A stretch of 64,000 bases of DNA from Escherichia phage DaisyDussoix. Positions 1-64,000 of this stretch are shown here, piece after piece. Below the pieces are notes generated by a model, which saw nothing but the letters and a program-made list of their open reading frames with translations, was not told the origin of the DNA and made no database searches. The stretch's first letter is position 1, and each line of letters begins with the position of its first letter. The stretch lies in sequence record MZ501058. One strand, written 5' to 3'. Both the position numbers and the translations under genes were made by a program.

Positions 1-198
1 CGAACAAAACTCTCTTTGTCGCGGTTAAAACGGAGACATTCGAAAGGAGCTACGCTACCCTCTTTATTAGTCAGCCAATAGACATAACGTGGAAGAACAC
101 CAGAAACGATACGAACACGAGTGATACCGTTGTTGAACTTCAGGAATTCGATTTTATCGTTAGAACCGCCAGTAGTTTCGCCCCAAGACTTAGCCATA
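1..198 (-). CDS. hypothetical protein, N-terminal part only (gene runs off window edge)
   Basis: ATG at 196-198 (rc) preceded by AGAGGAAA RBS; open frame MAKSWGETTGGSNDK... continues to position 1. Confidence 0.4.
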
Positions 199-474
199 TT
201 TTATTTCCTCTTTAAAGATTAATTTCGATTTGTTAATTGCGATTAGTGGGTTAGTGTCGATTACTAAACGTGGTATCCATACTGGAACATATTGTATGTC
301 CAAACTAGGATCGTTTGTAAACTTGTATTCGGCATAATTTCGTAGACTTAAAATTCCTAGATATTCTGCCAGTTGTCTATTAGACAATTTATTTGGATTA
401 TCAACTATTGTTGATTCATTCAAAATGAATGAGGAACCGACCAATAATTGGTGAGCATCAGGCTCTGTAAGCAT
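190..474 (-). CDS. hypothetical protein
   Basis: ORF track 94 aa; downstream of T5-type promoter; weak RBS. Confidence 0.35.
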   Translation of the reverse strand: MLTEPDAHQLLVGSSFILNESTIVDNPNKLSNRQLAEYLGILSLRNYAEYKFTNDPSLDIQYVPVWIPRLVIDTNPLIAINKSKLIFKEEIKYG

Positions 475-576
475 TCTTTTGAATAGCTTAATAATTAGGT
501 CGGAATTTCCTCTAGCTAGTAAGTATAGCTTTTCATAATCGAAGAATTTAATTTTTGTTTTCTCCTCGAATTTATG

Positions 577-621
577 TATATATTATACTAGATTTCGAGA
601 GAATTTAGCAACTAAAATTTT
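577..621 (-). promoter_or_regulatory. T5-type sigma70 promoter (-35 TTGCTA, -10 TATAAT)
   Basis: rc reads AAAAATTTTAGTTGCTA..N18..TATAAT with AT-rich upstream tract. Confidence 0.55.
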
Positions 622-677
622 TATTTTTCTGCTTCGGACTTTCTTATCAATCCGAAACTTTCTCTCTCAAATTTATG

Positions 678-716
678 TATATATTATACATCATTTATGA
701 GCTGTTGCCAAATGCA
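678..716 (-). promoter_or_regulatory. sigma70 promoter (-35 TTGGCA, 17 bp, -10 TATAAT) overlapping helicase 3' end
   Basis: rc reads TTGGCA-N17-TATAAT; tandem with the downstream promoter copy. Confidence 0.45.
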
Positions 717-2047
717 ATTTTAGCTAATTGAACTGCTTTCTCCGGAGTCATAGTAATAGTTTTCCACCCGTTGTTACGATATACTGCCATACGTCCAGAA
801 GCCTGTCTTAGTCCAGTGCCACCTTTCATAATTAGATCTACAACAATAGGGTCGAGTTTACCATCGACAATACGTTGAACACGGCCTGCAAGCTGTTCAA
901 TGAGAGATTCATTATTAATGAGGCTTCCCATTATTAAACAAGATAGCTCATTAAGGGAAATACCTTCAGAGAAGATACTTTGAGCTGCTGCAAGTACACA
1001 AGGCCCACCTTTTGCTATATCTTCCTGAATTTTTAATCGGTCATCTAAGTGGGTTGCGCCAATAATCTCATAGGTTGTGACTCCTCTCTGAGATAGTGCT
1101 TCTAGTACTGTTTGGATTAACTCTGTTCTATCACTTACAATGAGTACTTTATGCCCCATATTCACGTATAAATGTGCTAGATTTATAATAGTCTCTCGAT
1201 ATTCCGGATGGTTATATACATCATTAGCACGCAAAGCCCATGGAACATTCTGGTTTCCAGACAATTCAACTGGTACGGAGTACCTGTGGATTGTAGGAGC
1301 AACAGTATTATTAACCGGCGGGCTAAATATCTTATATCCAAAGAAATCTTTGAACATAACCTGCAAGCCATCCTTACGTTTTAGTGTACCGGATAGTCCA
1401 ATTTTATAGTGAGCACATGATATTTCTAGGAAGTTAGTGAAAGTTGTAGCTACACAATGGTGAACTTCATCAACTATAACAGTACCGAATACTTTAGAAA
1501 GATTATTCGCATGTTTATTCACTGTTTGAATATTACTGACTACAATTGGTGGATCAATATTGTACTTCCCAGAACCTATGATGCCTGGTTCAAACCCAAA
1601 CCATTTACGAACTTCTGCCGCCCACATTTCACGAATGGATGTATTCGTACAGATTACCAAAGTTTTCTGGCCAAATTTATACGCAAGTGCAAGGGCTAGG
1701 ATAGTTTTACCAAATCCAGGCTTACCATTAATAATACAAGTATCATCGCATTCTTCGTATATTGGAAGCTGATCTTCTTCACGCAATTTGAACTTAGGTT
1801 TTGGTATATCTACCGGAGCTAATGTGCGTTTATCGACTAATTCGTATTTTACTCCTTTAGCATCTAGTAAGTCCAGACGCGTAATAGGAATCCACTTAAT
1901 CTCTTTGGCAACAACACCACTATTCTTATACATAATAGGGTATTTACTAGTCATTGTCTCTATGTGATAAGTGGTTTGCTTACTACAATAATCCCAAAGT
2001 TCATCATCGGGCTTGAAATAGGCTTTATTAGATATAACAACCTTCAT
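695..2047 (-). CDS. SF2 DNA helicase (T5 D10-like)
   Basis: Walker A GKPGFGKT, DEVH box (VIVDEVHH), SGT and QLAGRVQR helicase motifs; 450 aa. Confidence 0.8.
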   Translation of the reverse strand: MKVVISNKAYFKPDDELWDYCSKQTTYHIETMTSKYPIMYKNSGVVAKEIKWIPITRLDLLDAKGVKYELVDKRTLAPVDIPKPKFKLREEDQLPIYEECDDTCIINGKPGFGKTILALALAYKFGQKTLVICTNTSIREMWAAEVRKWFGFEPGIIGSGKYNIDPPIVVSNIQTVNKHANNLSKVFGTVIVDEVHHCVATTFTNFLEISCAHYKIGLSGTLKRKDGLQVMFKDFFGYKIFSPPVNNTVAPTIHRYSVPVELSGNQNVPWALRANDVYNHPEYRETIINLAHLYVNMGHKVLIVSDRTELIQTVLEALSQRGVTTYEIIGATHLDDRLKIQEDIAKGGPCVLAAAQSIFSEGISLNELSCLIMGSLINNESLIEQLAGRVQRIVDGKLDPIVVDLIMKGGTGLRQASGRMAVYRNNGWKTITMTPEKAVQLAKIAFGNSS

Positions 2048-2541
2048 AATTTTATTCTAAGTCTAGGAATTTCAGGCTCCTCTTGATGGACTTGATAAAT
2101 AACGGGGCTATTATTTACCAGAATATAGCTTATATAAGCTGGAACATAGGATAATACAAATGGATAAGGGACTTTAGCCACATAGCATTGGTATTTTCCA
2201 TTATAAATTCTAGCTGAATGCAAAACTTTAGAGGTGACAACATCATAGAACGTAGTTTTCTTCCAATTAATAAGATTTCCATCAGAATCTATAAATTGGT
2301 TACGCTTTGACCCAACTAATTGAGACAACATTGATATTCTACCCCTAATAGGATAGAGCTTGTATGGTAATTCTTTCCGTTTCTCAAATAGGATAAGCCT
2401 ACGTTGAGAAAACGTGCCAGGCAACTTCCTGTTATCTAGCACATATTTATTATATCTTGTTGTAATTACGGAATAATCACCTTCTTGCTCAATTGATACA
2501 AACGCCCGTAACGCATAGACGGGCAATTTGAAATTAAGCAC
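2044..2541 (-). CDS. hypothetical protein
   Basis: ORF track 165 aa, overlaps polymerase stop by 8 nt (operon packing). Confidence 0.5.
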   Translation of the reverse strand: MLNFKLPVYALRAFVSIEQEGDYSVITTRYNKYVLDNRKLPGTFSQRRLILFEKRKELPYKLYPIRGRISMLSQLVGSKRNQFIDSDGNLINWKKTTFYDVVTSKVLHSARIYNGKYQCYVAKVPYPFVLSYVPAYISYILVNNSPVIYQVHQEEPEIPRLRIKL

Positions 2542-5101
2542 CGAGAATCCTTTTCACGTTATCCAGATCTTTACATACAGCAATAAACTTATCATCCTTG
2601 TACTTGCTGTGGTCTGGATGTTCTTTATCCATTGCAGCTAGTTTCTTATACTCGAACTCTGCATCAAGTAATACACCCTTGACATAACGAGTATATTCGT
2701 CATCATCAATACAAGCGATTGATGGGTGCTGTTTCTTCATCTTACCACAAGAATAGTCACGAGAACCTCCAGCTTCAGAATCTGAATCAATACCAATAGG
2801 ACAGCCAGGAATACTGATACCACGGTCTTTCTGAATATTACGAATCAGAATTTCATTGTATTGGTCGATCAAATCCTCACGAACAATAGCAACTACGGAG
2901 TCATGAACCAGCATAACAATCTTCATCTCTTGTTCTACGCCAAGAGAAATGATCTCATTATCTGCATCTACAGCACCTAAAAGTAGGCTATCAGAAGAAG
3001 CAGACTGAATGATTGCGTTAAATCCAGAACGGATTTCTTCACCCTGAACACCACGGTCTTCGGAATGGATATTATGCAGACGACGTTTACGACCAAAGTG
3101 ACTATAGATAAATCCATGATTCTTGATCTGATCGTGGCACTTATCAATCCAACGCTTAAGCTGTGGGAACTGACCGAAGTAAGTTTCAATGTACTCTTTA
3201 GCATCTGCAACAGTACATTCAACAAACGGTTCACCAGTTTTGGCTGCTTGTTCTAGCAATGCTTCGTTAACAGAATGTGCTACTTTAGCCGGGCCAGAAC
3301 CGTATAGAATACCGAAGGTAATTGCTTTAGCTGCTTGACGCAGAGCCGGGAATAACTTTTTAACATCACGAGGTTCGCATTGGAGCTTAAATACCATGTG
3401 TGCGATGTTAGAGTGGAAGTCAGGGTATTTATCAGGTTCATTTCTCATGTTGATAAATACTTGTTGCATATTTCTATCCCCAGATAGAACAGCAGCATAA
3501 TAAACTTCCGCAGTTGTTAAGTCCCATGCGATTACACGATACCCAAGAGGAGCTACTACACAACCCTTGATAATAGATTCATCACGGGGTAACTGTTGCA
3601 GGTTCAGTTTACCAGAAGAACTCAGACGACCAGAAGTAGTCATATGTTCATGGAAACCAGTACGAATGCAACCATCTGCATCAATACTCAGAAGAATCTT
3701 CTCAACATAAGTAGAGATTAGCTTAGTCAGCTTACGAATCTCTAGTAGAGTTTTAGCAATTGGATGCTGCGTAGCCAGTTCATTCAGAGCTTCTGCGTTT
3801 GTAGAATCTGCACCAGTATCTGTTAACTTACCAGTTGGAGTCAAACCAACATAATCGAACAGAAGAACACGAAGTTGTTTAACAGAGTTCGGGTTAAATG
3901 CTTCATTCTGATCTTGTTCTAGCTGTTTAACTTCTGGATAAGTGTACAGTTTCTCACGGGCTTTATTCAAATTATGAGTCAATTGATACTGAGCTTCTTT
4001 CAAACGATCAATAGAGATAGGTACTCCACGATCCTCAACACGTTGCAAGAATACGCAACCAGGCATCAAAACATCATAATACAGACTGCAAAGTTTTTCA
4101 TTCTTCTCAATTTTCGGTAAGAAGAAGTTGTGCAAACGTAGGGTGGCATCTGTATCTTTCGCAGCGTAAGGCCACATAATATCAAACGGAATTAAATCAT
4201 AGGTGAAATCTTCTTTCTTGATTTTATGTGCTTTGCAGTAATCATCTTTGAACTTATCTAGTTCGAAGTCATAGTCACCCATATCGGTATACTTCATTGC
4301 TAGAGATTTCAAGCCATGAGTACCACGACGTTCATCTAGAACATAATGCTGCAACATGGTATCATGGAGCCTGCGTTCTTTATGTGCTTTATCAAAAGTA
4401 AGTCCCAGATGGTACTTATAAAAGTGCATATCAAACTTCAAGTTGTGAAAAACAATAGTGTGGTTTTCACTATCCAGAATTTTCTGGAGATAATATACTG
4501 CAACCTCTGTGAGACAATCAGAATCGATATATACACCCTGATACTCTTGGTGAGACATAGAAACACCGAGCAGATAACCATCTCGACAGTATAGTGCTGA
4601 GGTTTCGGAGTCGAATGCGACAGGTCCGATAACCATATTATACACCATCTTGATATATTCTTCTGCCTCGTCAGGGTCAGTAATAGGACGGTAATCACCA
4701 GCTTTTGCAATCTTCTCACGACCATTGATAATATCGTGGATATTCTCTACTGTTGCATCAAAAACTGGTTTCATTTCAGGTTTAAAGTGTAACTGGGCTG
4801 GGCTGATACTCGCAATCCAGTTAGCATATCCATTATACTCTACACGTTTACCGGTATAATCACCAATACCTTTCTTACCTGCAAAGTACAGAAAAGGTTC
4901 GGCACCTACCAATATAACAAAATCATAATCATTCGGGTCAAATGGGTTTTCCGGAGTCCCGATAGTAATATGCTTTTTGAGCAAACGACCGGACAACTTC
5001 TCGTTACACATATGGAATACATCAACTTCCTCGCCGTATAGCTGGAAATGTTTATCATAACGAGTGTTGTTTAGAGCTTTATCAACTACTGCGATTTTCA
5101 A
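2534..5101 (-). CDS. DNA polymerase, family A, with 3'-5' exonuclease domain
   Basis: 855 aa; exo motifs (FDSET), pol motifs (DYSQIELR-like, KAITFGILYG, VHDS); length matches T5 DNA polymerase. Confidence 0.9.
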   Translation of the reverse strand: MKIAVVDKALNNTRYDKHFQLYGEEVDVFHMCNEKLSGRLLKKHITIGTPENPFDPNDYDFVILVGAEPFLYFAGKKGIGDYTGKRVEYNGYANWIASISPAQLHFKPEMKPVFDATVENIHDIINGREKIAKAGDYRPITDPDEAEEYIKMVYNMVIGPVAFDSETSALYCRDGYLLGVSMSHQEYQGVYIDSDCLTEVAVYYLQKILDSENHTIVFHNLKFDMHFYKYHLGLTFDKAHKERRLHDTMLQHYVLDERRGTHGLKSLAMKYTDMGDYDFELDKFKDDYCKAHKIKKEDFTYDLIPFDIMWPYAAKDTDATLRLHNFFLPKIEKNEKLCSLYYDVLMPGCVFLQRVEDRGVPISIDRLKEAQYQLTHNLNKAREKLYTYPEVKQLEQDQNEAFNPNSVKQLRVLLFDYVGLTPTGKLTDTGADSTNAEALNELATQHPIAKTLLEIRKLTKLISTYVEKILLSIDADGCIRTGFHEHMTTSGRLSSSGKLNLQQLPRDESIIKGCVVAPLGYRVIAWDLTTAEVYYAAVLSGDRNMQQVFINMRNEPDKYPDFHSNIAHMVFKLQCEPRDVKKLFPALRQAAKAITFGILYGSGPAKVAHSVNEALLEQAAKTGEPFVECTVADAKEYIETYFGQFPQLKRWIDKCHDQIKNHGFIYSHFGRKRRLHNIHSEDRGVQGEEIRSGFNAIIQSASSDSLLLGAVDADNEIISLGVEQEMKIVMLVHDSVVAIVREDLIDQYNEILIRNIQKDRGISIPGCPIGIDSDSEAGGSRDYSCGKMKKQHPSIACIDDDEYTRYVKGVLLDAEFEYKKLAAMDKEHPDHSKYKDDKFIAVCKDLDNVKRILGA

Positions 5102-5194
5102 ATTTAATCTCCTCTTGGTAAGTAAGTATAACTTCAGTGTTTCTTCTCTAACTTACCAATATATTATATCAAAATATTGGGATAATAGCAAATA

Positions 5195-5524
5195 CTATTT
5201 ATAGGTATGGAGTAATTTACGCATTTCATTGCGCTGCTTTTCTAGTACCCGAAATTCTTCGTCTATACGCAGAAAAGCATCTAGTGCTTTCATAGATTGC
5301 TCAGTATTTTCTACAACAGCCCAATCATATGTTAGGTATACTTCTTGACCTGTATCTTTTACTTTAAAGTAAATATAAGATGCAGGTAATTTAGGATCAC
5401 CAAATAAATGGAAATTCTTTCGTTTATTAAGGGACTCCAGTGTTGTGAATCGCTCTAGTTTAACCTCTTTGTGTGTTATACTATCATACACTGGAACATC
5501 CGCATAAATATATATGTATTCCAT
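5195..5524 (-). CDS. hypothetical protein
   Basis: ORF track 109 aa between primase and polymerase. Confidence 0.5.
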   Translation of the reverse strand: MEYIYIYADVPVYDSITHKEVKLERFTTLESLNKRKNFHLFGDPKLPASYIYFKVKDTGQEVYLTYDWAVVENTEQSMKALDAFLRIDEEFRVLEKQRNEMRKLLHTYK

Positions 5525-5550
5525 AGTAGCTCCTCAGTTATTTAGGATTA

Positions 5551-6441
5551 TTATACCAAATCTTTAAGTGATTCAGCAACTAAAATTTCAATACGTTTTG
5601 CTAACATATCAATTTCTTCTTTATTTAAGTCACCTGGGTCTTTACCTTCAGGCAGAAGAAAGTTAGCCACTACAGGTGTTAAACGCGTTTTTGTACGAAT
5701 TAGCTTGGCCAATGCTTGTGCAGCCTTATTACCAGAAGCATCATTATCTAGTAAGATAACAACAACTTTTACACCAGCAATAATATAGGGGCTGAACTTA
5801 TCTGCAATGTTATCCGAAGTAAACTGATGTGTACCGAAGCAACAAGAAGCATAGTCTATACCATTATCCTCTAGATTCAGCATATCAAAGATACCTTCAA
5901 CTAGAATAAGAACTGGAGTATTATATCGTACAGGGAAAATCGGTGGTGAAACTTGTTTTGGTTTTACTAAGTATTTAGGAGGGGCAGAACTGTTTATAGA
6001 ACGACCCAAAAATAGGATATTGCGTCCAACAGCATCTGTGATTGGGAATACAATTCTGCCTTCCCAGTTCTCTTGATGTTGGAAAGCAAAATATTTCTTC
6101 AAGGTCTTAGAACTGATACCTCGGAAATCACCTTCAAAAAGAAAGGCAGATTCTGGGATTGCAAGATTCGTAGATCCATTTCTAATCTCAGAAATTTTTT
6201 TACGTACTTGGGATAGTCTTGGAGATTGTCTATATTGAGTCTCATTAAAATAATGATAAATACTAGGTATACCTTTGCCAAAACCGCAACTCAAGCAGTG
6301 CATAATCCCGGTTTCAGGATCAATACGCAAACTTGGGTGTTTATCATCATGATCTGGGTTTAAGCAACAGATTAAAATATCTCCACCAGTATCTTTATAC
6401 TCAATTCCCTTAAGATCAAGTAATTCTGTTATTCTACTCAT
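5551..6441 (-). CDS. DNA primase (DnaG-like zinc finger + TOPRIM)
   Basis: Zn-binding CxxH...CLSC near N-terminus; TOPRIM-like EGIFDMLNLE ... VVILLDNDASGNKAA. Confidence 0.75.
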   Translation of the reverse strand: MSRITELLDLKGIEYKDTGGDILICCLNPDHDDKHPSLRIDPETGIMHCLSCGFGKGIPSIYHYFNETQYRQSPRLSQVRKKISEIRNGSTNLAIPESAFLFEGDFRGISSKTLKKYFAFQHQENWEGRIVFPITDAVGRNILFLGRSINSSAPPKYLVKPKQVSPPIFPVRYNTPVLILVEGIFDMLNLEDNGIDYASCCFGTHQFTSDNIADKFSPYIIAGVKVVVILLDNDASGNKAAQALAKLIRTKTRLTPVVANFLLPEGKDPGDLNKEEIDMLAKRIEILVAESLKDLV

Positions 6442-6971
6442 GAATTTATCTCCTCTAATGCAGGATAATTAGACGGGTCGAATATTTCTTGAATAGCATT
6501 TTCCCCATGAAATTGTAATCGTAGCTTATTAATCTTATCTACTGCTGATTCTAAATTCTGGTACTCAAAATATCCACCGAATATTTTCTTTTTATTGGTA
6601 TCTCTTAGTTGAACTTGCCATTTTTGCCGTTGTTTATTCCAACTAACTCCTATATACCCTGATTTACTTTTAGCTGCTTTATTCCTACTATTCTCTTGGT
6701 GAGAAGAATCTTTAAGATTAACCCAACGATTATCCCTTCGTATACGGTTTATATGGTCTACTTCTTCAGGTAAATAACCTTCCATATAGAGAAAAGCTAG
6801 TTGATGCGCATAGTAAGGCTTTCCATCTACCCATATACATATATAATCATCTTTTCTTAAAGAGCCAGCTATACTACCAGCTTTCTGATTACCTCTAGAT
6901 ACTTTTCTAGTAAACTCCCCAGTTTCTGGGGAGTAATCAAATAACTCTTTTAGCCTTTCCTGTGTTATCAT
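6438..6971 (-). CDS. HNH homing endonuclease (AP2-domain type)
   Basis: 177 aa; YxAHxLAFLYMEG...VDHINRIRRDNRWxNL; 5 paralogs in window. Confidence 0.8.
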   Translation of the reverse strand: MITQERLKELFDYSPETGEFTRKVSRGNQKAGSIAGSLRKDDYICIWVDGKPYYAHQLAFLYMEGYLPEEVDHINRIRRDNRWVNLKDSSHQENSRNKAAKSKSGYIGVSWNKQRQKWQVQLRDTNKKKIFGGYFEYQNLESAVDKINKLRLQFHGENAIQEIFDPSNYPALEEINS

Positions 6972-8491
6972 ATATCGCTGGCCTGTTCACCTGTTGAATT
7001 TTCAGCTTTGTCTTTCTTAGCACGTTTAGATTGAGCCAGCTTATCCTTCTCAATAGGGATAACGAACTCAGCTTCCATTTGAGATATATCTTCCATTGCG
7101 AGATTGGTAGTGTTATCCATCCGCAGGGTTTCCCAGTTCATTTTAGGCATAAACTTCACGCTATCAGAAGAACGAGTCTTAACGAAGTCAAACATAATAG
7201 CACCTTGACCATTATCCGCTTTTGCAGCATTAAGATTAGCAGCCATGTCTGCGGAATCAAGAATCCCCTTTGACATACGTGTTCTACCATCTTGATCAAT
7301 CTGGTAAGGAGCTACACCAGCCACGTTATGTTTCTGGCAGATAGATTTGAAAGACGAGCTAACAACCATCTGTTCTTTCCAGTCATACATATCAATGGTT
7401 TTAGAGTCTGGAAGTCGGGTTTGGTTAATATAGTCTAGTAAAGCTACTGTAACTTTATCCCCATATCTAGCAACTAATTTATTTAATTCTACGTCAACTG
7501 TTGTAATAGACAGCTCAGGATCATAAACAATAATCATAGGAGTATGTAGCTCATACCCTTCTATTAGCTTACTTTCCATATCGTAGAAATCACTCATCTT
7601 AGCCATTGTGTACTGTTTAACGAAGTTATCGAAAAGCTCTTCACCACCGTTAAACATCCTAGCTCTAGTTCTGGCTAATCTCAACAGAGCTGCACCTTCT
7701 AGAGTATTATTACGCATTGCTAGTGCTGATACACCAGCTAACATAGCTAGATTACGTCTAAATACTTCATGTTCTTTCATCTCAATTGAGAAGTATGGAG
7801 CAATATCTCCATTCAAATATTGCTGAACCTGTATGTTTGAACAGATAATGGATTTACCAGTACCACGCCAACCACCAAGCAGTAACGTTTCTGTGCGAGC
7901 TAAACCAATTTGAGCGTCGAACTCATTACAAATACCAAGAGCGATTAAGTTCAGTTTGGTATCTTCTTCTCTCTGGAAAATACGCATGTTATCTGCGTTG
8001 AATACTTTTCCAGTATTCGTTACTTTCTCTTCTAATTTTAAGTGAAGGGAGGCAACTCGGTTAAGAATTTCTCCCTGATCCAGCATTGTTAAGTCTTGAA
8101 GCACGTCTGTTTCTAGGAGCTTCAGGAATAAATCCTGTGTATATTCAGCCTCTAGGACTTCAAGTGCCTGTTCCATGCTCACTTCTGGAATTTGAGTGTT
8201 AGCTAAGACGACTAGAGCTTGAGAAAGGCGGGCGTTCCTATTAGCTTCAAGCATAAGTGCGTCAATGGACGGCATTGTGTTATATTTTTTATAATAATTC
8301 TGGACGGCTTGGTAAATTGAGGAGAAAGCGTCATTAAAATGATCTTTATGCAGTTTTGAGAATGTTTCCAATGCTATTTGCTTCTGTTCGGAAGCTAGAA
8401 GCATCTTCAACACTACAGCTTGCACGTTAAACAAGGTCATTCTCCTTTGCACGCTTTCGTGCCTTCTAAATGCAAAAAGGGGAAGGAGCAT
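6968..8491 (-). CDS. DnaB-like replicative helicase (true start probably ATG at 8440)
   Basis: Walker A GGWRGTGKS, FSIEMK and LLDYINQ DnaB C-domain motifs; annotated start lies inside a terminator-like hairpin. Confidence 0.7.
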   Translation of the reverse strand: MLLPLFAFRRHESVQRRMTLFNVQAVVLKMLLASEQKQIALETFSKLHKDHFNDAFSSIYQAVQNYYKKYNTMPSIDALMLEANRNARLSQALVVLANTQIPEVSMEQALEVLEAEYTQDLFLKLLETDVLQDLTMLDQGEILNRVASLHLKLEEKVTNTGKVFNADNMRIFQREEDTKLNLIALGICNEFDAQIGLARTETLLLGGWRGTGKSIICSNIQVQQYLNGDIAPYFSIEMKEHEVFRRNLAMLAGVSALAMRNNTLEGAALLRLARTRARMFNGGEELFDNFVKQYTMAKMSDFYDMESKLIEGYELHTPMIIVYDPELSITTVDVELNKLVARYGDKVTVALLDYINQTRLPDSKTIDMYDWKEQMVVSSSFKSICQKHNVAGVAPYQIDQDGRTRMSKGILDSADMAANLNAAKADNGQGAIMFDFVKTRSSDSVKFMPKMNWETLRMDNTTNLAMEDISQMEAEFVIPIEKDKLAQSKRAKKDKAENSTGEQASDI

Positions 8492-8512
8492 AGCCCCCTC
8501 CCCTTAGGTTTA
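8468..8512 (-). terminator. intrinsic terminator-like hairpin + U-tract between D5-like gene and helicase
   Basis: minus strand AAGGGGAGGGGGCUAUGCUCCUUCCCCUUUUUGCAUUU. Confidence 0.45.
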
Positions 8513-8522
8513 ATTTACCAGA

Positions 8523-9290
8523 TTATTCAGCAGCCGCAGCTTTTGCATCCAGTTTAGCACGCTTAGCGGCACCATCATAGTCCTTAGCAACCAGACCACG
8601 ACGAGACAGCATAGATTTAACACCGCGCTCAGACTTACCAGTTTTCTCAGCGATCTCAGCAACAGTCATGTTAACCAGATCCAGCCCTTCTAACAGATCT
8701 TCACGAGTTTTAGCACTTGAAGTTTCCTGTACCGGCATAGCGGCGATACGACCTTCACGAAGCAGGCTCAGAGCTTTACCACGGATCTGCTTGATATTAC
8801 GACCGAAGTGAGCAGCGATAGCTTCAATAGTAGCCCCAGCAACAACCTGATTAACAAAATCAGTTTCTTCATCAGGAGTGAAGGAACGAACAGCGGCAGT
8901 TTTTTCAGTTGGTTTAACAGAAGCGGTCATTTCCAGACTCAGGATCTTACCCTGTACCTGTTTAGCACCGAACTGACCACCAGCCACAGCAGCAGCGATT
9001 TCAGCATAGGTATACTGACCAGCATGAGCGTTCAGGAAATCAACCAGTTCAGCTTCCTGCTCAGGAGTCCACGGGGATTTCTGTACTTCGTTAGCTTTCT
9101 GTACTTCAAAACCTTCTTTACGCAGTTTAGAGCCAACAGAGCGAGCAGTAACATCTTTGCCAGTTTCAGCAGCCAGTTCAGTAGCAATAGCAGCTACTTG
9201 TTCTTGAGAGATTACAGCAACACCCAGAGCAGTGGCTTTTGCTTTCAGAGACTCGGTTACACCTTCTACGTTCCAGTTCAGTTTAGACAT
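8523..9290 (-). CDS. Ala-rich DNA-binding-like protein with four HTH-like repeats (possible T5 D5 homolog)
   Basis: 255 aa; repeated xxEIAxxxGKxxxxVxxKLxxxG units; about 28 kDa. Confidence 0.5.
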   Translation of the reverse strand: MSKLNWNVEGVTESLKAKATALGVAVISQEQVAAIATELAAETGKDVTARSVGSKLRKEGFEVQKANEVQKSPWTPEQEAELVDFLNAHAGQYTYAEIAAAVAGGQFGAKQVQGKILSLEMTASVKPTEKTAAVRSFTPDEETDFVNQVVAGATIEAIAAHFGRNIKQIRGKALSLLREGRIAAMPVQETSSAKTREDLLEGLDLVNMTVAEIAEKTGKSERGVKSMLSRRGLVAKDYDGAAKRAKLDAKAAAAE

Positions 9291-10056
9291 TATTATTTTT
9301 CTCCAATAGTTCTTTAATCGACAGGATTTCTATCCCATTCGTTTCGGCTTTCTTATAAGATGAGGAAGAACGTTTTGATTCATCCTCACAGATCAGGTAT
9401 TTGACGTCTTTGGTAACGGATTTCTTAACCGTATATCCTAGACCTTCTAAATAGTTTGTTGCATCCGTTCTATTTGCAAAATCTTGCAAAGATCCGGTAA
9501 TACATACCGCGATTTTATTTGGCTGGGCAACTAAATCATCAGTAACGACGGTTTTAGCTTTCGCACCTTTTGAAAATTTCCACGGTAATTCGATAACATC
9601 CTTGCCTTGTGGGGAATTTAGCCAGGCTTTATAATTTTCTCCAGCCTTGCCGTCAGCCTTCACATCATGGAAGCTAGTGCAATTTTGGGATAATTTCTTT
9701 GCTGCAACCTCTCCGATTAGAGGGATTCCTAAAGAACCGAGAACTGAACCAAAGTCAATGTCTCCGCGAACTTTAGTATTTAATTCGCTAATTAACTTAG
9801 CGGCAACCTTGCTACCCACGGCTCTAACCAAATCTTCTTCGGTTAGGTAAAATAGTTCTGAAATCTTCGTCAGCTCCAGCTTCTCAATAGTTTTTGGGCC
9901 AAAGCCCTTTAACTTCATTTTTGTACAGAAGTTCTCAATTAACTTACTTGATTGCGCTGGACAGTTGGACTTATTCCGACAGAATAATTGTCCGTTGACA
10001 AGATCTAGCTTAGAACCACAAGAGGGACATTGTGTTGGAATTTCGATTTTCATCAA
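9283..10056 (-). CDS. lig: NAD-dependent DNA ligase, C-terminal subunit (Zn finger, HhH, BRCT)
   Basis: CPSCGSKL...CRNKSNC zinc finger, HhH region, BRCT-like C-terminus. Confidence 0.8.
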   Translation of the reverse strand: MMKIEIPTQCPSCGSKLDLVNGQLFCRNKSNCPAQSSKLIENFCTKMKLKGFGPKTIEKLELTKISELFYLTEEDLVRAVGSKVAAKLISELNTKVRGDIDFGSVLGSLGIPLIGEVAAKKLSQNCTSFHDVKADGKAGENYKAWLNSPQGKDVIELPWKFSKGAKAKTVVTDDLVAQPNKIAVCITGSLQDFANRTDATNYLEGLGYTVKKSVTKDVKYLICEDESKRSSSSYKKAETNGIEILSIKELLEKNNNV

Positions 10057-10077
10057 ATTTCTTCCTTATCAATTTAT

Positions 10078-10120
10078 ATAAATATTATAGCAAGTATTTA
10101 AGCATTTAGCAACTACAATT
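10078..10120 (-). promoter_or_regulatory. T5-type promoter inside the ligase split
   Basis: rc AAAATTGTAGTTGCTA-N17-TATAAT. Confidence 0.55.
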
Positions 10121-10171
10121 TTAACTAACTTTGCTTACCCTCGCCATAACTTTCTATCCCTCAACTGAATG

Positions 10172-10212
10172 ATAATAGTATATACCTAAGCGGCGAAAAT
10201 GTCAATAACCAC
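10172..10212 (-). promoter_or_regulatory. consensus-like sigma70 promoter (TTGACA-N17-TATACT) inside the ligase split
   Basis: rc GGTTATTGACATTTTCGCCGCTTAGGTATATACT. Confidence 0.5.
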
Positions 10213-10257
10213 TTTATAATTCCGATATGGTAGATGGGTAGCAAAGGGTTACATATA

Positions 10258-11229
10258 TTAATCGTATACTCGCTCTACTATGCACGGGATTACACCACCA
10301 GCACGAATTACTCGAATCTGGCAACCGATCTCTAGATCAAGAGAGTTAATATAATCAACGTTATTAAGAGTCGCCTTAACAATTGTAGCATCATCAATAA
10401 TTACCGGTTCGAAATAACCAACTGGAGTTACTTTACCAGAAGCCCCTACCTGCCATTCAACTTTAGTAAGAGTTGTAATTTCGCCTTCTTCATCCTCTTT
10501 AATAGCGAATGCTCCACGAGGAAATTTATTAGTCCAGCCTTCACGGAAGAATTTGTTGTTGTCATTAATACGAACAACTTTACCGTCCGTCGGAATCCAT
10601 TTAAAGAAGGAACACACATTAACAACTGTTAAGAAGTTCTCATTCTCTAGCCAAAGCATATCTTTTAAATACGTTTCTGTAATACCTACAGATTCAGCAG
10701 AACACTGGACACCATATGCAACGAAGATTAAACCACCTTCCCCGATACGTTGTACGAAATCATCGCTATCTTTGAGGTTAATAGCACCAGAGGCAAAGTT
10801 ACGTTTATTTTCTACTTCTTTTGTAATTAGAACTTCGCCAGTGATTTGAGTAGGTACTTTTTGGGAAATCTTTTTAGGAATGTTCAGCAATCTTACGTTG
10901 CTTGTGACATCATTCCCTAGAATACCATTACCACGAGTTAGTGCTTGAACAAATTCGCCATTAATATATAACAGAGAAATCGCACAACCATCTAACTTAT
11001 CAGTTTCTACCTGACCTAATGGGTTAAACGGAGGTTTATCTCCACGATTATAATAAACTTTCTGTAAAGAATACATACGATACAGATGTGGAATATCACC
11101 CTTAGGCCCGATCTCTTCTTCTAATGGAAATCTTTTAATCAGACGATCATATTCTTCGTCAGAGATTAAAGACATTCCCTGGTAATATGCCTCTTGACAA
11201 CGTTTAATAAAGTCTTTTACATTATTCAT
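10258..11229 (-). CDS. lig: NAD-dependent DNA ligase, N-terminal adenylation/OB subunit
   Basis: KxDG adenylation motif (ETDKLDGCAISL), TRGNG motif; 323 aa. Confidence 0.8.
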   Translation of the reverse strand: MNNVKDFIKRCQEAYYQGMSLISDEEYDRLIKRFPLEEEIGPKGDIPHLYRMYSLQKVYYNRGDKPPFNPLGQVETDKLDGCAISLLYINGEFVQALTRGNGILGNDVTSNVRLLNIPKKISQKVPTQITGEVLITKEVENKRNFASGAINLKDSDDFVQRIGEGGLIFVAYGVQCSAESVGITETYLKDMLWLENENFLTVVNVCSFFKWIPTDGKVVRINDNNKFFREGWTNKFPRGAFAIKEDEEGEITTLTKVEWQVGASGKVTPVGYFEPVIIDDATIVKATLNNVDYINSLDLEIGCQIRVIRAGGVIPCIVERVYD

Positions 11230-11434
11230 CGTCTGCGATTTCCATTTTGAGTTCTTTATTATACTGAGCAGCCATACCAGCTAAATCAGCAGCTTCTTTC
11301 AACCACGCATCTTTGTACGCTTTCTGGTTTGGAGTGCCGATACTATCCTGGTAATTGATTCTTGCTATGGAGAGCAAATTAAGTTTTGCTTGAATTTTTG
11401 GAAGTGTTACTTTCATAATTGATCCTCCTATCAA
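11222..11434 (-). CDS. hypothetical small protein (likely start at 11416)
   Basis: AGGAGG RBS 7 nt before internal ATG (MKVTLPK...). Confidence 0.45.
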   Translation of the reverse strand: MIGGSIMKVTLPKIQAKLNLLSIARINYQDSIGTPNQKAYKDAWLKEAADLAGMAAQYNKELKMEIADDE

Positions 11435-11440
11435 TTTATA

Positions 11441-11484
11441 TAAATATTATATAACAAAACTGAGTTGAAAGCAAATACATTTAT
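11441..11484 (-). promoter_or_regulatory. T5-type sigma70 promoter
   Basis: rc TTGCTT-N17-TATAAT. Confidence 0.55.
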
Positions 11485-11501
11485 AAAGAAAAAGCCAAGA
11501 A

Positions 11502-11810
11502 CTAGGCATTCTTGGCTTTGAGTTCTTCAGCTCGTTTCTGTACTTCATGTAAAACCTCAGATTCGCTAAGAATCTGTGTAAACGCATAGAAAAGCTGTGA
11601 TGTTGTTTCTAGGGTGTAAGGAAAAGAGAAGCCAGATTTCGTTGGAAACCATTCATCATTAATATCAAGAAGCCAGTAACGAATACCCATGTATAGATTC
11701 CCACGAAATTCAGATACTGTTAATCTTACTTGTTCTCCCTCCTTCTCCCAAAGTATGATGGACTGGTCATCAACGTGTCCTTCATAGTTTTGATTTACCT
11801 GTTCGCTCAT
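11502..11810 (-). CDS. PC4/YdbC-like ssDNA-binding fold protein (tentative)
   Basis: 102 aa; VRLTVSEFRGNLYMGIRYWL...DEWFPTKSGFSF resembles PC4-like core. Confidence 0.45.
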   Translation of the reverse strand: MSEQVNQNYEGHVDDQSIILWEKEGEQVRLTVSEFRGNLYMGIRYWLLDINDEWFPTKSGFSFPYTLETTSQLFYAFTQILSESEVLHEVQKRAEELKAKNA

Positions 11811-11821
11811 TTACATATCCC

Positions 11822-11850
11822 AAATACACAAAAAGCCCCATATAGGGGCT
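11822..11850 (-). terminator. intrinsic terminator
   Basis: minus strand AGCCCC-UAUAU-GGGGCU followed by UUUUUGUGUAUUU. Confidence 0.6.
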
Positions 11851-11860
11851 AATTGGTTTC

Positions 11861-12157
11861 TTATCGGCCTACTGGAGAAGCACGATCTAACTCTGATTGG
11901 AGGCTAGTCACACGACGGACTTTCTCGACAGGAATAAAACGGAAGCTATCATTAGTACGAGAGAAGACAAGGATCTCATCATCTTTCGCTTTACGAATAC
12001 GTTCACGTTTAATACGCTCAGCCAGATATTTATCTTGGGCTGGATCAAATTCCATCGTACCCTGAAGGTACGTGGTTCCTTTCTGACGAAGTTTCTCGTA
12101 ATGAAGATAAAACTCACCAAATTTTTCACATTGTGCGATAATTTCAGCTTTGGTCAT
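11861..12157 (-). CDS. hypothetical protein
   Basis: ORF track 98 aa; chosen over overlapping alternative-frame ORFs because flanking genes are minus-strand. Confidence 0.4.
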   Translation of the reverse strand: MTKAEIIAQCEKFGEFYLHYEKLRQKGTTYLQGTMEFDPAQDKYLAERIKRERIRKAKDDEILVFSRTNDSFRFIPVEKVRRVTSLQSELDRASPVGR

Positions 12158-12193
12158 AACTGTGTTCCTTTTGTTGGTGGATTTATCTAAAAA

Positions 12194-12604
12194 TTACTTA
12201 GTGATAGCTCGGATTGCTTCTGCTAGATGAGCAGCCGCTTTACCGGTCAGTTTGTCGATAATTGCATCATCCAGAAAATCTGGTGCTAGGCCAGCATCAG
12301 AGAATGCTGAACGAAGATCGGCATGAGCTTGGGCTTTGGAAGTACGAGAACCACCAGAAGCTTTTTCTCCAGTAGATGCGCTAGATTTAGAAGCAGAGCC
12401 AGCAGCTTTCTTGATATACACACCTGCTTTAGTTAGCTTCATACGAAAACCGTTCGGAGTTACACCATTTTCCTGAGCAATCTCGCTAACAATTTCCATG
12501 CTAACACCCGGACGTTCATCCTCTGGGAATTGCTCCATACGAGCAACGTATTCGGAAGACATTTTTTCGAACAGTTCATCAGTCCACTGAGTTGGAGTAG
12601 TCAT
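12194..12604 (-). CDS. hypothetical protein with HTH-like repeat related to 8523..9290 product
   Basis: 136 aa; MEIVSEIAQENGVTPNGFRMKLTKAG unit. Confidence 0.5.
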   Translation of the reverse strand: MTTPTQWTDELFEKMSSEYVARMEQFPEDERPGVSMEIVSEIAQENGVTPNGFRMKLTKAGVYIKKAAGSASKSSASTGEKASGGSRTSKAQAHADLRSAFSDAGLAPDFLDDAIIDKLTGKAAAHLAEAIRAITK

Positions 12605-12656
12605 ATTTTATATTTCCTTAATTAAGAATTAAACAGAATAGTTCTTTCAAACTATG

Positions 12657-12700
12657 AGAATATTATATCAAGAATTATAGGATTAAGCAACTGAAATTTT
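12657..12700 (-). promoter_or_regulatory. T5-type sigma70 promoter
   Basis: rc AAAAATTTCAGTTGCTT-N17-TATAAT. Confidence 0.55.
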
Positions 12701-12710
12701 TCGGTAATTG

Positions 12711-12971
12711 CTACACATCTAGCTCAACAATCTCCCAATCATCCGCTAGAGCTTCATCTAGAGTTAATTCAACCTCTTCATCACTAGGCAGCAGTGTAGT
12801 GTCTGGAGGCATCCACACGTATTGGCGTACAGTATTGCTGTCTACGTCAAACTTCAATAGTACAGTATACTCTTTATTATTTTCCCAGCTATCCCGTTGG
12901 AGATATTTTACATCTCCATCTTTAAGTAAATCAGTTAGCTTACTCACGGCGTTTTCCTTTTTCTTTATCAA
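12711..12971 (-). CDS. hypothetical protein
   Basis: ORF track 86 aa. Confidence 0.45.
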   Translation of the reverse strand: MIKKKENAVSKLTDLLKDGDVKYLQRDSWENNKEYTVLLKFDVDSNTVRQYVWMPPDTTLLPSDEEVELTLDEALADDWEIVELDV

Positions 12972-13644
12972 GTTTTAGAGCAGCCTTAACAGCTTCGTTA
13001 ATCAACGTAATAATTTCTTCACGAGTCCATTTATATCCCAGAGATTTTACATCAACCCCTAGCTTTTCCAGATGTTTAACAGAAGCCAGCTCGTAATTCA
13101 TATAGTGGACGTTCTGTTGTTTGCCTTCTGATAGAAGCCATACACGGTAACAACCAACAGGATTATCCATTGCTTTTTTGATTTCACCAATACACTGGTA
13201 TCCAGGAACCCAAACAAGCTCACCAACTGCAAATTCTTCTGCTACAGCATCATCAGGAATAATCGGAGGATTCAATGGGTCTACAATATCATTCAAACGA
13301 AGTAGAGCACCATATCGTTCCAGAACAGATTTAACCATTGCTACAGAACGGTAATTACGATCGGCAATTTCTTCAAAAGAATCACCAGATAAATACTGCT
13401 CAATAACGTTAGCTAACTCAATGCCTTCAATGAGTGTGCCACGTTTCTTTTTCTTCATCTCGGCAACTTGAATTTGGCGATCTTGCCACTCTTCTATCAT
13501 CCTTTCCATAGTTGGGTTGGATGATACGCCAAGCATTTCACATGCTGCTTTCTTAGTACCACCGTTCTCCAGATGCTCTATAACCTTTTTAAAGACTTCA
13601 TCAGGGATTTCATGGATATGTTTCTTTCTACGAGAACCGGCCAT
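12940..13644 (-). CDS. HTH-domain protein (putative regulator)
   Basis: 234 aa; N-terminal GGTKKAACEMLGVS helix-turn-helix-like segment. Confidence 0.5.
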   Translation of the reverse strand: MAGSRRKKHIHEIPDEVFKKVIEHLENGGTKKAACEMLGVSSNPTMERMIEEWQDRQIQVAEMKKKKRGTLIEGIELANVIEQYLSGDSFEEIADRNYRSVAMVKSVLERYGALLRLNDIVDPLNPPIIPDDAVAEEFAVGELVWVPGYQCIGEIKKAMDNPVGCYRVWLLSEGKQQNVHYMNYELASVKHLEKLGVDVKSLGYKWTREEIITLINEAVKAALKLDKEKGKRRE

Positions 13645-13670
13645 ATTTAAACTCCTCTCTCAAATTTATG

Positions 13671-13714
13671 AATCTATTATACAGAAAACTTTTCCTGAAA
13701 GCAAATAAATTTAT
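13671..13714 (-). promoter_or_regulatory. T5 early promoter closely resembling PN25
   Basis: rc AAATTTATTTGCTTTCAGGAAAAGTTTTCTGTATAATAGATTCATAAATTTGAGAGAGGAG. Confidence 0.7.
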
Positions 13715-14291
13715 AAATAAGCTGCTTTCAGCTTGTTATATCTATAAAGAATAGCTGGGGCGCTTTTAAATCCAAGCACTCTAGCAGTTTTTCTCCAAGA
13801 ATTGGTTTTCTGGTATGTAGATTCTATTAATTCTAAGGTTAGGGTATCGCTGGAGGGAACAGCCACAATGTATTTAAGCATAGCCTTACGCCTATAGAAT
13901 GCAGCTGCTTTAGTTATGCCCATACTTTCTAATTTCTTAATTTCTTAATTTCTACTAGGAAATCTGGATGTTCTCTCCAATTTTTATTATGAAATTTTAT
14001 TGCATTAGCTCTGTAGGTTAATACCTGCAAGTTAGATAGTCTAGGATCTAACTTATCATCATTTATATGGTCTACTACCAATTCTGATTCTAACCCAGGA
14101 AGTAGCCCAAAACAATAAGCTACTAACCTATGCACCCTCACATTTATAGGGAGGCCGTCCTTCATTAAATTAACTTGTAAGTACCCAGCAGTATTTTGAC
14201 CTGGAGTAAGAAACTTGTAGGAGAGAAAAGAGTACACCTCTCCATTTTCATTCACTGCATAGTCAGGAAATTCGGGAATTCTTATAAACAT
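13711..14291 (-). pseudogene. HNH homing endonuclease (NUMOD4/HNH + C-terminal HTH) disrupted by frameshift; two ORFs 13929..14291 and 13711..13923
   Basis: 120-aa HNH part and 70-aa HTH part align to intact 191-194 aa paralogs; junction is an 8-bp tandem repeat. Confidence 0.6.
13931..13953. repeat. 8-bp tandem repeat AATTTCTT x2.9 at HNH frameshift site
   Basis: AATTTCTTAATTTCTTAATTTCT read directly; removing one unit restores the reading frame. Confidence 0.7.
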
Positions 14292-14632
14292 TATTGTTCC
14301 TTGAGCGAAGAAGAAAGTTCAGCATATACTTTATCTAACTCAAACCCTATGCGAAGGGATACGTTAGTCCTCCGTTGTTTAAGTAACCACTCGGATATGT
14401 TAGGGATGCCAGCTAATCTGTGCGGTACCACCCTACACAGCTTTTCCGAAGTATCATAAACAGGAACTTTACGTTCTTTTACTGGAAACTTCCTTGTTTC
14501 CCATTTTTTATTCTTCACTGTCATATCTCTCCGAGGGATTAAATTCACCAAACAGCTCTTTAACTCCCCTAAGGTATAGCTGATGGGCTTCTTCCGGGGT
14601 ATCTCGTCTACCAAAAATATGCTGCTTCCCAT
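14291..14632 (-). CDS. hypothetical protein (overlaps HNH gene; true start likely internal)
   Basis: ORF track 113 aa. Confidence 0.3.
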   Translation of the reverse strand: MGSSIFLVDEIPRKKPISYTLGELKSCLVNLIPRRDMTVKNKKWETRKFPVKERKVPVYDTSEKLCRVVPHRLAGIPNISEWLLKQRRTNVSLRIGFELDKVYAELSSSLKEQ

Positions 14633-15038
14633 CGCAGTAAGCGTAGGCCATATACCTATTACCTCGTTTTACAACTCCAGTGAATCCGGTAGAATTAGTA
14701 GAACACTTCTTATTCTTTCCATTTTCGGAATAGGTAGCCTTACGTAAATTATCCCACAAGTTGTTTAAACTATCACCGTCTTTATGGTCGATAGTTTTAT
14801 CTCCAGGATCTTCGCCTGTCTTTATAAACCAGATTATTCTATGGGCTAAGTAAGCTGTCCGCTCCCCATTTATCGTAAACTCTAGCTGTCTCCCAGTTTT
14901 CATTTTGGAGCCCGCTACCTTTCCCTTCCTTGGGCCAGATAACCAAATTAAGTCCCCAGTACTTTCGTCATACCTAAGCTTTTCTAGGATAAATGCCATA
15001 GGAGGCATTGGTTTATGCGTCTTCATTAGTTGCTCCAA
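14508..15038 (-). CDS. HNH homing endonuclease (AP2-domain type)
   Basis: 176 aa; AYLAHRIIW...IDHKDGDSLNNLWDNL. Confidence 0.75.
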   Translation of the reverse strand: MEQLMKTHKPMPPMAFILEKLRYDESTGDLIWLSGPRKGKVAGSKMKTGRQLEFTINGERTAYLAHRIIWFIKTGEDPGDKTIDHKDGDSLNNLWDNLRKATYSENGKNKKCSTNSTGFTGVVKRGNRYMAYAYCDGKQHIFGRRDTPEEAHQLYLRGVKELFGEFNPSERYDSEE

Positions 15039-17919
15039 GTTCGGACAGTACTTCTTCTGCCATAGCCTTCTCTTCCTCTGTCATGAATTTGAAAGGAATT
15101 GGCATACACTCGATTTTACAATAGGTTCTGTACCAGTCTACGATATTTTCAGTGTTCATATCCTTACCAATACCCATCATACCAAGATACATTCTAGCAT
15201 ATTTTGGGTTAGCACTCTGACCTGTTTTAAGGAAGAAGTCTTTCTTCTTACCCTTCAGAGCTTCTATGAATGGTTTAATAGTTACATTTGAACACTTCTT
15301 AATATCTTCCCAGAACATCTCGTGCATCTTATGGAAGAATGCAGCTCGATCATTCGGTTTATCTTTGATATATTGTTCAACATGCTCAACTGTTACATCT
15401 TTAAAAGACTCAAGATGATAATAGCGAACAAGAAGTAGTTTAGCTTCATATGCATCTGCATGACGTGGAGCACAATAATCTGGAGTTGAATGCAGAATAG
15501 CTTTGATTCGCTCTTCCGTATATTCTTTTCCTGCACCTTCGATAGTTCCCCAGCTTTCACTGAAAATATCAATAGTTGCACCCTGATCAAGCAAATAATA
15601 ACGTAAAGTACTAGTATAGTTCCTAGATTCCAGCTCCCTACGACGTGCGTATAATTGCTGTGCTAACTCCAGCCAACCTTCATCAATGTTATATTGCTCA
15701 GAACCTGCGGAGAATCCACTCGTAGATTTATCAATAAAATAATAAATGTTCTGAGCGCCACGGTCGCGCCTGATTGCTTGGAAACGCATGTTTGGCGCTT
15801 GGTTGCTGGTTCTAGTAATAACGAATACGTTATCAAAGTAGTTGAAGTCAACGCCACTTGTTACTGATGGACTACATAATAAGCAATCAATTTGTTGGTC
15901 AATTAGCTCATTAGTTGTGTAATCCAGAATACGTCGAATATCTACATCAGACGTAGAGTTTGAGTGGATTTCCTTAACTAATGCACCAGTATTACGACGC
16001 AGTGCCATACCCTTCTCATTCAGTTCATCCGGGCCACAGTCAGATACTAGGATAGATTTCTCCCCCATCTCTAGCGAAGTCTGAAGTGCAACCCAAATAC
16101 TGGATTCATCCGGGAACTCATAAGCATGAGCTTTTGACAGCATCTTACGGTGGTGATTATAAAATGCAACCGGTTTATCAAACTCAATCAAGGAACCATA
16201 TGCTTCAATTGTTTCTGCACTAATATCACCATCTGATAATATAATGATTTTTGCAGTTGCAAGAATATCCCGAAGAACCTGAATACATTCACGACGCTGT
16301 TTAACAACCGGGGCGAATAATAGGTCATTCATTACAGCATCACATTCATCGATAAAGATTGCATCGATTTGACCAATAAAACTCTTGAACTTATGCAAAG
16401 AGTGAATAGTTGTGGACATACGGTCAATAGCGCCACGCTTAAAATTAAGCATATCTACAGACTTATCATATTGTCCTGCACTAAATTTCTTAGCATTTGA
16501 AGATACCAGTGCTCGAGTATTGGTAATTGCTAAGAAATTACCTTTAATAACTCCTGAATCTAACCAACGCACAACCGCCGTAGTTTTACCTGTACCTAGA
16601 CTTGCTTTTACAAAAGTCATATAACCTTCTGGTGGTACAGTATTTAATTTCAAGAAGTTATCAGTTTCTAGGGAATTAGTTTCTAGCTTTTTAAGTGGAA
16701 TACCTTTTAAAACATCCGGTATATCACGTTTAGAATTATTAACAAACGCTTTCAGAGCCTGTTTACGACCGTTATTAAAGTAATCTTGAATATTACGACT
16801 ATTATCTTTAGTTGCAATGTATTCTGATAAGGCTGGACGGATTTCTTTTTCTAGCCATGCGAAGTCAACACCATCCTCTAAAGCTCTGTGATAAAGTTTA
16901 GGTATGATACGTAGGTACACCCCATCCTCAGCTTCTTCTAGTTCGCTGATAGTTTCCTCTACTTTATCGGAGGCAGCTTTTTTACCTTTAATTTGATCGA
17001 GTAGAGAGTAGAATTCCTCTTTAAACTCTCCTCTAGTTGTTTCATAGTCAACCAGGTTATTAGGTAAATTTACCTTTGAGCCTTTAACAAATACCAGACG
17101 TGAAGCACCCTCCGCTTTAAACGGATCAACTATACCATCAGTAAATAAAGGATCTGCAAAATAGTGGAGCTGTACGGAAGAGTAATAAGCTAAGTCGGCA
17201 ATATCAAAGCCATACTTTTGTCTACTACTTTCGTTGATAGATGTAAATAAGAACTTGATCTGACCCTGCGTAACTTTAACATTAGATTCTAGTATTAAGT
17301 GCATTCGGATACCTGGTTTTAGGCCAGCCGAAGACGATGCATGAGCGATAAACCCTGCATCAAGAGGAAACATATCCTCGCTAATACTATTTAACATCCT
17401 AATAATATGTCGAGCCATGCCAACAAGATCAAACTTGTTACAACCTCCTGTATCTACAATACCATCCACGTCCATTGCAATTATATGACTTGGATTAGAT
17501 ACATTAAAGTTGCCCTTCTTACGTCGCACATTATTTTTGGGTGCAAGACATCGACCTCGTACCGCAACGATATGAGGGTCAGACGTTAAACGTCTCATAA
17601 GAGGGAGCATTTCTACTAGGGTTTGAGGATCAACTTCATCAATTACATCAAACTTGAAGGGCATTGAAGCTGGTTTACCTTCAGGATGCTTTGAGGAAAA
17701 TCTTTTAGCAAAAAGATAGTCTTCTGCTTTAACTTCTCGCCAATTGCCTGTGGCTAAATCGCGATGAAATCCTGCATGACCTTGTAGGATTGAGAACACA
17801 ACAATACTCCTGTATTGGAAATGAAATAAGTTTTCTTTAGGACTATTCAGAAAGAATAGAACAACTGTTACTGTCAATTTCTCAACAATTAATCGCAAAT
17901 ACTGAAGGGGGGGTGGCAA
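15013..17919 (-). CDS. large SF2-type ATPase/helicase, putative replication origin-binding protein (likely true start ATG at 17664)
   Basis: Walker A SLGTGKTT, Walker B IFIDECD; track start is TTG with odd 85-aa N-terminal extension. Confidence 0.65.
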   Translation of the reverse strand: MPPPLQYLRLIVEKLTVTVVLFFLNSPKENLFHFQYRSIVVFSILQGHAGFHRDLATGNWREVKAEDYLFAKRFSSKHPEGKPASMPFKFDVIDEVDPQTLVEMLPLMRRLTSDPHIVAVRGRCLAPKNNVRRKKGNFNVSNPSHIIAMDVDGIVDTGGCNKFDLVGMARHIIRMLNSISEDMFPLDAGFIAHASSSAGLKPGIRMHLILESNVKVTQGQIKFLFTSINESSRQKYGFDIADLAYYSSVQLHYFADPLFTDGIVDPFKAEGASRLVFVKGSKVNLPNNLVDYETTRGEFKEEFYSLLDQIKGKKAASDKVEETISELEEAEDGVYLRIIPKLYHRALEDGVDFAWLEKEIRPALSEYIATKDNSRNIQDYFNNGRKQALKAFVNNSKRDIPDVLKGIPLKKLETNSLETDNFLKLNTVPPEGYMTFVKASLGTGKTTAVVRWLDSGVIKGNFLAITNTRALVSSNAKKFSAGQYDKSVDMLNFKRGAIDRMSTTIHSLHKFKSFIGQIDAIFIDECDAVMNDLLFAPVVKQRRECIQVLRDILATAKIIILSDGDISAETIEAYGSLIEFDKPVAFYNHHRKMLSKAHAYEFPDESSIWVALQTSLEMGEKSILVSDCGPDELNEKGMALRRNTGALVKEIHSNSTSDVDIRRILDYTTNELIDQQIDCLLCSPSVTSGVDFNYFDNVFVITRTSNQAPNMRFQAIRRDRGAQNIYYFIDKSTSGFSAGSEQYNIDEGWLELAQQLYARRRELESRNYTSTLRYYLLDQGATIDIFSESWGTIEGAGKEYTEERIKAILHSTPDYCAPRHADAYEAKLLLVRYYHLESFKDVTVEHVEQYIKDKPNDRAAFFHKMHEMFWEDIKKCSNVTIKPFIEALKGKKKDFFLKTGQSANPKYARMYLGMMGIGKDMNTENIVDWYRTYCKIECMPIPFKFMTEEEKAMAEEVLSELGATNEDA

Positions 17920-18293
17920 CTTCCCCTTTCACGCTACACTGCCGCTTCACTATACCGCACAAATCCTTGAGGATGGCCGCTAAGCCAGATTTGCTCACCT
18001 AATGCTTCATGTACTAGCTCATACTAGATGCAGTATACCTTACGTCATCACTTCTCAGAGTTTTTCACTCTTCCCGTCTCACTTCACAACCACCTCACAC
18101 TAGGTTGCTTCGAGGCCTTACCAGGGTTCCTACGGGGTGTAGATCGCTAAGTATTCTATTAACTATTTGTTTAAAAACTAACACGTAACAGTTAAAACAA
18201 CCCTTAATGGGGCAGCCTAACTGTTCCGTATCGCGGATTGTAAACAAGAAAAATTAGCAAAATCAGTTTTTACTAATGTCTCTCAATTCAATA

Positions 18294-18335
18294 TAAATAT
18301 TATAGCAAGATTTTGAGCATCGTGCAAGTAAATTT
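18294..18335 (-). promoter_or_regulatory. T5-type sigma70 promoter (-35 TTGCAC)
   Basis: rc AAAAATTTACTTGCAC-N18-TATAAT. Confidence 0.5.
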
Positions 18336-18418
18336 TTAAAGAGAATGCTATCATTGGTCTTGAGTACGGATAAAACCGAGCCAAAATGACTCGGTAATCA
18401 GGATTGAGCTAATGAAAA

Positions 18419-18814
18419 TCAATCATCATTTAGGCCTGGGACATAGATTCCAATGCGATTTAATTGACCTTTAGCTTCTTCGAGAATATCTTCGGTGTAC
18501 TCCCAAATATCATCTTCTACTTGCAAAAGATAAGGGGATTCACCAGTTTCGGGGTCACGTGTAATGGCTAAGCCACATGGATGGAATATAGAGAAGTTGA
18601 GGGCAACAATCAAGCCCATGCTGGACAATTCATTCCAGTCAGCTTCCCAACCATCATCTTCATTTTCGTCCACAAAGACACCTACACTAGGGTCTGTTAC
18701 AGAAGTAAACGGAAATGTTACACTAACCTTGTCAACCCCCAACCAACGTGCAAGGAGCCCCTCAGCACGCTCTACCAAACTAGGATCTATCTGACGCCAA
18801 AATACTTGTTCCAT
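18419..18814 (-). CDS. hypothetical protein, paralog A of tandem pair
   Basis: 131 aa; shares W.EL..MGL..ALN...F.P...R..TGE.P...IPGL pattern with 18824..19252. Confidence 0.5.
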   Translation of the reverse strand: MEQVFWRQIDPSLVERAEGLLARWLGVDKVSVTFPFTSVTDPSVGVFVDENEDDGWEADWNELSSMGLIVALNFSIFHPCGLAITRDPETGESPYLLQVEDDIWEYTEDILEEAKGQLNRIGIYVPGLNDD

Positions 18815-18823
18815 TCTGCCTCC

Positions 18824-19252
18824 TTAAGCAGTTAAACCTGGGATCATATACCCGAAACGACGAAGTTTCTGAATCCCCTCATTTACTTCCTCGGGCGAAT
18901 ATGACCAGCCCTCACGTTCATTTACCTGGAAAGCAGGAGCTTCACCAGTGCGATAATTTACAATAAGACGGTGATTTGCAGGCATAAACAGCTTATGATT
19001 CAAGGCAAAAACCAGACCCATTTCATCGAGTTCTTTCCAGTCTACAATCTCTTCTACTCCCTCCCCTAAATCCACGCTAACTCCAATACACGGAGCTTCC
19101 TCTAGCGGGCCTTTAAAGGATAAGAAGATATCGTTATTCTCACACCAAATCTTGAGCAGATTGATGGTTTCATTATACATACCATTAGGGAGAGAGCGCC
19201 AGAAGTTGAGAAGCATAGGATTTACCTCTTTCATGAAAATATTATTGAACAT
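18824..19252 (-). CDS. hypothetical protein, paralog B of tandem pair
   Basis: 142 aa; same conserved pattern as 18419..18814. Confidence 0.5.
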   Translation of the reverse strand: MFNNIFMKEVNPMLLNFWRSLPNGMYNETINLLKIWCENNDIFLSFKGPLEEAPCIGVSVDLGEGVEEIVDWKELDEMGLVFALNHKLFMPANHRLIVNYRTGEAPAFQVNEREGWSYSPEEVNEGIQKLRRFGYMIPGLTA

Positions 19253-19254
19253 GC

Positions 19255-19794
19255 TTATACCTTAAGTTTCTGAAGAGCCTTACACATTTCAAGATCTGGA
19301 CTAAACTCCAGCATATAGCTGATAGCGTTTAAATCTTGAAGGTTTATTCCAGTCCTGCCGTTTACAATAACAGTAGGAAATTGATACATCATAGCACCAG
19401 CATCATCTAGGACACACCAATGCTTGAGCTTATATTTTTCGACAAAACGTAAAACAGAATTACCCCGAGATAAACCACCTCCAGTAAAATCTGTTGTACC
19501 AAGAAAACGATCGATCAAACCGAGTCCGGTCATAATCTGAACGTTCTCCATTTCATTTCGTACAGAAAACCATGAAGATACCCCAACAATCATTATTGGG
19601 GATGGCTTAAGAAAGTTCTGAAAAGCCTGGAGTAATGGCTTGTAAACCCAATCACCACCAAAGAATAGCTTCTCACTATCTGGAGCATGATGGTGAGAGA
19701 TGCTCGAATTGAGCACCCCATCAATATCCAGGAAAATCACAGGAGTATTACTTATTTCCACCAGTAGCATCCCACGTCCAGACTTTAACTTCAT
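19255..19794 (-). CDS. HAD-superfamily hydrolase-like protein
   Basis: motif I VIFLDIDGVLN. Confidence 0.5.
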   Translation of the reverse strand: MKLKSGRGMLLVEISNTPVIFLDIDGVLNSSISHHHAPDSEKLFFGGDWVYKPLLQAFQNFLKPSPIMIVGVSSWFSVRNEMENVQIMTGLGLIDRFLGTTDFTGGGLSRGNSVLRFVEKYKLKHWCVLDDAGAMMYQFPTVIVNGRTGINLQDLNAISYMLEFSPDLEMCKALQKLKV

Positions 19795-20029
19795 CAGTAA
19801 AAGGAACTGGAACCTTCAATTCACCTTTACCCCACATAACAGATAGGAACAGAGAATAAATGGTAATCATACCGATTAGGTTGACAAACCATACTAGACC
19901 TTTCCAGATACCCTTAAAAATCTTCTTCACCATATTCTCCCTCCTTAATAAGGAACTCTTTCCACTCTGCTGTATCCTCATAGATAACGCAGAAATCATC
20001 ACTCTTCCATGAGAAGTCATCAGTAGCAA
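19748..20029 (-). CDS. small membrane protein (likely start 19933, about 61 aa)
   Basis: AAGGAGGG RBS before internal ATG; hydrophobic segment LVWFVNLIGMITIYSLFL. Confidence 0.35.
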   Translation of the reverse strand: MLLMTSHGRVMISALSMRIQQSGKSSLLRRENMVKKIFKGIWKGLVWFVNLIGMITIYSLFLSVMWGKGELKVPVPFTDEVKVWTWDATGGNK

Positions 20030-20237
20030 ATTCGAAACGGTAGCACCAACTACCGTCTGGCCATACTAAAAGATCACACATGCTTTTCTGGGACATAAAT
20101 ATTTCCCTCCATAAAAGCTTCAACTTGATCAATAAAGTGTTTATTACCAAAAACTTCGGCAGCTCCAGCACGCCATACAGTAACACCACGTTTCTCATAC
20201 TCAAGCTGTTCGTCATAACGAACTTGTGGGTTAACAA
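19914..20237 (-). CDS. hypothetical small protein (likely start 20096, about 60 aa)
   Basis: GGAGGG RBS before internal ATG. Confidence 0.3.
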   Translation of the reverse strand: MLTHKFVMTNSLSMRNVVLLYGVLELPKFLVINTLLIKLKLLWREIFMSQKSMCDLLVWPDGSWCYRFEFATDDFSWKSDDFCVIYEDTAEWKEFLIKEGEYGEEDF

Positions 20238-20925
20238 CCATCATCTTAGTTCCACGACATACAGCAGGAAATAGCTCCCAGTTGAAGTCGATTACTTGGT
20301 TGCTACAACCTACTACAATAACCATATCATTGCTAGTAAGTGTATCAAACAGGTTAATCTGACCCATATACCACGGAGCCGTCTCACCAAAGAATGTTAC
20401 GTTTGGTTTTACCCATTCGTAATCCTCAGGGGCAATAGCAGTATACCCAACATCTTCGATGATTTGGTTGCGACCCTGACGATAGATCACCTCTTTCAAG
20501 TACCCGTGAGCGTGAATGATTTCATCACGAGGGATACCAGCACGTTCCAGAAGGTCATCAACGTTAGTAGTGAAGTTCTTCACGCTATCCGCACCATAAC
20601 GCTGGAACCATTCTGCAATTCGCAGATGGGCAATGTTAGGCTCAACAGTCTGTAATTCCTGACGACGCATGTTGTAGAACTCATGAGTCTTGAGATACAG
20701 ATCGTTACCATCTTTATCAATGCCAGGGAAACGAGCACTGAAGTAGTTAGGATCATCTTCACCACAGAAGCGACGGAAGCCAGCTTCAAAGTTAGGCAAG
20801 CTACATACTTCCTCTAGATCGTACTCATCCCACAAGGATTTCCCACTAGCAGTATCAGTACGGAAAGCACGAACACCACTATCTACACTCAAACCTGCAC
20901 CACTAACAACGATTAGTCTACGCAT
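20074..20925 (-). CDS. Sir2-like (sirtuin family) NAD-binding protein
   Basis: GAGLSVDSGVRAFR, TTNVDDLLERAG, FFGE, VVGCS sirtuin signatures. Confidence 0.7.
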   Translation of the reverse strand: MRRLIVVSGAGLSVDSGVRAFRTDTASGKSLWDEYDLEEVCSLPNFEAGFRRFCGEDDPNYFSARFPGIDKDGNDLYLKTHEFYNMRRQELQTVEPNIAHLRIAEWFQRYGADSVKNFTTNVDDLLERAGIPRDEIIHAHGYLKEVIYRQGRNQIIEDVGYTAIAPEDYEWVKPNVTFFGETAPWYMGQINLFDTLTSNDMVIVVGCSNQVIDFNWELFPAVCRGTKMMVVNPQVRYDEQLEYEKRGVTVWRAGAAEVFGNKHFIDQVEAFMEGNIYVPEKHV

Positions 20926-21203
20926 TATACGATTCCTTGCTTGAATCCTTCGATGATATTTTGGAGCAGAATTGCTTCTTCTGGGCGAACCTTCTCTTGC
21001 TTAATAAGCATATCCAAACCAGCAATACAGGTAGCTACTCCAGCATTATACCCAGCATTCCACTGCTCCATAAGCATATTTTCTAAATTACTTTTTAGAT
21101 TCTGATTCAAGAAGTCCATAAAGTTTTTCCTCCAATTCCATAATACGATTTTCGTAAGAAGCACGCAGCTTCTCGATGGACAAAGCACGAACTGTAACTT
21201 CAT
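20925..21203 (-). CDS. hypothetical small protein (likely start 21119)
   Basis: GGAGGA RBS before internal ATG. Confidence 0.4.
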   Translation of the reverse strand: MKLQFVLCPSRSCVLLTKIVLWNWRKNFMDFLNQNLKSNLENMLMEQWNAGYNAGVATCIAGLDMLIKQEKVRPEEAILLQNIIEGFKQGIV

Positions 21204-21291
21204 CTGAATTGATCGCTAGCTGAGCTAGATCTTCTGTTTCCATACGTCCGTTGTAAATTAAGCGATATTTAAGATGTTTTACGTTTTTCAT
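21088..21291 (-). CDS. hypothetical small protein
   Basis: AAGGAA RBS; 67 aa. Confidence 0.4.
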   Translation of the reverse strand: MKNVKHLKYRLIYNGRMETEDLAQLAINSDEVTVRALSIEKLRASYENRIMELEEKLYGLLESESKK

Positions 21292-21300
21292 TCTTGTTCC

Positions 21301-21582
21301 TTAGTTCTGTACTGTAAATTCATTCTTATCACAGTGAGCATAATAATACCCATACATACGATAAATTTTCACAGCCTTAGTAGACCCCTTCGATTCTTCA
21401 TAATCAATCCAGAGCCACTTGTCTTTACCTACATAATGTACCCGAAACTTCTTAACTTTCTTATCATTCCATGTTGCAACAACACGACGATAATCAAATC
21501 CGCCCAACCAATCTAGAGCCTTACGTTCTTCACTAGGCTCTCCAAGATGGGAAACATCTACTTTCGGAAGCAATTCGCTCAT
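21301..21582 (-). CDS. hypothetical protein
   Basis: ORF track 93 aa; downstream of promoter at 21606-21649. Confidence 0.45.
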   Translation of the reverse strand: MSELLPKVDVSHLGEPSEERKALDWLGGFDYRRVVATWNDKKVKKFRVHYVGKDKWLWIDYEESKGSTKAVKIYRMYGYYYAHCDKNEFTVQN

Positions 21583-21605
21583 AGCTTTCTCCTCTCAAAT
21601 TTATA

Positions 21606-21649
21606 AATCAATTATACATAAGTTTTAGCTCGAAAGCAAATAAAATAAA
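21606..21649 (-). promoter_or_regulatory. T5-type sigma70 promoter
   Basis: rc ATTTTATTTGCTT-N17-TGTATAATT. Confidence 0.55.
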
Positions 21650-21676
21650 AGCCAGGTCGACTAGCAACCTGGCTGA
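21640..21676 (-). terminator. intrinsic terminator after nrdD
   Basis: minus strand AGCCAGGU-UGCUAGUCG-ACCUGGCU + UUUAUUUUAUUUG. Confidence 0.6.
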
Positions 21677-21680
21677 TTCA

Positions 21681-23555
21681 TTATTTAGCGCGAATGTCTT
21701 GATGTTTCACTCGACCCATAACCTCATGTTGTTTACCTGGGTTAAACGGACGAGCACCTGGATTTCCAAGATATCCACAAACTCGACGAGTTACCTCAAG
21801 AGTCTCAGGATCATGATTGCCACAAATTGGGCATTTGAAACCATCCTCAGAAGCTATAGTTTCACCCAAGAACCCACATTCCCCACAAGAGTCTACTGGA
21901 GTATTAATACCGAAGTAATGAACTTTACTTGCAGCATAGTTAATAACCCATTCCAGTGCATCAGGGAATCGTTTCATATCCGGTAATTCCACATAGGAAA
22001 TGCACCCACCAGAAGCAATAGGAGTAAAGTTAGACTCATAATCAAACTTCACATTTGGAGCAACCTTACGTTCTACATCAAGGTGATGGGAATTAGTGTA
22101 ATATCCTTTAGCCAGAATATCTTCATGCTCTGGGAAATACTCACGGTCTAGGCGACAGAAGCGATCACATAGAGATTCAGATGGTGTAGCATACAGACTA
22201 TACCCTAATTGAGTCTCTTCCTTCTTCTGATCAGCACGATCACGCATGTATTGTAGCACACGTTGAACGAACTTGATACAAGACTCAGACATTGTATCTA
22301 CATCTTTACCAAACATGAGCTGCAACATTTCGTGGCAACCAATATATCCTAGAGATACAGAAGCACGCTTGTAGAAATGATCAAATACATATTCATCTGG
22401 CCCCAGACGTAATCCAAAGGCTCCTGACATATAGAGGATGGGCGCAGCTTTAGCTTGAATGTATTTTAAGCGATCAACCCTCCACTCCAATGCTTTTAAC
22501 GCGGTATCCACACGCAGCTCAAGCAGATCGAAGAATAGATCAATATTTCCTTCCGCTTCGATAGCGATTCGAGGAAGGTTTACGGAAACAACGCCTAAGT
22601 TGTTACGACCAGAAGTTTCACCATCTTCCGCAGCAGCCAGGAACGAACGACAGCCCATAGAGACTTTGTAGTCCCCCGTAACTTCTACAACCTTATCATA
22701 ACTGATGTAGTCAGGATACATACGTTCAGCAGTACATTTCATAGCTAACTTCTTGATATCATAGTTAACATCACCAGGTTTCATGTTTACGCCCTCACGC
22801 AAAACAAATACCAGTTTAGGGAAGATAGCTGTACGTTTATTGATACCCAAACCATCCATACGTACTTCTAGTATTGCTTTCTGTACAAGACGTGCTTCCC
22901 AAGAAGTTCCTAGACCAAAACCAAAGGTAATAAACGGACTTTGACCATTAGAGTTGAACATCGTATTGATTTCATACTCCAGGCCCTGACAGGCATCGTA
23001 AACTTCTTTCTCAGTCATTTCCGTAGCCATTACAGATGCTTTAGCTTCATCCTTAGTCCAACGCTTTGCAAACGCATGATTCTTATCATAAGACTTACGA
23101 ACATAAGGAGCCAATACTTCATCTAATCGGTCTACAGAAGTACCCCCATATTGATGTGAACTAACCTGAGTGATAATCTGAGCTGTGATAGCAGCCGCAG
23201 TAGTAATAGAGTTTGGTGTACTGATTTCAGCATTACCAACCTTCATACCATTCTTCAACATATCTTCCAAAGCAACCAGGCAACAGTTAGTCATACCTAA
23301 CGCAGCGTAATCAGCATCATGGAAGTGAATATCACCAATCATGTGAGCATTTCGAATCTGGATGGGCATTTCTTCCAGAATCAGATATTTACTCAATTCC
23401 CCTGCAAGCATATCCCTTTGTGTAGGGAAACGTTCTGAGGGCTTATTGGCATTATTAAACAGCAGCTCTTCATCTGCTGAACCTTCGATAATTTCTTTGC
23501 AGTTTCGAATCAAGGACTGCATTCCTTTATACTTTAGTTCTTCATTGCGATTCAT
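21681..23555 (-). CDS. nrdD: anaerobic ribonucleoside-triphosphate reductase
   Basis: 624 aa; C-terminal glycyl-radical motif RRVCGYLG; Zn-ribbon cysteines. Confidence 0.9.
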   Translation of the reverse strand: MNRNEELKYKGMQSLIRNCKEIIEGSADEELLFNNANKPSERFPTQRDMLAGELSKYLILEEMPIQIRNAHMIGDIHFHDADYAALGMTNCCLVALEDMLKNGMKVGNAEISTPNSITTAAAITAQIITQVSSHQYGGTSVDRLDEVLAPYVRKSYDKNHAFAKRWTKDEAKASVMATEMTEKEVYDACQGLEYEINTMFNSNGQSPFITFGFGLGTSWEARLVQKAILEVRMDGLGINKRTAIFPKLVFVLREGVNMKPGDVNYDIKKLAMKCTAERMYPDYISYDKVVEVTGDYKVSMGCRSFLAAAEDGETSGRNNLGVVSVNLPRIAIEAEGNIDLFFDLLELRVDTALKALEWRVDRLKYIQAKAAPILYMSGAFGLRLGPDEYVFDHFYKRASVSLGYIGCHEMLQLMFGKDVDTMSESCIKFVQRVLQYMRDRADQKKEETQLGYSLYATPSESLCDRFCRLDREYFPEHEDILAKGYYTNSHHLDVERKVAPNVKFDYESNFTPIASGGCISYVELPDMKRFPDALEWVINYAASKVHYFGINTPVDSCGECGFLGETIASEDGFKCPICGNHDPETLEVTRRVCGYLGNPGARPFNPGKQHEVMGRVKHQDIRAK

Positions 23556-23579
23556 TATACCCTCCTTCTCTAACTAAGA

Positions 23580-23618
23580 CTACTATTATAACTCATTCGA
23601 AGGCGGATGTCAACAATA
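23580..23618 (-). promoter_or_regulatory. consensus sigma70 promoter for nrdD (TTGACA-N17-TATAAT)
   Basis: rc TTGTTGACATCCGCCTTCGAATGAGTTATAATAG. Confidence 0.6.
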
Positions 23619-23653
23619 TTTTACTATAACATTCTGTAAATTGATCTGAGTCA

Positions 23654-23695
23654 AAAAATTTTATTTGCCAACCTCTATTAAAAATAGTATAATCA
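23654..23695 (+). promoter_or_regulatory. T5-type sigma70 promoter (-35 TTGCCA)
   Basis: AAAAAATTTTATTTGCCA-N17-TATAAT. Confidence 0.55.
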
Positions 23696-23793
23696 CGCGC
23701 CCGTGTACGCGATATAAAATGATTATCTAGTACCATACATCTCCCAATAAAAGCAAGCAAATTTTTTATTTAAATGCAATATCATAGGCTTAT

Positions 23794-23836
23794 TTAAAAT
23801 TGTAGTTGCTTTCTCCCGTATATATTGGTATAATAT
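23794..23836 (+). promoter_or_regulatory. T5-type sigma70 promoter
   Basis: AAAATTGTAGTTGCTT-N17-TATAAT. Confidence 0.55.
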
Positions 23837-23898
23837 ATTTGTAAGTTGATAAACAAGATCTTTTTGTTGATCCTCTGTTAGCGAAGTACACTATAGGA

Positions 23899-24660
23899 GT
23901 GTTATTTATGGGAAAAGCACGTCAAAAAAGAGAGAACCGCAATGGTTCAAGAAAGCGTGGCAACAAGTACGAGAGTAACGTAATTCAAGCAGATTTCTCT
24001 GGTGATTACGCCAATCCAGTTGCTAAATCCCTAGTTGGTAAAAACCGTGAGCAAAAATCATATATCAATATGATCAAGAACAACACAGTGACTGTGGGTA
24101 TCGGTGAACCAGGTACTGGTAAAACCTTTATCCCGTCTGTTCTTGCAGCTCAGGAACTCGTAGACATTCACTCAGATATTGAGCAAGTGATCCTCGTACG
24201 TCCTAATGAACCTCTAGGTAAGTCTCTTGGTATGCTTCCTGGTGATCTAGCGGAAAAGCTAGAGCCTTGGTTAGAGCCAATAGCTGATGGTATGAAATGG
24301 GCCATCGGCGACCATGCCTATAAGGGATATGTCGAACGTCAGAAAATTAAATTTTTGGCTGTAGAACATGCTCGTGGCAGAACTTTCAACAACTCCTATG
24401 TAATTGTCGATGAAGCTCAGAATATTTCCGTTGAGGCAATGATTTGTCTCCTAACTCGTGTAGGGCAAGACTGCCGTTTAATTATCTGCGGAGATATAGC
24501 TCAGAAAGACATTAAAGGTGACTCAGGTCTAGCACTCCTTATGGAAGTCTATGAGAAATATGAAAATGCCCCATTCTCAATGATCGAATTGATTGATAAC
24601 GTTCGTTCTATTGAGTCTAAAGCATTCTATGATATTTTTAAAGACATGGGGAAGGTGTAA
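23899..24660 (+). CDS. phoH: PhoH-like ATPase (likely start ATG 23908)
   Basis: Walker A GEPGTGKTF, Walker B VIVDEAQN. Confidence 0.8.
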   Translation: MLFMGKARQKRENRNGSRKRGNKYESNVIQADFSGDYANPVAKSLVGKNREQKSYINMIKNNTVTVGIGEPGTGKTFIPSVLAAQELVDIHSDIEQVILVRPNEPLGKSLGMLPGDLAEKLEPWLEPIADGMKWAIGDHAYKGYVERQKIKFLAVEHARGRTFNNSYVIVDEAQNISVEAMICLLTRVGQDCRLIICGDIAQKDIKGDSGLALLMEVYEKYENAPFSMIELIDNVRSIESKAFYDIFKDMGKV

Positions 24661-24661
24661 T

Positions 24662-24883
24662 ATGGGAAACGTCGTTCATCTGAGCCGTAAAACTAAAATA
24701 CATCGTACTTCACTGAGTGCTGCTAATATGATTACACGTAAGGAAGGGGAAGAAAGTCCTAAGACAACCCTAGCGTGGAAAATTGTAACCTCAAATCCAA
24801 ATAAACCATTCAATTATAACGAGCTGAGCACTTCCATAGATATTCTATTAAAAGAAGTAGCTAGAGCTAAAGTAATTGAATAA
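24662..24883 (+). CDS. hypothetical small protein
   Basis: GGAAGG RBS then ATG; ORF track frame 24593..24883. Confidence 0.4.
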   Translation: MGNVVHLSRKTKIHRTSLSAANMITRKEGEESPKTTLAWKIVTSNPNKPFNYNELSTSIDILLKEVARAKVIE

Positions 24884-24920
24884 GCTAAAAAGCTAGACTG
24901 GTAATATACGAGGCCTGGGT

Positions 24921-27356
24921 ATGAAAATACTCGGGCCTTTTCTATCAGAAAATTTTATTTGCCTAATGACCGATAATAAAGTAGAATATTCCTTAAATCC
25001 TGATAACTATAAAAAGGAAAGCCAAATGAGCCATCGCATTGAAAAAGTAATTAAACGTGACGGTACTGTAGAAGACTTTGCTCCTGAAAAACTCAATGGT
25101 TGGGCAGAGTATGGTTGCAAAACAGTTGATGTAAGCTGGTCAGCCATTACTATGGCTGCTCAAAAAACTCTACCTAAAGGGGTTGTAGATTCCGACACTC
25201 TGATGGATGCATTAATTAAGGCTGCTGAAAGTCTTATCAAAGATAATCCAGCATACGATGTGCCAGCAAAGGAATTACGTCTTGCGCAAATGCGTAAACG
25301 CCTTTATGATTCTTTCGAACCACCTTCTCTACGCTTCTTCCATGATCACATGGTTAGCGTAGGTGCATGGGAAGACATGAGTGCATGGATTACCGATGAG
25401 CAATTTGAAGCTCTGAATCAGGTTATCGACCATGATCGTGACCGTCTTTTTACTAGTGGTGGGCTGAAGCAGTTCTTTGATAAGTATTCCCGTCGTAATA
25501 TAGCCACTGGTGAAATTTACGAAACTCCGCAATTCGCCTACATGGGTATGGCAATGGCGATGTTATCTCAACCTAACTGGACAATTCTAGATGCAATCGA
25601 CCTCTACAACGCAATGTCGCTCCACAAAATCAACGTTCCTACGCCGCCACTGGTTGGCCTGCGCTCTAGTGACCGTGGATTTGCTAGTTGCTGCCTCGTG
25701 GATTCCACTGACACGTTGGATTCAATCGACACCGCCGAGCACATCGTCTTCAAAATGGTCGCAGCCAGAGCGGGAATCGGGTATCATCTTGAAAGCCGAT
25801 CAATTGCTGATCCGGTGCGAAATGGGGCATTCCCGCATTCCGGAAAACTGCCATATTATCGACACATTGACCGCTCAGTAAAGGCCAATACTCAGCAAAC
25901 TCGTGGTGGTTCTGCTACAGTGTCTTATCCATATTTCGATCCTGAAATCATTCAATTGATGCAGGTTAAGCAACAACGTGCTACAGATGAGAATAAAATC
26001 GATAAGATGGATTATTCTCTGAGCTTCAACAATCTTTTGTTAAAACGTTATCTGAAAAACGAAGATATTACGCTAATGTCATACTTCTATGCTCCAGAAG
26101 TTCATGAGGCGTTTTATAGTGATGACGAGGCTAAATTTGAAGAAATCTATGTGGCAGCGGAGAAACGTGTGGCATCTCTTACAAAGATCGACCACGAAGG
26201 AAAGACAGTTCCAGCAGCTCCTAAGGTCTCTGCAAAAGAAATCCTAGATACTTGGCTACGTATCCGAATGGAAACAGGACGTATGTATGCTCATCACATC
26301 GGGGAATCTAATCGTCACGGTAACTTCCTTGATCCGATCCGTATGACAAACCTTTGTGTTGAAATTACTCAGCCTACACGCCCGTTCCATCATATTACAG
26401 AGCTGTATAAGACAAAAGAGCAGCTTGATCAAATGAAGCCGGAGGATATTGGTGAAGTATCCCTGTGTAACTTAGGTGGTGTTGTACTTGGACGCATGGA
26501 ATCTCTGGCTGAGTGGGAAAAAACTTGCTACATCCTTCTGAAATTCGTTGATACAATTATTGAAATTCAGGATTATCCGTTCCCAACTATGGAATATACG
26601 GCTAAGAAACGTCGTAACGTTGGTATTGGCCTGATGAATGCAGCAGGTGCAATGGCAGCAGAAGGTCTGGCTTACGAAGGTATTGAAGCCCGTAACTGGA
26701 TTCACCGTGAGGCTGAAAAACTGTCTTACTTCCTGCATAAAGCCTCTGTACGCCTGGCTAAAGAACAGGGCGCATGTGAGTGGTTTGATCGTACTAAACC
26801 ATCTAAAGGAATTCTAGTAATCGATACGTACAAGAAAACTGTTGATGAACTGGTATCCGTAGGTCTAGAAATGGATTGGGAGTCTCTGCGTGCAGATATT
26901 CTGAAATACGGCATGCGTAACTCTGTTCTGACTGCTCAGATGCCAGGAGAAAGTTCTTCTGTTCTGTTAGGTGTTACTAACTCTATTGAACCGCCTCGTA
27001 AGATTGTATCTATCAAGGGTAGTGCAGTAAATAAAGTAATTGCAATTGCTCCAGGTGCAACCGATTGGGAAACGTTAATGAGCTATAAATTGGCTTATGA
27101 TGTAGATCGTATCGAGTGGATCAAATGGGTAGCAACTATGCAGAAATTCTTCAGTCAGTCTATCAGTACGAATATGTACTATGACTACACCAAGTTTGAG
27201 AATGAGATCATTCCTGGTCCAGTAGTAGTTCGTGATTTCATGACTGCTGTTAAGTATGGGTGGAAAACTTGGTATTACGCTAACTTCAATACTGCAAATG
27301 GTGGAGGTGCTGGAGAAGAAGCAGCCGGTTGTGCATCAGGCGGTTGTACTATTTAA
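24921..27356 (+). CDS. nrdA: ribonucleotide reductase class Ia large subunit (likely start ATG 25026)
   Basis: ATP-cone at N-terminus, NLCVEI active-site motif, C-terminal CASGGC. Confidence 0.9.
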   Translation: MKILGPFLSENFICLMTDNKVEYSLNPDNYKKESQMSHRIEKVIKRDGTVEDFAPEKLNGWAEYGCKTVDVSWSAITMAAQKTLPKGVVDSDTLMDALIKAAESLIKDNPAYDVPAKELRLAQMRKRLYDSFEPPSLRFFHDHMVSVGAWEDMSAWITDEQFEALNQVIDHDRDRLFTSGGLKQFFDKYSRRNIATGEIYETPQFAYMGMAMAMLSQPNWTILDAIDLYNAMSLHKINVPTPPLVGLRSSDRGFASCCLVDSTDTLDSIDTAEHIVFKMVAARAGIGYHLESRSIADPVRNGAFPHSGKLPYYRHIDRSVKANTQQTRGGSATVSYPYFDPEIIQLMQVKQQRATDENKIDKMDYSLSFNNLLLKRYLKNEDITLMSYFYAPEVHEAFYSDDEAKFEEIYVAAEKRVASLTKIDHEGKTVPAAPKVSAKEILDTWLRIRMETGRMYAHHIGESNRHGNFLDPIRMTNLCVEITQPTRPFHHITELYKTKEQLDQMKPEDIGEVSLCNLGGVVLGRMESLAEWEKTCYILLKFVDTIIEIQDYPFPTMEYTAKKRRNVGIGLMNAAGAMAAEGLAYEGIEARNWIHREAEKLSYFLHKASVRLAKEQGACEWFDRTKPSKGILVIDTYKKTVDELVSVGLEMDWESLRADILKYGMRNSVLTAQMPGESSSVLLGVTNSIEPPRKIVSIKGSAVNKVIAIAPGATDWETLMSYKLAYDVDRIEWIKWVATMQKFFSQSISTNMYYDYTKFENEIIPGPVVVRDFMTAVKYGWKTWYYANFNTANGGGAGEEAAGCASGGCTI

Positions 27357-27364
27357 TAAAAACA

Positions 27365-27392
27365 AGGAGATCTTCGGGTCTCCTTTTTCTTT
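27365..27392 (+). terminator. intrinsic terminator (UUCG tetraloop hairpin)
   Basis: AGGAGAUC-UUCG-GGUCUCCU + UUUUCUUUG. Confidence 0.65.
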
Positions 27393-27435
27393 GAAATTTT
27401 ACTTGCTAATCGCTACCAGATTTGCTATAATATTC
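27393..27435 (+). promoter_or_regulatory. T5-type sigma70 promoter
   Basis: TTTTACTTGCTA-N17-TATAAT. Confidence 0.55.
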
Positions 27436-27462
27436 CTGAAATAGTGAGAAAGAGGAAAATCA

Positions 27463-28608
27463 ATGACTACTTTACTAAACCTGAACTGGGATCATACTAA
27501 TGCTGACCTTTTCCTGGGAGATTCTCTCGGTATCGCAGATTATGTACGTGTAGCACATCCAGAACTAGAACGTCTGGCACTACTGCAACGCTCTCAATTT
27601 TGGACTGAAACTGAAATCAGTCTGGAAGCAGATAAGAAACAATGGCCTAATCTCCCACGTGAAATTCAGGAAATTACACTCCTGAACTTAGCATGGCAAA
27701 CCCAAACCGACTCCTTTATCAGTCGTGCCCCTGAAGCAGCTATTATGCCGCTTGTAAGTCGTCCAGAATTGGAAGGTATGCTCAAGCAGTGGAGCTACTT
27801 CGAAGATCTGCATAGTCGTGCTTATAGTAATATTATTCGTAATGTGCTGACTGACCCAGCAGAATTTATTGATTCTGTAACCAAAAACCAAGAAGCATTT
27901 GCACGCATCGCTGATTCTGTTGAACTGTTCGATGAACTGTACCAGTTAGGTCAGTATTTCATCGCAGTACGTGATCATCGTGGTGACAATACGTATCCAG
28001 AAACTGAGTTCCCTGAAGTTAAGCGTGAAACTCAGGCTAAACTATTAGACGCTTACTTTGCGATCTATGGCCTGGAAGCAATGCAGTTTTACGCATCCTT
28101 TGCATGTACCTTTGCATTAGCAGAGAACGATATTCTGCAAGGTATTGCTAAAAATCTGCAATTAATCGCTAAAGATGAAGCTCTGCACACTCAGATGTCC
28201 AAAGCAATCATCCATATTATGTTTCAGCAATTTGACAAAGATCTGGTAGATGAAGCAGTGGCTAAAGCACCAGCACAGCTCCTGAAAACTCTGAAAACTG
28301 AAATTGAATGGGGTCATTTCATTTTCAAAGGTCGTAGTCTGATTGGCTTGAATGCAGAACTTCTAGAAGAATATCTGTATTTTGTGGGACGTAATGCATT
28401 TATGCACATCGGTGTAGAATGGCCTAGTCATTTACCAGTAATCACCAAAAACCCTATTCCGTGGATTATGAACTGGTTGGATACTACTTCTCTACAGCCT
28501 GCTCCACAAGAAATCCAGATTGGTGCAGCCTACCGTGTAGGTCAGGTAACTGAGACCTCTACTGATACTCTGAAAGATCTGGGCAATGAATTTGGAGATT
28601 TCCTATGA
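27463..28608 (+). CDS. nrdB: ribonucleotide reductase class Ia small subunit
   Basis: ferritin-like di-iron ligand pattern (EALHT etc.); 381 aa. Confidence 0.9.
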   Translation: MTTLLNLNWDHTNADLFLGDSLGIADYVRVAHPELERLALLQRSQFWTETEISLEADKKQWPNLPREIQEITLLNLAWQTQTDSFISRAPEAAIMPLVSRPELEGMLKQWSYFEDLHSRAYSNIIRNVLTDPAEFIDSVTKNQEAFARIADSVELFDELYQLGQYFIAVRDHRGDNTYPETEFPEVKRETQAKLLDAYFAIYGLEAMQFYASFACTFALAENDILQGIAKNLQLIAKDEALHTQMSKAIIHIMFQQFDKDLVDEAVAKAPAQLLKTLKTEIEWGHFIFKGRSLIGLNAELLEEYLYFVGRNAFMHIGVEWPSHLPVITKNPIPWIMNWLDTTSLQPAPQEIQIGAAYRVGQVTETSTDTLKDLGNEFGDFL

Positions 28609-29138
28609 TTACAGCAATATATGCAGTTGGGCCGAGTGGGGAGTTCGGCCTCCGAGGTAAGCTTCCCTGGGGTTCTTTTAAAGAAGAACTAGATGCTTTT
28701 TATTCACAATTAGATGTACTAAATCCCGATAATATTATTATGGGGGCAGGTACTTATTTAGCTCTTCCATATGCCGTTAGGGAACGTATGATTGGAGCTT
28801 CTGACCTATTTATTCGTGCTGATCGTCCACTGCCAGACGATATTACACATGATATTTACACTCCCATATCAATGATAGGTGATACATTACCTACTTTTCT
28901 AAAAGATCAGCAAACAGTAGTTCTAGGTGGAGCTAATCTTCTTCTAGAAATGTACCAACATGGGCATATAGAGAGTGCTTTTGTATCTACAATCTTTAGC
29001 GAACAGAAGCTAGAGGCAGATATATATCTAGATAGTATGATACTAGATTATAACTATGAATCCACTCGATTAGTCTATGCAGTTGGCGCAAACAGTGATA
29101 ACAGCCTGCGATTTGTACAGGAATTGGTTACTTATTAA
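28605..29138 (+). CDS. frd: dihydrofolate reductase
   Basis: N-terminal MITAIYAVGPSGEFGLRGKLPW DHFR signature; overlaps nrdB stop and thyA start. Confidence 0.75.
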   Translation: MITAIYAVGPSGEFGLRGKLPWGSFKEELDAFYSQLDVLNPDNIIMGAGTYLALPYAVRERMIGASDLFIRADRPLPDDITHDIYTPISMIGDTLPTFLKDQQTVVLGGANLLLEMYQHGHIESAFVSTIFSEQKLEADIYLDSMILDYNYESTRLVYAVGANSDNSLRFVQELVTY

Positions 29139-29977
29139 TGCAACAATACTTAAAAATTTTGACAGATGTAATTTTACTAGGTGAACCCCGTAATGACCGT
29201 ACAGGAACAGGCACAGTTTCAATTTTTGATTCCTATGCTAAGTTCGACCTACGTGAAGGATTCCCGGCTGTAACTACTAAACGCCTGGCCTGGAAATCAG
29301 TAGTAGGAGAACTTTTGTGGTTCTTGTCTGGTTCCACAAATCTTCATGATCTACGTGTATTCACATTTGGTCGTGACGAAGGACAGTGGACCATCTGGAC
29401 TCCAAATTATGAAGACCAAGCTATAAGTATGGGGTATGATAAGGGTAATCTAGGACCAGTATATGGTAAACAGTGGCGTAACTTTGGTGGGCGAGATCAG
29501 ATCCTAGAACTTATTGAAGGAATCAAGAATAATCCTCATGGCCGCAGACATCTAGTTTCTGCGTGGAACGTAGCTGAACTTGATAAAATGGCATTACCAC
29601 CCTGTCATTATGGTTTTCAGTGTTACGTAAGTAATGATGGATACCTAGATCTTAAATGGACACAACGCTCTGTGGATTGTTTCCTCGGTTTACCTTTCAA
29701 TATTGCTAGTTATGCTTTATTAACGCATATATTAGCAAAACTGACAGGATTAAAACCTCGTTATCTTATCTTTAGTGGTGGTGATACTCATATCTATAAT
29801 GACCACATGGAACAGGTAGAAGAACAGGTAAAACGCAAGCCACGCCCTCTGCCAACTCTAGTAATGCCAGAGTTTGTAGATCTTTACGATTTATTAGAAA
29901 ATAATACAGCAGCTTGGTCGTTCCATTTAGAGGGGTACGATCCTCATCCAGCTCTTAAAGCTAAAATGTCCTCTTAA
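29138..29977 (+). CDS. thyA: thymidylate synthase
   Basis: PPCHYGFQCYV active-site motif. Confidence 0.9.
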   Translation: MQQYLKILTDVILLGEPRNDRTGTGTVSIFDSYAKFDLREGFPAVTTKRLAWKSVVGELLWFLSGSTNLHDLRVFTFGRDEGQWTIWTPNYEDQAISMGYDKGNLGPVYGKQWRNFGGRDQILELIEGIKNNPHGRRHLVSAWNVAELDKMALPPCHYGFQCYVSNDGYLDLKWTQRSVDCFLGLPFNIASYALLTHILAKLTGLKPRYLIFSGGDTHIYNDHMEQVEEQVKRKPRPLPTLVMPEFVDLYDLLENNTAAWSFHLEGYDPHPALKAKMSS

Positions 29978-29982
29978 CTTAA

Positions 29983-30008
29983 ATAGCCCTTCGGGGCTAT
30001 TATATTTA
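29983..30008 (+). terminator. intrinsic terminator (UUCG tetraloop)
   Basis: UAGCCC-UUCG-GGGCUA + UUAUAUUU. Confidence 0.55.
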
Positions 30009-30050
30009 AAATTTCATTTGCTTATTTAGTGAAATTTTAAATATAATATA
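30008..30050 (+). promoter_or_regulatory. T5-type sigma70 promoter
   Basis: AAAATTTCATTTGCTT-N18-TATAAT. Confidence 0.5.
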
Positions 30051-30078
30051 CTAAATCAACCAATATGGACAAACAAGA

Positions 30079-30465
30079 ATGAGCAAAGATATAGAATTAG
30101 AACACGCCCTGCATAATTATACCTCTTACTTGGAGGGTAATGAAGTAAAAGAATTAACTAAGGAACAAATCCTACTAATTCTAGATTCTCTAGTTTTAAA
30201 GTTTAAAAAACTAGAGGAATACTACTCCGTAGGTAATGGGGATGAAAGAGTAGAACTATCTCTAAGTCTTCTAGAAGACATGGGGTGGGATGAAGATGAC
30301 CAAGTAGGGTACTTGGGGATTTCTGTAGAAATCTTAGAAAACACAGAACATGAAGATATTTTAGAAGTGAAAAGTAGAACAGCTATTCGTTATGGTACTT
30401 ATGGAAGTGGAATAACTGGATTAAAAGCGCTTCTTAGTATGGATCTAGGGTGGTTGGATGAGTAA
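30079..30465 (+). CDS. hypothetical acidic protein
   Basis: ORF track 128 aa. Confidence 0.45.
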   Translation: MSKDIELEHALHNYTSYLEGNEVKELTKEQILLILDSLVLKFKKLEEYYSVGNGDERVELSLSLLEDMGWDEDDQVGYLGISVEILENTEHEDILEVKSRTAIRYGTYGSGITGLKALLSMDLGWLDE

Positions 30466-31003
30466 ACAACCGACACTAGAGAGATTAAAAGAACTTCTAA
30501 ATTATGATCCTGATACCGGAATATTTACTAATAAAATAAGTAGAGGTAAGGGAGGTAAAGCCGGAGCAGTTGCTGGTTATTTAAGAAAAGATGGTTATAT
30601 AACTATAAAAATAGATAAAGTAGATTATCTAGCCCATAGACTGGCATTCCTGTATATGACAGGGAGTATTCCTGACTTAGTAGATCATATAAATCGTATA
30701 CGGTCAGATAATAGATGGAAAAATTTAAGAGAATCTACTAGTCAAATTAATAATAGAAACTGCACTGCCTCTAGCAAATCAGGGTACTTAGGGGTACATT
30801 GGAATAAGCAACTACAAAAGTGGCAAGTACAGATAATAAACTGTGAGGGTAAGAATATTTATGGTGGAATATTCGAATATCTAGACTTAGAGAACGCCGT
30901 ATTAAAAGCAAATATCTTGAGACACGAGTTACATGGTAAAGATGCTGTAGAAGAAATATTTTATAATAACTATTATCCCACATTAGAGGAACTTAATAGA
31001 TGA
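30458..31003 (+). CDS. HNH homing endonuclease (AP2-domain type)
   Basis: 181 aa; YLAHRLAFLYMTG...VDHINRIRSDNRWKNL. Confidence 0.8.
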   Translation: MSKQPTLERLKELLNYDPDTGIFTNKISRGKGGKAGAVAGYLRKDGYITIKIDKVDYLAHRLAFLYMTGSIPDLVDHINRIRSDNRWKNLRESTSQINNRNCTASSKSGYLGVHWNKQLQKWQVQIINCEGKNIYGGIFEYLDLENAVLKANILRHELHGKDAVEEIFYNNYYPTLEELNR

Positions 31004-31476
31004 GTACATTTCATATATACACAGATGGTGCTTGTAAGTCTAATCCAGGTCCAGGTGCTTGGGGTTTTATTGTCTATGATGATAACAACGATCGTTTAGG
31101 TTCTAAATCTGGTTATAATCCTAAAACCACAAATAACGAGATGGAACTCACAGCTATTGTAGAAGCTCTACGTTGGTCCGTTAAAAAAGATAATAGACCA
31201 ATTGCTATCTATACTGACTCTGCTTATTGCAAAAATGGCATGGAAAGTTGGATGTTTTCTTGGCAAAGGAAAGGCTGGAAGAAAGCAGATGGTGAAGTTC
31301 CTCTTAATCTAGAACTTTGGCAGGAAGCATTTAAATTAACACAGCAGTATATCAACTTTCATAATACTAACCCTACCTTTATTAAGGTTAAAGGACATTC
31401 TGGTATTAGTGGTAATGAAGCTGTAGATGCACTATGTAATACAGTTATTACTGAGCAAGAACTTGCTGAGATGTGA
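31000..31476 (+). CDS. rnh: ribonuclease H
   Basis: YTDGACKSNPGPGAWG, ELTAIVEAL, YTDSAY, VKGHSGISGNEAVDALC motifs. Confidence 0.8.
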   Translation: MSTFHIYTDGACKSNPGPGAWGFIVYDDNNDRLGSKSGYNPKTTNNEMELTAIVEALRWSVKKDNRPIAIYTDSAYCKNGMESWMFSWQRKGWKKADGEVPLNLELWQEAFKLTQQYINFHNTNPTFIKVKGHSGISGNEAVDALCNTVITEQELAEM

Positions 31477-31486
31477 TAAATAAATT

Positions 31487-31530
31487 AAAAATTTTCTTGC
31501 TTAAAGCCCCCTAATTTAGTATAATATTCG
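31487..31530 (+). promoter_or_regulatory. T5-type sigma70 promoter
   Basis: AAAAATTTTCTTGCTT-N17-TATAAT. Confidence 0.55.
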
Positions 31531-31552
31531 TATTGAAAGTGAGGAGGGCTTT

Positions 31553-31831
31553 ATGCGAATTTACAACTCAAATTCATTAGGATTTAAACCTTTGAGAAAA
31601 CTCGCACAACCTCCGCGTCAGATCAGAAAGGCAAATATTGGTGAGCCAGAAACTAGGCTTCCACCACCTCCGGAGCAACGTCTAGTTTACCTAGACGAAG
31701 AATTAGCCGAAAGGGAACGCAAAGCTCAAGAAGAAATTGAGCGCAAGAAACTGTGTACTGCTCCAGCGTATAATAAAGGAGCGTATCAATATGTCTCAGA
31801 TGCCGAACAAGCTAAGATGGTTGGTAGATAA
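31553..31831 (+). CDS. hypothetical protein
   Basis: GAGGAGGG RBS; 92 aa. Confidence 0.45.
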   Translation: MRIYNSNSLGFKPLRKLAQPPRQIRKANIGEPETRLPPPPEQRLVYLDEELAERERKAQEEIERKKLCTAPAYNKGAYQYVSDAEQAKMVGR

Positions 31832-31837
31832 TTTTTA

Positions 31838-31880
31838 AAAAATTCATTTGCTAAACGCTTCAAATTCTCGTATAATATAC
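31838..31880 (+). promoter_or_regulatory. T5-type sigma70 promoter
   Basis: AAAAATTCATTTGCTA-N17-TATAAT. Confidence 0.6.
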
Positions 31881-31914
31881 TTCATAAATTGATAAACAAA
31901 AAGGAAAACAAATA

Positions 31915-32430
31915 ATGGCTAAGCAGAAAAACGCAAAAACTCAAGCAGCTCCGGCAGTTAAAACTTTCCCGCAGACCGAGGCTAATCGCAAAGCTCGTCT
32001 GGAACGCCACCTGCGTAAGCATCCTACCGATGCTCAGGCTGCGCAAGCACTGAATAATCCGGCTCCGATTCGTAAGAAGCCTAAAGCTAAAAATGCCACC
32101 CGTAAATCCTACAAAATGGTTATGTATGTAGAAAATTACGGCCACAAATCTGTCCCAGTTTCCATGAGCTTCAACGCTGGGGCTGAATTATTCTCTCGTA
32201 ATGGTATGTCTATGAAAGACTATGAGAAGGCAGTTAACCAGAAGCGTAAACCAACAGCAGATGTATTGCGTGATACTCGTGGACAGTTTGGTTCTGTTAA
32301 GCCAAATATCTTTGGCGTAGAGTATAGTAAAGATAATGTTCGTGCTCTGTGTTACGGTGTAGGCATTAAGTTCACGGGTGATTCTGCTCGTAAATCTGCT
32401 AAACCAGCTCGCAAGCGTAAAGCGAAGTAA
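31915..32430 (+). CDS. hypothetical basic protein
   Basis: 171 aa, Lys/Arg-rich termini. Confidence 0.5.
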   Translation: MAKQKNAKTQAAPAVKTFPQTEANRKARLERHLRKHPTDAQAAQALNNPAPIRKKPKAKNATRKSYKMVMYVENYGHKSVPVSMSFNAGAELFSRNGMSMKDYEKAVNQKRKPTADVLRDTRGQFGSVKPNIFGVEYSKDNVRALCYGVGIKFTGDSARKSAKPARKRKAK

Positions 32431-32437
32431 TAGATAA

Positions 32438-32456
32438 ATAGGGGCAGAAGCCCCTA
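32438..32456 (+). other. stable GC hairpin (GGGGC-AGAA-GCCCC), weak terminator or processing site
   Basis: hairpin without clear U-tract. Confidence 0.35.
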
Positions 32457-32493
32457 CAATCTACTAATTCTCTAACTAATCAAGGATATTTTT

Positions 32494-32709
32494 ATGTTCT
32501 CTAAGAAACCACGTTCCGTTACTGAAATCGTTGCTTCCTTTACCACTATCACTGATGAGCTTCAAGCTCGTATTGAGGCTGATCAAAAAATTGCTGCGGA
32601 TATTCAGAAACAGCAGGAAGAACTCGCTTTAAAGTTGGCTGAAACCAACAAGAGCGAAAAATCTGCCCAAACTATTATGGAAAATATCCTTAAACTGCTG
32701 GGCAAGTGA
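32494..32709 (+). CDS. hypothetical small protein
   Basis: ORF track 71 aa. Confidence 0.45.
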   Translation: MFSKKPRSVTEIVASFTTITDELQARIEADQKIAADIQKQQEELALKLAETNKSEKSAQTIMENILKLLGK

Positions 32710-32717
32710 TTTAAATC

Positions 32718-32742
32718 AGGGGGCGAAAGCCCCTCTTATTTG
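32718..32742 (+). terminator. intrinsic terminator-like hairpin (GNRA loop)
   Basis: GGGGC-GAAA-GCCCC + UCUUAUUU. Confidence 0.45.
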
Positions 32743-32750
32743 GAGAAACT

Positions 32751-32987
32751 ATGCGTAATTTTGTAGCAAAGAATGATTTTAACCGTGCTAGCACCCATAA
32801 GTCAGCTAGGGATTATACACGACTTTCTAGTCATGAAGTAATGGATACCTGTTATGAAGAGCTGGAAGGTAGCTGGAATGACTGGCCCGACTTCTCTATG
32901 GAAGAGAACTGGGATGTCAGTGAGGATATGCTTCCTGGTTTTAAAGACCCCAAGAAGTGGGAGTCTATTAAAGAGACAGCTCTTTAA
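32751..32987 (+). CDS. hypothetical small protein
   Basis: ORF track 78 aa. Confidence 0.45.
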   Translation: MRNFVAKNDFNRASTHKSARDYTRLSSHEVMDTCYEELEGSWNDWPDFSMEENWDVSEDMLPGFKDPKKWESIKETAL

Positions 32988-33015
32988 TAGTTTTCTACAC
33001 AATAAAGGATAAGTT

Positions 33016-33717
33016 ATGAAAGTAAAACCATTTGGTATGCTAGATATTGAATCTCTAGGAACTCCAGGAGATTGTGGTACTACTCATATCGCAATGCCTT
33101 CTTTCGCTTTTGTGGCTATGCATGGGATTGATAAAGACCCTGACTTAGTATTTGCTACTTTGGATGTGCAGGATCAGCTTAATTCTGGTGCCAAAGTTAC
33201 AGCATCTACTCTAGCATTCTGGATGGATCAAGCTAAAAATAGCCCGTCTGCTATCCACATTATGGAAGCCATGAAGGAACGTAATCCAAAACTGATTGCC
33301 TTCCAAAATGGTAAACATCATTGCACTAATAAATTAGGCTCAAACTATGCTGCCTTCTCTATGTCTCAAAATATTATGGAGTTGGCTCTAGGTGAAAATG
33401 CTTTGTATTATGGCAATGGCCCAGAGTTTGATATGACTATCTACTCTGCAAACACGTTCCATGCTGGAACCAATGAAGAGGTAGTTCCGTGGAAATTCTG
33501 GAATTTGGGCAATGTTCGATCTCTTCGTAATCTCTGGATGCAAGCTGGATACAGTTATAAGGCTCTAGAGACCGAAGGTATTAGCTGGGCAATAGCTAAA
33601 ATGGAGAAGATGGACACTATTCGTTATGGGATCTATCCGGTTAAGCATGATCCTGCATTTGATGCCTTAGTTGAAAGCTATTGTGTTGCAGCTATGATCG
33701 AAAAAATGAAAATTTGA
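33016..33717 (+). CDS. DEDD-type 3'-5' exonuclease-like protein (T4 DexA-like, tentative)
   Basis: N-terminal LDIESLG (DxE) and C-terminal KHDPAFDA (H..D) signatures. Confidence 0.45.
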   Translation: MKVKPFGMLDIESLGTPGDCGTTHIAMPSFAFVAMHGIDKDPDLVFATLDVQDQLNSGAKVTASTLAFWMDQAKNSPSAIHIMEAMKERNPKLIAFQNGKHHCTNKLGSNYAAFSMSQNIMELALGENALYYGNGPEFDMTIYSANTFHAGTNEEVVPWKFWNLGNVRSLRNLWMQAGYSYKALETEGISWAIAKMEKMDTIRYGIYPVKHDPAFDALVESYCVAAMIEKMKI

Positions 33718-33752
33718 TTTGCTTCCGGCCCCAAAATTCTGTATAATATATT
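33709..33752 (+). promoter_or_regulatory. T5-type sigma70 promoter
   Basis: AAAATTTGATTTGCTT-N17-TATAAT. Confidence 0.55.
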
Positions 33753-33787
33753 CATAAATTTGAGAAAACAATAAAAGGAAAACATAT

Positions 33788-33970
33788 ATGCCAGTATCTA
33801 AAAATGTTCGTAAAAATGGTAAGAAAGCTACTCGTAATCTGGGTATCCGTCGTATGGCTGAACGTCAATCAGGTATCCAGAAAATCTTTGATCTGCTAAA
33901 TCGTGCTAATCCTAAAATTGATAACAGTAATGATACTGTTCTACGCACTCTGCTGGCAATTGGTCTGTAA
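33788..33970 (+). CDS. hypothetical small basic protein
   Basis: AAAAGGAAAA RBS; 60 aa. Confidence 0.4.
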   Translation: MPVSKNVRKNGKKATRNLGIRRMAERQSGIQKIFDLLNRANPKIDNSNDTVLRTLLAIGL

Positions 33971-34023
33971 TAGACCAACTTTAAACAAATTCAAATCTCA
34001 AACTTCATATAAGGAAGCAAATA

Positions 34024-34662
34024 ATGACTACTCGTATTTCTAAAACTCGCGCTCTGGCAACTATCAAATCTCTGGAAGCTAAAATCCGTAAAGCTACTGA
34101 ACAGCAGCTTCTGATCGCTGTTGGTGAAGGTAAGGATAAAAACCAAGTTGTAGTTGGCGCTGCAATCGAAGTAGCTGATCTGTCTACTCGTATTAAGACT
34201 GATTTCCAGTCTCTGCTGGATATGATGTCCCAGCGTGATCGTATCAAAGCTGCTCTGATTAAAAGCAATGCGGAAACAATCGTTGAGATTGGCTCTCGTA
34301 AGATGACTGTTGCGGAAGCAATTGAAGCTAAGCGTTCTATGGAACTTAAAGCCCAACTACTGGCTAACATGCGTAAGCAGTTCCATGCCGCTACGGTTAA
34401 GTTTAATACGCAGAAAGCACAGTTTGATGCTAAATATGAGCGTTTGCAGGATAGCATGGCTACCCGCGATAAGAAAACTTCCGAAGATGAAGTTAAAATG
34501 CAGCTCAACCTGCTGGAACTCAAGAATACTCCATTCTTGATTGATCCGCTGGAACTGGAAAAGCTGATTAAGCAGCATGACGAGGAATATCAGGACTTTG
34601 CAACAAATGTTGACTTTGTTCTGTCCGAGTCTAACGCTTCTACCTTCATTGAAGTAGAGTAA
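34024..34662 (+). CDS. hypothetical coiled-coil protein
   Basis: 212 aa; AAGGAAG RBS; overlapping minus-strand ORFs judged spurious. Confidence 0.5.
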   Translation: MTTRISKTRALATIKSLEAKIRKATEQQLLIAVGEGKDKNQVVVGAAIEVADLSTRIKTDFQSLLDMMSQRDRIKAALIKSNAETIVEIGSRKMTVAEAIEAKRSMELKAQLLANMRKQFHAATVKFNTQKAQFDAKYERLQDSMATRDKKTSEDEVKMQLNLLELKNTPFLIDPLELEKLIKQHDEEYQDFATNVDFVLSESNASTFIEVE

Positions 34663-35035
34663 TAATTTAAAAGCTAGTAAATCGGTAGACGAAAGCCCAA
34701 GCATCTTACCTCGCAGCAGCGGTTGAAATACGAGGTTAAATAAGACCGCTGACCATACTATAAAGTATAATCTATTGGAGATTATGTTTATTACATCAGA
34801 CATTTAATCTGACACGTAAAAACAAAAGGTCGTTGGTAGTACCAACACAACTTCAAAGATCAACGCTCAAGTATGAAAGCTGAAAAGTTAAAAGCACTCA
34901 AACTTCTAACCTTCTAAAGCTAAAAGATGCAAAGTATTCGTTGATGATTCAAACCCTAGATCAAAGGTACATGGCTCATAAGATATGGCCTGTGGCGCCT
35001 CTAGGCTGTTTATCGGTTTACTAGTCTCTCAATTT

Positions 35036-35078
35036 AAAAATGTATTTGCTAATTAGTTTAGTTTTCTATATAATATAT
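35036..35078 (+). promoter_or_regulatory. T5-type sigma70 promoter
   Basis: AAAAATGTATTTGCTA-N17-TATAAT. Confidence 0.55.
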
Positions 35079-35104
35079 TTTTAAATTGATGAGACGAGGC
35101 TATT

Positions 35105-35422
35105 ATGATTTTTCATATTCTTATTGATGATGTTCGTGTCCTGCATGGGATGGATATTATCATTCGAACCCCCGAAGCCGCTATTGAGTTTCTGAATACA
35201 ACCGATACCACCGGACATTTCGTTTATATGGATAACGATCTGGCTGTAGATGGTATGGAAGGTTATCAAATTCTTCGATTACTCCTAGAATTTGGTCAGA
35301 GACCCAAGAAAGTGGTACTAGTAACCTCGAACCCAGTAGCTAAAGAGACCATGCGTAATGATCTCCTAGACGAAGGGTATCAAGAAAGCCCTAATCGTAT
35401 TGAGTACGATTGGCCGGAGTAA
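35105..35422 (+). CDS. receiver (REC)-like domain protein (tentative)
   Basis: HILIDDV ... MDNDL ... VVLVTSNP pattern reminiscent of CheY-like fold. Confidence 0.35.
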   Translation: MIFHILIDDVRVLHGMDIIIRTPEAAIEFLNTTDTTGHFVYMDNDLAVDGMEGYQILRLLLEFGQRPKKVVLVTSNPVAKETMRNDLLDEGYQESPNRIEYDWPE

Positions 35423-35877
35423 ATAAAATGAAGGCAGCTTTGCTTTTAATAGCTGCCCTAACCTATAGCTTCAATAGTCATGCGACCTACGACTCAAAGC
35501 AGATTGATTGCATTGCAAAAAATATCTACTTCGAAGCACGAGGTGAGGGCACTAAAGGAATGATCGCAGTTGCACAGGTTACTAAAAACCGTGTTAACTC
35601 TGGTACTTTTCCTGATTCTTACTGTAAAGTAGTATATCAGTCTAACCAGTTCTCTTGGGTGGCCAAGAGACCAAAAGTTGATAAAACCGATGAGGCTTGG
35701 CAAGTTGCTAAGAATTTAGCTAGAGTGATATACTACGTTGATTTACCACAAGATCCAACACATGGAGCGTTATACTTCCATAGTGGTAAAGATAAACCTT
35801 ACTGGACAAAGAAGTTTAAGAAAACAACGAAGATTCAAGGCCATACGTTCTACAAGCCTGTGGTTAAGAAAACTTAA
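35410..35877 (+). CDS. secreted SleB-like cell-wall hydrolase
   Basis: signal peptide MKAALLLIAALTYSFNSHA; NIYFEARGE...AVAQVTKNR SleB-family motifs. Confidence 0.55.
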   Translation: MAGVNKMKAALLLIAALTYSFNSHATYDSKQIDCIAKNIYFEARGEGTKGMIAVAQVTKNRVNSGTFPDSYCKVVYQSNQFSWVAKRPKVDKTDEAWQVAKNLARVIYYVDLPQDPTHGALYFHSGKDKPYWTKKFKKTTKIQGHTFYKPVVKKT

Positions 35878-35918
35878 AAATTCGATTGCTTAAAGCCTTA
35901 AATTTCTGTATAATACTT
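35876..35918 (+). promoter_or_regulatory. T5-type sigma70 promoter
   Basis: AAAAATTCGATTGCTT-N17-TATAAT. Confidence 0.55.
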
Positions 35919-35945
35919 TCATAAATTAATGAGAGGAAGCGAAAT

Positions 35946-36116
35946 ATGAAATCAGTTGTAATTATTGGTGTTAATACTCGTGGTATCCGTACTACGAAAA
36001 CAGTTAAAACTACTAACGTTGCTGAAATTACTACAAACCCTAAGAAGTTTGATTTCGCCAAAGTCTCAGCAGTTATGACAGAGCAATCTTTTAACCAAGC
36101 ACTGGGGATGAAATAA
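35946..36116 (+). CDS. hypothetical small protein (56 aa; below ORF-track cutoff)
   Basis: GAGAGGAAG RBS, ATG 35946, stop overlaps next start (TAATG). Confidence 0.35.
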   Translation: MKSVVIIGVNTRGIRTTKTVKTTNVAEITTNPKKFDFAKVSAVMTEQSFNQALGMK

Positions 36117-36565
36117 TGGAAGAGAATATTCTAGATGTTTTGCGTAGGGCTTTGCAGGAATCTAAGGTTGATGGTTCTGATAAAGAAGTAGCTAAAAGCT
36201 ACCAGACCATAATCGGAGATCTTCAGCGTGTTGATAAAGACTTCATTACTTCTGAACAGTTTGTATCTTATCTAAAAGCTCAACTGAAAAGCATTAATCA
36301 GACGAAAGCTAAACTTCACGGTCAAGACATTGATAATTATAGCTTGCAGTCTGCTCAGTATGAATATATACTGAACAAATGGTTACAACAGTATCTGCCG
36401 CCTCAGCTTTCTGATTCTGAGATTCGCAAATACTTTGCAGAATTAGTTAAGTTGAACCCTGGGATTACGAAAGGTATGCTGATGAAAGCGATTAAGGAAG
36501 AATTCCCTGGTCGTTATGATGGTGGTATTGCTGCTCAAGTTGCTGGCGAATTCAATAAAAATTGA
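36116..36565 (+). CDS. GatB/YqeY-like domain protein
   Basis: C-terminal WLQQYLPPQLSDSEIRKYFAELVKLNPGITKGMLMKAIKEEFPGRYDG matches YqeY/GatB pattern. Confidence 0.5.
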   Translation: MEENILDVLRRALQESKVDGSDKEVAKSYQTIIGDLQRVDKDFITSEQFVSYLKAQLKSINQTKAKLHGQDIDNYSLQSAQYEYILNKWLQQYLPPQLSDSEIRKYFAELVKLNPGITKGMLMKAIKEEFPGRYDGGIAAQVAGEFNKN

Positions 36566-36600
36566 TTTGCTAAACGCTTCAAAATTCTGTATAATAGATT
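36557..36600 (+). promoter_or_regulatory. T5-type sigma70 promoter driving ORF-free RNA region
   Basis: AAAAATTGATTTGCTA-N17-TATAAT. Confidence 0.55.
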
Positions 36601-37454
36601 CATAAATTAGAGAACAGCGAGCCGATTACGCTGAGTGAGTTTAGTGATTCCTAATAGGATAGCTATCCCACTGAATAGAGTCGGTGAGTTGGAGACTAGT
36701 AAGTACTCTTAGAGAGGCTACGAGCTAACGCTTATTGCTATTGATAGGGAACTGAAAATCTGCGGAAAACTCGGGAGCTGTCCCGAAATCTCGTAAACTC
36801 TTCTCTAGTTTATGTTAGTGGGGTGTCGAACTGACTTATGTGATAACACTGCCGTCCTAGTATAAACGGTAATATCAAACCGTAACTGGTGGAAGATGCA
36901 GGTTCGAATCCTGCGGTCGGAAAGAATCAGATAACTCGGGCTTATACCGGATAAGCATTCGCTGCTGTAGTACATACTATGACGGTTCAGGAGGTACGCC
37001 GCCTGATCAGTATTAGGTTAGAATCGAAACAGCTAAACCACGAGGAAACCTGACGGCCTCAATCAAACTCGGAACTCGGGATCACTGCCTAGTGTGTGCC
37101 CCGTTTAACCTGAGACTAGGCATCCAGCTTCGCATCGAAAATCGGAGGTGCGATTCTAACAGACCGCGTGAATATGAGAGTGGGAAATGCTGACATGAGA
37201 GATGTCACTAATGGTGCCCAATAGTACAGGTAATTCGCGATAATTCCTGTTGAGCGGCAGCAGTAGGCTGGGAGTCATGACCTAAGCCTAACCGAGTTCT
37301 TCACATACGGAGAACATAACCACAAAGTCACCCTGACTTAAACTGGAGGATATTATCTGACGGAAGGGCTGCAGAGCTTAATCTGAGGGGGCTGACCCTA
37401 CCTACCGTCGGGTATCTTTAAGAGCTTTTATAAGAGTTCTTAAAAATACCTAAA
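36601..37454 (+). ncRNA. candidate structured ncRNA / degenerate tRNA region (no ORF of 60 aa or more on either strand)
   Basis: 850 bp ORF-free directly after a strong promoter; tRNA T-arm copy at 36898-36914 without matching acceptor stem. Confidence 0.3.
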
Positions 37455-37529
37455 CGGGGTGTAGTCTAAGGGATAGGCAGGAGTCTTCTAAATTCCTTTA
37501 TGCAGGTTCGAATCCTGTCACCTCGGCCA
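37455..37529 (+). tRNA. tRNA-Arg (anticodon UCU)
   Basis: manual cloverleaf: acceptor CGGGGUG/CACCUCG, anticodon loop CUUCUAA, T-loop UUCGAAU, CCA encoded. Confidence 0.6.
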
Positions 37530-37555
37530 ATTTTATTAACTGCTAGGAAAATAAA

Positions 37556-37756
37556 GTGAAAACACGATATATAGTAAAAGTAGTAGGTGAACATTCACAA
37601 GTAAATACCACCGATGTTACAGCGCTAGCATTTGAAGTAGTCTCCGGTATAGTCATATTTCATAACGGAGATATCAAAGCTCCTGAATTTGCTGTGGATG
37701 CTAGCCTGTTTATTTCTGCAACTAAAGTAACTGTAGTAGCTAACTCTTCTAAATAA
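37556..37756 (+). CDS. hypothetical beta-rich small protein (possible NfeD-like partner of SPFH protein)
   Basis: GTG start with AGGAAA RBS; 66 aa immediately upstream of SPFH gene. Confidence 0.4.
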   Translation: MKTRYIVKVVGEHSQVNTTDVTALAFEVVSGIVIFHNGDIKAPEFAVDASLFISATKVTVVANSSK

Positions 37757-37767
37757 TAAGGAAATAT

Positions 37768-38712
37768 ATGTTTACTAAAAATATGAAAGAACTGACTTCT
37801 GAGCAAAAAGTAATTCGCACTATTAAACGTTGGGGTATTGGTGCTGTAGTTGGTTTAGCAGGTTTAATCCTAGCTTTTAATTCATATACTATTGTTTCTG
37901 ATGGTACGGTTAAAACCCAAACATTTCTTGGTAAAGTAGATCCTAATCCAGTATTACCTGGTTTCCATCTTGTAAACCCATTTGCATCTTTCGATACTTT
38001 TAGTACAAAAGATATTGCTGTAAAATTAGATAAACTTCAGGTTCCTAGCCAGGATAAGTTTAAATCCACTGTTGACCTGACTGTTATGTTGCAGTTTGAC
38101 GGTTCTAAGGCACCGATCAACCGTATTAATGCAGGTACTCAGGATCAGGCTCTAGATAAGTACGTAACTGAAAAATTACTGTCTACTATTCGTGAGTTTG
38201 GTAAGTCTGTACCTAAAGCACAAGATTTATTTGATGCTAAAATTCAGGCTCAATTGCAAACTGCAATTCAACAGGAAGTTGAAGAGTATGCACGCCCTTA
38301 TGGTTACACAGTTAAGCAAGTGTTCCTTCAGGATATTACGTTGCCACCGGTAATCATGGAACAGGTACAAAATACCAAAGTTCGTGAAGAACAGGTTAAT
38401 GCTGCGAAAGCTGAGTTGGCTCGTGTTGAACAAGAAGCACAGCAGAAGGTTAAACAAGCAGAAGCAGATCGTGAAGCTCGTAACAACCAAGCTATTGCAA
38501 ACGAACGTGATGCAGATGCTAAACTGTACGCAGCTAAGAAAGAAGCCGAAGCTAACGCCGCGCTGCAACGTACTATTACTCCTGAGATGATTCGCTGGAA
38601 ACAACTAGAAGTTGAAATGATTCGTGCTCAGAAATATCAAGGTGGTGTACCGCAAACAGTGGTTGGCACTGGTTATGATGGCCAGATGATTATGGATATG
38701 CGTAACAAGTAA
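37768..38712 (+). CDS. SPFH/band-7 (stomatin/prohibitin-like) membrane protein
   Basis: N-terminal TM (WGIGAVVGLAGLILAF), band-7 core, long Ala/Glu/Gln coiled-coil tail. Confidence 0.6.
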   Translation: MFTKNMKELTSEQKVIRTIKRWGIGAVVGLAGLILAFNSYTIVSDGTVKTQTFLGKVDPNPVLPGFHLVNPFASFDTFSTKDIAVKLDKLQVPSQDKFKSTVDLTVMLQFDGSKAPINRINAGTQDQALDKYVTEKLLSTIREFGKSVPKAQDLFDAKIQAQLQTAIQQEVEEYARPYGYTVKQVFLQDITLPPVIMEQVQNTKVREEQVNAAKAELARVEQEAQQKVKQAEADREARNNQAIANERDADAKLYAAKKEAEANAALQRTITPEMIRWKQLEVEMIRAQKYQGGVPQTVVGTGYDGQMIMDMRNK

Positions 38713-38735
38713 TATCCGCATGTAATCTCTGAAGT

Positions 38736-38770
38736 AAACCCTGTGTTCCCTGGAGAGCGCAGGGTTTTTC
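38736..38770 (+). terminator. intrinsic terminator
   Basis: AACCCUG...CAGGGUU + UUUUCUGU. Confidence 0.55.
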
Positions 38771-39327
38771 TGTATAACGTATTTATAAAATCAACTAGGA
38801 GATCAAATATGAGTGTTGATGAGTTGACCCGGCACCTTCTATCTAGAGGGTTTGATACAGATAAATATCATTGCTGGTTAAGTCCGGAAGGATGGCTAAC
38901 AGTCCCGTTGTATGATTTCTCTGGGATGTTGAGGGGCTATCAGACGTATAATCCTTCTGCTCCAAAAGGTCATGGTAAGTGTCCCTTTGAGGCTAAATAT
39001 TTTACCTACTCTACTACCCAGTGTGTATGGGGACTAGAAACTCTCAATGGAGATGAAAAAGTAGTATTGATTGCTGAATCTGTATTTAAGGCAGTTGCAT
39101 TACATAATGCTGGTTATCCAGCCCTAGCAATGTTGGGTTCTACCCCAGGAAAAGCGTTATTAAAGCAACTGAAATTACTACCTTTTAAATTGGTAGCTGT
39201 CGGGGATAATGATCCTGCGGGTGAAAAATTTGCTAGAAAATTAAACGGCTTTGTTTCTCCTGTAGATGTGGATGAGATGTCTACCGAAAACTTGAAAAAT
39301 TTTCTTGCTATGAAGCTAAATTTCTAA
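38743..39327 (+). CDS. TOPRIM-domain protein (likely start ATG about 38809)
   Basis: VVLIAESVFKAVAL ... LVAVGDNDPAGEKFARKL TOPRIM-like E/DxD pattern. Confidence 0.45.
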   Translation: MFPGERRVFLYNVFIKSTRRSNMSVDELTRHLLSRGFDTDKYHCWLSPEGWLTVPLYDFSGMLRGYQTYNPSAPKGHGKCPFEAKYFTYSTTQCVWGLETLNGDEKVVLIAESVFKAVALHNAGYPALAMLGSTPGKALLKQLKLLPFKLVAVGDNDPAGEKFARKLNGFVSPVDVDEMSTENLKNFLAMKLNF

Positions 39328-39338
39328 TATAATATATC
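39295..39338 (+). promoter_or_regulatory. T5-type sigma70 promoter for tRNA transcription
   Basis: TTTCTTGCTA-N17-TATAAT inside 3' end of preceding ORF. Confidence 0.55.
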
Positions 39339-39348
39339 TTATAAATTC

Positions 39349-39437
39349 GGAAGAATAGCATAACGGTATTGCAGCAGATTGCTAATCTGTCGGTTTGAAA
39401 TATAGCCTTGTGGGTTCGATTCCCACTTCTTCCGCCA
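39349..39437 (+). tRNA. tRNA-Ser (anticodon GCU), type II
   Basis: acceptor GGAAGAA/UUCUUCC, anticodon loop UUGCUAA, long variable arm, T-loop UUCGAUU, CCA. Confidence 0.65.
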
Positions 39438-39444
39438 AATTCTG

Positions 39445-39521
39445 GTTCTCAAGCTCATATGGTATGAGCACCCAGCTCATAACTGGAAGGTACGTAGGTT
39501 CGAATCCTCGGGGAGCCACCA
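39445..39521 (+). tRNA. tRNA with CAU anticodon (Met or Ile-lysidine)
   Basis: acceptor GGUUCUC/GGGAGCC, anticodon loop CUCAUAA; T-stem imperfect. Confidence 0.5.
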
Positions 39522-39540
39522 ACTTAATTAGGGGATTACA

Positions 39541-39730
39541 AGTGGAATTATACATAGTTTATGTTGTGTTTATTCAAGATAGAGAATACCCTGATGAATA
39601 TAAAAAAGGATATAGGTTAGCCAGAGCTACCTCTGAAGCCCAAGCTATGGATAAAGTGGCAGATTATATGATTACGGTAGAAAACGTACACTATATCGAC
39701 TACCTTGAGGCCTCAAAAGTAATTGACTAA
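39541..39730 (+). CDS. hypothetical small protein (GTG start after tRNA)
   Basis: AGGGGA RBS; 5' part of track ORF 39395..39730 overlaps tRNAs and is rejected. Confidence 0.3.
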
Positions 39731-39739
39731 GGAGACTAT

Positions 39740-39925
39740 ATGTCCAAGTTTCAAGAACTCAAGCAAGAGCTAGAAGAATGTGCCTGCCCTGAGTGTAGGG
39801 GAATTGGTGAAAGTTCTGATGCAGAAGCAGGAGATACTTTTTGCAATATCTGGGTTTGCCCAAATTGCAATGGTACAGGTATTAATCCTAACTGTGGTAT
39901 TTCTCTAGATATTGAAAGAGGGTAA
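39740..39925 (+). CDS. Cys-rich zinc-ribbon-like mini-protein
   Basis: CACPECRG ... CPNCNGTG. Confidence 0.4.
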   Translation: MSKFQELKQELEECACPECRGIGESSDAEAGDTFCNIWVCPNCNGTGINPNCGISLDIERG

Positions 39926-40026
39926 TATCTGTGAAACTAAAAGATTATTATATTGGTTGGTTTGTGGGACTAGTAGTAGGATTTTCACTAGGCTATAATA
40001 TGTATCAACTAATAAACTGATTACAC

Positions 40027-40103
40027 GGGGGTGTAATCGAATTGGCATAGGTACTGGACTTAAAATTCAGGTTTTGTGGGTTCGAATCCCACCACCCCTA
40101 CCA
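40027..40103 (+). tRNA. tRNA, apparent anticodon UAA (Leu-like) with short variable arm (atypical)
   Basis: acceptor GGGGGUG/CACCCCU, anticodon loop CUUAAAA, T-loop UUCGAAU, CCA; D-arm unclear. Confidence 0.45.
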
Positions 40104-40278
40104 AATTAAGGAAATAAGATGTATAGACCTCCACCTCCGCCAACACGTCGTTCTAGAGAAGTTATCCTCATGGAATTGACTAAAAACTTCAAGGCAACTC
40201 TTGAAGATAGAGATTTAGGCACGGATGAAGACATTGATTTTATTTGTAGACTATTAAAGATGAAACTGGAGAAACAAC

Positions 40279-40485
40279 ATGGCTAATCCTGAAATTACCG
40301 CACAACGTTTCATGCTTAAAGGCATGATTGCTGAAGCAGGTATGACTCAAGAGGTTGCAGACTTTCATAAGCAAATTCTTGATATTATAACCCTAGCTAA
40401 AGAGACTGGAGAAAAAGAGCACGCAGCAGCAATTATGGCTATATCTCTTATTAGTCTAGACTTGGCTGAAGAATCTGGAGTTTAG
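40279..40485 (+). CDS. hypothetical small protein
   Basis: ORF track 68 aa. Confidence 0.4.
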   Translation: MANPEITAQRFMLKGMIAEAGMTQEVADFHKQILDIITLAKETGEKEHAAAIMAISLISLDLAEESGV

Positions 40486-40505
40486 CTCCTCCAAATAGAA
40501 TTTTT

Positions 40506-40550
40506 AAAAATGTACTTGCCTTTTGCTTTAAATTTCTGATATAATAGTTA
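40506..40550 (+). promoter_or_regulatory. T5-type sigma70 promoter
   Basis: AAAAATGTACTTGCCT-N18-TATAAT. Confidence 0.5.
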
Positions 40551-40575
40551 TATAAATTGATGAAGGAGTTAACTA

Positions 40576-40851
40576 ATGCAAAATCGTGTTATAGCAACTG
40601 GTATTGAAAGTGCAATCTGTAAATCCTGGGAAGGCTGGGAAGGTGAGATTGAATGGCTTTATTTCTACGATGTAGAACTTCTGCCGGAAGTTAAAGCTAA
40701 ATGTGTTGAAGCTGGAATGGCTCCAGATGCAAAAGCTGATATTGATATTTCAATGTCTGAACTTAAAGGCCGTGTAATTACTGTTAGTGATGAGGGTGAA
40801 GAAGTTTTCGAACTTCCATTCTCCTTAACTGTCACTCCTAAGTTCGACTAA
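40576..40851 (+). CDS. hypothetical acidic protein
   Basis: AAGGAG RBS; 91 aa. Confidence 0.45.
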   Translation: MQNRVIATGIESAICKSWEGWEGEIEWLYFYDVELLPEVKAKCVEAGMAPDAKADIDISMSELKGRVITVSDEGEEVFELPFSLTVTPKFD

Positions 40852-40877
40852 CTAATACAGCACTGAGCAAGTTCTTT

Positions 40878-40920
40878 AAAATTTGACTTGCTCAGTGCCT
40901 TAAAACTTGGTATAATAGTT
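40878..40920 (+). promoter_or_regulatory. T5-type sigma70 promoter for tRNA operon
   Basis: TTGACTTGCTC-N17-TATAAT. Confidence 0.5.
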
Positions 40921-40932
40921 ATCTAATTTGGA

Positions 40933-40982
40933 AACATATTTAAAAGTGTTTAAACTAGTATTTTAGTACTTTTAAATATGTT
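40933..40982 (+). repeat. 15-bp perfect inverted repeat with 20-nt spacer between promoter and tRNA-Tyr
   Basis: AACATATTTAAAAGT ... ACTTTTAAATATGTT. Confidence 0.6.
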
Positions 40983-41059
40983 GGATTAGTATCGTAGAGG
41001 TAGCGAAGCAGACTGTAAATCTGCCGACTCGGGTGGTTCGACTCCATCATCCAACACCA
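40980..41059 (+). tRNA. tRNA-Tyr (anticodon GUA)
   Basis: acceptor GUUGGAU/AUCCAAC, anticodon stem GCAGA/UCUGC loop CUGUAAA, CCA. Confidence 0.55.
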
Positions 41060-41066
41060 AATTTAA

Positions 41067-41143
41067 GTCCTGTTAGACAAACTGGTAAAGTCACTACCCT
41101 TTCAAGGTAGGATTTGCGGGTTCGATCCCCGCACAGGACGCCA
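41067..41143 (+). tRNA. tRNA-Glu (anticodon UUC)
   Basis: acceptor GUCCUGU/ACAGGAC, anticodon stem CUACC/GGUAG loop CUUUCAA, T-loop UUCGAUC, CCA. Confidence 0.65.
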
Positions 41144-41152
41144 ATTTCTGCA

Positions 41153-41228
41153 TTCCTAGAGTGTTACTGGACAGCATGTCGGTCTCCAAAACCGTACGGT
41201 CTAGGTTCGAGTCCTAGTAGGTTTGCCA
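41153..41228 (+). tRNA. tRNA-like gene, possible Trp (anticodon CCA); acceptor pairing poor
   Basis: T-arm CUAGG-UUCGAGU-CCUAG, anticodon loop CUCCAAA, CCA end; 5' acceptor strand not resolved. Confidence 0.35.
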
Positions 41229-41234
41229 AAATTT

Positions 41235-41309
41235 GCACCTTTAGCTGAGATGGATTAGCGCTTGCCTGAAGAGCTTGAGAGGTTCGTTCGATACGAACAG
41301 GGTGCACCA
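41235..41309 (+). tRNA. tRNA, probable Phe (anticodon GAA)
   Basis: acceptor GCACCUU/AGGGUGC, T-arm GUUCG-UUCGAUA-CGAAC, loop CUGAAGA, CCA. Confidence 0.45.
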
Positions 41310-41311
41310 AA

Positions 41312-41599
41312 TTGAAGGAGCTGCTGATGCATCCTGAAAACTTCTTTATTTACTGCGCGGATAAGTCGCTGAAACGTAGAATTAACAAAGTCTATCATTA
41401 TCGTGCTAGTCAACAGCCTTATGTATACGCTTTTGACGGTAATCACATTCCATTAGAACAATTATCCTGTGATTACATGATATTGAAGAACTTTGACGAG
41501 ACAAAGATCTCAAGCGTTCACAATCGACAGAATCCATTAACGTGGAAACATAAGAAGAAAAAGAAAGGTATCAAATTCTTAAAAAATGTAGTTGCTTAG
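41312..41599 (+). CDS. hypothetical protein (likely start ATG 41327)
   Basis: AAGGAG RBS before MHPENFF; 3' end carries next promoter. Confidence 0.4.
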   Translation: MKELLMHPENFFIYCADKSLKRRINKVYHYRASQQPYVYAFDGNHIPLEQLSCDYMILKNFDETKISSVHNRQNPLTWKHKKKKKGIKFLKNVVA

Positions 41600-41625
41600 T
41601 TTCCAAAAGTTCTGTATAATAATTA
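41582..41625 (+). promoter_or_regulatory. T5-type sigma70 promoter
   Basis: AAAAATGTAGTTGCTT-N17-TATAAT. Confidence 0.55.
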
Positions 41626-41667
41626 CATAAATTGAACTGGAGAAGCAACATGACAGAACAAGATAAA

Positions 41668-41743
41668 CCGACCGTTGGCTGAATGGCTTAGGCGAAGGAT
41701 TGCAAATCCTTTTTATGTGAGTTCAAATCTCATGCGGTCGTCC
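41668..41743 (+). tRNA. tRNA-Cys (anticodon GCA)
   Basis: acceptor CGACCGU/GCGGUCG, anticodon stem AAGGA/UCCUU loop UUGCAAA, T-loop UUCAAAU, CCA. Confidence 0.6.
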
Positions 41744-41765
41744 AAATTACTAAAGGAAAGAAGTA

Positions 41766-42284
41766 GTGCATACAAAAGTTTTTGATAGTTTGGTAAAGAA
41801 AGGCGTTGTTACTAATGAGCCCTTCTGTATAACCGCAGAACTAATCCAAAGATTTATGGAAGAATATATAAATCTTTCAGGAACCAATGGTAACACCAAA
41901 AAGAATACAAATACTATGTATTCGAGAAAACTTGCTGCACTTTCCTTTATAAAGTTTAAGCAGGAAAATAAACTTCCTATTTCTGAAGGTTTTGTATACT
42001 GTATTAGTAATCCTGCATGGAAAAATCAGTATAAAATAGGTATGAGTCAAAATCCGAAGGAGAGATTAGCTCAATATCAGACTTATTCCCCTTATAGGGA
42101 TTATAAGTTAGAGCATTGGTCTTTTTGGTTTGACAAACGAAAAGGTGAAAAACTAATTCACCAGTATTTCAAAGATTTAAAAGAACATGAGTGGTTTAGT
42201 ATAAATTCTAGGGATCTTAGTAAATATCTAGGACGTATTAACTCTAGTTCTGACTTATATGGTTCCTTAGCTCTAATTGGTTAG
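41766..42284 (+). CDS. T5orf172-domain protein (GIY-YIG-like nuclease superfamily)
   Basis: 172 aa; GFVYCISNPAWKNQYKIGMSQNPKERLAQY core; 3' end overlaps tRNA-Asn start. Confidence 0.65.
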   Translation: MHTKVFDSLVKKGVVTNEPFCITAELIQRFMEEYINLSGTNGNTKKNTNTMYSRKLAALSFIKFKQENKLPISEGFVYCISNPAWKNQYKIGMSQNPKERLAQYQTYSPYRDYKLEHWSFWFDKRKGEKLIHQYFKDLKEHEWFSINSRDLSKYLGRINSSSDLYGSLALIG

Positions 42285-42338
42285 AGCGGCATCTTGTTAA
42301 GTTGAGGGTTGCTGGTTCGAATCCAGCAGGAACCGCCA
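42261..42338 (+). tRNA. tRNA-Asn (anticodon GUU)
   Basis: acceptor GGUUCCU/AGGAACC perfect, D-stem GCUC/GAGC, loop UUGUUAA, T-loop UUCGAAU, CCA. Confidence 0.55.
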
Positions 42339-42440
42339 AATTCTGTGTAGAGTTAAGTAAACCGGTAGCCAACCAGCTATCATTGCTGACATCGAATTCA
42401 GCCACAGATACCATTTTCATTAATAACTGAGGAAACAAGC

Positions 42441-42626
42441 ATGTCCAAGAATGTGATTGCGCAGCTAGAAGTTCATCGTGATAGCACTATCAACAACATT
42501 GAAGTTGAAAAGAAATACATCGAAGAACTTAAACATGATATACTAGTAAGTCTCAACCGTCTTAATGTACGAAAAGAGTTTCTTAAAGAACTTAATGCAG
42601 CTATTGAAAAACTCAAAGCTGAGTAA
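42441..42626 (+). CDS. hypothetical coiled-coil mini-protein
   Basis: ORF track 61 aa; GAGGAAA RBS. Confidence 0.4.
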   Translation: MSKNVIAQLEVHRDSTINNIEVEKKYIEELKHDILVSLNRLNVRKEFLKELNAAIEKLKAE

Positions 42627-42635
42627 ATAAATTAT

Positions 42636-42712
42636 GCGACCGGGGCTGGCTTGGTAATGGTACTCCCCTGTCACGGGAGGGAATGTGGGTTCAAATCCCA
42701 TCGGTCGCGCCA
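42636..42712 (+). tRNA. tRNA-Asp (anticodon GUC)
   Basis: acceptor GCGACCG/CGGUCGC perfect, anticodon stem CUCCC/GGGAG loop CUGUCAC, T-loop UUCAAAU, CCA. Confidence 0.7.
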
Positions 42713-42737
42713 AATTAATTTAGTATGAGAATATACT

Positions 42738-43085
42738 ATGCGTAATGCAAAAGAAGAGCTGTTACTTGCCTTAAAAAATACTAATTCTGAAGTTAAATGT
42801 ATTAAAATAGAATTCGGGTATTATGGGGATAAAAAAGTTTGGGTATTGCCTTTAGGTTACACAGAAGAAGATATTGAGGATTTTCTTAATAACCTAGACT
42901 TTAAATATGACTCTGGATATGGTGGACAATTACTTTATGGTAATGTATGGTTTGCCGATGGAACTTGGTTAGAACGTGGTGAATATGATGGTTCTGAATG
43001 GTGGGAATATAAGGCTACACCAGCAATCCCAGAAGAATGCCGAACAATTAATGGTGAAGTAGATAATACTTTACGGTTAAACTAA
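42738..43085 (+). CDS. hypothetical protein
   Basis: ORF track 115 aa. Confidence 0.45.
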   Translation: MRNAKEELLLALKNTNSEVKCIKIEFGYYGDKKVWVLPLGYTEEDIEDFLNNLDFKYDSGYGGQLLYGNVWFADGTWLERGEYDGSEWWEYKATPAIPEECRTINGEVDNTLRLN

Positions 43086-43089
43086 TAAA

Positions 43090-43460
43090 ATTTCAGTGCA
43101 GAACACGGAGCTAGCAATTAGGAAGTGCTGACTCATGATAAGCTGCCTATGTACTTGCAAAGCGGTCGTGTCCAAGACTCGGACTCTTGCACTGAAAACA
43201 ATCAAACATTCTAGCGTGGTTGATGGGGAAACCAGCTTGGCTAGGGCAGAAGCTCGTTCGATTCGAGTGAAAGAATGGTTCTCGTAAGTCCGCACAAGTG
43301 ATAATAGGTTCGAGTCCTGTCTAGAATGACACTATAAAGTTTACTTATTATGTAGGTTCCGATAGATCGGAGGGTCTATTCTGGCATTTAAGAGAGGTCT
43401 CGCAAACGTCTTTGTCAGCCGTGGGGTTGGTAGCCTCCAGGTGGCCTACACAATAAGTAA
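43090..43460 (+). ncRNA. candidate structured stable RNAs (ORF-free), including a 121-nt tRNA-like element 43208..43328
   Basis: long-range stems UUCAGUGCA/UGCACUGAA (43092-43100 / 43188-43196) and AUUCUAG/CUAGAAU closing a T-arm (AUAGG-UUCGAGU-CCUGU). Confidence 0.35.
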
Positions 43461-43467
43461 ATTTATT

Positions 43468-43510
43468 AAAAATTCATTTGCTATTCTGCTTTATTATCTG
43501 TATAATATAT
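43468..43510 (+). promoter_or_regulatory. T5-type sigma70 promoter
   Basis: AAAAATTCATTTGCTA-N17-TATAAT. Confidence 0.6.
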
Positions 43511-43538
43511 TTTATAAAGTGAAGAGAAGGAAAGCTAA

Positions 43539-44114
43539 ATGGAAGGATTTAAGCCAATACCCGAGTATCCAGAATACTTAGTATCTGAGAAGGGAGAAAT
43601 ATACTCTACTATCAGTAATAAATATCTAAAACCTACTATAAACGGAAAAGGCTATTACCACTTTGCAGTACGTGAAGATACTAATAAGTATAAATGGCTC
43701 CAGCTGCACAGAGTCATATGCAGAGTTTATGGCAATCTCCCCTCTTTAGATAGTGAAATGGAAGTAGATCATAATGATCGTAATAAGCTTAATATACTCC
43801 CTAGTAATTTAGTTGCCAGAGAGAAGAAAGATCATTATGATAAAACTACACTGGAGAGAGGAAAAACTATAGGGGGCACTAGATGTATAGTCTGTAATAA
43901 GAGGATACACTCTGGTCGAGAATACTGTATAAATTGCAGCCCAGTTAAACAGACTAAATCTCCAGAGATTACCGCAGAACAGATAGAATATTGGGTATCA
44001 AAGTATTCCTGGACTAGAGCTGCAAAAGAGTTAAATTTATCTGATAATGGTCTACGAAAACGGTATACTAAATTAACAGGTAAATCCCCAAAAGAAATTA
44101 AAAAATCAGGGTAA
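43539..44114 (+). CDS. HNH homing endonuclease (NUMOD4/HNH + C-terminal HTH type)
   Basis: 191 aa; HRVICRVYG...EVDHNDRNKLNILPSNL; C-terminal RAAKELNLSDNGLRKRY HTH. Confidence 0.75.
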   Translation: MEGFKPIPEYPEYLVSEKGEIYSTISNKYLKPTINGKGYYHFAVREDTNKYKWLQLHRVICRVYGNLPSLDSEMEVDHNDRNKLNILPSNLVAREKKDHYDKTTLERGKTIGGTRCIVCNKRIHSGREYCINCSPVKQTKSPEITAEQIEYWVSKYSWTRAAKELNLSDNGLRKRYTKLTGKSPKEIKKSG

Positions 44115-44184
44115 GGGCGATAAGGTACGCCACCTCGTTTGGGGTGAGGAAATCTTTAGAGTTCGAGTCCTGCCGCACTGACCA
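44107..44184 (+). tRNA. tRNA-like gene, possible Pro (anticodon UGG); acceptor/T-stem imperfect
   Basis: anticodon stem CCUCG/UGAGG loop UUUGGGG, D-stem GGCG/CGCC, T-loop UUCGAGU, CCA; several mismatches. Confidence 0.35.
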
Positions 44185-44190
44185 AACAAC

Positions 44191-44268
44191 TGCGGGTTAG
44201 ATCTCTGGTAGAGATCGCTAGTCTCATAAGCTAGAAAGAGGTAGGTTCGATTCCTGCACCCGCTTCCA
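44191..44268 (+). tRNA. tRNA with CAU anticodon (Met or Ile-lysidine)
   Basis: D-stem GAUC/GAUC, anticodon stem CUAGU/GCUAG loop CUCAUAA, T-loop UUCGAUU, CCA. Confidence 0.55.
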
Positions 44269-44288
44269 CTTTAATAGAGGATTTCGAA

Positions 44289-44456
44289 ATGAAAGTATTT
44301 CGATTAGTAGTAAGTGACAAACGTTTAGGTAATAATACATCAAAATCCTTACTCGCTCATTACGGTAAAAATTGGGATGAAGTAATGGCAGAGTTTAGTA
44401 CTAATCACCCTTACTTGAAAGTTCACTCTATTAAAGAAGTGTACAATGGTTACTAA
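44289..44456 (+). CDS. hypothetical small protein (55 aa; below track cutoff)
   Basis: AGAGGA RBS then ATG; MKVFRLVVSDKRLGNN... Confidence 0.3.
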   Translation: MKVFRLVVSDKRLGNNTSKSLLAHYGKNWDEVMAEFSTNHPYLKVHSIKEVYNGY

Positions 44457-44457
44457 T

Positions 44458-44536
44458 AGATCGCTAGCTCAATAGGTTTAGTAGCATCCGACTTTTAATC
44501 GGAAGGTTCTGGGTTCGAGTCCCAGGCGATCTACCA
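44458..44536 (+). tRNA. tRNA-Lys (anticodon UUU)
   Basis: acceptor AGAUCGC/GCGAUCU perfect, anticodon stem UCCGA/UCGGA loop CUUUUAA, T-arm CUGGG-UUCGAGU-CCCAG, CCA. Confidence 0.65.
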
Positions 44537-44540
44537 AATT

Positions 44541-44614
44541 GCTCGGTTAGTTTAATGGGAGAACCCCGTCTTTACACGGCGGTTGAGATAGTTCAATTCT
44601 ATCACCGAGTACCA
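44541..44614 (+). tRNA. tRNA-Val (anticodon UAC)
   Basis: acceptor GCUCGGU/ACCGAGU, anticodon stem CCGUC/GGCGG loop UUUACAC, T-arm GAUAG-UUCAAUU-CUAUC, CCA. Confidence 0.6.
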
Positions 44615-44633
44615 ATTAACTCAAAATAAGGAA

Positions 44634-44993
44634 TTGCAAATGCAATTATCAAGCAAGATTCAAGGTTATTTCGGTCATGTAACAATGGAGTTCGCTATCT
44701 CTAAAGGTTGGGACTTCGAACAAGATTTAGCTGAGTTCTACAAAGATATTGATCTGAACGTACCATACATGGGACTTTCTACTGGTCAGGAGATCACAGA
44801 AGCCGATGTATTCAAGGCAAGTCAAGGTGAGGTAACACCTAGTTTTGCCGAGTTCTGGTTAGGCATTACGTTAAAAGAAGATGCACCAGATAGTGGTGTA
44901 CTAATGTCTAGTATGCACTCTGGAAGTTCCGATTACCTTTTCATTAGCGATGTTAAGGAAATACAAGAAGTCTGCAAAAATGTACTTGCTTGA
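44634..44993 (+). CDS. hypothetical protein
   Basis: ORF track 119 aa; next promoter sits in its 3' end. Confidence 0.45.
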   Translation: MQMQLSSKIQGYFGHVTMEFAISKGWDFEQDLAEFYKDIDLNVPYMGLSTGQEITEADVFKASQGEVTPSFAEFWLGITLKEDAPDSGVLMSSMHSGSSDYLFISDVKEIQEVCKNVLA

Positions 44994-45018
44994 TGCTTAA
45001 TTTCTTGTTATAATATTT
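44976..45018 (+). promoter_or_regulatory. T5-type sigma70 promoter
   Basis: AAAAATGTACTTGCTT-N17-TATAAT. Confidence 0.55.
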
Positions 45019-45029
45019 ATATAAATTGA

Positions 45030-45252
45030 TGGGGAGAAATCCTCATCATAGTTCACTAAGGTATTAGCTCGACCTAGGACTGGCTGCCAAAAAGCACGAT
45101 CCCTACAATTCGGGAGAAGTTCTAGATTAGTCCACTAGATTCAGCGGCAACTGAATAGTGTATCGGGTTTGCGAGATGACGCAGTTCCTTCCGCTCGAAG
45201 CGAAGGTGCTGTAGTTACGCCGAGCTAATAGCCTTAGTAAACTAAATAATTT
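45030..45252 (+). ncRNA. candidate structured leader / small RNA (ORF-free, hairpin-rich) ahead of tRNA-Ala
   Basis: hairpins GAUGGGG..CCUCAUC, UUCAG..CUGAA, CCUUCCGCUCGAAGCGAAGG. Confidence 0.25.
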
Positions 45253-45327
45253 GGGCGAATAGTGTCAGCGGGAGCACACCAGACTTGCAATCTGGTAGGG
45301 AGGGTTCGAGTCCCTCTTTGTCCACCA
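45253..45327 (+). tRNA. tRNA-Ala (anticodon UGC)
   Basis: acceptor GGGCGAA/UUUGUCC (G-U pairs), anticodon stem CCAGA/UCUGG loop CUUGCAA, T-arm GAGGG-UUCGAGU-CCCUC, CCA. Confidence 0.65.
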
Positions 45328-45332
45328 AATTC

Positions 45333-45417
45333 GGGGCTATGCTGGAACTGGTAGACAATACGGCCTTAGATTCCGTAGCTTAAATGCGTGGGAGTTCGAG
45401 TCTCCCTAGCCCCACCA
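45333..45417 (+). tRNA. tRNA-Leu (anticodon UAG), type II
   Basis: acceptor GGGGCUA/UAGCCCC perfect, loop CUUAGAU, long variable arm, T-arm GGGAG-UUCGAGU-CUCCC, CCA. Confidence 0.6.
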
Positions 45418-45434
45418 ACTCATAGGATTTATGT

Positions 45435-46019
45435 ATGCAGTTTGTACCAATAAAAGATGCACCAGGGTATTTAGTAAATGAGGCGGGGGATGTGTTCTCT
45501 ACATTTACTAATAAAGTTTTATCAAGATATATAGTTGATGGATACCCTGCTGTAAAATTACAGATAAATGGTAAACAAACCTCTGTACTTATACACCGAA
45601 TTATTTCTCATGTATTTGGGGACTTATATAATCTATTTGACCCTGAACTAGAGGTAGATCATAAGGATAGAGATAGACTGAATCTATCTAAAGATAATCT
45701 TCAAGTCCTATCAAAAATAGAACATCAGAGGAAAACTAATAAAGATAATGGGTGGTCTGACAGTAGAGTACCTTGCCCCCTATGTGGGAGTCTAATGCTT
45801 CAGAGATCTGTAACATGTACAAATTGTAAGCCAAAACCTACAGGAAGGTTGATAAAACCAGAATTGTCTTTAGACGACATAACTGAAAAGGTTTTATTAA
45901 TGGGGTGGGTTAAGGCAGCTAAAGAGTTAGAAGTATCAGAGTCCACTTTGCGCAGGAGGTATACTAAACTAACTGGATTAAGCCCAAAAGTATTAACAGA
46001 ACAATGGAAAAGCAAGTAG
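45435..46019 (+). CDS. HNH homing endonuclease (NUMOD4/HNH + HTH type)
   Basis: 194 aa; HRIISHVFG...EVDHKDRDRLNLSKDNL; C-terminal HTH. Confidence 0.75.
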   Translation: MQFVPIKDAPGYLVNEAGDVFSTFTNKVLSRYIVDGYPAVKLQINGKQTSVLIHRIISHVFGDLYNLFDPELEVDHKDRDRLNLSKDNLQVLSKIEHQRKTNKDNGWSDSRVPCPLCGSLMLQRSVTCTNCKPKPTGRLIKPELSLDDITEKVLLMGWVKAAKELEVSESTLRRRYTKLTGLSPKVLTEQWKSK

Positions 46020-46097
46020 ACTGGCGACTAAACCCGATTGGAAAGTGGCTGACTTGTGAAAGCAGGCTTGAGAGTTCGAATCTCTCTTCTTCCGCCA
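46006..46097 (+). tRNA. tRNA-like gene, probably type II (anticodon unresolved)
   Basis: T-arm GAGAG-UUCGAAU-CUCUC, 3' UUCUUCC-G-CCA; 5' strand GGAAAAG pairs 6/7. Confidence 0.35.
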
Positions 46098-46120
46098 AAC
46101 AATAGAAGATAGGACGTAGT

Positions 46121-46195
46121 GGTACGTAACCGGTCTTGAAAACCGGCCCGCTGTAGTGATACGGTGTAAGGGTTCGATCCCCTTACCTACCTCCA
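46121..46195 (+). tRNA. tRNA (anticodon unresolved)
   Basis: acceptor GGUACGU/ACCUACC (6/7), D-stem CCGG/CCGG, T-arm AAGGG-UUCGAUC-CCCUU, CCA. Confidence 0.45.
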
Positions 46196-46561
46196 AATCT
46201 TGAAGTATGCCGAAATCGGTAGACGGGGCTGCCTAAAAGGTTTATAGGGAACATCCACTCCCTACAACATACCTCATAAAGCGGCTGAGATAAATGGTCT
46301 ATCTCGTGAAGGTTCAAGTCCTTCTGCTTCTTGATACATCTATGGCTCAAAGTGTAACGGTGCTATTTGATGCTCTTGGTAAGACTTCCCCGACATGCGT
46401 TCGGGAGTAAGCTGCTAAGACTAGAGTAGAAGAGTTTCTGAGAGCCGCCACAATTGAAAATTCGTACTCGTCTTGAGCTGCGCGCAATAGGAGATAACTT
46501 GATTAGTATTCTAGAACATGCTAATTGAGGAAGGTTTCGCTAACCCTGCGAGTTTTCAATT
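46196..46561 (+). ncRNA. candidate structured RNA region (ORF-free) with 18-bp imperfect inverted repeat
   Basis: IR arms 46447-46464 (GCCACAATTGAAAATTCG) and 46549-46566 (CGAGTTTTCAATTGTGGC); T-arm-like hairpins without acceptor stems. Confidence 0.3.
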
Positions 46562-46638
46562 GTGGCTATATCATAATTGGTTAATGATCCTGATTGTGAA
46601 TCAGGCCTATGTGGATTCGAATTCCACTAGCCACCCCA
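46562..46638 (+). tRNA. tRNA-His (anticodon GUG)
   Basis: acceptor GUGGCUA/UAGCCAC perfect, anticodon stem CCUGA/UCAGG loop UUGUGAA, T-arm GUGGA-UUCGAAU-UCCAC, CCA. Confidence 0.65.
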
Positions 46639-46668
46639 AATTAACTTAACTTAAATAGGAAATAAAAT

Positions 46669-46863
46669 ATGGCTGATTTCTGCAAACAATGCTCCATTGA
46701 TATGTGGGGCAGAGATACTGGTGATCTTTCTGGTTTGATTACAGAAGCTGAGGTCAAAGAAGGTTATGGTGCAGTTGTGATTTGCGAAGGATGCGGAGTT
46801 ATTCGAGTAGATCATGAAGGCAAACGTTTAGAAGAATCTGAGCCAACAACAATTTTTCCGTAG
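46669..46863 (+). CDS. Cys-rich zinc-ribbon-like mini-protein
   Basis: CKQC ... CEGCG; 64 aa. Confidence 0.4.
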   Translation: MADFCKQCSIDMWGRDTGDLSGLITEAEVKEGYGAVVICEGCGVIRVDHEGKRLEESEPTTIFP

Positions 46864-46869
46864 AATAAG

Positions 46870-47451
46870 ATGAAATTAGAGAATTTCAAAGTAATTCCTG
46901 AGTATCCAGAATACTTAATCTCTCCATACGGAGAGGTTTACTCTACCAAGAGTAATAAATTACTTACACATCATTTAGGCAGTGCGGGATACCTGTTTGT
47001 AACGTTCTATGAACAGGGTAAAAATGTTTCTGTTGTACTGCATAGATTATTGGCTAGAGTATTTAAAGATTTACCTTCGCTAGAATCTGAACTAGAGGTG
47101 GATCACAAAGATAGGAATAAATTGAACTTTGCCCTGGATAATCTAGTTGTCATGACCAAGGAAGATCACAGAGTAAAAACTACACTTGAAAGAGGACATA
47201 TAATAGGTGGTAACAAGTGCCCTTATTGTAGTAAACAAATAAATTCTTCAGCTAAAACTTGTTTTGATTGTAAACCTAAGAGTAACCCTGCTATTACAGC
47301 AGAGCAAATAGAATATTGGGTAATAAATTATTCGTGGGTTAAAGCATCAAAAGAGCTGGGACTATCTGATAATGGTCTACGTAAACGTTATAAATCCTTA
47401 ACAGGTAAAGATCCAAAAAGTATTAAGAAGAAGGTTAGCCAAGTCGGTTAA
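46870..47451 (+). CDS. HNH homing endonuclease (NUMOD4/HNH + HTH type)
   Basis: 193 aa; HRLLARVF...EVDHKDRNKLNFALDNL; 3' end overlaps tRNA-Gln start. Confidence 0.75.
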   Translation: MKLENFKVIPEYPEYLISPYGEVYSTKSNKLLTHHLGSAGYLFVTFYEQGKNVSVVLHRLLARVFKDLPSLESELEVDHKDRNKLNFALDNLVVMTKEDHRVKTTLERGHIIGGNKCPYCSKQINSSAKTCFDCKPKSNPAITAEQIEYWVINYSWVKASKELGLSDNGLRKRYKSLTGKDPKSIKKKVSQVG

Positions 47452-47504
47452 GGCTGGGGTCTCTGAAATCCTGATCAGTGGTTCAAATCCACTACTTTCT
47501 GCCA
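47429..47504 (+). tRNA. tRNA-Gln (anticodon CUG)
   Basis: acceptor AGAAGGU/ACUUUCU, loop CUCUGAA, T-arm AGUGG-UUCAAAU-CCACU, CCA. Confidence 0.55.
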
Positions 47505-47510
47505 AACAAT

Positions 47511-47588
47511 TGGGGATTAGCTTAGCTTGGCCTAAAGCTTCGGCCTTTGAAGTCGAGATCATTGGTTCAAATCCAATATCCCCTGCCA
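47511..47588 (+). tRNA. tRNA-Gln (anticodon UUG)
   Basis: anticodon stem UCGGC/GUCGA loop CUUUGAA, T-arm AUUGG-UUCAAAU-CCAAU, CCA. Confidence 0.5.
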
Positions 47589-47599
47589 GCCAAATTAAT

Positions 47600-47674
47600 G
47601 CGTGATTAGTTCAGTGGCTAGAATAACTGGCTTCCAACCAGTAGACACGAGTTCGACTCTCGTATCCCGCACCA
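47600..47674 (+). tRNA. tRNA-Gly (anticodon UCC)
   Basis: anticodon stem ACUGG/CCAGU loop CUUCCAA, T-arm ACGAG-UUCGACU-CUCGU, CCA. Confidence 0.65.
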
Positions 47675-47688
47675 AATAAGGAAACACT

Positions 47689-47940
47689 ATGCACGTTTTT
47701 GAGTTTCGTAATAAAAGTACCGATAAGCGAGTTATCATTATTGGAGAAACATATCGAGCATATGAACAAACTGACGGCTCTGTTATCTTGAATGATGAGA
47801 AAGGAGGTTTTAGCTTTTATCCAGAAGAACCTTATGAAGAGTTTCGAAAACAATTTAACCTAGACTGGAGAAAGCATTTAAACACTGTTGCTTCATCTGT
47901 AATATTGCCAACTACCAGTACTGTACTCTCTAATGGCTGA
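47689..47940 (+). CDS. hypothetical protein
   Basis: AAGGAAA RBS; 83 aa. Confidence 0.4.
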   Translation: MHVFEFRNKSTDKRVIIIGETYRAYEQTDGSVILNDEKGGFSFYPEEPYEEFRKQFNLDWRKHLNTVASSVILPTTSTVLSNG

Positions 47941-48107
47941 CAACCTAAAAGTAAAGATTGATAAACAAAAGAAACGTGTAGAAGTAGAGATTGGTGAAGA
48001 ACGTGTTGCCTTTACTTTTGAATTTCTACAGCAAATGGCAATGACAGTTATGACTGATAAGTCCCCTGTTATTGAAAAAGAAATCCCGTTGAAATAACGG
48101 GATCATA

Positions 48108-48182
48108 GCTCCTAAAGCATTGCTGGCGATGCAGTTGCCTTGTAAGCATCTGAACCGGGTTCGATTCCTGGTGGGAGCACCA
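48108..48182 (+). tRNA. tRNA-Thr (anticodon UGU)
   Basis: acceptor GCUCCUA/UGGGAGC, D-stem GCAU/AUGC, loop CUUGUAA, T-loop UUCGAUU, CCA. Confidence 0.65.
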
Positions 48183-48187
48183 AATTT

Positions 48188-48230
48188 AAAAATTCATTTG
48201 CTTTCTCTCTTATTTATTGTTATAATAATT
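48188..48230 (+). promoter_or_regulatory. T5-type sigma70 promoter
   Basis: AAAAATTCATTTGCTT-N17-TATAAT. Confidence 0.6.
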
Positions 48231-48256
48231 ATATAAATTAATGAGAGGGAAACCAA

Positions 48257-48547
48257 ATGAAACGTTATCTTTCTGTAGTATTCCAAACTGGCGGCCAAAG
48301 ATACACCTATGAATTTCCACCCTCTTGGAAAATCAAAGAGGGTGATCAAGTAGTAGTGTTAACACCGCGTGAAGGATATAAAGTAGTAACGGTTAAACAA
48401 GTATTTCTAAAAGATCATGAACCAGCTAAAGGCATCTGCTATAAGATGATTCATGGTGTGGTTCGTCAAGTACCACGAACTGAGGTAGAAGTAGATAAGA
48501 CTGGAGAAACTAAATTCCATTATACTTCTTACTTAGACAGTGTGTGA
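48257..48547 (+). CDS. hypothetical protein
   Basis: GAGAGGGAAA RBS; 96 aa. Confidence 0.45.
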   Translation: MKRYLSVVFQTGGQRYTYEFPPSWKIKEGDQVVVLTPREGYKVVTVKQVFLKDHEPAKGICYKMIHGVVRQVPRTEVEVDKTGETKFHYTSYLDSV

Positions 48548-48562
48548 TGTAAATATTTTAAT

Positions 48563-48639
48563 GCTTCGGTAGCTTAGCGATCTAAAGCACTCGGCTGATA
48601 ACCGAGAGATCGGGGGTTTAAATCCCTCCCGGAGTACCA
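48563..48639 (+). tRNA. tRNA-Ile (anticodon GAU)
   Basis: acceptor GCUUCGG/CCGGAGU, anticodon stem CUCGG/CCGAG loop CUGAUAA, unusual T-loop UUUAAAU, CCA. Confidence 0.6.
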
Positions 48640-48736
48640 AATTTAGGAATTAAGACTATGCGTCCAGGAAAGTTTAAAAAAGCTAATTGGACTAAAGAGT
48701 ATAAAGAATACTTACTTAGTCTAGTAAAACATAATA

Positions 48737-48811
48737 GTTAGTTGGCAGAGTGGTTATGCACCTCCTTCATACGGAGTGACTACAGTGGTTCAAATCCACT
48801 ACTAACTACCA
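48737..48811 (+). tRNA. tRNA with CAU anticodon (Met or Ile-lysidine)
   Basis: acceptor AGUUAGU/ACUAACU perfect, loop UUCAUAC, T-arm AGUGG-UUCAAAU-CCACU, CCA. Confidence 0.55.
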
Positions 48812-48848
48812 TTAAAAGAGCTAGAGATAGCTAAATTTAGGAGCAGCT

Positions 48849-49043
48849 ATGTTAACAATTAAAATAATGTCAGCCAAGAATGGGGAGCAGATTCATACAG
48901 GAAAAAGTGTAAGCTTTAATCCTAGAAATAAAAGATTGGCTATAGTTGGAGTAGACCAAGCCATCTTTTTAAAAGAAGATGAAGTAGCATATGTCATGAA
49001 CCAAACTGGTAAGACAGTTTCCGTATACTATGGAAAAGTATAA
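48849..49043 (+). CDS. hypothetical small protein
   Basis: TAGGAG RBS; 64 aa. Confidence 0.4.
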   Translation: MLTIKIMSAKNGEQIHTGKSVSFNPRNKRLAIVGVDQAIFLKEDEVAYVMNQTGKTVSVYYGKV

Positions 49044-49085
49044 AGAATAAAGAGCTGAGCCAAATTCTAATATCGTGGAGATCTA

Positions 49086-49454
49086 ATGAAAGCATATCAA
49101 AATCTTAAATCCGGCGTAATCAACCTCGTTCATGAAAATCAGATTATTCAGCTATACTCCGACAACGGTGAACTTAAACAGAAAGTTCTAGTTGAAGATC
49201 TAGAAGGTATCACACCACAATTCGATCCTGAAGCCTTCCGTGAAGTTAAGGTGGAAGTCGCCCCTCAAATCGAAGGTGGTCAGCACCTAAATGTCAATGT
49301 GTTAAGCCGTGATCAGCTTTTGGATGCGCAGAAACATCTTGAAAAATATCCTCAGTTGACCATCCGTGTCTCTGGCTACGCTGTTCGATTTAATGCACTG
49401 ACTCGTGAACAACAGAACGACGTTATTAGTCGTACATTTACTCAGGCGATGTAA
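49086..49454 (+). CDS. hypothetical protein
   Basis: ORF track 122 aa. Confidence 0.45.
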
Positions 49455-49535
49455 TGGGGTTTGGATACGATTTCTCCCAGCTACGCAAGGTAGTCGAGCA
49501 AACTCCATTTATCTCCCAAGTTTTAGGAGAAATGT

Positions 49536-49850
49536 GTGGATCGAGCATTAAGACGTCATCACCGGCAACGTGTGAAGAACAACCGCAAGAAGTATTGGAC
49601 AGTCTTCCCACATGAAGAAAGCCCTAAGCGGTTAGGTATTATCACTACTACTCCTTGCATCTGTTCTTGTTGGATGTGTGGGAACCCTCGCAAATATTAT
49701 AAGAATAGTAAAGCAGGTATGAAAACCTCGGAGATCAGGAAAATGGAAGCAATGATTATGGGCATTTCAAATGATGAATTTGATGGCTTTGTAGGATTCG
49801 GAGAAGGAATCAGCTCAGGCTGTTTCGAAGATGAACGCCCCTATCTGTAA
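49536..49850 (+). CDS. hypothetical Cys-rich basic protein
   Basis: TAGGAGAAA RBS, GTG start; CICSCWMC motif. Confidence 0.45.
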   Translation: MDRALRRHHRQRVKNNRKKYWTVFPHEESPKRLGIITTTPCICSCWMCGNPRKYYKNSKAGMKTSEIRKMEAMIMGISNDEFDGFVGFGEGISSGCFEDERPYL

Positions 49851-49859
49851 TTAATAACA

Positions 49860-49896
49860 AACCCCAGCTATTGAATAAGTAGTCTGGGGTTTTTCT
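49860..49896 (+). terminator. intrinsic terminator
   Basis: ACCCCAG...CUGGGGU + UUUUCUGU. Confidence 0.6.
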
Positions 49897-49971
49897 GTAT
49901 AAAGGTACATAATATATGTATAACAAAATTCATCCACATTAGGTTAATTTAAAAGACTTAATGGAGGTAAT

Positions 49972-50319
49972 ATGAGCCGTACTTATCGTAAACAATCTGG
50001 TGATCAGTGGTGGAAGTCTAAAGCTAATTACACCCAGGGATATACTTTCCTCAAAGCAAGTGGCTACTACATTCGTGTTACTTATGCTAAATCCTGGGAT
50101 GAGGTAGAACAGGAAATGGAAGAAGCAACCATTCGTAATGAGAAAAAGGATGGTTATAACTGGAATTCCATTAGTAAGAATGTTAAGTGGCACTCTAATA
50201 AAATGGTTCGTCAAGGGAATCGTCAAGAACTTCACCGCGTGATGAAAGATCCAGAAAATTACGACTATAATCGTGATCATGACATGCGTAAGCGTGGGTT
50301 ATGGTGGTGCTATGACTAA
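49972..50319 (+). CDS. hypothetical protein
   Basis: GGAGG RBS; 115 aa. Confidence 0.45.
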   Translation: MSRTYRKQSGDQWWKSKANYTQGYTFLKASGYYIRVTYAKSWDEVEQEMEEATIRNEKKDGYNWNSISKNVKWHSNKMVRQGNRQELHRVMKDPENYDYNRDHDMRKRGLWWCYD

Positions 50320-50326
50320 ATTCTGA

Positions 50327-50370
50327 AATAATTCATTTGCTAAACCTCTCTTTTCTTGCTATAATATGTT
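50327..50370 (+). promoter_or_regulatory. T5-type sigma70 promoter
   Basis: AATTCATTTGCTA-N17-TATAAT. Confidence 0.6.
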
Positions 50371-50395
50371 TATAAATTGATGAGAGAGGTTTGAA

Positions 50396-50677
50396 ATGAA
50401 AACTCGTCTAGACTGTGCTGTTCATGTTCTTGAGCATGATGTTGCTGGAACCTGTATGTCTTACCACGAAGCAGGTCGTTTGATTAAAGAACGTGTGGCA
50501 GATGTGTGTGGATTGAAGATTACTGCTGAGGAAGCTGATGATCTTTTAGGTCAAGCACTGGAGAAAACCGAAATGTTCCTCTGCGATTCTTGTTCTTGGT
50601 GGTGTGAAGCTCACGAACGTTCTTTCAATGATTATGATGTATGTCGTGATTGTAGTGGGGAGGATGAAGATGAATAA
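50396..50677 (+). CDS. Cys-rich hypothetical protein
   Basis: CDSCSWWC ... CRDC; 93 aa. Confidence 0.45.
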   Translation: MKTRLDCAVHVLEHDVAGTCMSYHEAGRLIKERVADVCGLKITAEEADDLLGQALEKTEMFLCDSCSWWCEAHERSFNDYDVCRDCSGEDEDE

Positions 50678-50969
50678 GTTTATTATTGCACTGATGATCT
50701 CCGCAGTTAGTTTCGGTTCTCTGGCATCTACCAAAGTTTCTATGAAAAATGGTAATGTTAAAGTCCAACAGAACGGTATTATTACCGAGTATGGTAAAGT
50801 TCGTGATGTTAAAGAACGTAATGGTAAAGTAGAAATCTATACTAATAAAAACTTCTCTACTCCAGCCGTTACTATTGGCAAACGTGGTGAAATAACCACT
50901 CAACGTACTAATAGTTCCAGCTCTTTTACTTGTCGTTATGATTGCGACTTTGAAGGTGAAGATGAATAA
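50604..50969 (+). CDS. secreted small protein with signal peptide (likely start ATG 50673)
   Basis: GGAGGA RBS before MNKFIIALMISAVSFGSLAS signal-like N-terminus. Confidence 0.4.
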   Translation: MKLTNVLSMIMMYVVIVVGRMKMNKFIIALMISAVSFGSLASTKVSMKNGNVKVQQNGIITEYGKVRDVKERNGKVEIYTNKNFSTPAVTIGKRGEITTQRTNSSSSFTCRYDCDFEGEDE

Positions 50970-51357
50970 TTTAGACCCTAGAATTAAATTTGCAATTACG
51001 GAAATCCAAGATCAAATTGATGAGGACTTCACTGTTTGGTCAAGGTCTGGTAATGGAGAATATTGCCAGCTTTATAGCATGAAAATGGGTATCTCAATTG
51101 AGCTTAATATCAACTCTGAAGGCAGAGTAGAAGCCCAACCCATGTTTAGCGTTCCAGGCTTCTCTGGATTTGTTGCAGGTATAAAATTGTGTCTACCAAA
51201 TAACCATCTTCATCGAGTTATTTGTCAGCTAGAGACTATTAAGCATTTCTTGCCAGAAGATAACATTAATGACTACTACCACGAAGTTGTAGCAGCTCAT
51301 ATGATGAAAGAATCTAAACGTCGGAGAGAAGAACGTGAAAAGACTAAACATCAATAG
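50938..51357 (+). CDS. hypothetical protein (likely start ATG 50962)
   Basis: GAAGGTGAAG RBS; 139-aa track ORF. Confidence 0.45.
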   Translation: MIATLKVKMNNLDPRIKFAITEIQDQIDEDFTVWSRSGNGEYCQLYSMKMGISIELNINSEGRVEAQPMFSVPGFSGFVAGIKLCLPNNHLHRVICQLETIKHFLPEDNINDYYHEVVAAHMMKESKRRREEREKTKHQ

Positions 51358-51631
51358 CACAGTGCAGATTCCAGCAACTAAGGATGTTTTAACATTCCTA
51401 CGAAGTGAAAACGCTCAGTTTTGGCATGATCATGTTGTAAAGAACGGTAGTATTCCAGATGTAGTTGCCTTTGCCAAAAAACGTATTGAAGAATATAAAG
51501 ATCCAGAGATTAAAGATGGGATGATCACTATGCAATTGTGGGTAGCCATGAATACGTTTGGACCTACTATGAGTCTAGGAGTTACTCCACTGTTTACTAA
51601 TATTCTAATTAAGGAAAAGGATCTGAAATGA
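51335..51631 (+). CDS. hypothetical protein
   Basis: ORF track 98 aa. Confidence 0.45.
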   Translation: MKRLNINSTVQIPATKDVLTFLRSENAQFWHDHVVKNGSIPDVVAFAKKRIEEYKDPEIKDGMITMQLWVAMNTFGPTMSLGVTPLFTNILIKEKDLK

Positions 51632-51912
51632 TTATCTCTCCATTTGCTCTTTGGTTCGTCATTGGATCTATAGTAGCTATTTACAGCTTGGTTGATGATC
51701 TGTATATTTCTAAGAATAAAGATGTAATATTATACGTTATACATAAAACTCGACCGTTAGATCTGCCTCCTCTTGATGATAAAACATTACTCAGATGTGC
51801 TAGATCTATGATATTTGTTGTGGATATTCTTCTAGGCCCAACATCTGTGTTTTTCTTTTATAGAAAGACTCGTAATATGAAAAAATTTAAAGCTGAAATG
51901 CAGAATACCTAA
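51628..51912 (+). CDS. small membrane protein
   Basis: two hydrophobic segments; 94 aa. Confidence 0.4.
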   Translation: MIISPFALWFVIGSIVAIYSLVDDLYISKNKDVILYVIHKTRPLDLPPLDDKTLLRCARSMIFVVDILLGPTSVFFFYRKTRNMKKFKAEMQNT

Positions 51913-51986
51913 AGAACTCGCGTAGGACCGAGTTGCGTCACCTGCAACTGTTACGGATAAGGGAGTCGTGCCCCTTAGTGCGGTAA

Positions 51987-52367
51987 GTGGTGAGGTGGCT
52001 GCTAGCCATAACTGGAGATAATATGACTATATTACTAATTCTTGTTACAACTTGGTTTTTAATCGGTGCTGTATATGCGATAGCTATTATTAGACATTTG
52101 GATGAACATTCTGCTGAATGGTTTGTTAAGTATCTACGTATTGATGATCAAGAACAGAAGTTTAAAGATGAAAAGCAGAAAAAAGCAGTAAATAATATGA
52201 CAGCCAAAGAATGCTTGTTCTACATGCGTATTGTAGGGTTCTTTGGACTATTAGTTGCTGGCCCAATTGGTTCTACCATTGCTCCATATAAAGAAACAGT
52301 TGCTGACATCAAATTGTGGAGAAATGCAGGGGTACTACGCAAAGCTAGAGAAACTAATATTACATAA
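51987..52367 (+). CDS. membrane protein
   Basis: N-terminal TM LLILVTTWFLIGAVYAIAII and second TM. Confidence 0.45.
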   Translation: MVRWLLAITGDNMTILLILVTTWFLIGAVYAIAIIRHLDEHSAEWFVKYLRIDDQEQKFKDEKQKKAVNNMTAKECLFYMRIVGFFGLLVAGPIGSTIAPYKETVADIKLWRNAGVLRKARETNIT

Positions 52368-52411
52368 GATTGATACTAAATCAACTTACTAGCAAAAGCA
52401 AATAATGACAA

Positions 52412-52448
52412 AGCCCAGCCTGCACTTTTGCGACTGGGCTATTTTTAT
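52412..52448 (+). terminator. intrinsic terminator
   Basis: AGCCCAG...CUGGGCU + AUUUUUAU. Confidence 0.6.
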
Positions 52449-52451
52449 AAT

Positions 52452-52495
52452 AAAATTTTAGTTGCTTAGATGCCCAAACTTTTGTATAATATGTT
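52452..52495 (+). promoter_or_regulatory. T5-type sigma70 promoter
   Basis: AAAATTTTAGTTGCTT-N17-TATAAT. Confidence 0.55.
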
Positions 52496-52521
52496 TATAG
52501 ATTGAGGCAAGAGGATTAAAT

Positions 52522-53220
52522 ATGAGGATTATTTCTAAGTTCGCCGATGTGTATGATTTGCAGAACAGTTTGTTCGACCCAGATCGTGTTTGGGAGCGTA
52601 AAACTGAAGAGTTGCTGGTTAAAGTAACCGATGATGCAGAAAAGAACATTGTGCATACTCGCCAGGTATTTCGTGATGGCTCGCTATCTTTTCGTGGTGA
52701 TTTCGAATATTTTGTAAACCCACTATTTGTTGCAGGTGAAGTTTACTGGTTACACGAGCTGTACTGCTGGCATCCAGAGTTTAGCTTCAAAACGTTCGAC
52801 CTCGACACTATGTTCGATAAAATGGAAGAGATGGGATTGCATGCTCGCTCTTATTTAATGGATAAGAGTCGTGGAGATGTTCGTGAAACAATGCGTGATT
52901 TGCTAGTTGAAGCAAAACCTAAAGCAGAACGTATCTTATCCGAACTGCGTGTACCGATTGCATATGTGAAAGGTATTAAAAAGAACGATAACGATGATGT
53001 TCGTAACTTCGTGATTCAGACTAACATTCGTTTCCATCAATCAGGTATTCCGTGGCAGGAAATTGAAAGTAACTTATACCGTTTACACCAAGTTCTCGAA
53101 CAGTATATCTTTGGGGTACTAGGAACTGGTGAGCCTGATATGATTAAAGTATCAGATAAAGACAGGTTAGCAGCGCATGGATTTGATACAAAAACTTCTT
53201 TCAGGAATATGGCACGGTAA
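52522..53220 (+). CDS. hypothetical protein
   Basis: ORF track 232 aa. Confidence 0.5.
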   Translation: MRIISKFADVYDLQNSLFDPDRVWERKTEELLVKVTDDAEKNIVHTRQVFRDGSLSFRGDFEYFVNPLFVAGEVYWLHELYCWHPEFSFKTFDLDTMFDKMEEMGLHARSYLMDKSRGDVRETMRDLLVEAKPKAERILSELRVPIAYVKGIKKNDNDDVRNFVIQTNIRFHQSGIPWQEIESNLYRLHQVLEQYIFGVLGTGEPDMIKVSDKDRLAAHGFDTKTSFRNMAR

Positions 53221-53626
53221 GTGGTATATCCTGGGAGCAGGTCTAGCGATAGGCATCGGGTTTGGTGCTTATCACTTAGTAGATAAAGTGGAGACTCTAG
53301 CAGGTGATCTTGCAGTAGCTACTAAAAAGATCTCTTCTCTAGAGACTTCGCTTAATAAGGTGAAAGCTGAAAGTGAACTTCGTGAGACTAGAATGAATCA
53401 GTATTTCACGATGAATAATATTTCTCAAGCAGATCTAGACAAAAAGATTAAGCAGTTAGATAAAGCACTTAGTCGCCAAGATATTATAGCTGCAAAGCCT
53501 GGATTGGTAACATTAATTGCTAAAAAGCAGAGTAAAGAGTTCGAGGAAAGATTAGCGTGTTTAACTGGAAACTTGGAATACTGCTCGCAGCCGCAATCAC
53601 AATCACAGGCTGTGCAGAAGAAATAA
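53177..53626 (+). CDS. i-spanin-like protein (N-terminal TM + coiled coil), tentative
   Basis: TM WYILGAGLAIGIGFGAY then coiled coil; next ORF overlaps out of frame. Confidence 0.4.
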   Translation: MDLIQKLLSGIWHGKWYILGAGLAIGIGFGAYHLVDKVETLAGDLAVATKKISSLETSLNKVKAESELRETRMNQYFTMNNISQADLDKKIKQLDKALSRQDIIAAKPGLVTLIAKKQSKEFEERLACLTGNLEYCSQPQSQSQAVQKK

Positions 53627-53910
53627 AACCAGAGCCATCTCATGAGTTAAAGCAAGCTCACGTAGACTGGCCTAAAGGACTTCAACCTTGTAGCTTTGAC
53701 TTTAAGTTTGAAAAGAAATTAGCTACAAATGGAGAAGATGGCGTAGTAGTTGTTGTACCATATAAAGATTGGAATATGTTGGCAAAATGCCGTGAGGCAG
53801 AATACTCATATATTTCACGACTGACAAGTATGGTTTGCTTCTATCGTCAAGATTTACAAGAAAAACGTTGTTTAGTATATTATCCACCAATTAACAATAG
53901 GAAAGATTAA
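53557..53910 (+). CDS. lipoprotein, o-spanin-like, tentative
   Basis: lipobox LAAAITITGC with signal-like N-terminus; starts inside 53177..53626 in another frame. Confidence 0.4.
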   Translation: MFNWKLGILLAAAITITGCAEEIKPEPSHELKQAHVDWPKGLQPCSFDFKFEKKLATNGEDGVVVVVPYKDWNMLAKCREAEYSYISRLTSMVCFYRQDLQEKRCLVYYPPINNRKD

Positions 53911-54662
53911 TGTCAGTATTAGTCGGTTTACATGGTGAAGCTGGTTCGGGAAAAGATACCGTTGCAAAATTAATTATCGATTGGTGTAATGACACGTATC
54001 CAACGTATTTATATCGTCGTTATAGTTTTGCTAAGCCCGTTTATGAACTTGCATCCGTAATCCTCGGTGTAACTCCAGAGTTTCTAGGAGAGCGCAGGGG
54101 AAAAGAGATTGACCAATGGTTTACGGTCACACAATCTCAGTTGGAGCGAGCCAGGGATGTATGGTTTAAGTACGGTATCGATAAGTTCGAAGACTTCTCG
54201 TACGTTTGGCCTATTTTTGAGGAAAAATATCTTAATCCTCAACAACTTATATCAGAGAATAAAGAAGACGGTCTTTATAGCTTATTTATTTCTCCGAGAA
54301 AAATGTTACAGCTCATAGGAACAGAGCTAGGAAGGCAGCTGGTGCATGAACGCATTTGGCTCATAATTCTGGAGCAATCCATCGCTAAAGACGACCCAGA
54401 TGTCGCCGTAATAACAGATGTTAGATTCCCCAATGAAGGAGAGCTACTCAGAGAAACAAACCATTTAGATATGGATTCTTTGATAGTAAATGTAGTACCA
54501 GCTGAGCAGAAGTTCACTATTAAATCAGATCATCCATCTGAAAGTGGTATTCCTGCAAAATATATTACTCACGAATTAGTTAATAAATTCGATGGTATCA
54601 ATAACCTTAAACTAGAAGTTTATAACTTCTGTGACTTAGAGCTAGAACCACTAGTTGGATAA
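53910..54662 (+). CDS. dnk: deoxynucleoside monophosphate kinase
   Basis: P-loop GLHGEAGSGKDT at N-terminus; 250 aa. Confidence 0.7.
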   Translation: MSVLVGLHGEAGSGKDTVAKLIIDWCNDTYPTYLYRRYSFAKPVYELASVILGVTPEFLGERRGKEIDQWFTVTQSQLERARDVWFKYGIDKFEDFSYVWPIFEEKYLNPQQLISENKEDGLYSLFISPRKMLQLIGTELGRQLVHERIWLIILEQSIAKDDPDVAVITDVRFPNEGELLRETNHLDMDSLIVNVVPAEQKFTIKSDHPSESGIPAKYITHELVNKFDGINNLKLEVYNFCDLELEPLVG

Positions 54663-54674
54663 TCAAGGATCGCT

Positions 54675-55274
54675 ATGACTAATAAAAAAGAAGAAAAGAC
54701 TAACCTGTTTCACTCCATTCGCCAATCTAATGAGTATACCTTTTTCTTTGATGAAGAATTAGGCCCGCCGGATGAATACCGTGATTTATCAATGGTACTT
54801 ATGCAAGCAAATGAGGACGACGAAATTAATCTGATGATTAATGGCCCTGGTGGTTATGTTGATACTGCTGCACAGTTATCTAACTTAATTGCTAATTGCC
54901 GTGGAACAGTTATAGGACATCTGGTTGGTCCTAGTGCTTCTGCTTACTGCACAATTTTTCTATCCTGTCATGGATGGGTAGTATATCCACATGCTACGCT
55001 AATAGGCCACACGTTCTCTGGTGGGTTCTGTGAGAAAGGTCAGGAAATCAAGAAAGCCTATGAATCTTACAACAAGTTTGTAGAAGATATGATGCTAGAT
55101 GTCTACTATCCATTTTTCTCAATAGATGAAATCGACGAGATGGTAAAAGACAACAAAAATATCTATCTAGATAGCAAGGAAATCCATAAGCGTATTGAAA
55201 TCTTGGCGAAATATCGATCTGAGCAATATAATAAAGCCCAGTTACCTCAATCCGAGGAGCACAACGAAGAGTAA
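54675..55274 (+). CDS. ClpP-like serine protease
   Basis: INGPGGYV ... SASAYC ... H pattern of ClpP-family. Confidence 0.6.
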   Translation: MTNKKEEKTNLFHSIRQSNEYTFFFDEELGPPDEYRDLSMVLMQANEDDEINLMINGPGGYVDTAAQLSNLIANCRGTVIGHLVGPSASAYCTIFLSCHGWVVYPHATLIGHTFSGGFCEKGQEIKKAYESYNKFVEDMMLDVYYPFFSIDEIDEMVKDNKNIYLDSKEIHKRIEILAKYRSEQYNKAQLPQSEEHNEE

Positions 55275-55283
55275 GTAATTTTA

Positions 55284-55315
55284 AGCCAGGGTTTAACGAC
55301 CCTGGCTTTTCTTTT
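55284..55315 (+). terminator. intrinsic terminator
   Basis: AGCCAGGG-UUUAACGA-CCCUGGCU + UUUCUUUU. Confidence 0.65.
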
Positions 55316-55367
55316 ATCTAAAATTCTTCTTGACAACGACAAAATTTTGTGCTCCAAAGAAAATCTT

Positions 55368-55410
55368 TAAAAACACATTGTAATTTTCCTCCAAAATTAG
55401 TATAATGGTA
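55368..55410 (+). promoter_or_regulatory. sigma70 promoter (-35 TTGTAA, 17 bp, -10 TATAAT) for lysis cassette
   Basis: read directly; followed by GAGGAGG RBS and TTG start. Confidence 0.45.
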
Positions 55411-55430
55411 CTGGTTAGAGGAGGTTACAA

Positions 55431-56087
55431 TTGGAAAAGTTCTTACAATTATTAACGGTACTGCTCCAAGAAGCGAAAGATCCAGCATCGCTTCTTAAAC
55501 GTCTGCTAACTATCTTAGTTGCTGTCATTATTTTCTTATTTGTTAGTAATACTAGCGAGGTGATGTCATTCTTAAAGACTTTCTCCACGTCTGCGGTTCT
55601 ACAGGATGTTCAAACTCAAAGGATAGATAACTTTCCTAATGTAGCTAGAGAAAAGAGCATGGTACTCTTTTCTCAAACGGGTGCGGATGCTGTTTTTGTA
55701 GTCAAGTATAAACCCGATGCCATTAATGATTATTCTAACATTATTGCATGGGAAAGCAATGCGCAATTAGATAGGGCTGACTTGGCCGATAAAGCAGTAA
55801 ATAAAACGTCTGAGCTATACAGACGTCACTTAGAGGGCTTTAACTACGCATCGGATTTAAGTGTAAGAGTAAATAAATATACGGGGTTAAATATACCTGC
55901 GTTTAAGAACGTTACTTTTAATTACATATACACTTGTCCATATTTCAATCTAAACAATATCTATGCTGGATATATTGGTATTGCTTGGAAAGATAATCCT
56001 GTAGATGCAGCCGATTCTGAGAAATTTAAGGAATATTTAACAAAGCTCTGTTCCCCACAACAGAGATCTTTAGGTAGATCAATATGA
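55431..56087 (+). CDS. hol: holin-like membrane protein (TTG start)
   Basis: TM LLTILVAVIIFLFV; immediately upstream of and overlapping endolysin gene. Confidence 0.55.
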   Translation: MEKFLQLLTVLLQEAKDPASLLKRLLTILVAVIIFLFVSNTSEVMSFLKTFSTSAVLQDVQTQRIDNFPNVAREKSMVLFSQTGADAVFVVKYKPDAINDYSNIIAWESNAQLDRADLADKAVNKTSELYRRHLEGFNYASDLSVRVNKYTGLNIPAFKNVTFNYIYTCPYFNLNNIYAGYIGIAWKDNPVDAADSEKFKEYLTKLCSPQQRSLGRSI

Positions 56088-56497
56088 GTTTTAAATTTGG
56101 TAAAAATAGCGAAAAACAATTAGCTACCGTTAAGCCAGAGCTACAAAAAGTAGCTCGTAGGGCTTTAGAATTATCTCCATATGATTTCACGATCGTACAG
56201 GGTATTCGTACAGTAGCACAAAGTGCCCAGAATATTGCTAATGGTACTTCATTTTTAAAAGATCCTAGTAAAAGCAAGCATATTACTGGGGATGCTCTTG
56301 ATTTTGCTCCATACATTAATGGCAAGATTGATTGGAATGACTTAGAAGCATTTTGGGCAGTTAAAAAGGCTTTTGAACAAGCGGGTAAAGAACTAGGCAT
56401 TAAACTTCGTTTTGGTGCTGATTGGAATGCTTCGGGAGACTATCACGATGAAATAAAACGTGGTACCTATGATGGCGGTCATGTCGAACTAGTTTAA
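56084..56497 (+). CDS. lys: endolysin, L-alanyl-D-glutamate peptidase (M15-like)
   Basis: 137 aa; H..GDALDF...DGGHVEL zinc-peptidase pattern; matches recalled T5 Lys N-terminus MSFKFGKNSEKQ. Confidence 0.8.
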   Translation: MSFKFGKNSEKQLATVKPELQKVARRALELSPYDFTIVQGIRTVAQSAQNIANGTSFLKDPSKSKHITGDALDFAPYINGKIDWNDLEAFWAVKKAFEQAGKELGIKLRFGADWNASGDYHDEIKRGTYDGGHVELV

Positions 56498-56506
56498 TTA
56501 ATAACT

Positions 56507-56532
56507 GAGGCGGGAATATTCCCGCCTTTTTA
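56507..56532 (+). terminator. intrinsic terminator
   Basis: GGCGGGA-AUAUU-CCCGCC + UUUUU. Confidence 0.7.
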
Positions 56533-56574
56533 GGCAAAGGGGGCTTTAATAATTTTTGAAGATAGGAGAAAGCC

Positions 56575-56991
56575 ATGTTTGCAGAACTATTCACTATGAT
56601 GCTGCTAGGTATCTGGAAAATAAGTCTAGTAGTATTCGTTTTAATGATAGTCTTTACTATCATTGCATTAACTACCCGAAATAGCTTATTAATAAAGGTT
56701 ATTCACGGACTAGAGTATATAATTATGGGTTCATTCGGCGTTTGTAAATGCAATTGCCCTAGAGATACGAAATATTGTTGGTTATGGATGGAACTAGAGA
56801 ATCCTATATCCATAGCTTTGGCTGTTTCATTCGGTATGATTCTTATGGCCCTTACTCTAGCATTAATACCTTTGATGTTAGCTGGGGGAGTTACAGCGTA
56901 TTTCACCCTTTTCTCCCCGATACTTATGTACTCAATTTACCCAATAACTATGTATCTAGTTAGGAAAAAATTTATACATGCAGTAGATTAA
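56575..56991 (+). CDS. multi-pass membrane protein
   Basis: four hydrophobic segments; 138 aa. Confidence 0.45.
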   Translation: MFAELFTMMLLGIWKISLVVFVLMIVFTIIALTTRNSLLIKVIHGLEYIIMGSFGVCKCNCPRDTKYCWLWMELENPISIALAVSFGMILMALTLALIPLMLAGGVTAYFTLFSPILMYSIYPITMYLVRKKFIHAVD

Positions 56992-56994
56992 GAT

Positions 56995-57038
56995 AAAAAA
57001 GTAGTTGACTTTTAGCCCTAGTTATTATATAATATATA
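56995..57038 (+). promoter_or_regulatory. sigma70 promoter (-35 TTGACT, -10 TATAAT)
   Basis: AAAAAGTAGTTGACT-N17-TATAAT. Confidence 0.55.
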
Positions 57039-57066
57039 CATAAATTAGTTAAGAGAGGTATATATT

Positions 57067-57495
57067 ATGTCTGATCGTTTCTATACTCAAATGGCGGAAC
57101 ATTTTCGTATACCACATTACGAGCTAAACATTGCACTCCGTGATCATGACTCTCCTGAGTACAAAAAGCTCGAAAAGAAAGCGGAAAAATCTATTGATAC
57201 AAAGGTAGGTGCATCTATGTCTAAGGGCAAAAAGTTAACTCGTCTTGATCTTAATAAAATTTTAACTGAACTTTTGGGTACTGATATTGAAGGTGCTAAA
57301 TTACCGCTTCTTGTACTAGAGACTATGATTAAAAAGGTCAAAAATAAAGAGTATAAGAAGGTAGAAGTCCCAGAAGGCAGATTAAAGGCTCCCTATCAGG
57401 AAGCATTAACCGAGTGTTTGGGTGTAAATCTTGATCTGAGCACCGCAACCGTTAAGTGCATGAAAAACTTCTTAGAAGCTATTAATAAACTATGA
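57067..57495 (+). CDS. hypothetical protein
   Basis: AGAGAGG RBS; 142 aa. Confidence 0.45.
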   Translation: MSDRFYTQMAEHFRIPHYELNIALRDHDSPEYKKLEKKAEKSIDTKVGASMSKGKKLTRLDLNKILTELLGTDIEGAKLPLLVLETMIKKVKNKEYKKVEVPEGRLKAPYQEALTECLGVNLDLSTATVKCMKNFLEAINKL

Positions 57496-58019
57496 TTACA
57501 CAGGATACTCTTAAACAGATGTTCAATTACGACCCTGAAACGGGAATCTTTACATGGAAAGTAAGTAGAGGACCGAAAAAGAAGGGTGATATAGCAGGAA
57601 CACTCACTAAAGATGGGTACATTAGGATAACCATTAATAAACGCCCTTATTATGCGCAGCAATTAGCATGCCTATACATGACTGGAGAATGGCCAGAGCA
57701 TGAGATGGACCATGAAAATCGCATAACCTATGATAATAGGTGGTGTAATATTCGTAATGCTACTAAACAGGAAAATCTAAGAAATAGGAAAGCATGGAGT
57801 AAATCCGGCTATTTAGGAGTTTCATGGAATCGAGGTAAGTGGCAAGTCTACGTCGTGAACTCAAATGGAGAAAGTATATCCGGCGGGCGTTTTGAACATA
57901 AAGATTTAGAATTGGCAGTTAAATCAGCCAATACTTTAAGAGCAAAATTGCACGGGGAACGTGCTATTTTTGAAGAATTTACAGGATATATACCTAATAT
58001 TGGAGAGTTAAATAAATGA
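57492..58019 (+). CDS. HNH homing endonuclease (AP2-domain type)
   Basis: 175 aa; YYAQQLACLYMTGEWPEHEMDHENRITYDNRWCNI. Confidence 0.8.
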   Translation: MITQDTLKQMFNYDPETGIFTWKVSRGPKKKGDIAGTLTKDGYIRITINKRPYYAQQLACLYMTGEWPEHEMDHENRITYDNRWCNIRNATKQENLRNRKAWSKSGYLGVSWNRGKWQVYVVNSNGESISGGRFEHKDLELAVKSANTLRAKLHGERAIFEEFTGYIPNIGELNK

Positions 58020-58306
58020 GTAAATTAGTTTTTTTATTGAAAGGTTCTACTTGCAATCCTTGCAAAATGTTTGAGCCAGTATTTGATAAAGTAGTCAATG
58101 AATATAATTTGGAAGTCCATAAAGAGACTGATAATACAGAATTAATGCAGAAATTTGGTGTGCGCCAAGTACCTGTAGTAGTTCTGGCGGATCGCTTACC
58201 TAATGGTCGAGTAGAAGCTAATCATATTTTGATTGGACGTCAGCTTCGTAAAGAAACTATGCACGAAGCTATTAAAAATTTCCTGGACGATAATCCAGAG
58301 GATTAA
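58016..58306 (+). CDS. thioredoxin-fold redoxin (CxxC)
   Basis: CNPC active-site-like motif near N-terminus; 96 aa. Confidence 0.5.
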   Translation: MSKLVFLLKGSTCNPCKMFEPVFDKVVNEYNLEVHKETDNTELMQKFGVRQVPVVVLADRLPNGRVEANHILIGRQLRKETMHEAIKNFLDDNPED

Positions 58307-58312
58307 TAAACC

Positions 58313-58345
58313 AAGCCTGATCTTAGCGGATCAGGCTTTTATTTT
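58313..58345 (+). terminator. intrinsic terminator
   Basis: AGCCUGAUC-UUAGCG-GAUCAGGCU + UUUAUUUU. Confidence 0.7.
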
Positions 58346-58380
58346 ACTTGCTTTTTGCTAAAAATTTTGGTATAATATTT
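58338..58380 (+). promoter_or_regulatory. T5-type sigma70 promoter
   Basis: ATTTTACTTGCTT-N17-TATAAT. Confidence 0.55.
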
Positions 58381-58403
58381 ATATAGATTGATAGGAGGAT
58401 TAA

Positions 58404-58649
58404 ATGTTAGCAGAGCAAGCAAAACATTTAGCTAGAGTTAATAGAGCCGCATCCCTTAAGAGCCGAAAGAAAACGTATAGATGGGTTAAGCGGAGGATAG
58501 TATCTTCTGTCGAGATTGGAGGTTCTTTTGTACAGCTTAATCGTGACGAAATTAGTTATGAAGCTATAAAAGCTCTCAATAAAGAGGGTTATACTCTCCA
58601 ACTATCTAATGATTATGGCACAACTATTTTAACTGTTATTTGGGAATAA
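58404..58649 (+). CDS. hypothetical protein
   Basis: TAGGAGGA RBS; 81 aa. Confidence 0.4.
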   Translation: MLAEQAKHLARVNRAASLKSRKKTYRWVKRRIVSSVEIGGSFVQLNRDEISYEAIKALNKEGYTLQLSNDYGTTILTVIWE

Positions 58650-59515
58650 TTATGAAAAAAGAATTTAATGTACATAAAACTCTAGTAGTGCCGGATGATG
58701 CCAACTTGTTTTTCGTTGGTGATATTCATGGATGCAATGATTTGCTAGAAGATGCGTTGATGTTAGCTGGGTATAATAGCAAAAAAGATTGCCTAGTATG
58801 TGTTGGTGACTTAATTGACCGGGGCACACAAAACTTACAAGTTTTAGCCAAATTCCTGTATAACCCACGTTTTATCAGTGTCCGTGGCAATCATGATCAA
58901 TTTATGATTGTGGGAGATTGGGCTAATTGGATGTATAATGGTGGTATGTGGGCCATGAATGAACTAGATGCAGACACCATTAAAAATATTGCCGAAGATA
59001 TGGCTGAAAAAATGCCAGTATTCCTAACTGTTAGACATCGTGGTAAGAAGTTTGGTGTTGTTCATGGTGGTGTACCTTTTACATACAAAGAATGTGGTAA
59101 TGAAGTAGAAACCCCAGTATGGGATAATCTTATTGCACAAGTAGAAGCAGCTAAGGAAGACCCACATGATCATCCTGGATACCATGTTGAGCCATATTTA
59201 TGGGATCGAGATGTAATCCAAGAAATAGGCTTCTACTTGTCCAAAAATGGCGAGGAACACCCGTATTTCCAGCGTTATGCAGGATTTAAGGAAAAATACA
59301 TGGTAGAAGTGCCAGAAGTTAAAGGGGTAGATTTCGTGTTTCACGGACATACTGGGGTTCCTTACCCAATACTCCATAAAAACCGTGTTTATCTTGATAC
59401 TGGCGGTGTTTTCAACGGGCAGTTGACGGTTGCGCAAGTTAACGATGAAACAGGTAAAATCACCACATTTACCACAGACAAAAATAATAGCTGCGGTGTA
59501 CAGAGGACTCTATAA
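58640..59515 (+). CDS. Ser/Thr protein phosphatase (calcineurin-like metallophosphoesterase)
   Basis: GDIHGC, GDLIDRG, GNHD motifs. Confidence 0.7.
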   Translation: MGIIMKKEFNVHKTLVVPDDANLFFVGDIHGCNDLLEDALMLAGYNSKKDCLVCVGDLIDRGTQNLQVLAKFLYNPRFISVRGNHDQFMIVGDWANWMYNGGMWAMNELDADTIKNIAEDMAEKMPVFLTVRHRGKKFGVVHGGVPFTYKECGNEVETPVWDNLIAQVEAAKEDPHDHPGYHVEPYLWDRDVIQEIGFYLSKNGEEHPYFQRYAGFKEKYMVEVPEVKGVDFVFHGHTGVPYPILHKNRVYLDTGGVFNGQLTVAQVNDETGKITTFTTDKNNSCGVQRTL

Positions 59516-59883
59516 TGGAACGTGAAGAACGTTATGTAGTTATAAAGCTGTCTGATATTGAGAAAGCCCTAGAATTAGGGCATATCACTCAAAGCAACTT
59601 TACCACTTTGGAACATATCCTATCTAAACTACGGTATAGTCGAGCACAACGTGGTAAGGAGGATCTCAAAACCGTCGTAGTAGAGCATGATTGGCCAGAG
59701 TACGAAGAAGTCTGGAAGATGCTAGAGAATCGTGTTGAATTTGAACAAGCACGACAGGAAGAGATTGACAAAGGCTACCAAGAAGCGAAAGAGCACTATG
59801 AGGTTTATGATGAAATATTCAAACTTCGTGGTATTAGTAGTTATTGTCAGGGTTGGAATAAATATGCGGAGGAAGTTCTGTAA
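59515..59883 (+). CDS. hypothetical protein
   Basis: ORF track 122 aa; start overlaps previous stop. Confidence 0.45.
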   Translation: MEREERYVVIKLSDIEKALELGHITQSNFTTLEHILSKLRYSRAQRGKEDLKTVVVEHDWPEYEEVWKMLENRVEFEQARQEEIDKGYQEAKEHYEVYDEIFKLRGISSYCQGWNKYAEEVL

Positions 59884-59990
59884 TGAGAAGGACACGCCAA
59901 GAAATTGATGCCGAAGTTCTTCATGGCATTGCAGTTTGTGTTAGGCTAGCTTTGTTGATGGCCTTACCGTTTATTTTATAAGGATTAAAC

Positions 59991-60581
59991 ATGAAAGTTA
60001 AATTCTGGTCAGACTTGCACCTAGACCACCCTGGAGCGTTACGTTTCCGTCCGTGGTTTAAGAACATGAAAGAGCACGATGAGTATATTCTAGATACTTT
60101 GTCCAAGCATATTGGTAAACGAACAAAACTTATTTTGCTAGGAGATATTGCAGTAGGTCGTGAAGGTCTAGCTAAATTAAAGTCGGTTATCCACAATGTT
60201 CCTAATCAACTGATTATGGGTAATCATGATGCAGAACGTCAGGGACTGAGTATTAGGGACTTGGCGGAAGTTTATGACGATATTCAGGCTCTAGGTAAAC
60301 AGACTGGAGGCGGCAAAAAGTTTTGGCTATCTCACTGTCCTTTGCACCCTAATGAACTTCGTGGCAAACTAAATATTCATGGACACGTACATACTACTTC
60401 TCTACGTGATCCACGTTATATCAATGTTTCATTTGAAATGAGTAAAACTCCAATTTCATTAGAGGATATTGTGTCTGGTAAGTTTACTAGTTACGATAGA
60501 GTAGTTAACTGTACTACCGGCGAGGTATTACAAATAGGGGAAGACGTAGCTGCTGTATTGCGTGGTGATATAAATGTATAA
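59991..60581 (+). CDS. metallophosphoesterase
   Basis: SDLHLD ... GDIA ... GNHD ... GHVH motifs. Confidence 0.6.
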   Translation: MKVKFWSDLHLDHPGALRFRPWFKNMKEHDEYILDTLSKHIGKRTKLILLGDIAVGREGLAKLKSVIHNVPNQLIMGNHDAERQGLSIRDLAEVYDDIQALGKQTGGGKKFWLSHCPLHPNELRGKLNIHGHVHTTSLRDPRYINVSFEMSKTPISLEDIVSGKFTSYDRVVNCTTGEVLQIGEDVAAVLRGDINV

Positions 60582-60697
60582 GTATATAGCTGAGGCTATT
60601 ATTAAACGAATCATACAAGCGATAGCAATACTTATAATCATTTGTATTGCTATTGGCACAGGACTAGGCATTTTAATTAAAAGTTTTATTTGCTAAA
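60575..60697 (+). CDS. possible 40-aa hydrophobic peptide (below track cutoff)
   Basis: ATG 60575; MYKYIAEAIIKRIIQAIAILIIICIAIGTGLGILIKSFIC. Confidence 0.2.
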
Positions 60698-60722
60698 ATG
60701 CTTAAGTTTCTGTATAATTACT
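60680..60722 (+). promoter_or_regulatory. T5-type sigma70 promoter
   Basis: AAAAGTTTTATTTGCTA-N17-TATAAT. Confidence 0.55.
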
Positions 60723-60748
60723 TTATAAATTGATGAGAAGGAATCAAA

Positions 60749-61180
60749 ATGAACAAAGTTGATAAAGCTCTAGTTTTCGCAGCAGCAGATAAGTTTGAAC
60801 AAGTTAAGGCAACTTTCCGAACCTTGTTCCAGTCTTACGTTCAGGATAAGTCTAATCCTATCTCTGAACGTTTGATGGTCTGGGAATGTCATGCTTGCAA
60901 TGCCCTATTAATTGCGGATTATCGTAGCGATATAGATAAAGATCTGTGCGAAATTCTTATCGCTGAGGAGGCAGAACGTTATCAGTTAATCTCTTTCCAA
61001 GATTTGGCGGAGCATATCATTCCTGATGATCTTTGGGATAAATACTACGGTGATCCTGAAGATGAGGGAATGACTCCAGAAGCCTGTATTGAGCTGATCT
61101 GCAAAGATCATCCTGAAATTGCAGAGAAATTTGAAAAAGTTTTTGCTTCTGAGTTCTCCGGCGTTGTTAACGATTGGTAA
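60749..61180 (+). CDS. hypothetical acidic protein
   Basis: AAGGAA RBS; 143 aa. Confidence 0.45.
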   Translation: MNKVDKALVFAAADKFEQVKATFRTLFQSYVQDKSNPISERLMVWECHACNALLIADYRSDIDKDLCEILIAEEAERYQLISFQDLAEHIIPDDLWDKYYGDPEDEGMTPEACIELICKDHPEIAEKFEKVFASEFSGVVNDW

Positions 61181-61186
61181 GTAATT

Positions 61187-61230
61187 AAAAATTCAGTTGC
61201 TTTAAGCCTTAAAATTCTGTATAATAAGTT
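61187..61230 (+). promoter_or_regulatory. T5-type sigma70 promoter
   Basis: AAAAATTCAGTTGCTT-N17-TATAAT. Confidence 0.6.
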
Positions 61231-61239
61231 CATAAATTA

Positions 61240-61533
61240 ATGAGAGAGGAAATTCTAATGGAAAACATGACTAAAGACTTCGATGCCTCTAACCTTACCA
61301 AGACTGAAATGGCCAATGTATTAGCAATTCTCCTCGACATGCAAGGATTTGAGGGGCAACTGATGAAAATGTCCATCCCAGCAATGAAAAAGATGTACGA
61401 TTCTCTTAATAAGAACGCTATGGCCTTTAACTTAGCGAAACAAGAGGCACGATTTGCTAAGGAGCATCAAGCAGTGGCAGAACGCCGAGCAGCTAGCTTT
61501 GAGCGCGAAGTCAAGCAATTAAAGAAAAAATGA
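61240..61533 (+). CDS. hypothetical protein (likely start ATG 61258)
   Basis: track ATG 61240 is only about 15 nt after the -10 box; GAGAGAGG RBS precedes ATG 61258. Confidence 0.45.
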   Translation: MREEILMENMTKDFDASNLTKTEMANVLAILLDMQGFEGQLMKMSIPAMKKMYDSLNKNAMAFNLAKQEARFAKEHQAVAERRAASFEREVKQLKKK

Positions 61534-62066
61534 TAACACAAGAAAGATTAAAAGAATTATTTGAATACCGCCCGGAAACGGGCGAGTTTATAAGGAAAGT
61601 CAGTAGGGGGCGAGGTAAAGCAGGTAGTATTGCGGGCAGTCCTGATAAGGATGGTTATATATTTATTGGAATAAATAGAAAAAGATATGCAGCCCATAGA
61701 TTAGCCTTTTTGTACATGGAGGGGTATATTCCGAATCTAGTACACCACTTAAACAATATAAGAAAAGATAATAGATGGTGTAATTTAAAAGATTGTACGT
61801 CCCAAGAGAATAATCGTAGCAAAATCGCTCAATCTAATTCAGGGTACTTAGGAGTTACCTGGAAAAAAGATCGACAACAATGGAGAGTCCAGGTCAGAAG
61901 CGCCGAAAGTATTACAGTACACGGAGGCTACTTTAGGTATTTAGATTTAGAGTTAGCAGTTCAAAGAGCTAATGAACTACGTTTAGAACTACATGGGTCT
62001 AACGCTGTTATAGAAACTTTTGATCATACAAAACCCTTACCTACTTTAGAGGAATTAAATAAATGA
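61530..62066 (+). CDS. HNH homing endonuclease (AP2-domain type)
   Basis: 178 aa; N-terminus MITQERLKELFEY nearly identical to 6438..6971 product. Confidence 0.8.
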   Translation: MITQERLKELFEYRPETGEFIRKVSRGRGKAGSIAGSPDKDGYIFIGINRKRYAAHRLAFLYMEGYIPNLVHHLNNIRKDNRWCNLKDCTSQENNRSKIAQSNSGYLGVTWKKDRQQWRVQVRSAESITVHGGYFRYLDLELAVQRANELRLELHGSNAVIETFDHTKPLPTLEELNK

Positions 62067-62344
62067 TTACAGAAATTCTTATTGGATTACTAATTCTTAC
62101 TACGCTAGCAGCGATTGGTGGGGTTATTGGTATTGTAAGCATGCGAAAAAATATAGAGAGTATGCTTACTACTAATAGTGGACTTCACTGCCGCTTAATA
62201 GAACAAGAACAAGATATTGAACTAGCACAGAGACGCTCAGATATTCTAAAAGAAAAACTAAACAATATTGAAGCAATTGCTGGGAATACAAAACTACCTA
62301 ATAAAGTAATGCGTGCTCAGATAATTACGGAGATTAAAAAATGA
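62063..62344 (+). CDS. small membrane protein
   Basis: TM ILIGLLILTTLAAIGGVIGIV. Confidence 0.4.
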   Translation: MITEILIGLLILTTLAAIGGVIGIVSMRKNIESMLTTNSGLHCRLIEQEQDIELAQRRSDILKEKLNNIEAIAGNTKLPNKVMRAQIITEIKK

Positions 62345-62586
62345 TGATGTTTATTCTAGCGTTTTATCTAATTGTGGTTGGTGTACTGGTTACTAAGTAC
62401 CACACATGGACACCAAAGAATGTAGCTAAGGTAGCTTTATTTGTTATTCCAGTTCCACTTATTATCTTTTCTATGTTACTGGTGATGTTAATCGGTAAAA
62501 TAACAAAAACCGATATTAAACGTATTGCTGATGAATTGCAACAGTCTTGTGATATGGTAGAGGATATTCTTAAAGATGAAGCTTAA
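62341..62586 (+). CDS. small membrane protein
   Basis: two TM segments; 81 aa. Confidence 0.4.
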   Translation: MMMFILAFYLIVVGVLVTKYHTWTPKNVAKVALFVIPVPLIIFSMLLVMLIGKITKTDIKRIADELQQSCDMVEDILKDEA

Positions 62587-62902
62587 TTTTAATGAATTAA
62601 ATACCTTACATGAGATATTACAGTTTGTGAATAATAATATTAGTATTCCAGATGATACACTAGAAGTTCTCATGTTAATCGAGAAAAAGGTAGGAATTGA
62701 GATTGAGGACTCTTGGAAACCACTTTCTGTATTAACACCACTTAATATGAAAGTGATAGTTAAAAATATTGATACTGGTGAAGAGTGTGAAATGATTCGT
62801 AAAGAACTAGCTGATAGCTATTCACCAAAGTCTGTAGTAATGTACCATGATGATACTGCTAAGACTCTACAGACAGCTAATTACGTATGGCGTCTCCCAT
62901 GA
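62576..62902 (+). CDS. hypothetical protein
   Basis: ORF track 108 aa. Confidence 0.4.
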   Translation: MKLNFNELNTLHEILQFVNNNISIPDDTLEVLMLIEKKVGIEIEDSWKPLSVLTPLNMKVIVKNIDTGEECEMIRKELADSYSPKSVVMYHDDTAKTLQTANYVWRLP

Positions 62903-63001
62903 TTGATTTAGTACCAATTACTGCGGGGCTAATAGCACTATTAGTGCTTGCAGTTTTTATTATTGTGGAGCAGGCCAAAGTAATAAGGAGACTTAAAAAC
63001 A

Positions 63002-63202
63002 ATGGTAAAACGTCTTGTTTATCAGGCACCAAAGATTGTAACTGAGTATTTTGTATTACTGCCCCAGATTGTATTTCTAACAGCACTATTTAATATACTT
63101 TTTCGACATCTAGGAATAACGGAAAATATCTTCTACACTTCTGAACTACTTCCTTTTATGTACGAAGGCATCATCGTGGCAATTAACGGAGTTCGTAAAT
63201 GA
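63002..63202 (+). CDS. hypothetical small membrane protein
   Basis: AAGGAGA RBS about 11 nt upstream; 66 aa. Confidence 0.3.
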   Translation: MVKRLVYQAPKIVTEYFVLLPQIVFLTALFNILFRHLGITENIFYTSELLPFMYEGIIVAINGVRK

Positions 63203-63660
63203 CAGCACTACAACAACTACAGAATTACTGGTTTGATAACCAATTTAACGATCTCTTTATCCAGTTATTTGTCGAAACGAACGGACGCTTCAACTACCGA
63301 TTCTTTAATAAGTTTCACGAAACAAAATTCTCTCATACAGAAATTAATGCAGCAATTCAAGATCTAACGGGTTCTAAAGTAATTCAGTATCGTGAAGTAG
63401 ACTTTACACCGGATTGTTTTGGGTTTGAGTTGTTTAAGAAAGCGTATAAATTTGGTAAGTTTGAAGATGCTCGTCAATGGGTTCACGATTTCTGGTATAA
63501 TACCGATATTGTCCCTAGTCGTGTGCTGATTCTTAACTGGATTGCTAAACAACATCCACCTAAAGCTCAATCGTCCTTCTTACCGACTGACACAGGAAAC
63601 CTCTACCATGACAGAAAAGAAAAATCCATTATTGGAGCAGATGAAGGAGTGGGAGAGTAA
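63199..63660 (+). CDS. hypothetical protein
   Basis: ORF track 153 aa. Confidence 0.45.
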   Translation: MTALQQLQNYWFDNQFNDLFIQLFVETNGRFNYRFFNKFHETKFSHTEINAAIQDLTGSKVIQYREVDFTPDCFGFELFKKAYKFGKFEDARQWVHDFWYNTDIVPSRVLILNWIAKQHPPKAQSSFLPTDTGNLYHDRKEKSIIGADEGVGE

Positions 63661-63979
63661 TATTGAAACTGGTCTAATAGACGGTGAAGATATTGTTAAC
63701 TCCATGCTAGAAGTAACAGTAGATAATATTAATCCTATTTTGGCTGGAGAAACCTCAGATCTTATAGGACTCTATAGCACATTTGATTCTTTGGCTAAAT
63801 TAGCTTTAGACGATGAAGAGATAACCAAAGAAGATCTCGCTACAGCTATGAATATGGCTATTAATGCTTACATCAGTAAACGTACTGATGAACTTGGTAA
63901 ACAGATCAATAAGCGTGATGCTACGCTAGGTCTTATGGAAACGGCCACTATGTTAAGAAGTGGTAAACAACTTCATTAA
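63542..63979 (+). CDS. hypothetical protein (start likely internal, after 63660)
   Basis: track ORF overlaps previous gene by 119 nt. Confidence 0.35.
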   Translation: MLNNIHLKLNRPSYRLTQETSTMTEKKNPLLEQMKEWESNIETGLIDGEDIVNSMLEVTVDNINPILAGETSDLIGLYSTFDSLAKLALDDEEITKEDLATAMNMAINAYISKRTDELGKQINKRDATLGLMETATMLRSGKQLH

Positions 63980-64000
63980 TTTTAGGGGGCCAGGACTTAA

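What the first reader, a model, noticed from the sequence alone, without database searches (positions are those of the whole stretch)
46196..46566. 18-bp inverted repeat pairs the 5' end of tRNA-His with a site 100 nt upstream in an ORF-free structured gap
46447-46464 (GCCACAATTGAAAATTCG) is the reverse complement of 46549-46566 (CGAGTTTTCAATTGTGGC) with one mismatch, and the right arm includes the first five nucleotides of tRNA-His. In the transcript this would sequester the tRNA-His 5' leader and acceptor strand in a long stem. The 365-bp gap also contains T-arm-like hairpins without acceptor stems. This could be a processing-control structure or the remnant of a small mobile insertion.
Basis: seen in the sequence. 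Interest (0 to 1): 0.5.

Follow-up and report, generated by a model that had tools for sequence, protein, structure and literature searches.

The report
Processing stem of phage T5 RNA III
The inverted repeat is real: it is the conserved closing stem of a small RNA gene (RNA III) that is annotated in T5-like phages but has no known function. In the precursor transcript it also pairs the 3' end of neighbouring RNA I with the start of tRNA-His, and it most likely serves as an RNase III cutting site.

Summary
The window is a T5-like phage, 92.5% identical to T5 here. The "ORF-free gap" 46196-46561 holds three genes that T5 GenBank records annotate as stable RNAs of unknown function:
- RNA1, 46199-46343, tRNA-like
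- RNAI, 46344-46450, ending in CCA
- RNAIII, 46455-46560

The 18-nt inverted repeat exists. As RNA it is a 20-bp helix (46447-46466 with 46547-46566). It closes RNAIII and extends outward through a 4-nt spacer and RNAI's 3' GCCA on one strand, and U-1 plus G1-C5 of tRNA-His on the other.

Relatives carry at least five unrelated inserts in the RNAIII slot, yet all keep the helix: 98% of cells paired, compensatory changes at 9 of 20 pairs. Every wobble pairs only on the transcribed strand.

The RNAIII ends annotated in T5 fall symmetrically inside an invariant CAAU|UG palindrome and leave 2-nt 3' overhangs. That is the RNase III signature, and RNA2H shows the same stagger.

Best reading: a host RNase III site that separates RNAI, RNAIII and tRNA-His in one double cut. 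Until it is cut, folding energies predict that it sequesters the tRNA-His acceptor strand.

The genes are already known. The slot polymorphism and the RNase III geometry add modest interest.

The parts
46104..46195 (+). tRNA-Ser(UGA), upstream neighbour of the array
   Evidence: ARAGORN; corresponds to T5 tRNAS1.
46199..46343 (+). RNA1: tRNA-like stable RNA. It resembles tRNA-Leu in its D-loop, long variable arm and T arm, but about 48 nt of extended arm replace the anticodon loop.
   Evidence: 83% identical to T5 rna1 over its full length. T5 annotation reads 'tRNA-like stable RNA with unknown functions'. RNAalifold gives 37 pairs, 12 with compensatory changes. Not called by ARAGORN or Rfam.
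46344..46450 (+). RNAI: 107-nt stable RNA with an acceptor-like terminal stem GGCUC/GAGCC, discriminator G and encoded CCA 3' end
   Evidence: 92% identical to T5 rnaI. The terminal stem changes to GGCCC/GGGCC in Sugarlandvirus K32PH164C1, a compensatory change.
46451..46454 (+). 4-nt spacer CAAU between RNAI and RNAIII. It is part of the helix and of the left CAAUUG palindrome.
   Evidence: T5 annotation mapped onto the window.
46455..46560 (+). RNAIII (type A insert): 106-nt stable RNA, a 12-bp closing stem plus three hairpins
   Evidence: 98% identical to T5 rnaIII. Same coordinates relative to RNAI and tRNA-His in T5, Salmonella phage 5 and DT57C records. Fold.
46447..46466 (+). Left strand of the 20-bp precursor helix: RNAI discriminator G + CCA, spacer CAAU, then the first 12 nt of RNAIII
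46547..46566 (+). Right strand of the 20-bp precursor helix: the last 14 nt of RNAIII, U-1, and G1-C5 of tRNA-His
46454..46455 (+). Inferred RNase III cut on the left strand (CAAU|UG), giving the 5' end of RNAIII
   Evidence: Annotated T5 RNAIII 5' end mapped to the window; geometry. Cleavage itself is inferred.
46560..46561 (+). Inferred RNase III cut on the right strand (CAAU|UG), giving the 3' end of RNAIII and leaving U-1 on tRNA-His. It is symmetric to the left cut and gives 2-nt 3' overhangs.
   Evidence: Annotated T5 RNAIII 3' end and tRNAH start. Cleavage itself is inferred.
46562..46638 (+). tRNA-His(GUG). The gene has T, not G, at -1 (46561), and C73.
   Evidence: ARAGORN and Rfam. 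T5 GenBank annotates the tRNA from the T at -1, 78 nt.

Best explanation
The repeat is the closing stem of the stable-RNA gene RNAIII of a T5-like phage. tRNA-Ser, RNA1, RNAI, RNAIII and tRNA-His are transcribed together on the + strand. In that precursor the stem is a 20-bp helix that runs past the mature ends of RNAIII. Its outer 8 bp are formed by RNAI's 3' GCCA plus the spacer CAAU, paired with the last two nucleotides of RNAIII, U-1 and G1-C5 of tRNA-His. Host RNase III most likely cuts both strands inside the invariant palindrome CAAU|UG. That one double cut would release RNAIII with a 12-bp stem and a 2-nt 3' overhang, RNAI with four extra 3' nucleotides (then trimmed back to CCA by exonucleases), and tRNA-His with a one-nucleotide leader. 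The remaining 6-bp duplex would then melt and the tRNA-His acceptor stem could form. Shown here: the gene identities, the helix, its conservation and covariation, and the position of the annotated ends. Inferred: that RNase III makes the cuts, and the order of events.
For: Identity: 92.5% identity to T5 over 2.1 kb. The T5 features rna1, rnaI, rnaIII and tRNAH map base-for-base onto 46199-46638; Salmonella phage 5 annotates all four the same way, while DT57C annotates rnaI, rnaIII and tRNA-His but lacks RNA1. Helix: eight distinct variants from five unrelated insert types pair in 98.1% of cells. Nine of 20 pairs change on both sides; 0-1 of 500 shuffles reach the observed value on four of five measures (10 of 500 on the fifth), and slid registers pair only 31-48%. 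There are 14 G.U cells and no A.C cells, so the helix is better on the transcribed strand. RNase III geometry: the annotated RNAIII ends sit inside the continuous helix, 8 bp from its base and 12 bp from its top. The 5' end pairs with 3' end minus 2, giving a 2-nt 3' overhang, and both cuts fall at the same place in CAAU|UG. T5 RNA2H shows the same 2-nt stagger inside a long flanking helix; RNAIV shows a 1-nt stagger. Published rules for E. coli RNase III: about two helical turns, 2-nt 3' overhangs, at least 11 bp beyond the cut, and no G-C pair at proximal-box positions 2 and 4 (PMC1540722). Here there are 12 bp beyond the left cut. If the four pairs next to each cut are taken as the proximal box, the pairs at those two positions are U-A/A-U (helix pairs 9 and 11) and A-U/A-U (pairs 6 and 4), invariant in all variants. 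Precedent: E. coli RNase III takes part in maturation of phage T4 tRNAs (PMC4810235). Sequestration: the extended helix beats the cloverleaf by 7.7-9.5 kcal/mol in all variants.
Against: No experiment on RNase III and T5 RNAs was found in the searchable library. The cut sites rest on GenBank feature coordinates whose experimental basis I could not read. The canonical distal-box UA/UG pairs are not evident, and the pair at proximal-box position 3 is G-C rather than the preferred A-U. Five of the outer base pairs involve CCA and a host-like tRNA-His acceptor sequence, which are constrained for other reasons, so their invariance is not independent evidence. Sugarlandvirus K32PH164C1 places RNAI 5 nt from tRNA-His with no helix at all, so the helix is not needed to make either RNA. 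Salmonella phage S124 has only a 14-bp hairpin (18 bp with an internal loop), which may be short for RNase III. The fold energies ignore tRNA tertiary structure.
Confidence: 0.6

Rival explanations
1. The helix is only a stability element. It closes RNAIII and protects its ends from exonucleases. The ends are made by the usual tRNA enzymes: RNase P at the tRNA-His 5' end, RNase E or exonucleases elsewhere. Its extension into RNAI and tRNA-His is a by-product of CCA pairing with the UGG of a host-like tRNA-His acceptor stem.
For: Mature RNAIII keeps a 12-bp closing stem. The 3' end of RNAIII lies one nucleotide from the canonical RNase P site of tRNA-His. Three of the five outermost pairs are CCA with UGG, both constrained independently. 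K32PH164C1 makes do without the helix.
Against: It does not explain why the spacer CAAU, which belongs to no mature RNA, is invariant and fully paired. It does not explain why both annotated ends lie inside continuous duplex at symmetric positions with a 2-nt 3' overhang, or why RNA2H shows the same stagger. RNase P normally needs an unpaired leader and a free 3' end rather than a continuous helix (general knowledge). S124 changes CAAUUG/CAAUUG to CAAUUA/UAAUUG, a compensatory change in the part outside the mature stem.
Confidence: 0.22
2. The helix is a regulatory switch. By sequestering the 5' acceptor strand it delays or tunes tRNA-His maturation, and RNAI 3' end availability, in response to some signal.
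For: The long helix is predicted to win over the cloverleaf by 7.7-9.5 kcal/mol in the precursor. It would form during transcription, before the tRNA 3' strand exists (inference). Leader hairpins that overlap a tRNA 5' end recur: tRNA-Tyr in this window and tRNA-His in Proteus phage Stubb.
Against: No alternative conserved structure, ligand-binding motif or known riboswitch or T-box was found (Rfam). Sequestration follows automatically from any processing stem placed this close. Nothing points to a signal.
Confidence: 0.08
3. The 106-nt segment is a small mobile element of the MITE type, with terminal inverted repeats, that inserted into an AATT or CAATTG target between RNAI and tRNA-His and duplicated it.
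For: Unrelated inserts occupy the same slot, each bounded by CAATTG on both sides and beginning GA... and ending ...TC. Inserts assort independently of the flanking RNA1/RNAI types: CitS1 and mar003J3 combine Eps7-type flanks with a type A insert, and smaug combines T5-type RNA1 with type B. A Sugarlandvirus has RNAI next to tRNA-His with nothing between them.
Against: Every insert type occurs at essentially one place per genome, always at this locus, and only in T5-like phages: 281, 65, 55 and 15 records. No empty site exists among Tequintavirus or Epseptimavirus; the best matches to an artificial empty junction are all split in two. The Sugarlandvirus junction lacks the CAATTG target. All mismatches are G.U on the sense strand, which points to selection on RNA, not on DNA ends. 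Exchange by homologous recombination in the conserved flanks explains the mosaic without transposition.
Confidence: 0.06
4. The repeat acts at the DNA level as a palindromic binding or cleavage site, for example for one of the HNH homing endonucleases encoded nearby or for a recombinase.
For: The outer 14 nt (GCCACAATTG ... CAATTGTGGC) are perfect reverse complements. Two HNH endonuclease genes flank the array, at 45435-46019 and 46870-47451.
Against: The arms lie 42-147 nt apart depending on the insert. The inner arms differ completely in sequence but keep pairing. There are 14 wobble cells and no A.C cells, so complementarity is worse on the other strand and in duplex DNA terms.
Confidence: 0.03

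Closest known systems
Phage T5 stable RNA genes rna1, rnaI and rnaIII (GenBank AY543070, AY692264, NC_005859; also annotated in Salmonella phage 5, AJ604531; DT57C, KM979354, annotates rnaI and rnaIII only)
   Same: Same order (tRNA-Ser1, RNA1, RNAI, 4-nt spacer, RNAIII, tRNA-His) and the same lengths for RNAI, the spacer and RNAIII (RNA1 is 145 nt here against 144 in T5). Identity is 83%, 92% and 98%. The window's genes are orthologues.
   Different: The window lacks the small ORF T5.063 between tRNA-Ser1 and RNA1. The records say only 'stable RNA with unknown functions'. They do not describe the precursor helix, the overlap with tRNA-His, or the alternative inserts in relatives.
RNase III processing in the phage T4 tRNA cluster
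   Same: A phage tRNA cluster that also encodes small stable RNAs of unknown function (PMC2330249), whose tRNA maturation involves host RNase III (PMC4810235 citing McClain 1979). From memory, not verified here: the T4 site is a leader stem just upstream of tRNA-Gln, and species I RNA is cleaved by RNase III in vitro.
   Different: No sequence relationship was tested or is expected. In T4 the site is, as I recall it, a leader hairpin. Here the helix brackets a whole stable RNA and reaches 5 nt into the tRNA and 4 nt into the upstream RNA.
rRNA operon processing stalks and phage T7 R1.1-type RNase III sites
   Same: Pairing between the 5' and 3' flanks of a stable RNA makes a helix of about two turns that RNase III cuts on both strands, leaving 2-nt 3' overhangs (PMC4810235; PMC1540722). 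The length, the stagger, and A/U pairs at proximal-box positions 2 and 4 (as I assigned them) match here.
   Different: The excised RNA is about 100 nt and of unknown function. The distal-box consensus is not evident. Cleavage has not been demonstrated.
Miniature inverted-repeat transposable elements (MITEs)
   Same: A short non-coding segment bounded by inverted repeats and by a repeated CAATTG, with presence or absence and replacement among relatives.
   Different: Single copy, single locus, one phage family. The repeat is selected as RNA pairing. There is no empty site with the same target.

Membership tests
T5 rnaIII (Tequintavirus stable RNA III) | Sequence similarity to the annotated T5 rnaIII over its full length | tested here: met
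   98.1% identity over 106 of 106 nt, window 46455-46560; the alignment has no gaps.
T5 rnaIII (Tequintavirus stable RNA III) | Position: 4 nt after RNAI and immediately before tRNA-His in the tRNA gene region | tested here: met
T5 rnaIII (Tequintavirus stable RNA III) | Accumulates as a stable RNA of about 106 nt in infected cells | not testable with these tools
   Only the GenBank annotation 'stable RNA' is available. The original papers are not in the searchable library.
E. coli RNase III double-strand processing site | Regular helix of about two turns (about 20 bp) | tested here: met
   20 uninterrupted pairs including two G.U pairs. 20-21 bp in insert types A-D, 14 (18) bp in type E. Rule from PMC1540722.
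E. coli RNase III double-strand processing site | Product ends staggered to give 2-nt 3' overhangs | tested here: met
   The annotated T5 RNAIII 5' end pairs with 3' end minus 2. The cuts are symmetric in CAAU|UG. This rests on annotation coordinates, not on data generated here.
E. coli RNase III double-strand processing site | At least 11 bp of helix beyond the scissile bond | tested here: met
   12 bp (helix pairs 9-20) beyond the left-strand cut. Only 6 bp beyond the right-strand cut, unless RNAI's acceptor stem stacks on the helix. Rule.
E. coli RNase III double-strand processing site | No G-C or C-G pair at proximal-box position 2 (binding antideterminant) or position 4 (catalytic antideterminant) | tested here: met
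   Taking the four pairs next to each cut as the proximal box (my assignment): pairs 11 and 9 are A-U and U-A for the left cut; pairs 4 and 6 are A-U and A-U for the right cut. All are invariant in 8 variants. Rule.
E. coli RNase III double-strand processing site | Preferred proximal-box and distal-box sequences (G-C at proximal position 1, A-U at position 3, UA/UG distal box) | tested here: inconclusive
   Position 3 is G-C or C-G and position 1 is A-U or C-G. A conserved U.G lies at helix pair 15, 7 bp from the left cut, but the exact distal-box register could not be fixed from the text.
E. coli RNase III double-strand processing site | Cleavage depends on RNase III (rnc) | not testable with these tools
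   No data found.
MITE-like mobile element | Terminal inverted repeats | tested here: met
MITE-like mobile element | Several copies, or copies at different loci or in different genomes | tested here: not met
   Essentially one place per record, always between RNAI and tRNA-His and only in T5-like genomes, for all four common insert types (283 places in 281 records for type A).
MITE-like mobile element | Empty target site in close relatives, with target duplication at filled sites | tested here: not met
   No contiguous match to an artificial empty junction among 50,697 phage records. The only RNAI-tRNA-His adjacency (Sugarlandvirus) has different junction sequences. The flanking CAATTG copies are part of the RNA helix.
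Canonical tRNA (for RNA1, 46199-46343) | Cloverleaf with a 7-nt anticodon loop, recognised by tRNA models | tested here: not met
   Acceptor, D, variable and T arms are present and covary. About 48 nt replace the anticodon loop, and ARAGORN and Rfam do not call it.

The most novel reading that the evidence does not exclude
The RNAI / tRNA-His junction of T5-like phages is a plug-in slot. One invariant RNase III-cleavable adaptor helix (GCCACAAUUG...CAAUUGUGGC) expresses and releases whichever small structured RNA sits inside it, and at least five unrelated inserts are exchanged among phages. The same cut, rather than RNase P, would set the 5' end of a tRNA-His whose gene lacks the usual G-1, leaving a 5'-phosphorylated U-1. 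The inserts could be payloads in the arms race with host systems that target tRNAs.
Probability: 0.15. Interest if true: 0.6.

Novelty: already known. Interest (0 to 1): 0.3.

Why it matters
The T5 stable RNAs are annotated in GenBank but still carry the label "unknown functions", and no Rfam family covers them. This analysis turns an anonymous-looking structured gap into three named genes and gives a concrete, testable processing model. One symmetric double-strand cut in an invariant palindrome would separate RNAI, RNAIII and tRNA-His.

It also shows that the RNAIII slot is polymorphic across more than 400 sequenced T5-like phages while the adaptor helix is kept. That points to the helix, not any one insert, as the conserved function. 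T5 tRNAs have recently been shown to counter host tRNA-cleaving defences (PMC11464382; PMC10644984), so variable small RNAs embedded in the same cluster are reasonable candidates for similar roles.

For a genome scan, though, the finding is a rediscovery of annotated genes.

Tried and rejected
- **Rfam, all families, permissive threshold.** On the window (36-50 kb) and on seven relatives it found only tRNAs. RNA1, RNAI and the inserts matched nothing.
- **Group I or tRNA intron idea for RNA1.** Dropped. The 48-nt segment forms a covarying extended arm, no anticodon can be reconstructed, and T5 annotates the whole as a stable RNA.
- **Literature searches for the T5 stable RNAs and for RNase III in T5.** None gave a primary source in the library. 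I found only that T5 mutants deleted for this region are viable (PMC11464382) and that RNase III acts in T4 tRNA maturation.
- **Search for an empty site with an artificial RNAI-CAATT-tRNA-His junction.** None among Tequintavirus or Epseptimavirus.
- **Promoter and terminator scan of 44600-47000.** At chance level; the "terminator" hits are the RNA1 T arm and part of RNAIII.
- **Mechanical ORFs in the gap (38-55 aa).** Not conserved as coding in T5 annotation and ignored.
- **Fit to the RNase III distal-box consensus.** Could not be decided from the text available.
- **Recurring CAAU before each mature 5' end as a shared cleavage motif.** Rejected. The RNA1/RNAI junction reads CUAU in the window.

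Full report
**What the window is.** The tRNA scan finds 23 tRNA genes on the + strand between 37.4 and 48.8 kb. The region 45400-47500 is 92.5% identical over its full length to Escherichia phage T5. The window is therefore a T5-like phage (Demerecviridae, Tequintavirus-like), and the finding lies in its tRNA gene region.

**Observation.** The repeat is exactly as described: 46447-46464 and 46549-46566, 18 nt, one mismatch, 84 nt apart.
- In RNA the mismatch is a U.G wobble. With wobbles allowed, the uninterrupted helix is 20 bp, 46447-46466 with 46547-46566.
- The right arm contains nucleotides 1-5 of tRNA-His, which ARAGORN starts at 46562.
- Simulated 64-kb sequences contain such a repeat in 3 of 100 cases.
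- Among 24 tRNAs in the window, only tRNA-His (20 bp) and tRNA-Tyr (18 bp) have an upstream helix longer than 10 bp that reaches into the tRNA.
- The segment 46190-46640 folds better than every shuffle, z = -4.25.

**What the gap contains.** T5 GenBank records annotate this order: tRNA-Ser(UGA), a small ORF (T5.063), rna1 ("tRNA-like stable RNA with unknown functions", 144 nt), rnaI (107 nt), four nucleotides, rnaIII (106 nt), then tRNA-His. Base-for-base mapping gives the following window coordinates:

| Feature | Window coordinates | Identity to T5 |
|---|---|---|
| RNA1 | 46199-46343 | 83% |
| RNAI | 46344-46450 | 92% |
| spacer CAAU | 46451-46454 | |
| RNAIII | 46455-46560 | 98% |
| tRNA-His (annotated from the T at -1) | from 46561 | |

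- The window lacks ORF T5.063.
- Salmonella phage 5 annotates rna1, rnaI and rnaIII with the same relative coordinates; DT57C annotates rnaI and rnaIII the same way but has no RNA1.
- No Rfam family matches any of them.
- RNA1 is a real tRNA-like molecule. It has a 6-bp acceptor stem, of which 5 pairs vary while staying paired (4 with changes on both sides), a D arm whose loop resembles tRNA-Leu, a long variable arm and a T arm. About 48 nt form an extended covarying arm where the anticodon loop should be (37 predicted pairs, 12 with compensatory changes).
- RNAI has an acceptor-like terminal stem GGCUC/GAGCC followed by G and an encoded CCA. The stem becomes GGCCC/GGGCC in a Klebsiella Sugarlandvirus.

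**Anatomy of the helix.** Numbering pairs from the base:
- Left strand: RNAI discriminator G and CCA (pairs 1-4), spacer CAAU (pairs 5-8), then RNAIII nucleotides 1-12 (pairs 9-20).
- Right strand, read 3' to 5': tRNA-His C5 to G1 (pairs 1-5), U-1 (pair 6), then the last 14 nucleotides of RNAIII (pairs 7-20).

The mature RNAIII stem is therefore only the inner 12 bp. The outer 8 bp exist only in the precursor.

**Comparative evidence.** The array is present in several hundred T5-like genomes (566 records match).
- Aligning eight phages showed that RNA1, RNAI and tRNA-His are conserved, but the RNAIII slot holds unrelated sequences.
- With IMG/VR loci and further GenBank records I found five insert types. 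Arm-to-arm lengths are A 120 nt (window, T5), B 77 nt (Eps7), C 135 nt (beppo, polluks), D 147 nt (LVR16A-like, GSW6, Klebsiella phage 150049) and E 42 nt (a bare hairpin, S124 only).
- Their counts in the phage collection are 281, 65, 55, 15 and 2 records. Each occurs at essentially one place per genome, is at least 90-95% identical within its type, and is found only in T5-like genomes.
- All types keep the helix. On the eight distinct arm pairs, 98.1% of cells pair and 9 of 20 pairs show changes on both sides. Between 0 and 1 of 500 shuffles reach the observed values on four of the five measures (10 of 500 on the fifth), and slid registers pair only 31-48%. That arm alignment was built by anchoring on the fixed flanks.
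- Pairs 1-9 and 11 never vary, except for one G.U in smaug and a G-C to A-U double change at pair 10 in S124.
- All 14 non-Watson-Crick pairs are G.U, and no A.C pair occurs. Pairing is therefore selected on the transcribed strand, as RNA.
- Inserts assort independently of the flanks. CitS1 and mar003J3 combine Eps7-type RNA1/RNAI with a type A insert, and smaug combines T5-type RNA1 with type B. This indicates exchange by recombination.
- A Sugarlandvirus, K32PH164C1, has an RNAI homologue followed after 5 nt by tRNA-His, with no insert and no helix.
- No such empty junction exists among Tequintavirus or Epseptimavirus.

**Mechanism.** The annotated RNAIII ends lie inside continuous duplex. 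The 5' end (46455) pairs with 46558, leaving 46559-46560 as a 2-nt 3' overhang. Both strands are "cut" at the same place in the palindrome, CAAU|UG: 46454|46455 and 46560|46561.
- Staggered symmetric cuts with 2-nt 3' overhangs in a helix of about two turns are the hallmark of bacterial RNase III (PMC1540722).
- That paper also requires at least 11 bp beyond the scissile bond and excludes G-C pairs at proximal-box positions 2 and 4. Here 12 bp lie beyond the left cut. Taking the four pairs next to each cut as the proximal box, the pairs at those two positions are A/U on both sides of the dyad and are invariant across insert types.
- The preferred distal-box sequence is not evident, so the sequence fit is partial.
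- Two other T5 stable RNAs behave alike. RNA2H has its annotated ends in a long flanking helix with the same 2-nt stagger, and RNAIV sits in a helix of about 23 bp with a 1-nt stagger. Both have homologues in the window.
- E. coli RNase III is known to take part in maturation of phage T4 tRNAs (PMC4810235).

I therefore propose that host RNase III cuts this helix once on each strand. The cut would release RNAIII, leave RNAI with a 4-nt tail for exonucleolytic trimming to CCA, and leave tRNA-His with a 1-nt leader. This step is inferred, not shown.

**Sequestration.** In nearest-neighbour folding of the RNAI-to-tRNA-His precursor, nucleotides 1-5 of tRNA-His pair with RNAI's GCCAC in all nine variants tested. 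These folds are 7.7-9.5 kcal/mol better than folds in which the cloverleaf is enforced. The helix would also form before the tRNA's own 3' strand is transcribed. I read it as a consequence of a tightly packed processing site rather than as regulation, and tRNA tertiary energy is not modelled.

**Rivals.**
- A pure stability stem with RNase P and exonuclease processing explains the inner 12 bp. It does not explain the invariant paired spacer, the symmetric ends or the RNA2H parallel.
- A mobile element is contradicted by single-copy, single-locus occurrence and by RNA-level selection.
- A DNA palindrome is contradicted by the wobble asymmetry and the variable spacing.
- A regulatory switch has no supporting feature.

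**Known or new.** The genes are known and annotated, and a T5 mutant deleted for 29191-32442, which covers them, is viable (PMC11464382). I rate the finding "already known". I could not find three things described in the records or in the searchable literature: the precursor helix that joins three RNAs, the RNase III-like geometry, and the polymorphic insert slot.

Noticed in passing
window 40884-40982: tRNA-Tyr (40980-41059) follows a sigma-70-like promoter (TTGACT ... TATAAT) and an 18-bp leader hairpin, 40933-40950 with 40965-40982. The hairpin's right arm contains tRNA-Tyr nucleotides 1-3. This is the only other tRNA in the window with a long helix reaching into its 5' end. Three IMG/VR relatives keep it (one wobble becomes a Watson-Crick pair), but Eps7-like phages have a different leader.
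   Followed up: partly
window 46561-46562: The tRNA-His gene has T, not G, at position -1, with C73. Bacterial tRNA-His normally needs an encoded G-1. T5 GenBank annotates the tRNA from this T (78 nt). The same holds in Proteus phage Stubb (T at -1, C73). Klebsiella phage K32PH164C1 also has T at -1 but U73.
   Followed up: partly
L037 1478-1512 (Proteus phage Stubb): A 16-bp hairpin immediately upstream of tRNA-His overlaps the first two tRNA nucleotides. It is an independent example of a leader helix abutting tRNA-His in a distant member of the family.
   Followed up: no
window 46006-46098: Homologue of T5 tRNA-Ser2(GGA). It overlaps the stop codon of the HNH endonuclease ORF 45435-46019 and ends in an encoded CCA. 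Neither ARAGORN nor Rfam calls it here. The anticodon stem is weakened, while the T arm has changed with compensation.
   Followed up: partly
window 43207-43331, 43350-43452, 45062-45233: Homologues of the other T5 stable RNAs: RNA2, RNAIV and RNA2H (95-97% identity). RNAIV and RNA2H are bracketed by long precursor helices, 43337-43360 with 43440-43464 and 45040-45071 with 45221-45258. The annotated ends lie inside these helices.
   Followed up: partly
L033 ~441-570, L035 ~441-558, L039 ~346-467: Phages mar003J3, GSW6 and Klebsiella phage 150049 carry an extra segment of about 120 nt between RNA1 and RNAI. DT57C lacks RNA1 altogether. The whole array is modular, not only the RNAIII slot.
   Followed up: no
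window 45435-46019 and 46870-47451: Two HNH homing-endonuclease ORFs (counterparts of T5 hegC and hegD) flank the array. The second runs into the start of tRNA-Gln(CUG) at 47429, as in T5, where one record flags that tRNA as a pseudogene.
   Followed up: no
window 36851-36922 and 39444-39518: Two further tRNA-like genes reach the Rfam tRNA threshold (29.3 and 38.2 bits) but are not called by ARAGORN. The window also lacks the tRNA-Pro that T5 has next to tRNA-fMet.
   Followed up: no
window 29997-30049 and 35029-35089: Two other 18-nt inverted repeats with at most 1 mismatch, both very AT-rich. They were not examined.
   Followed up: no
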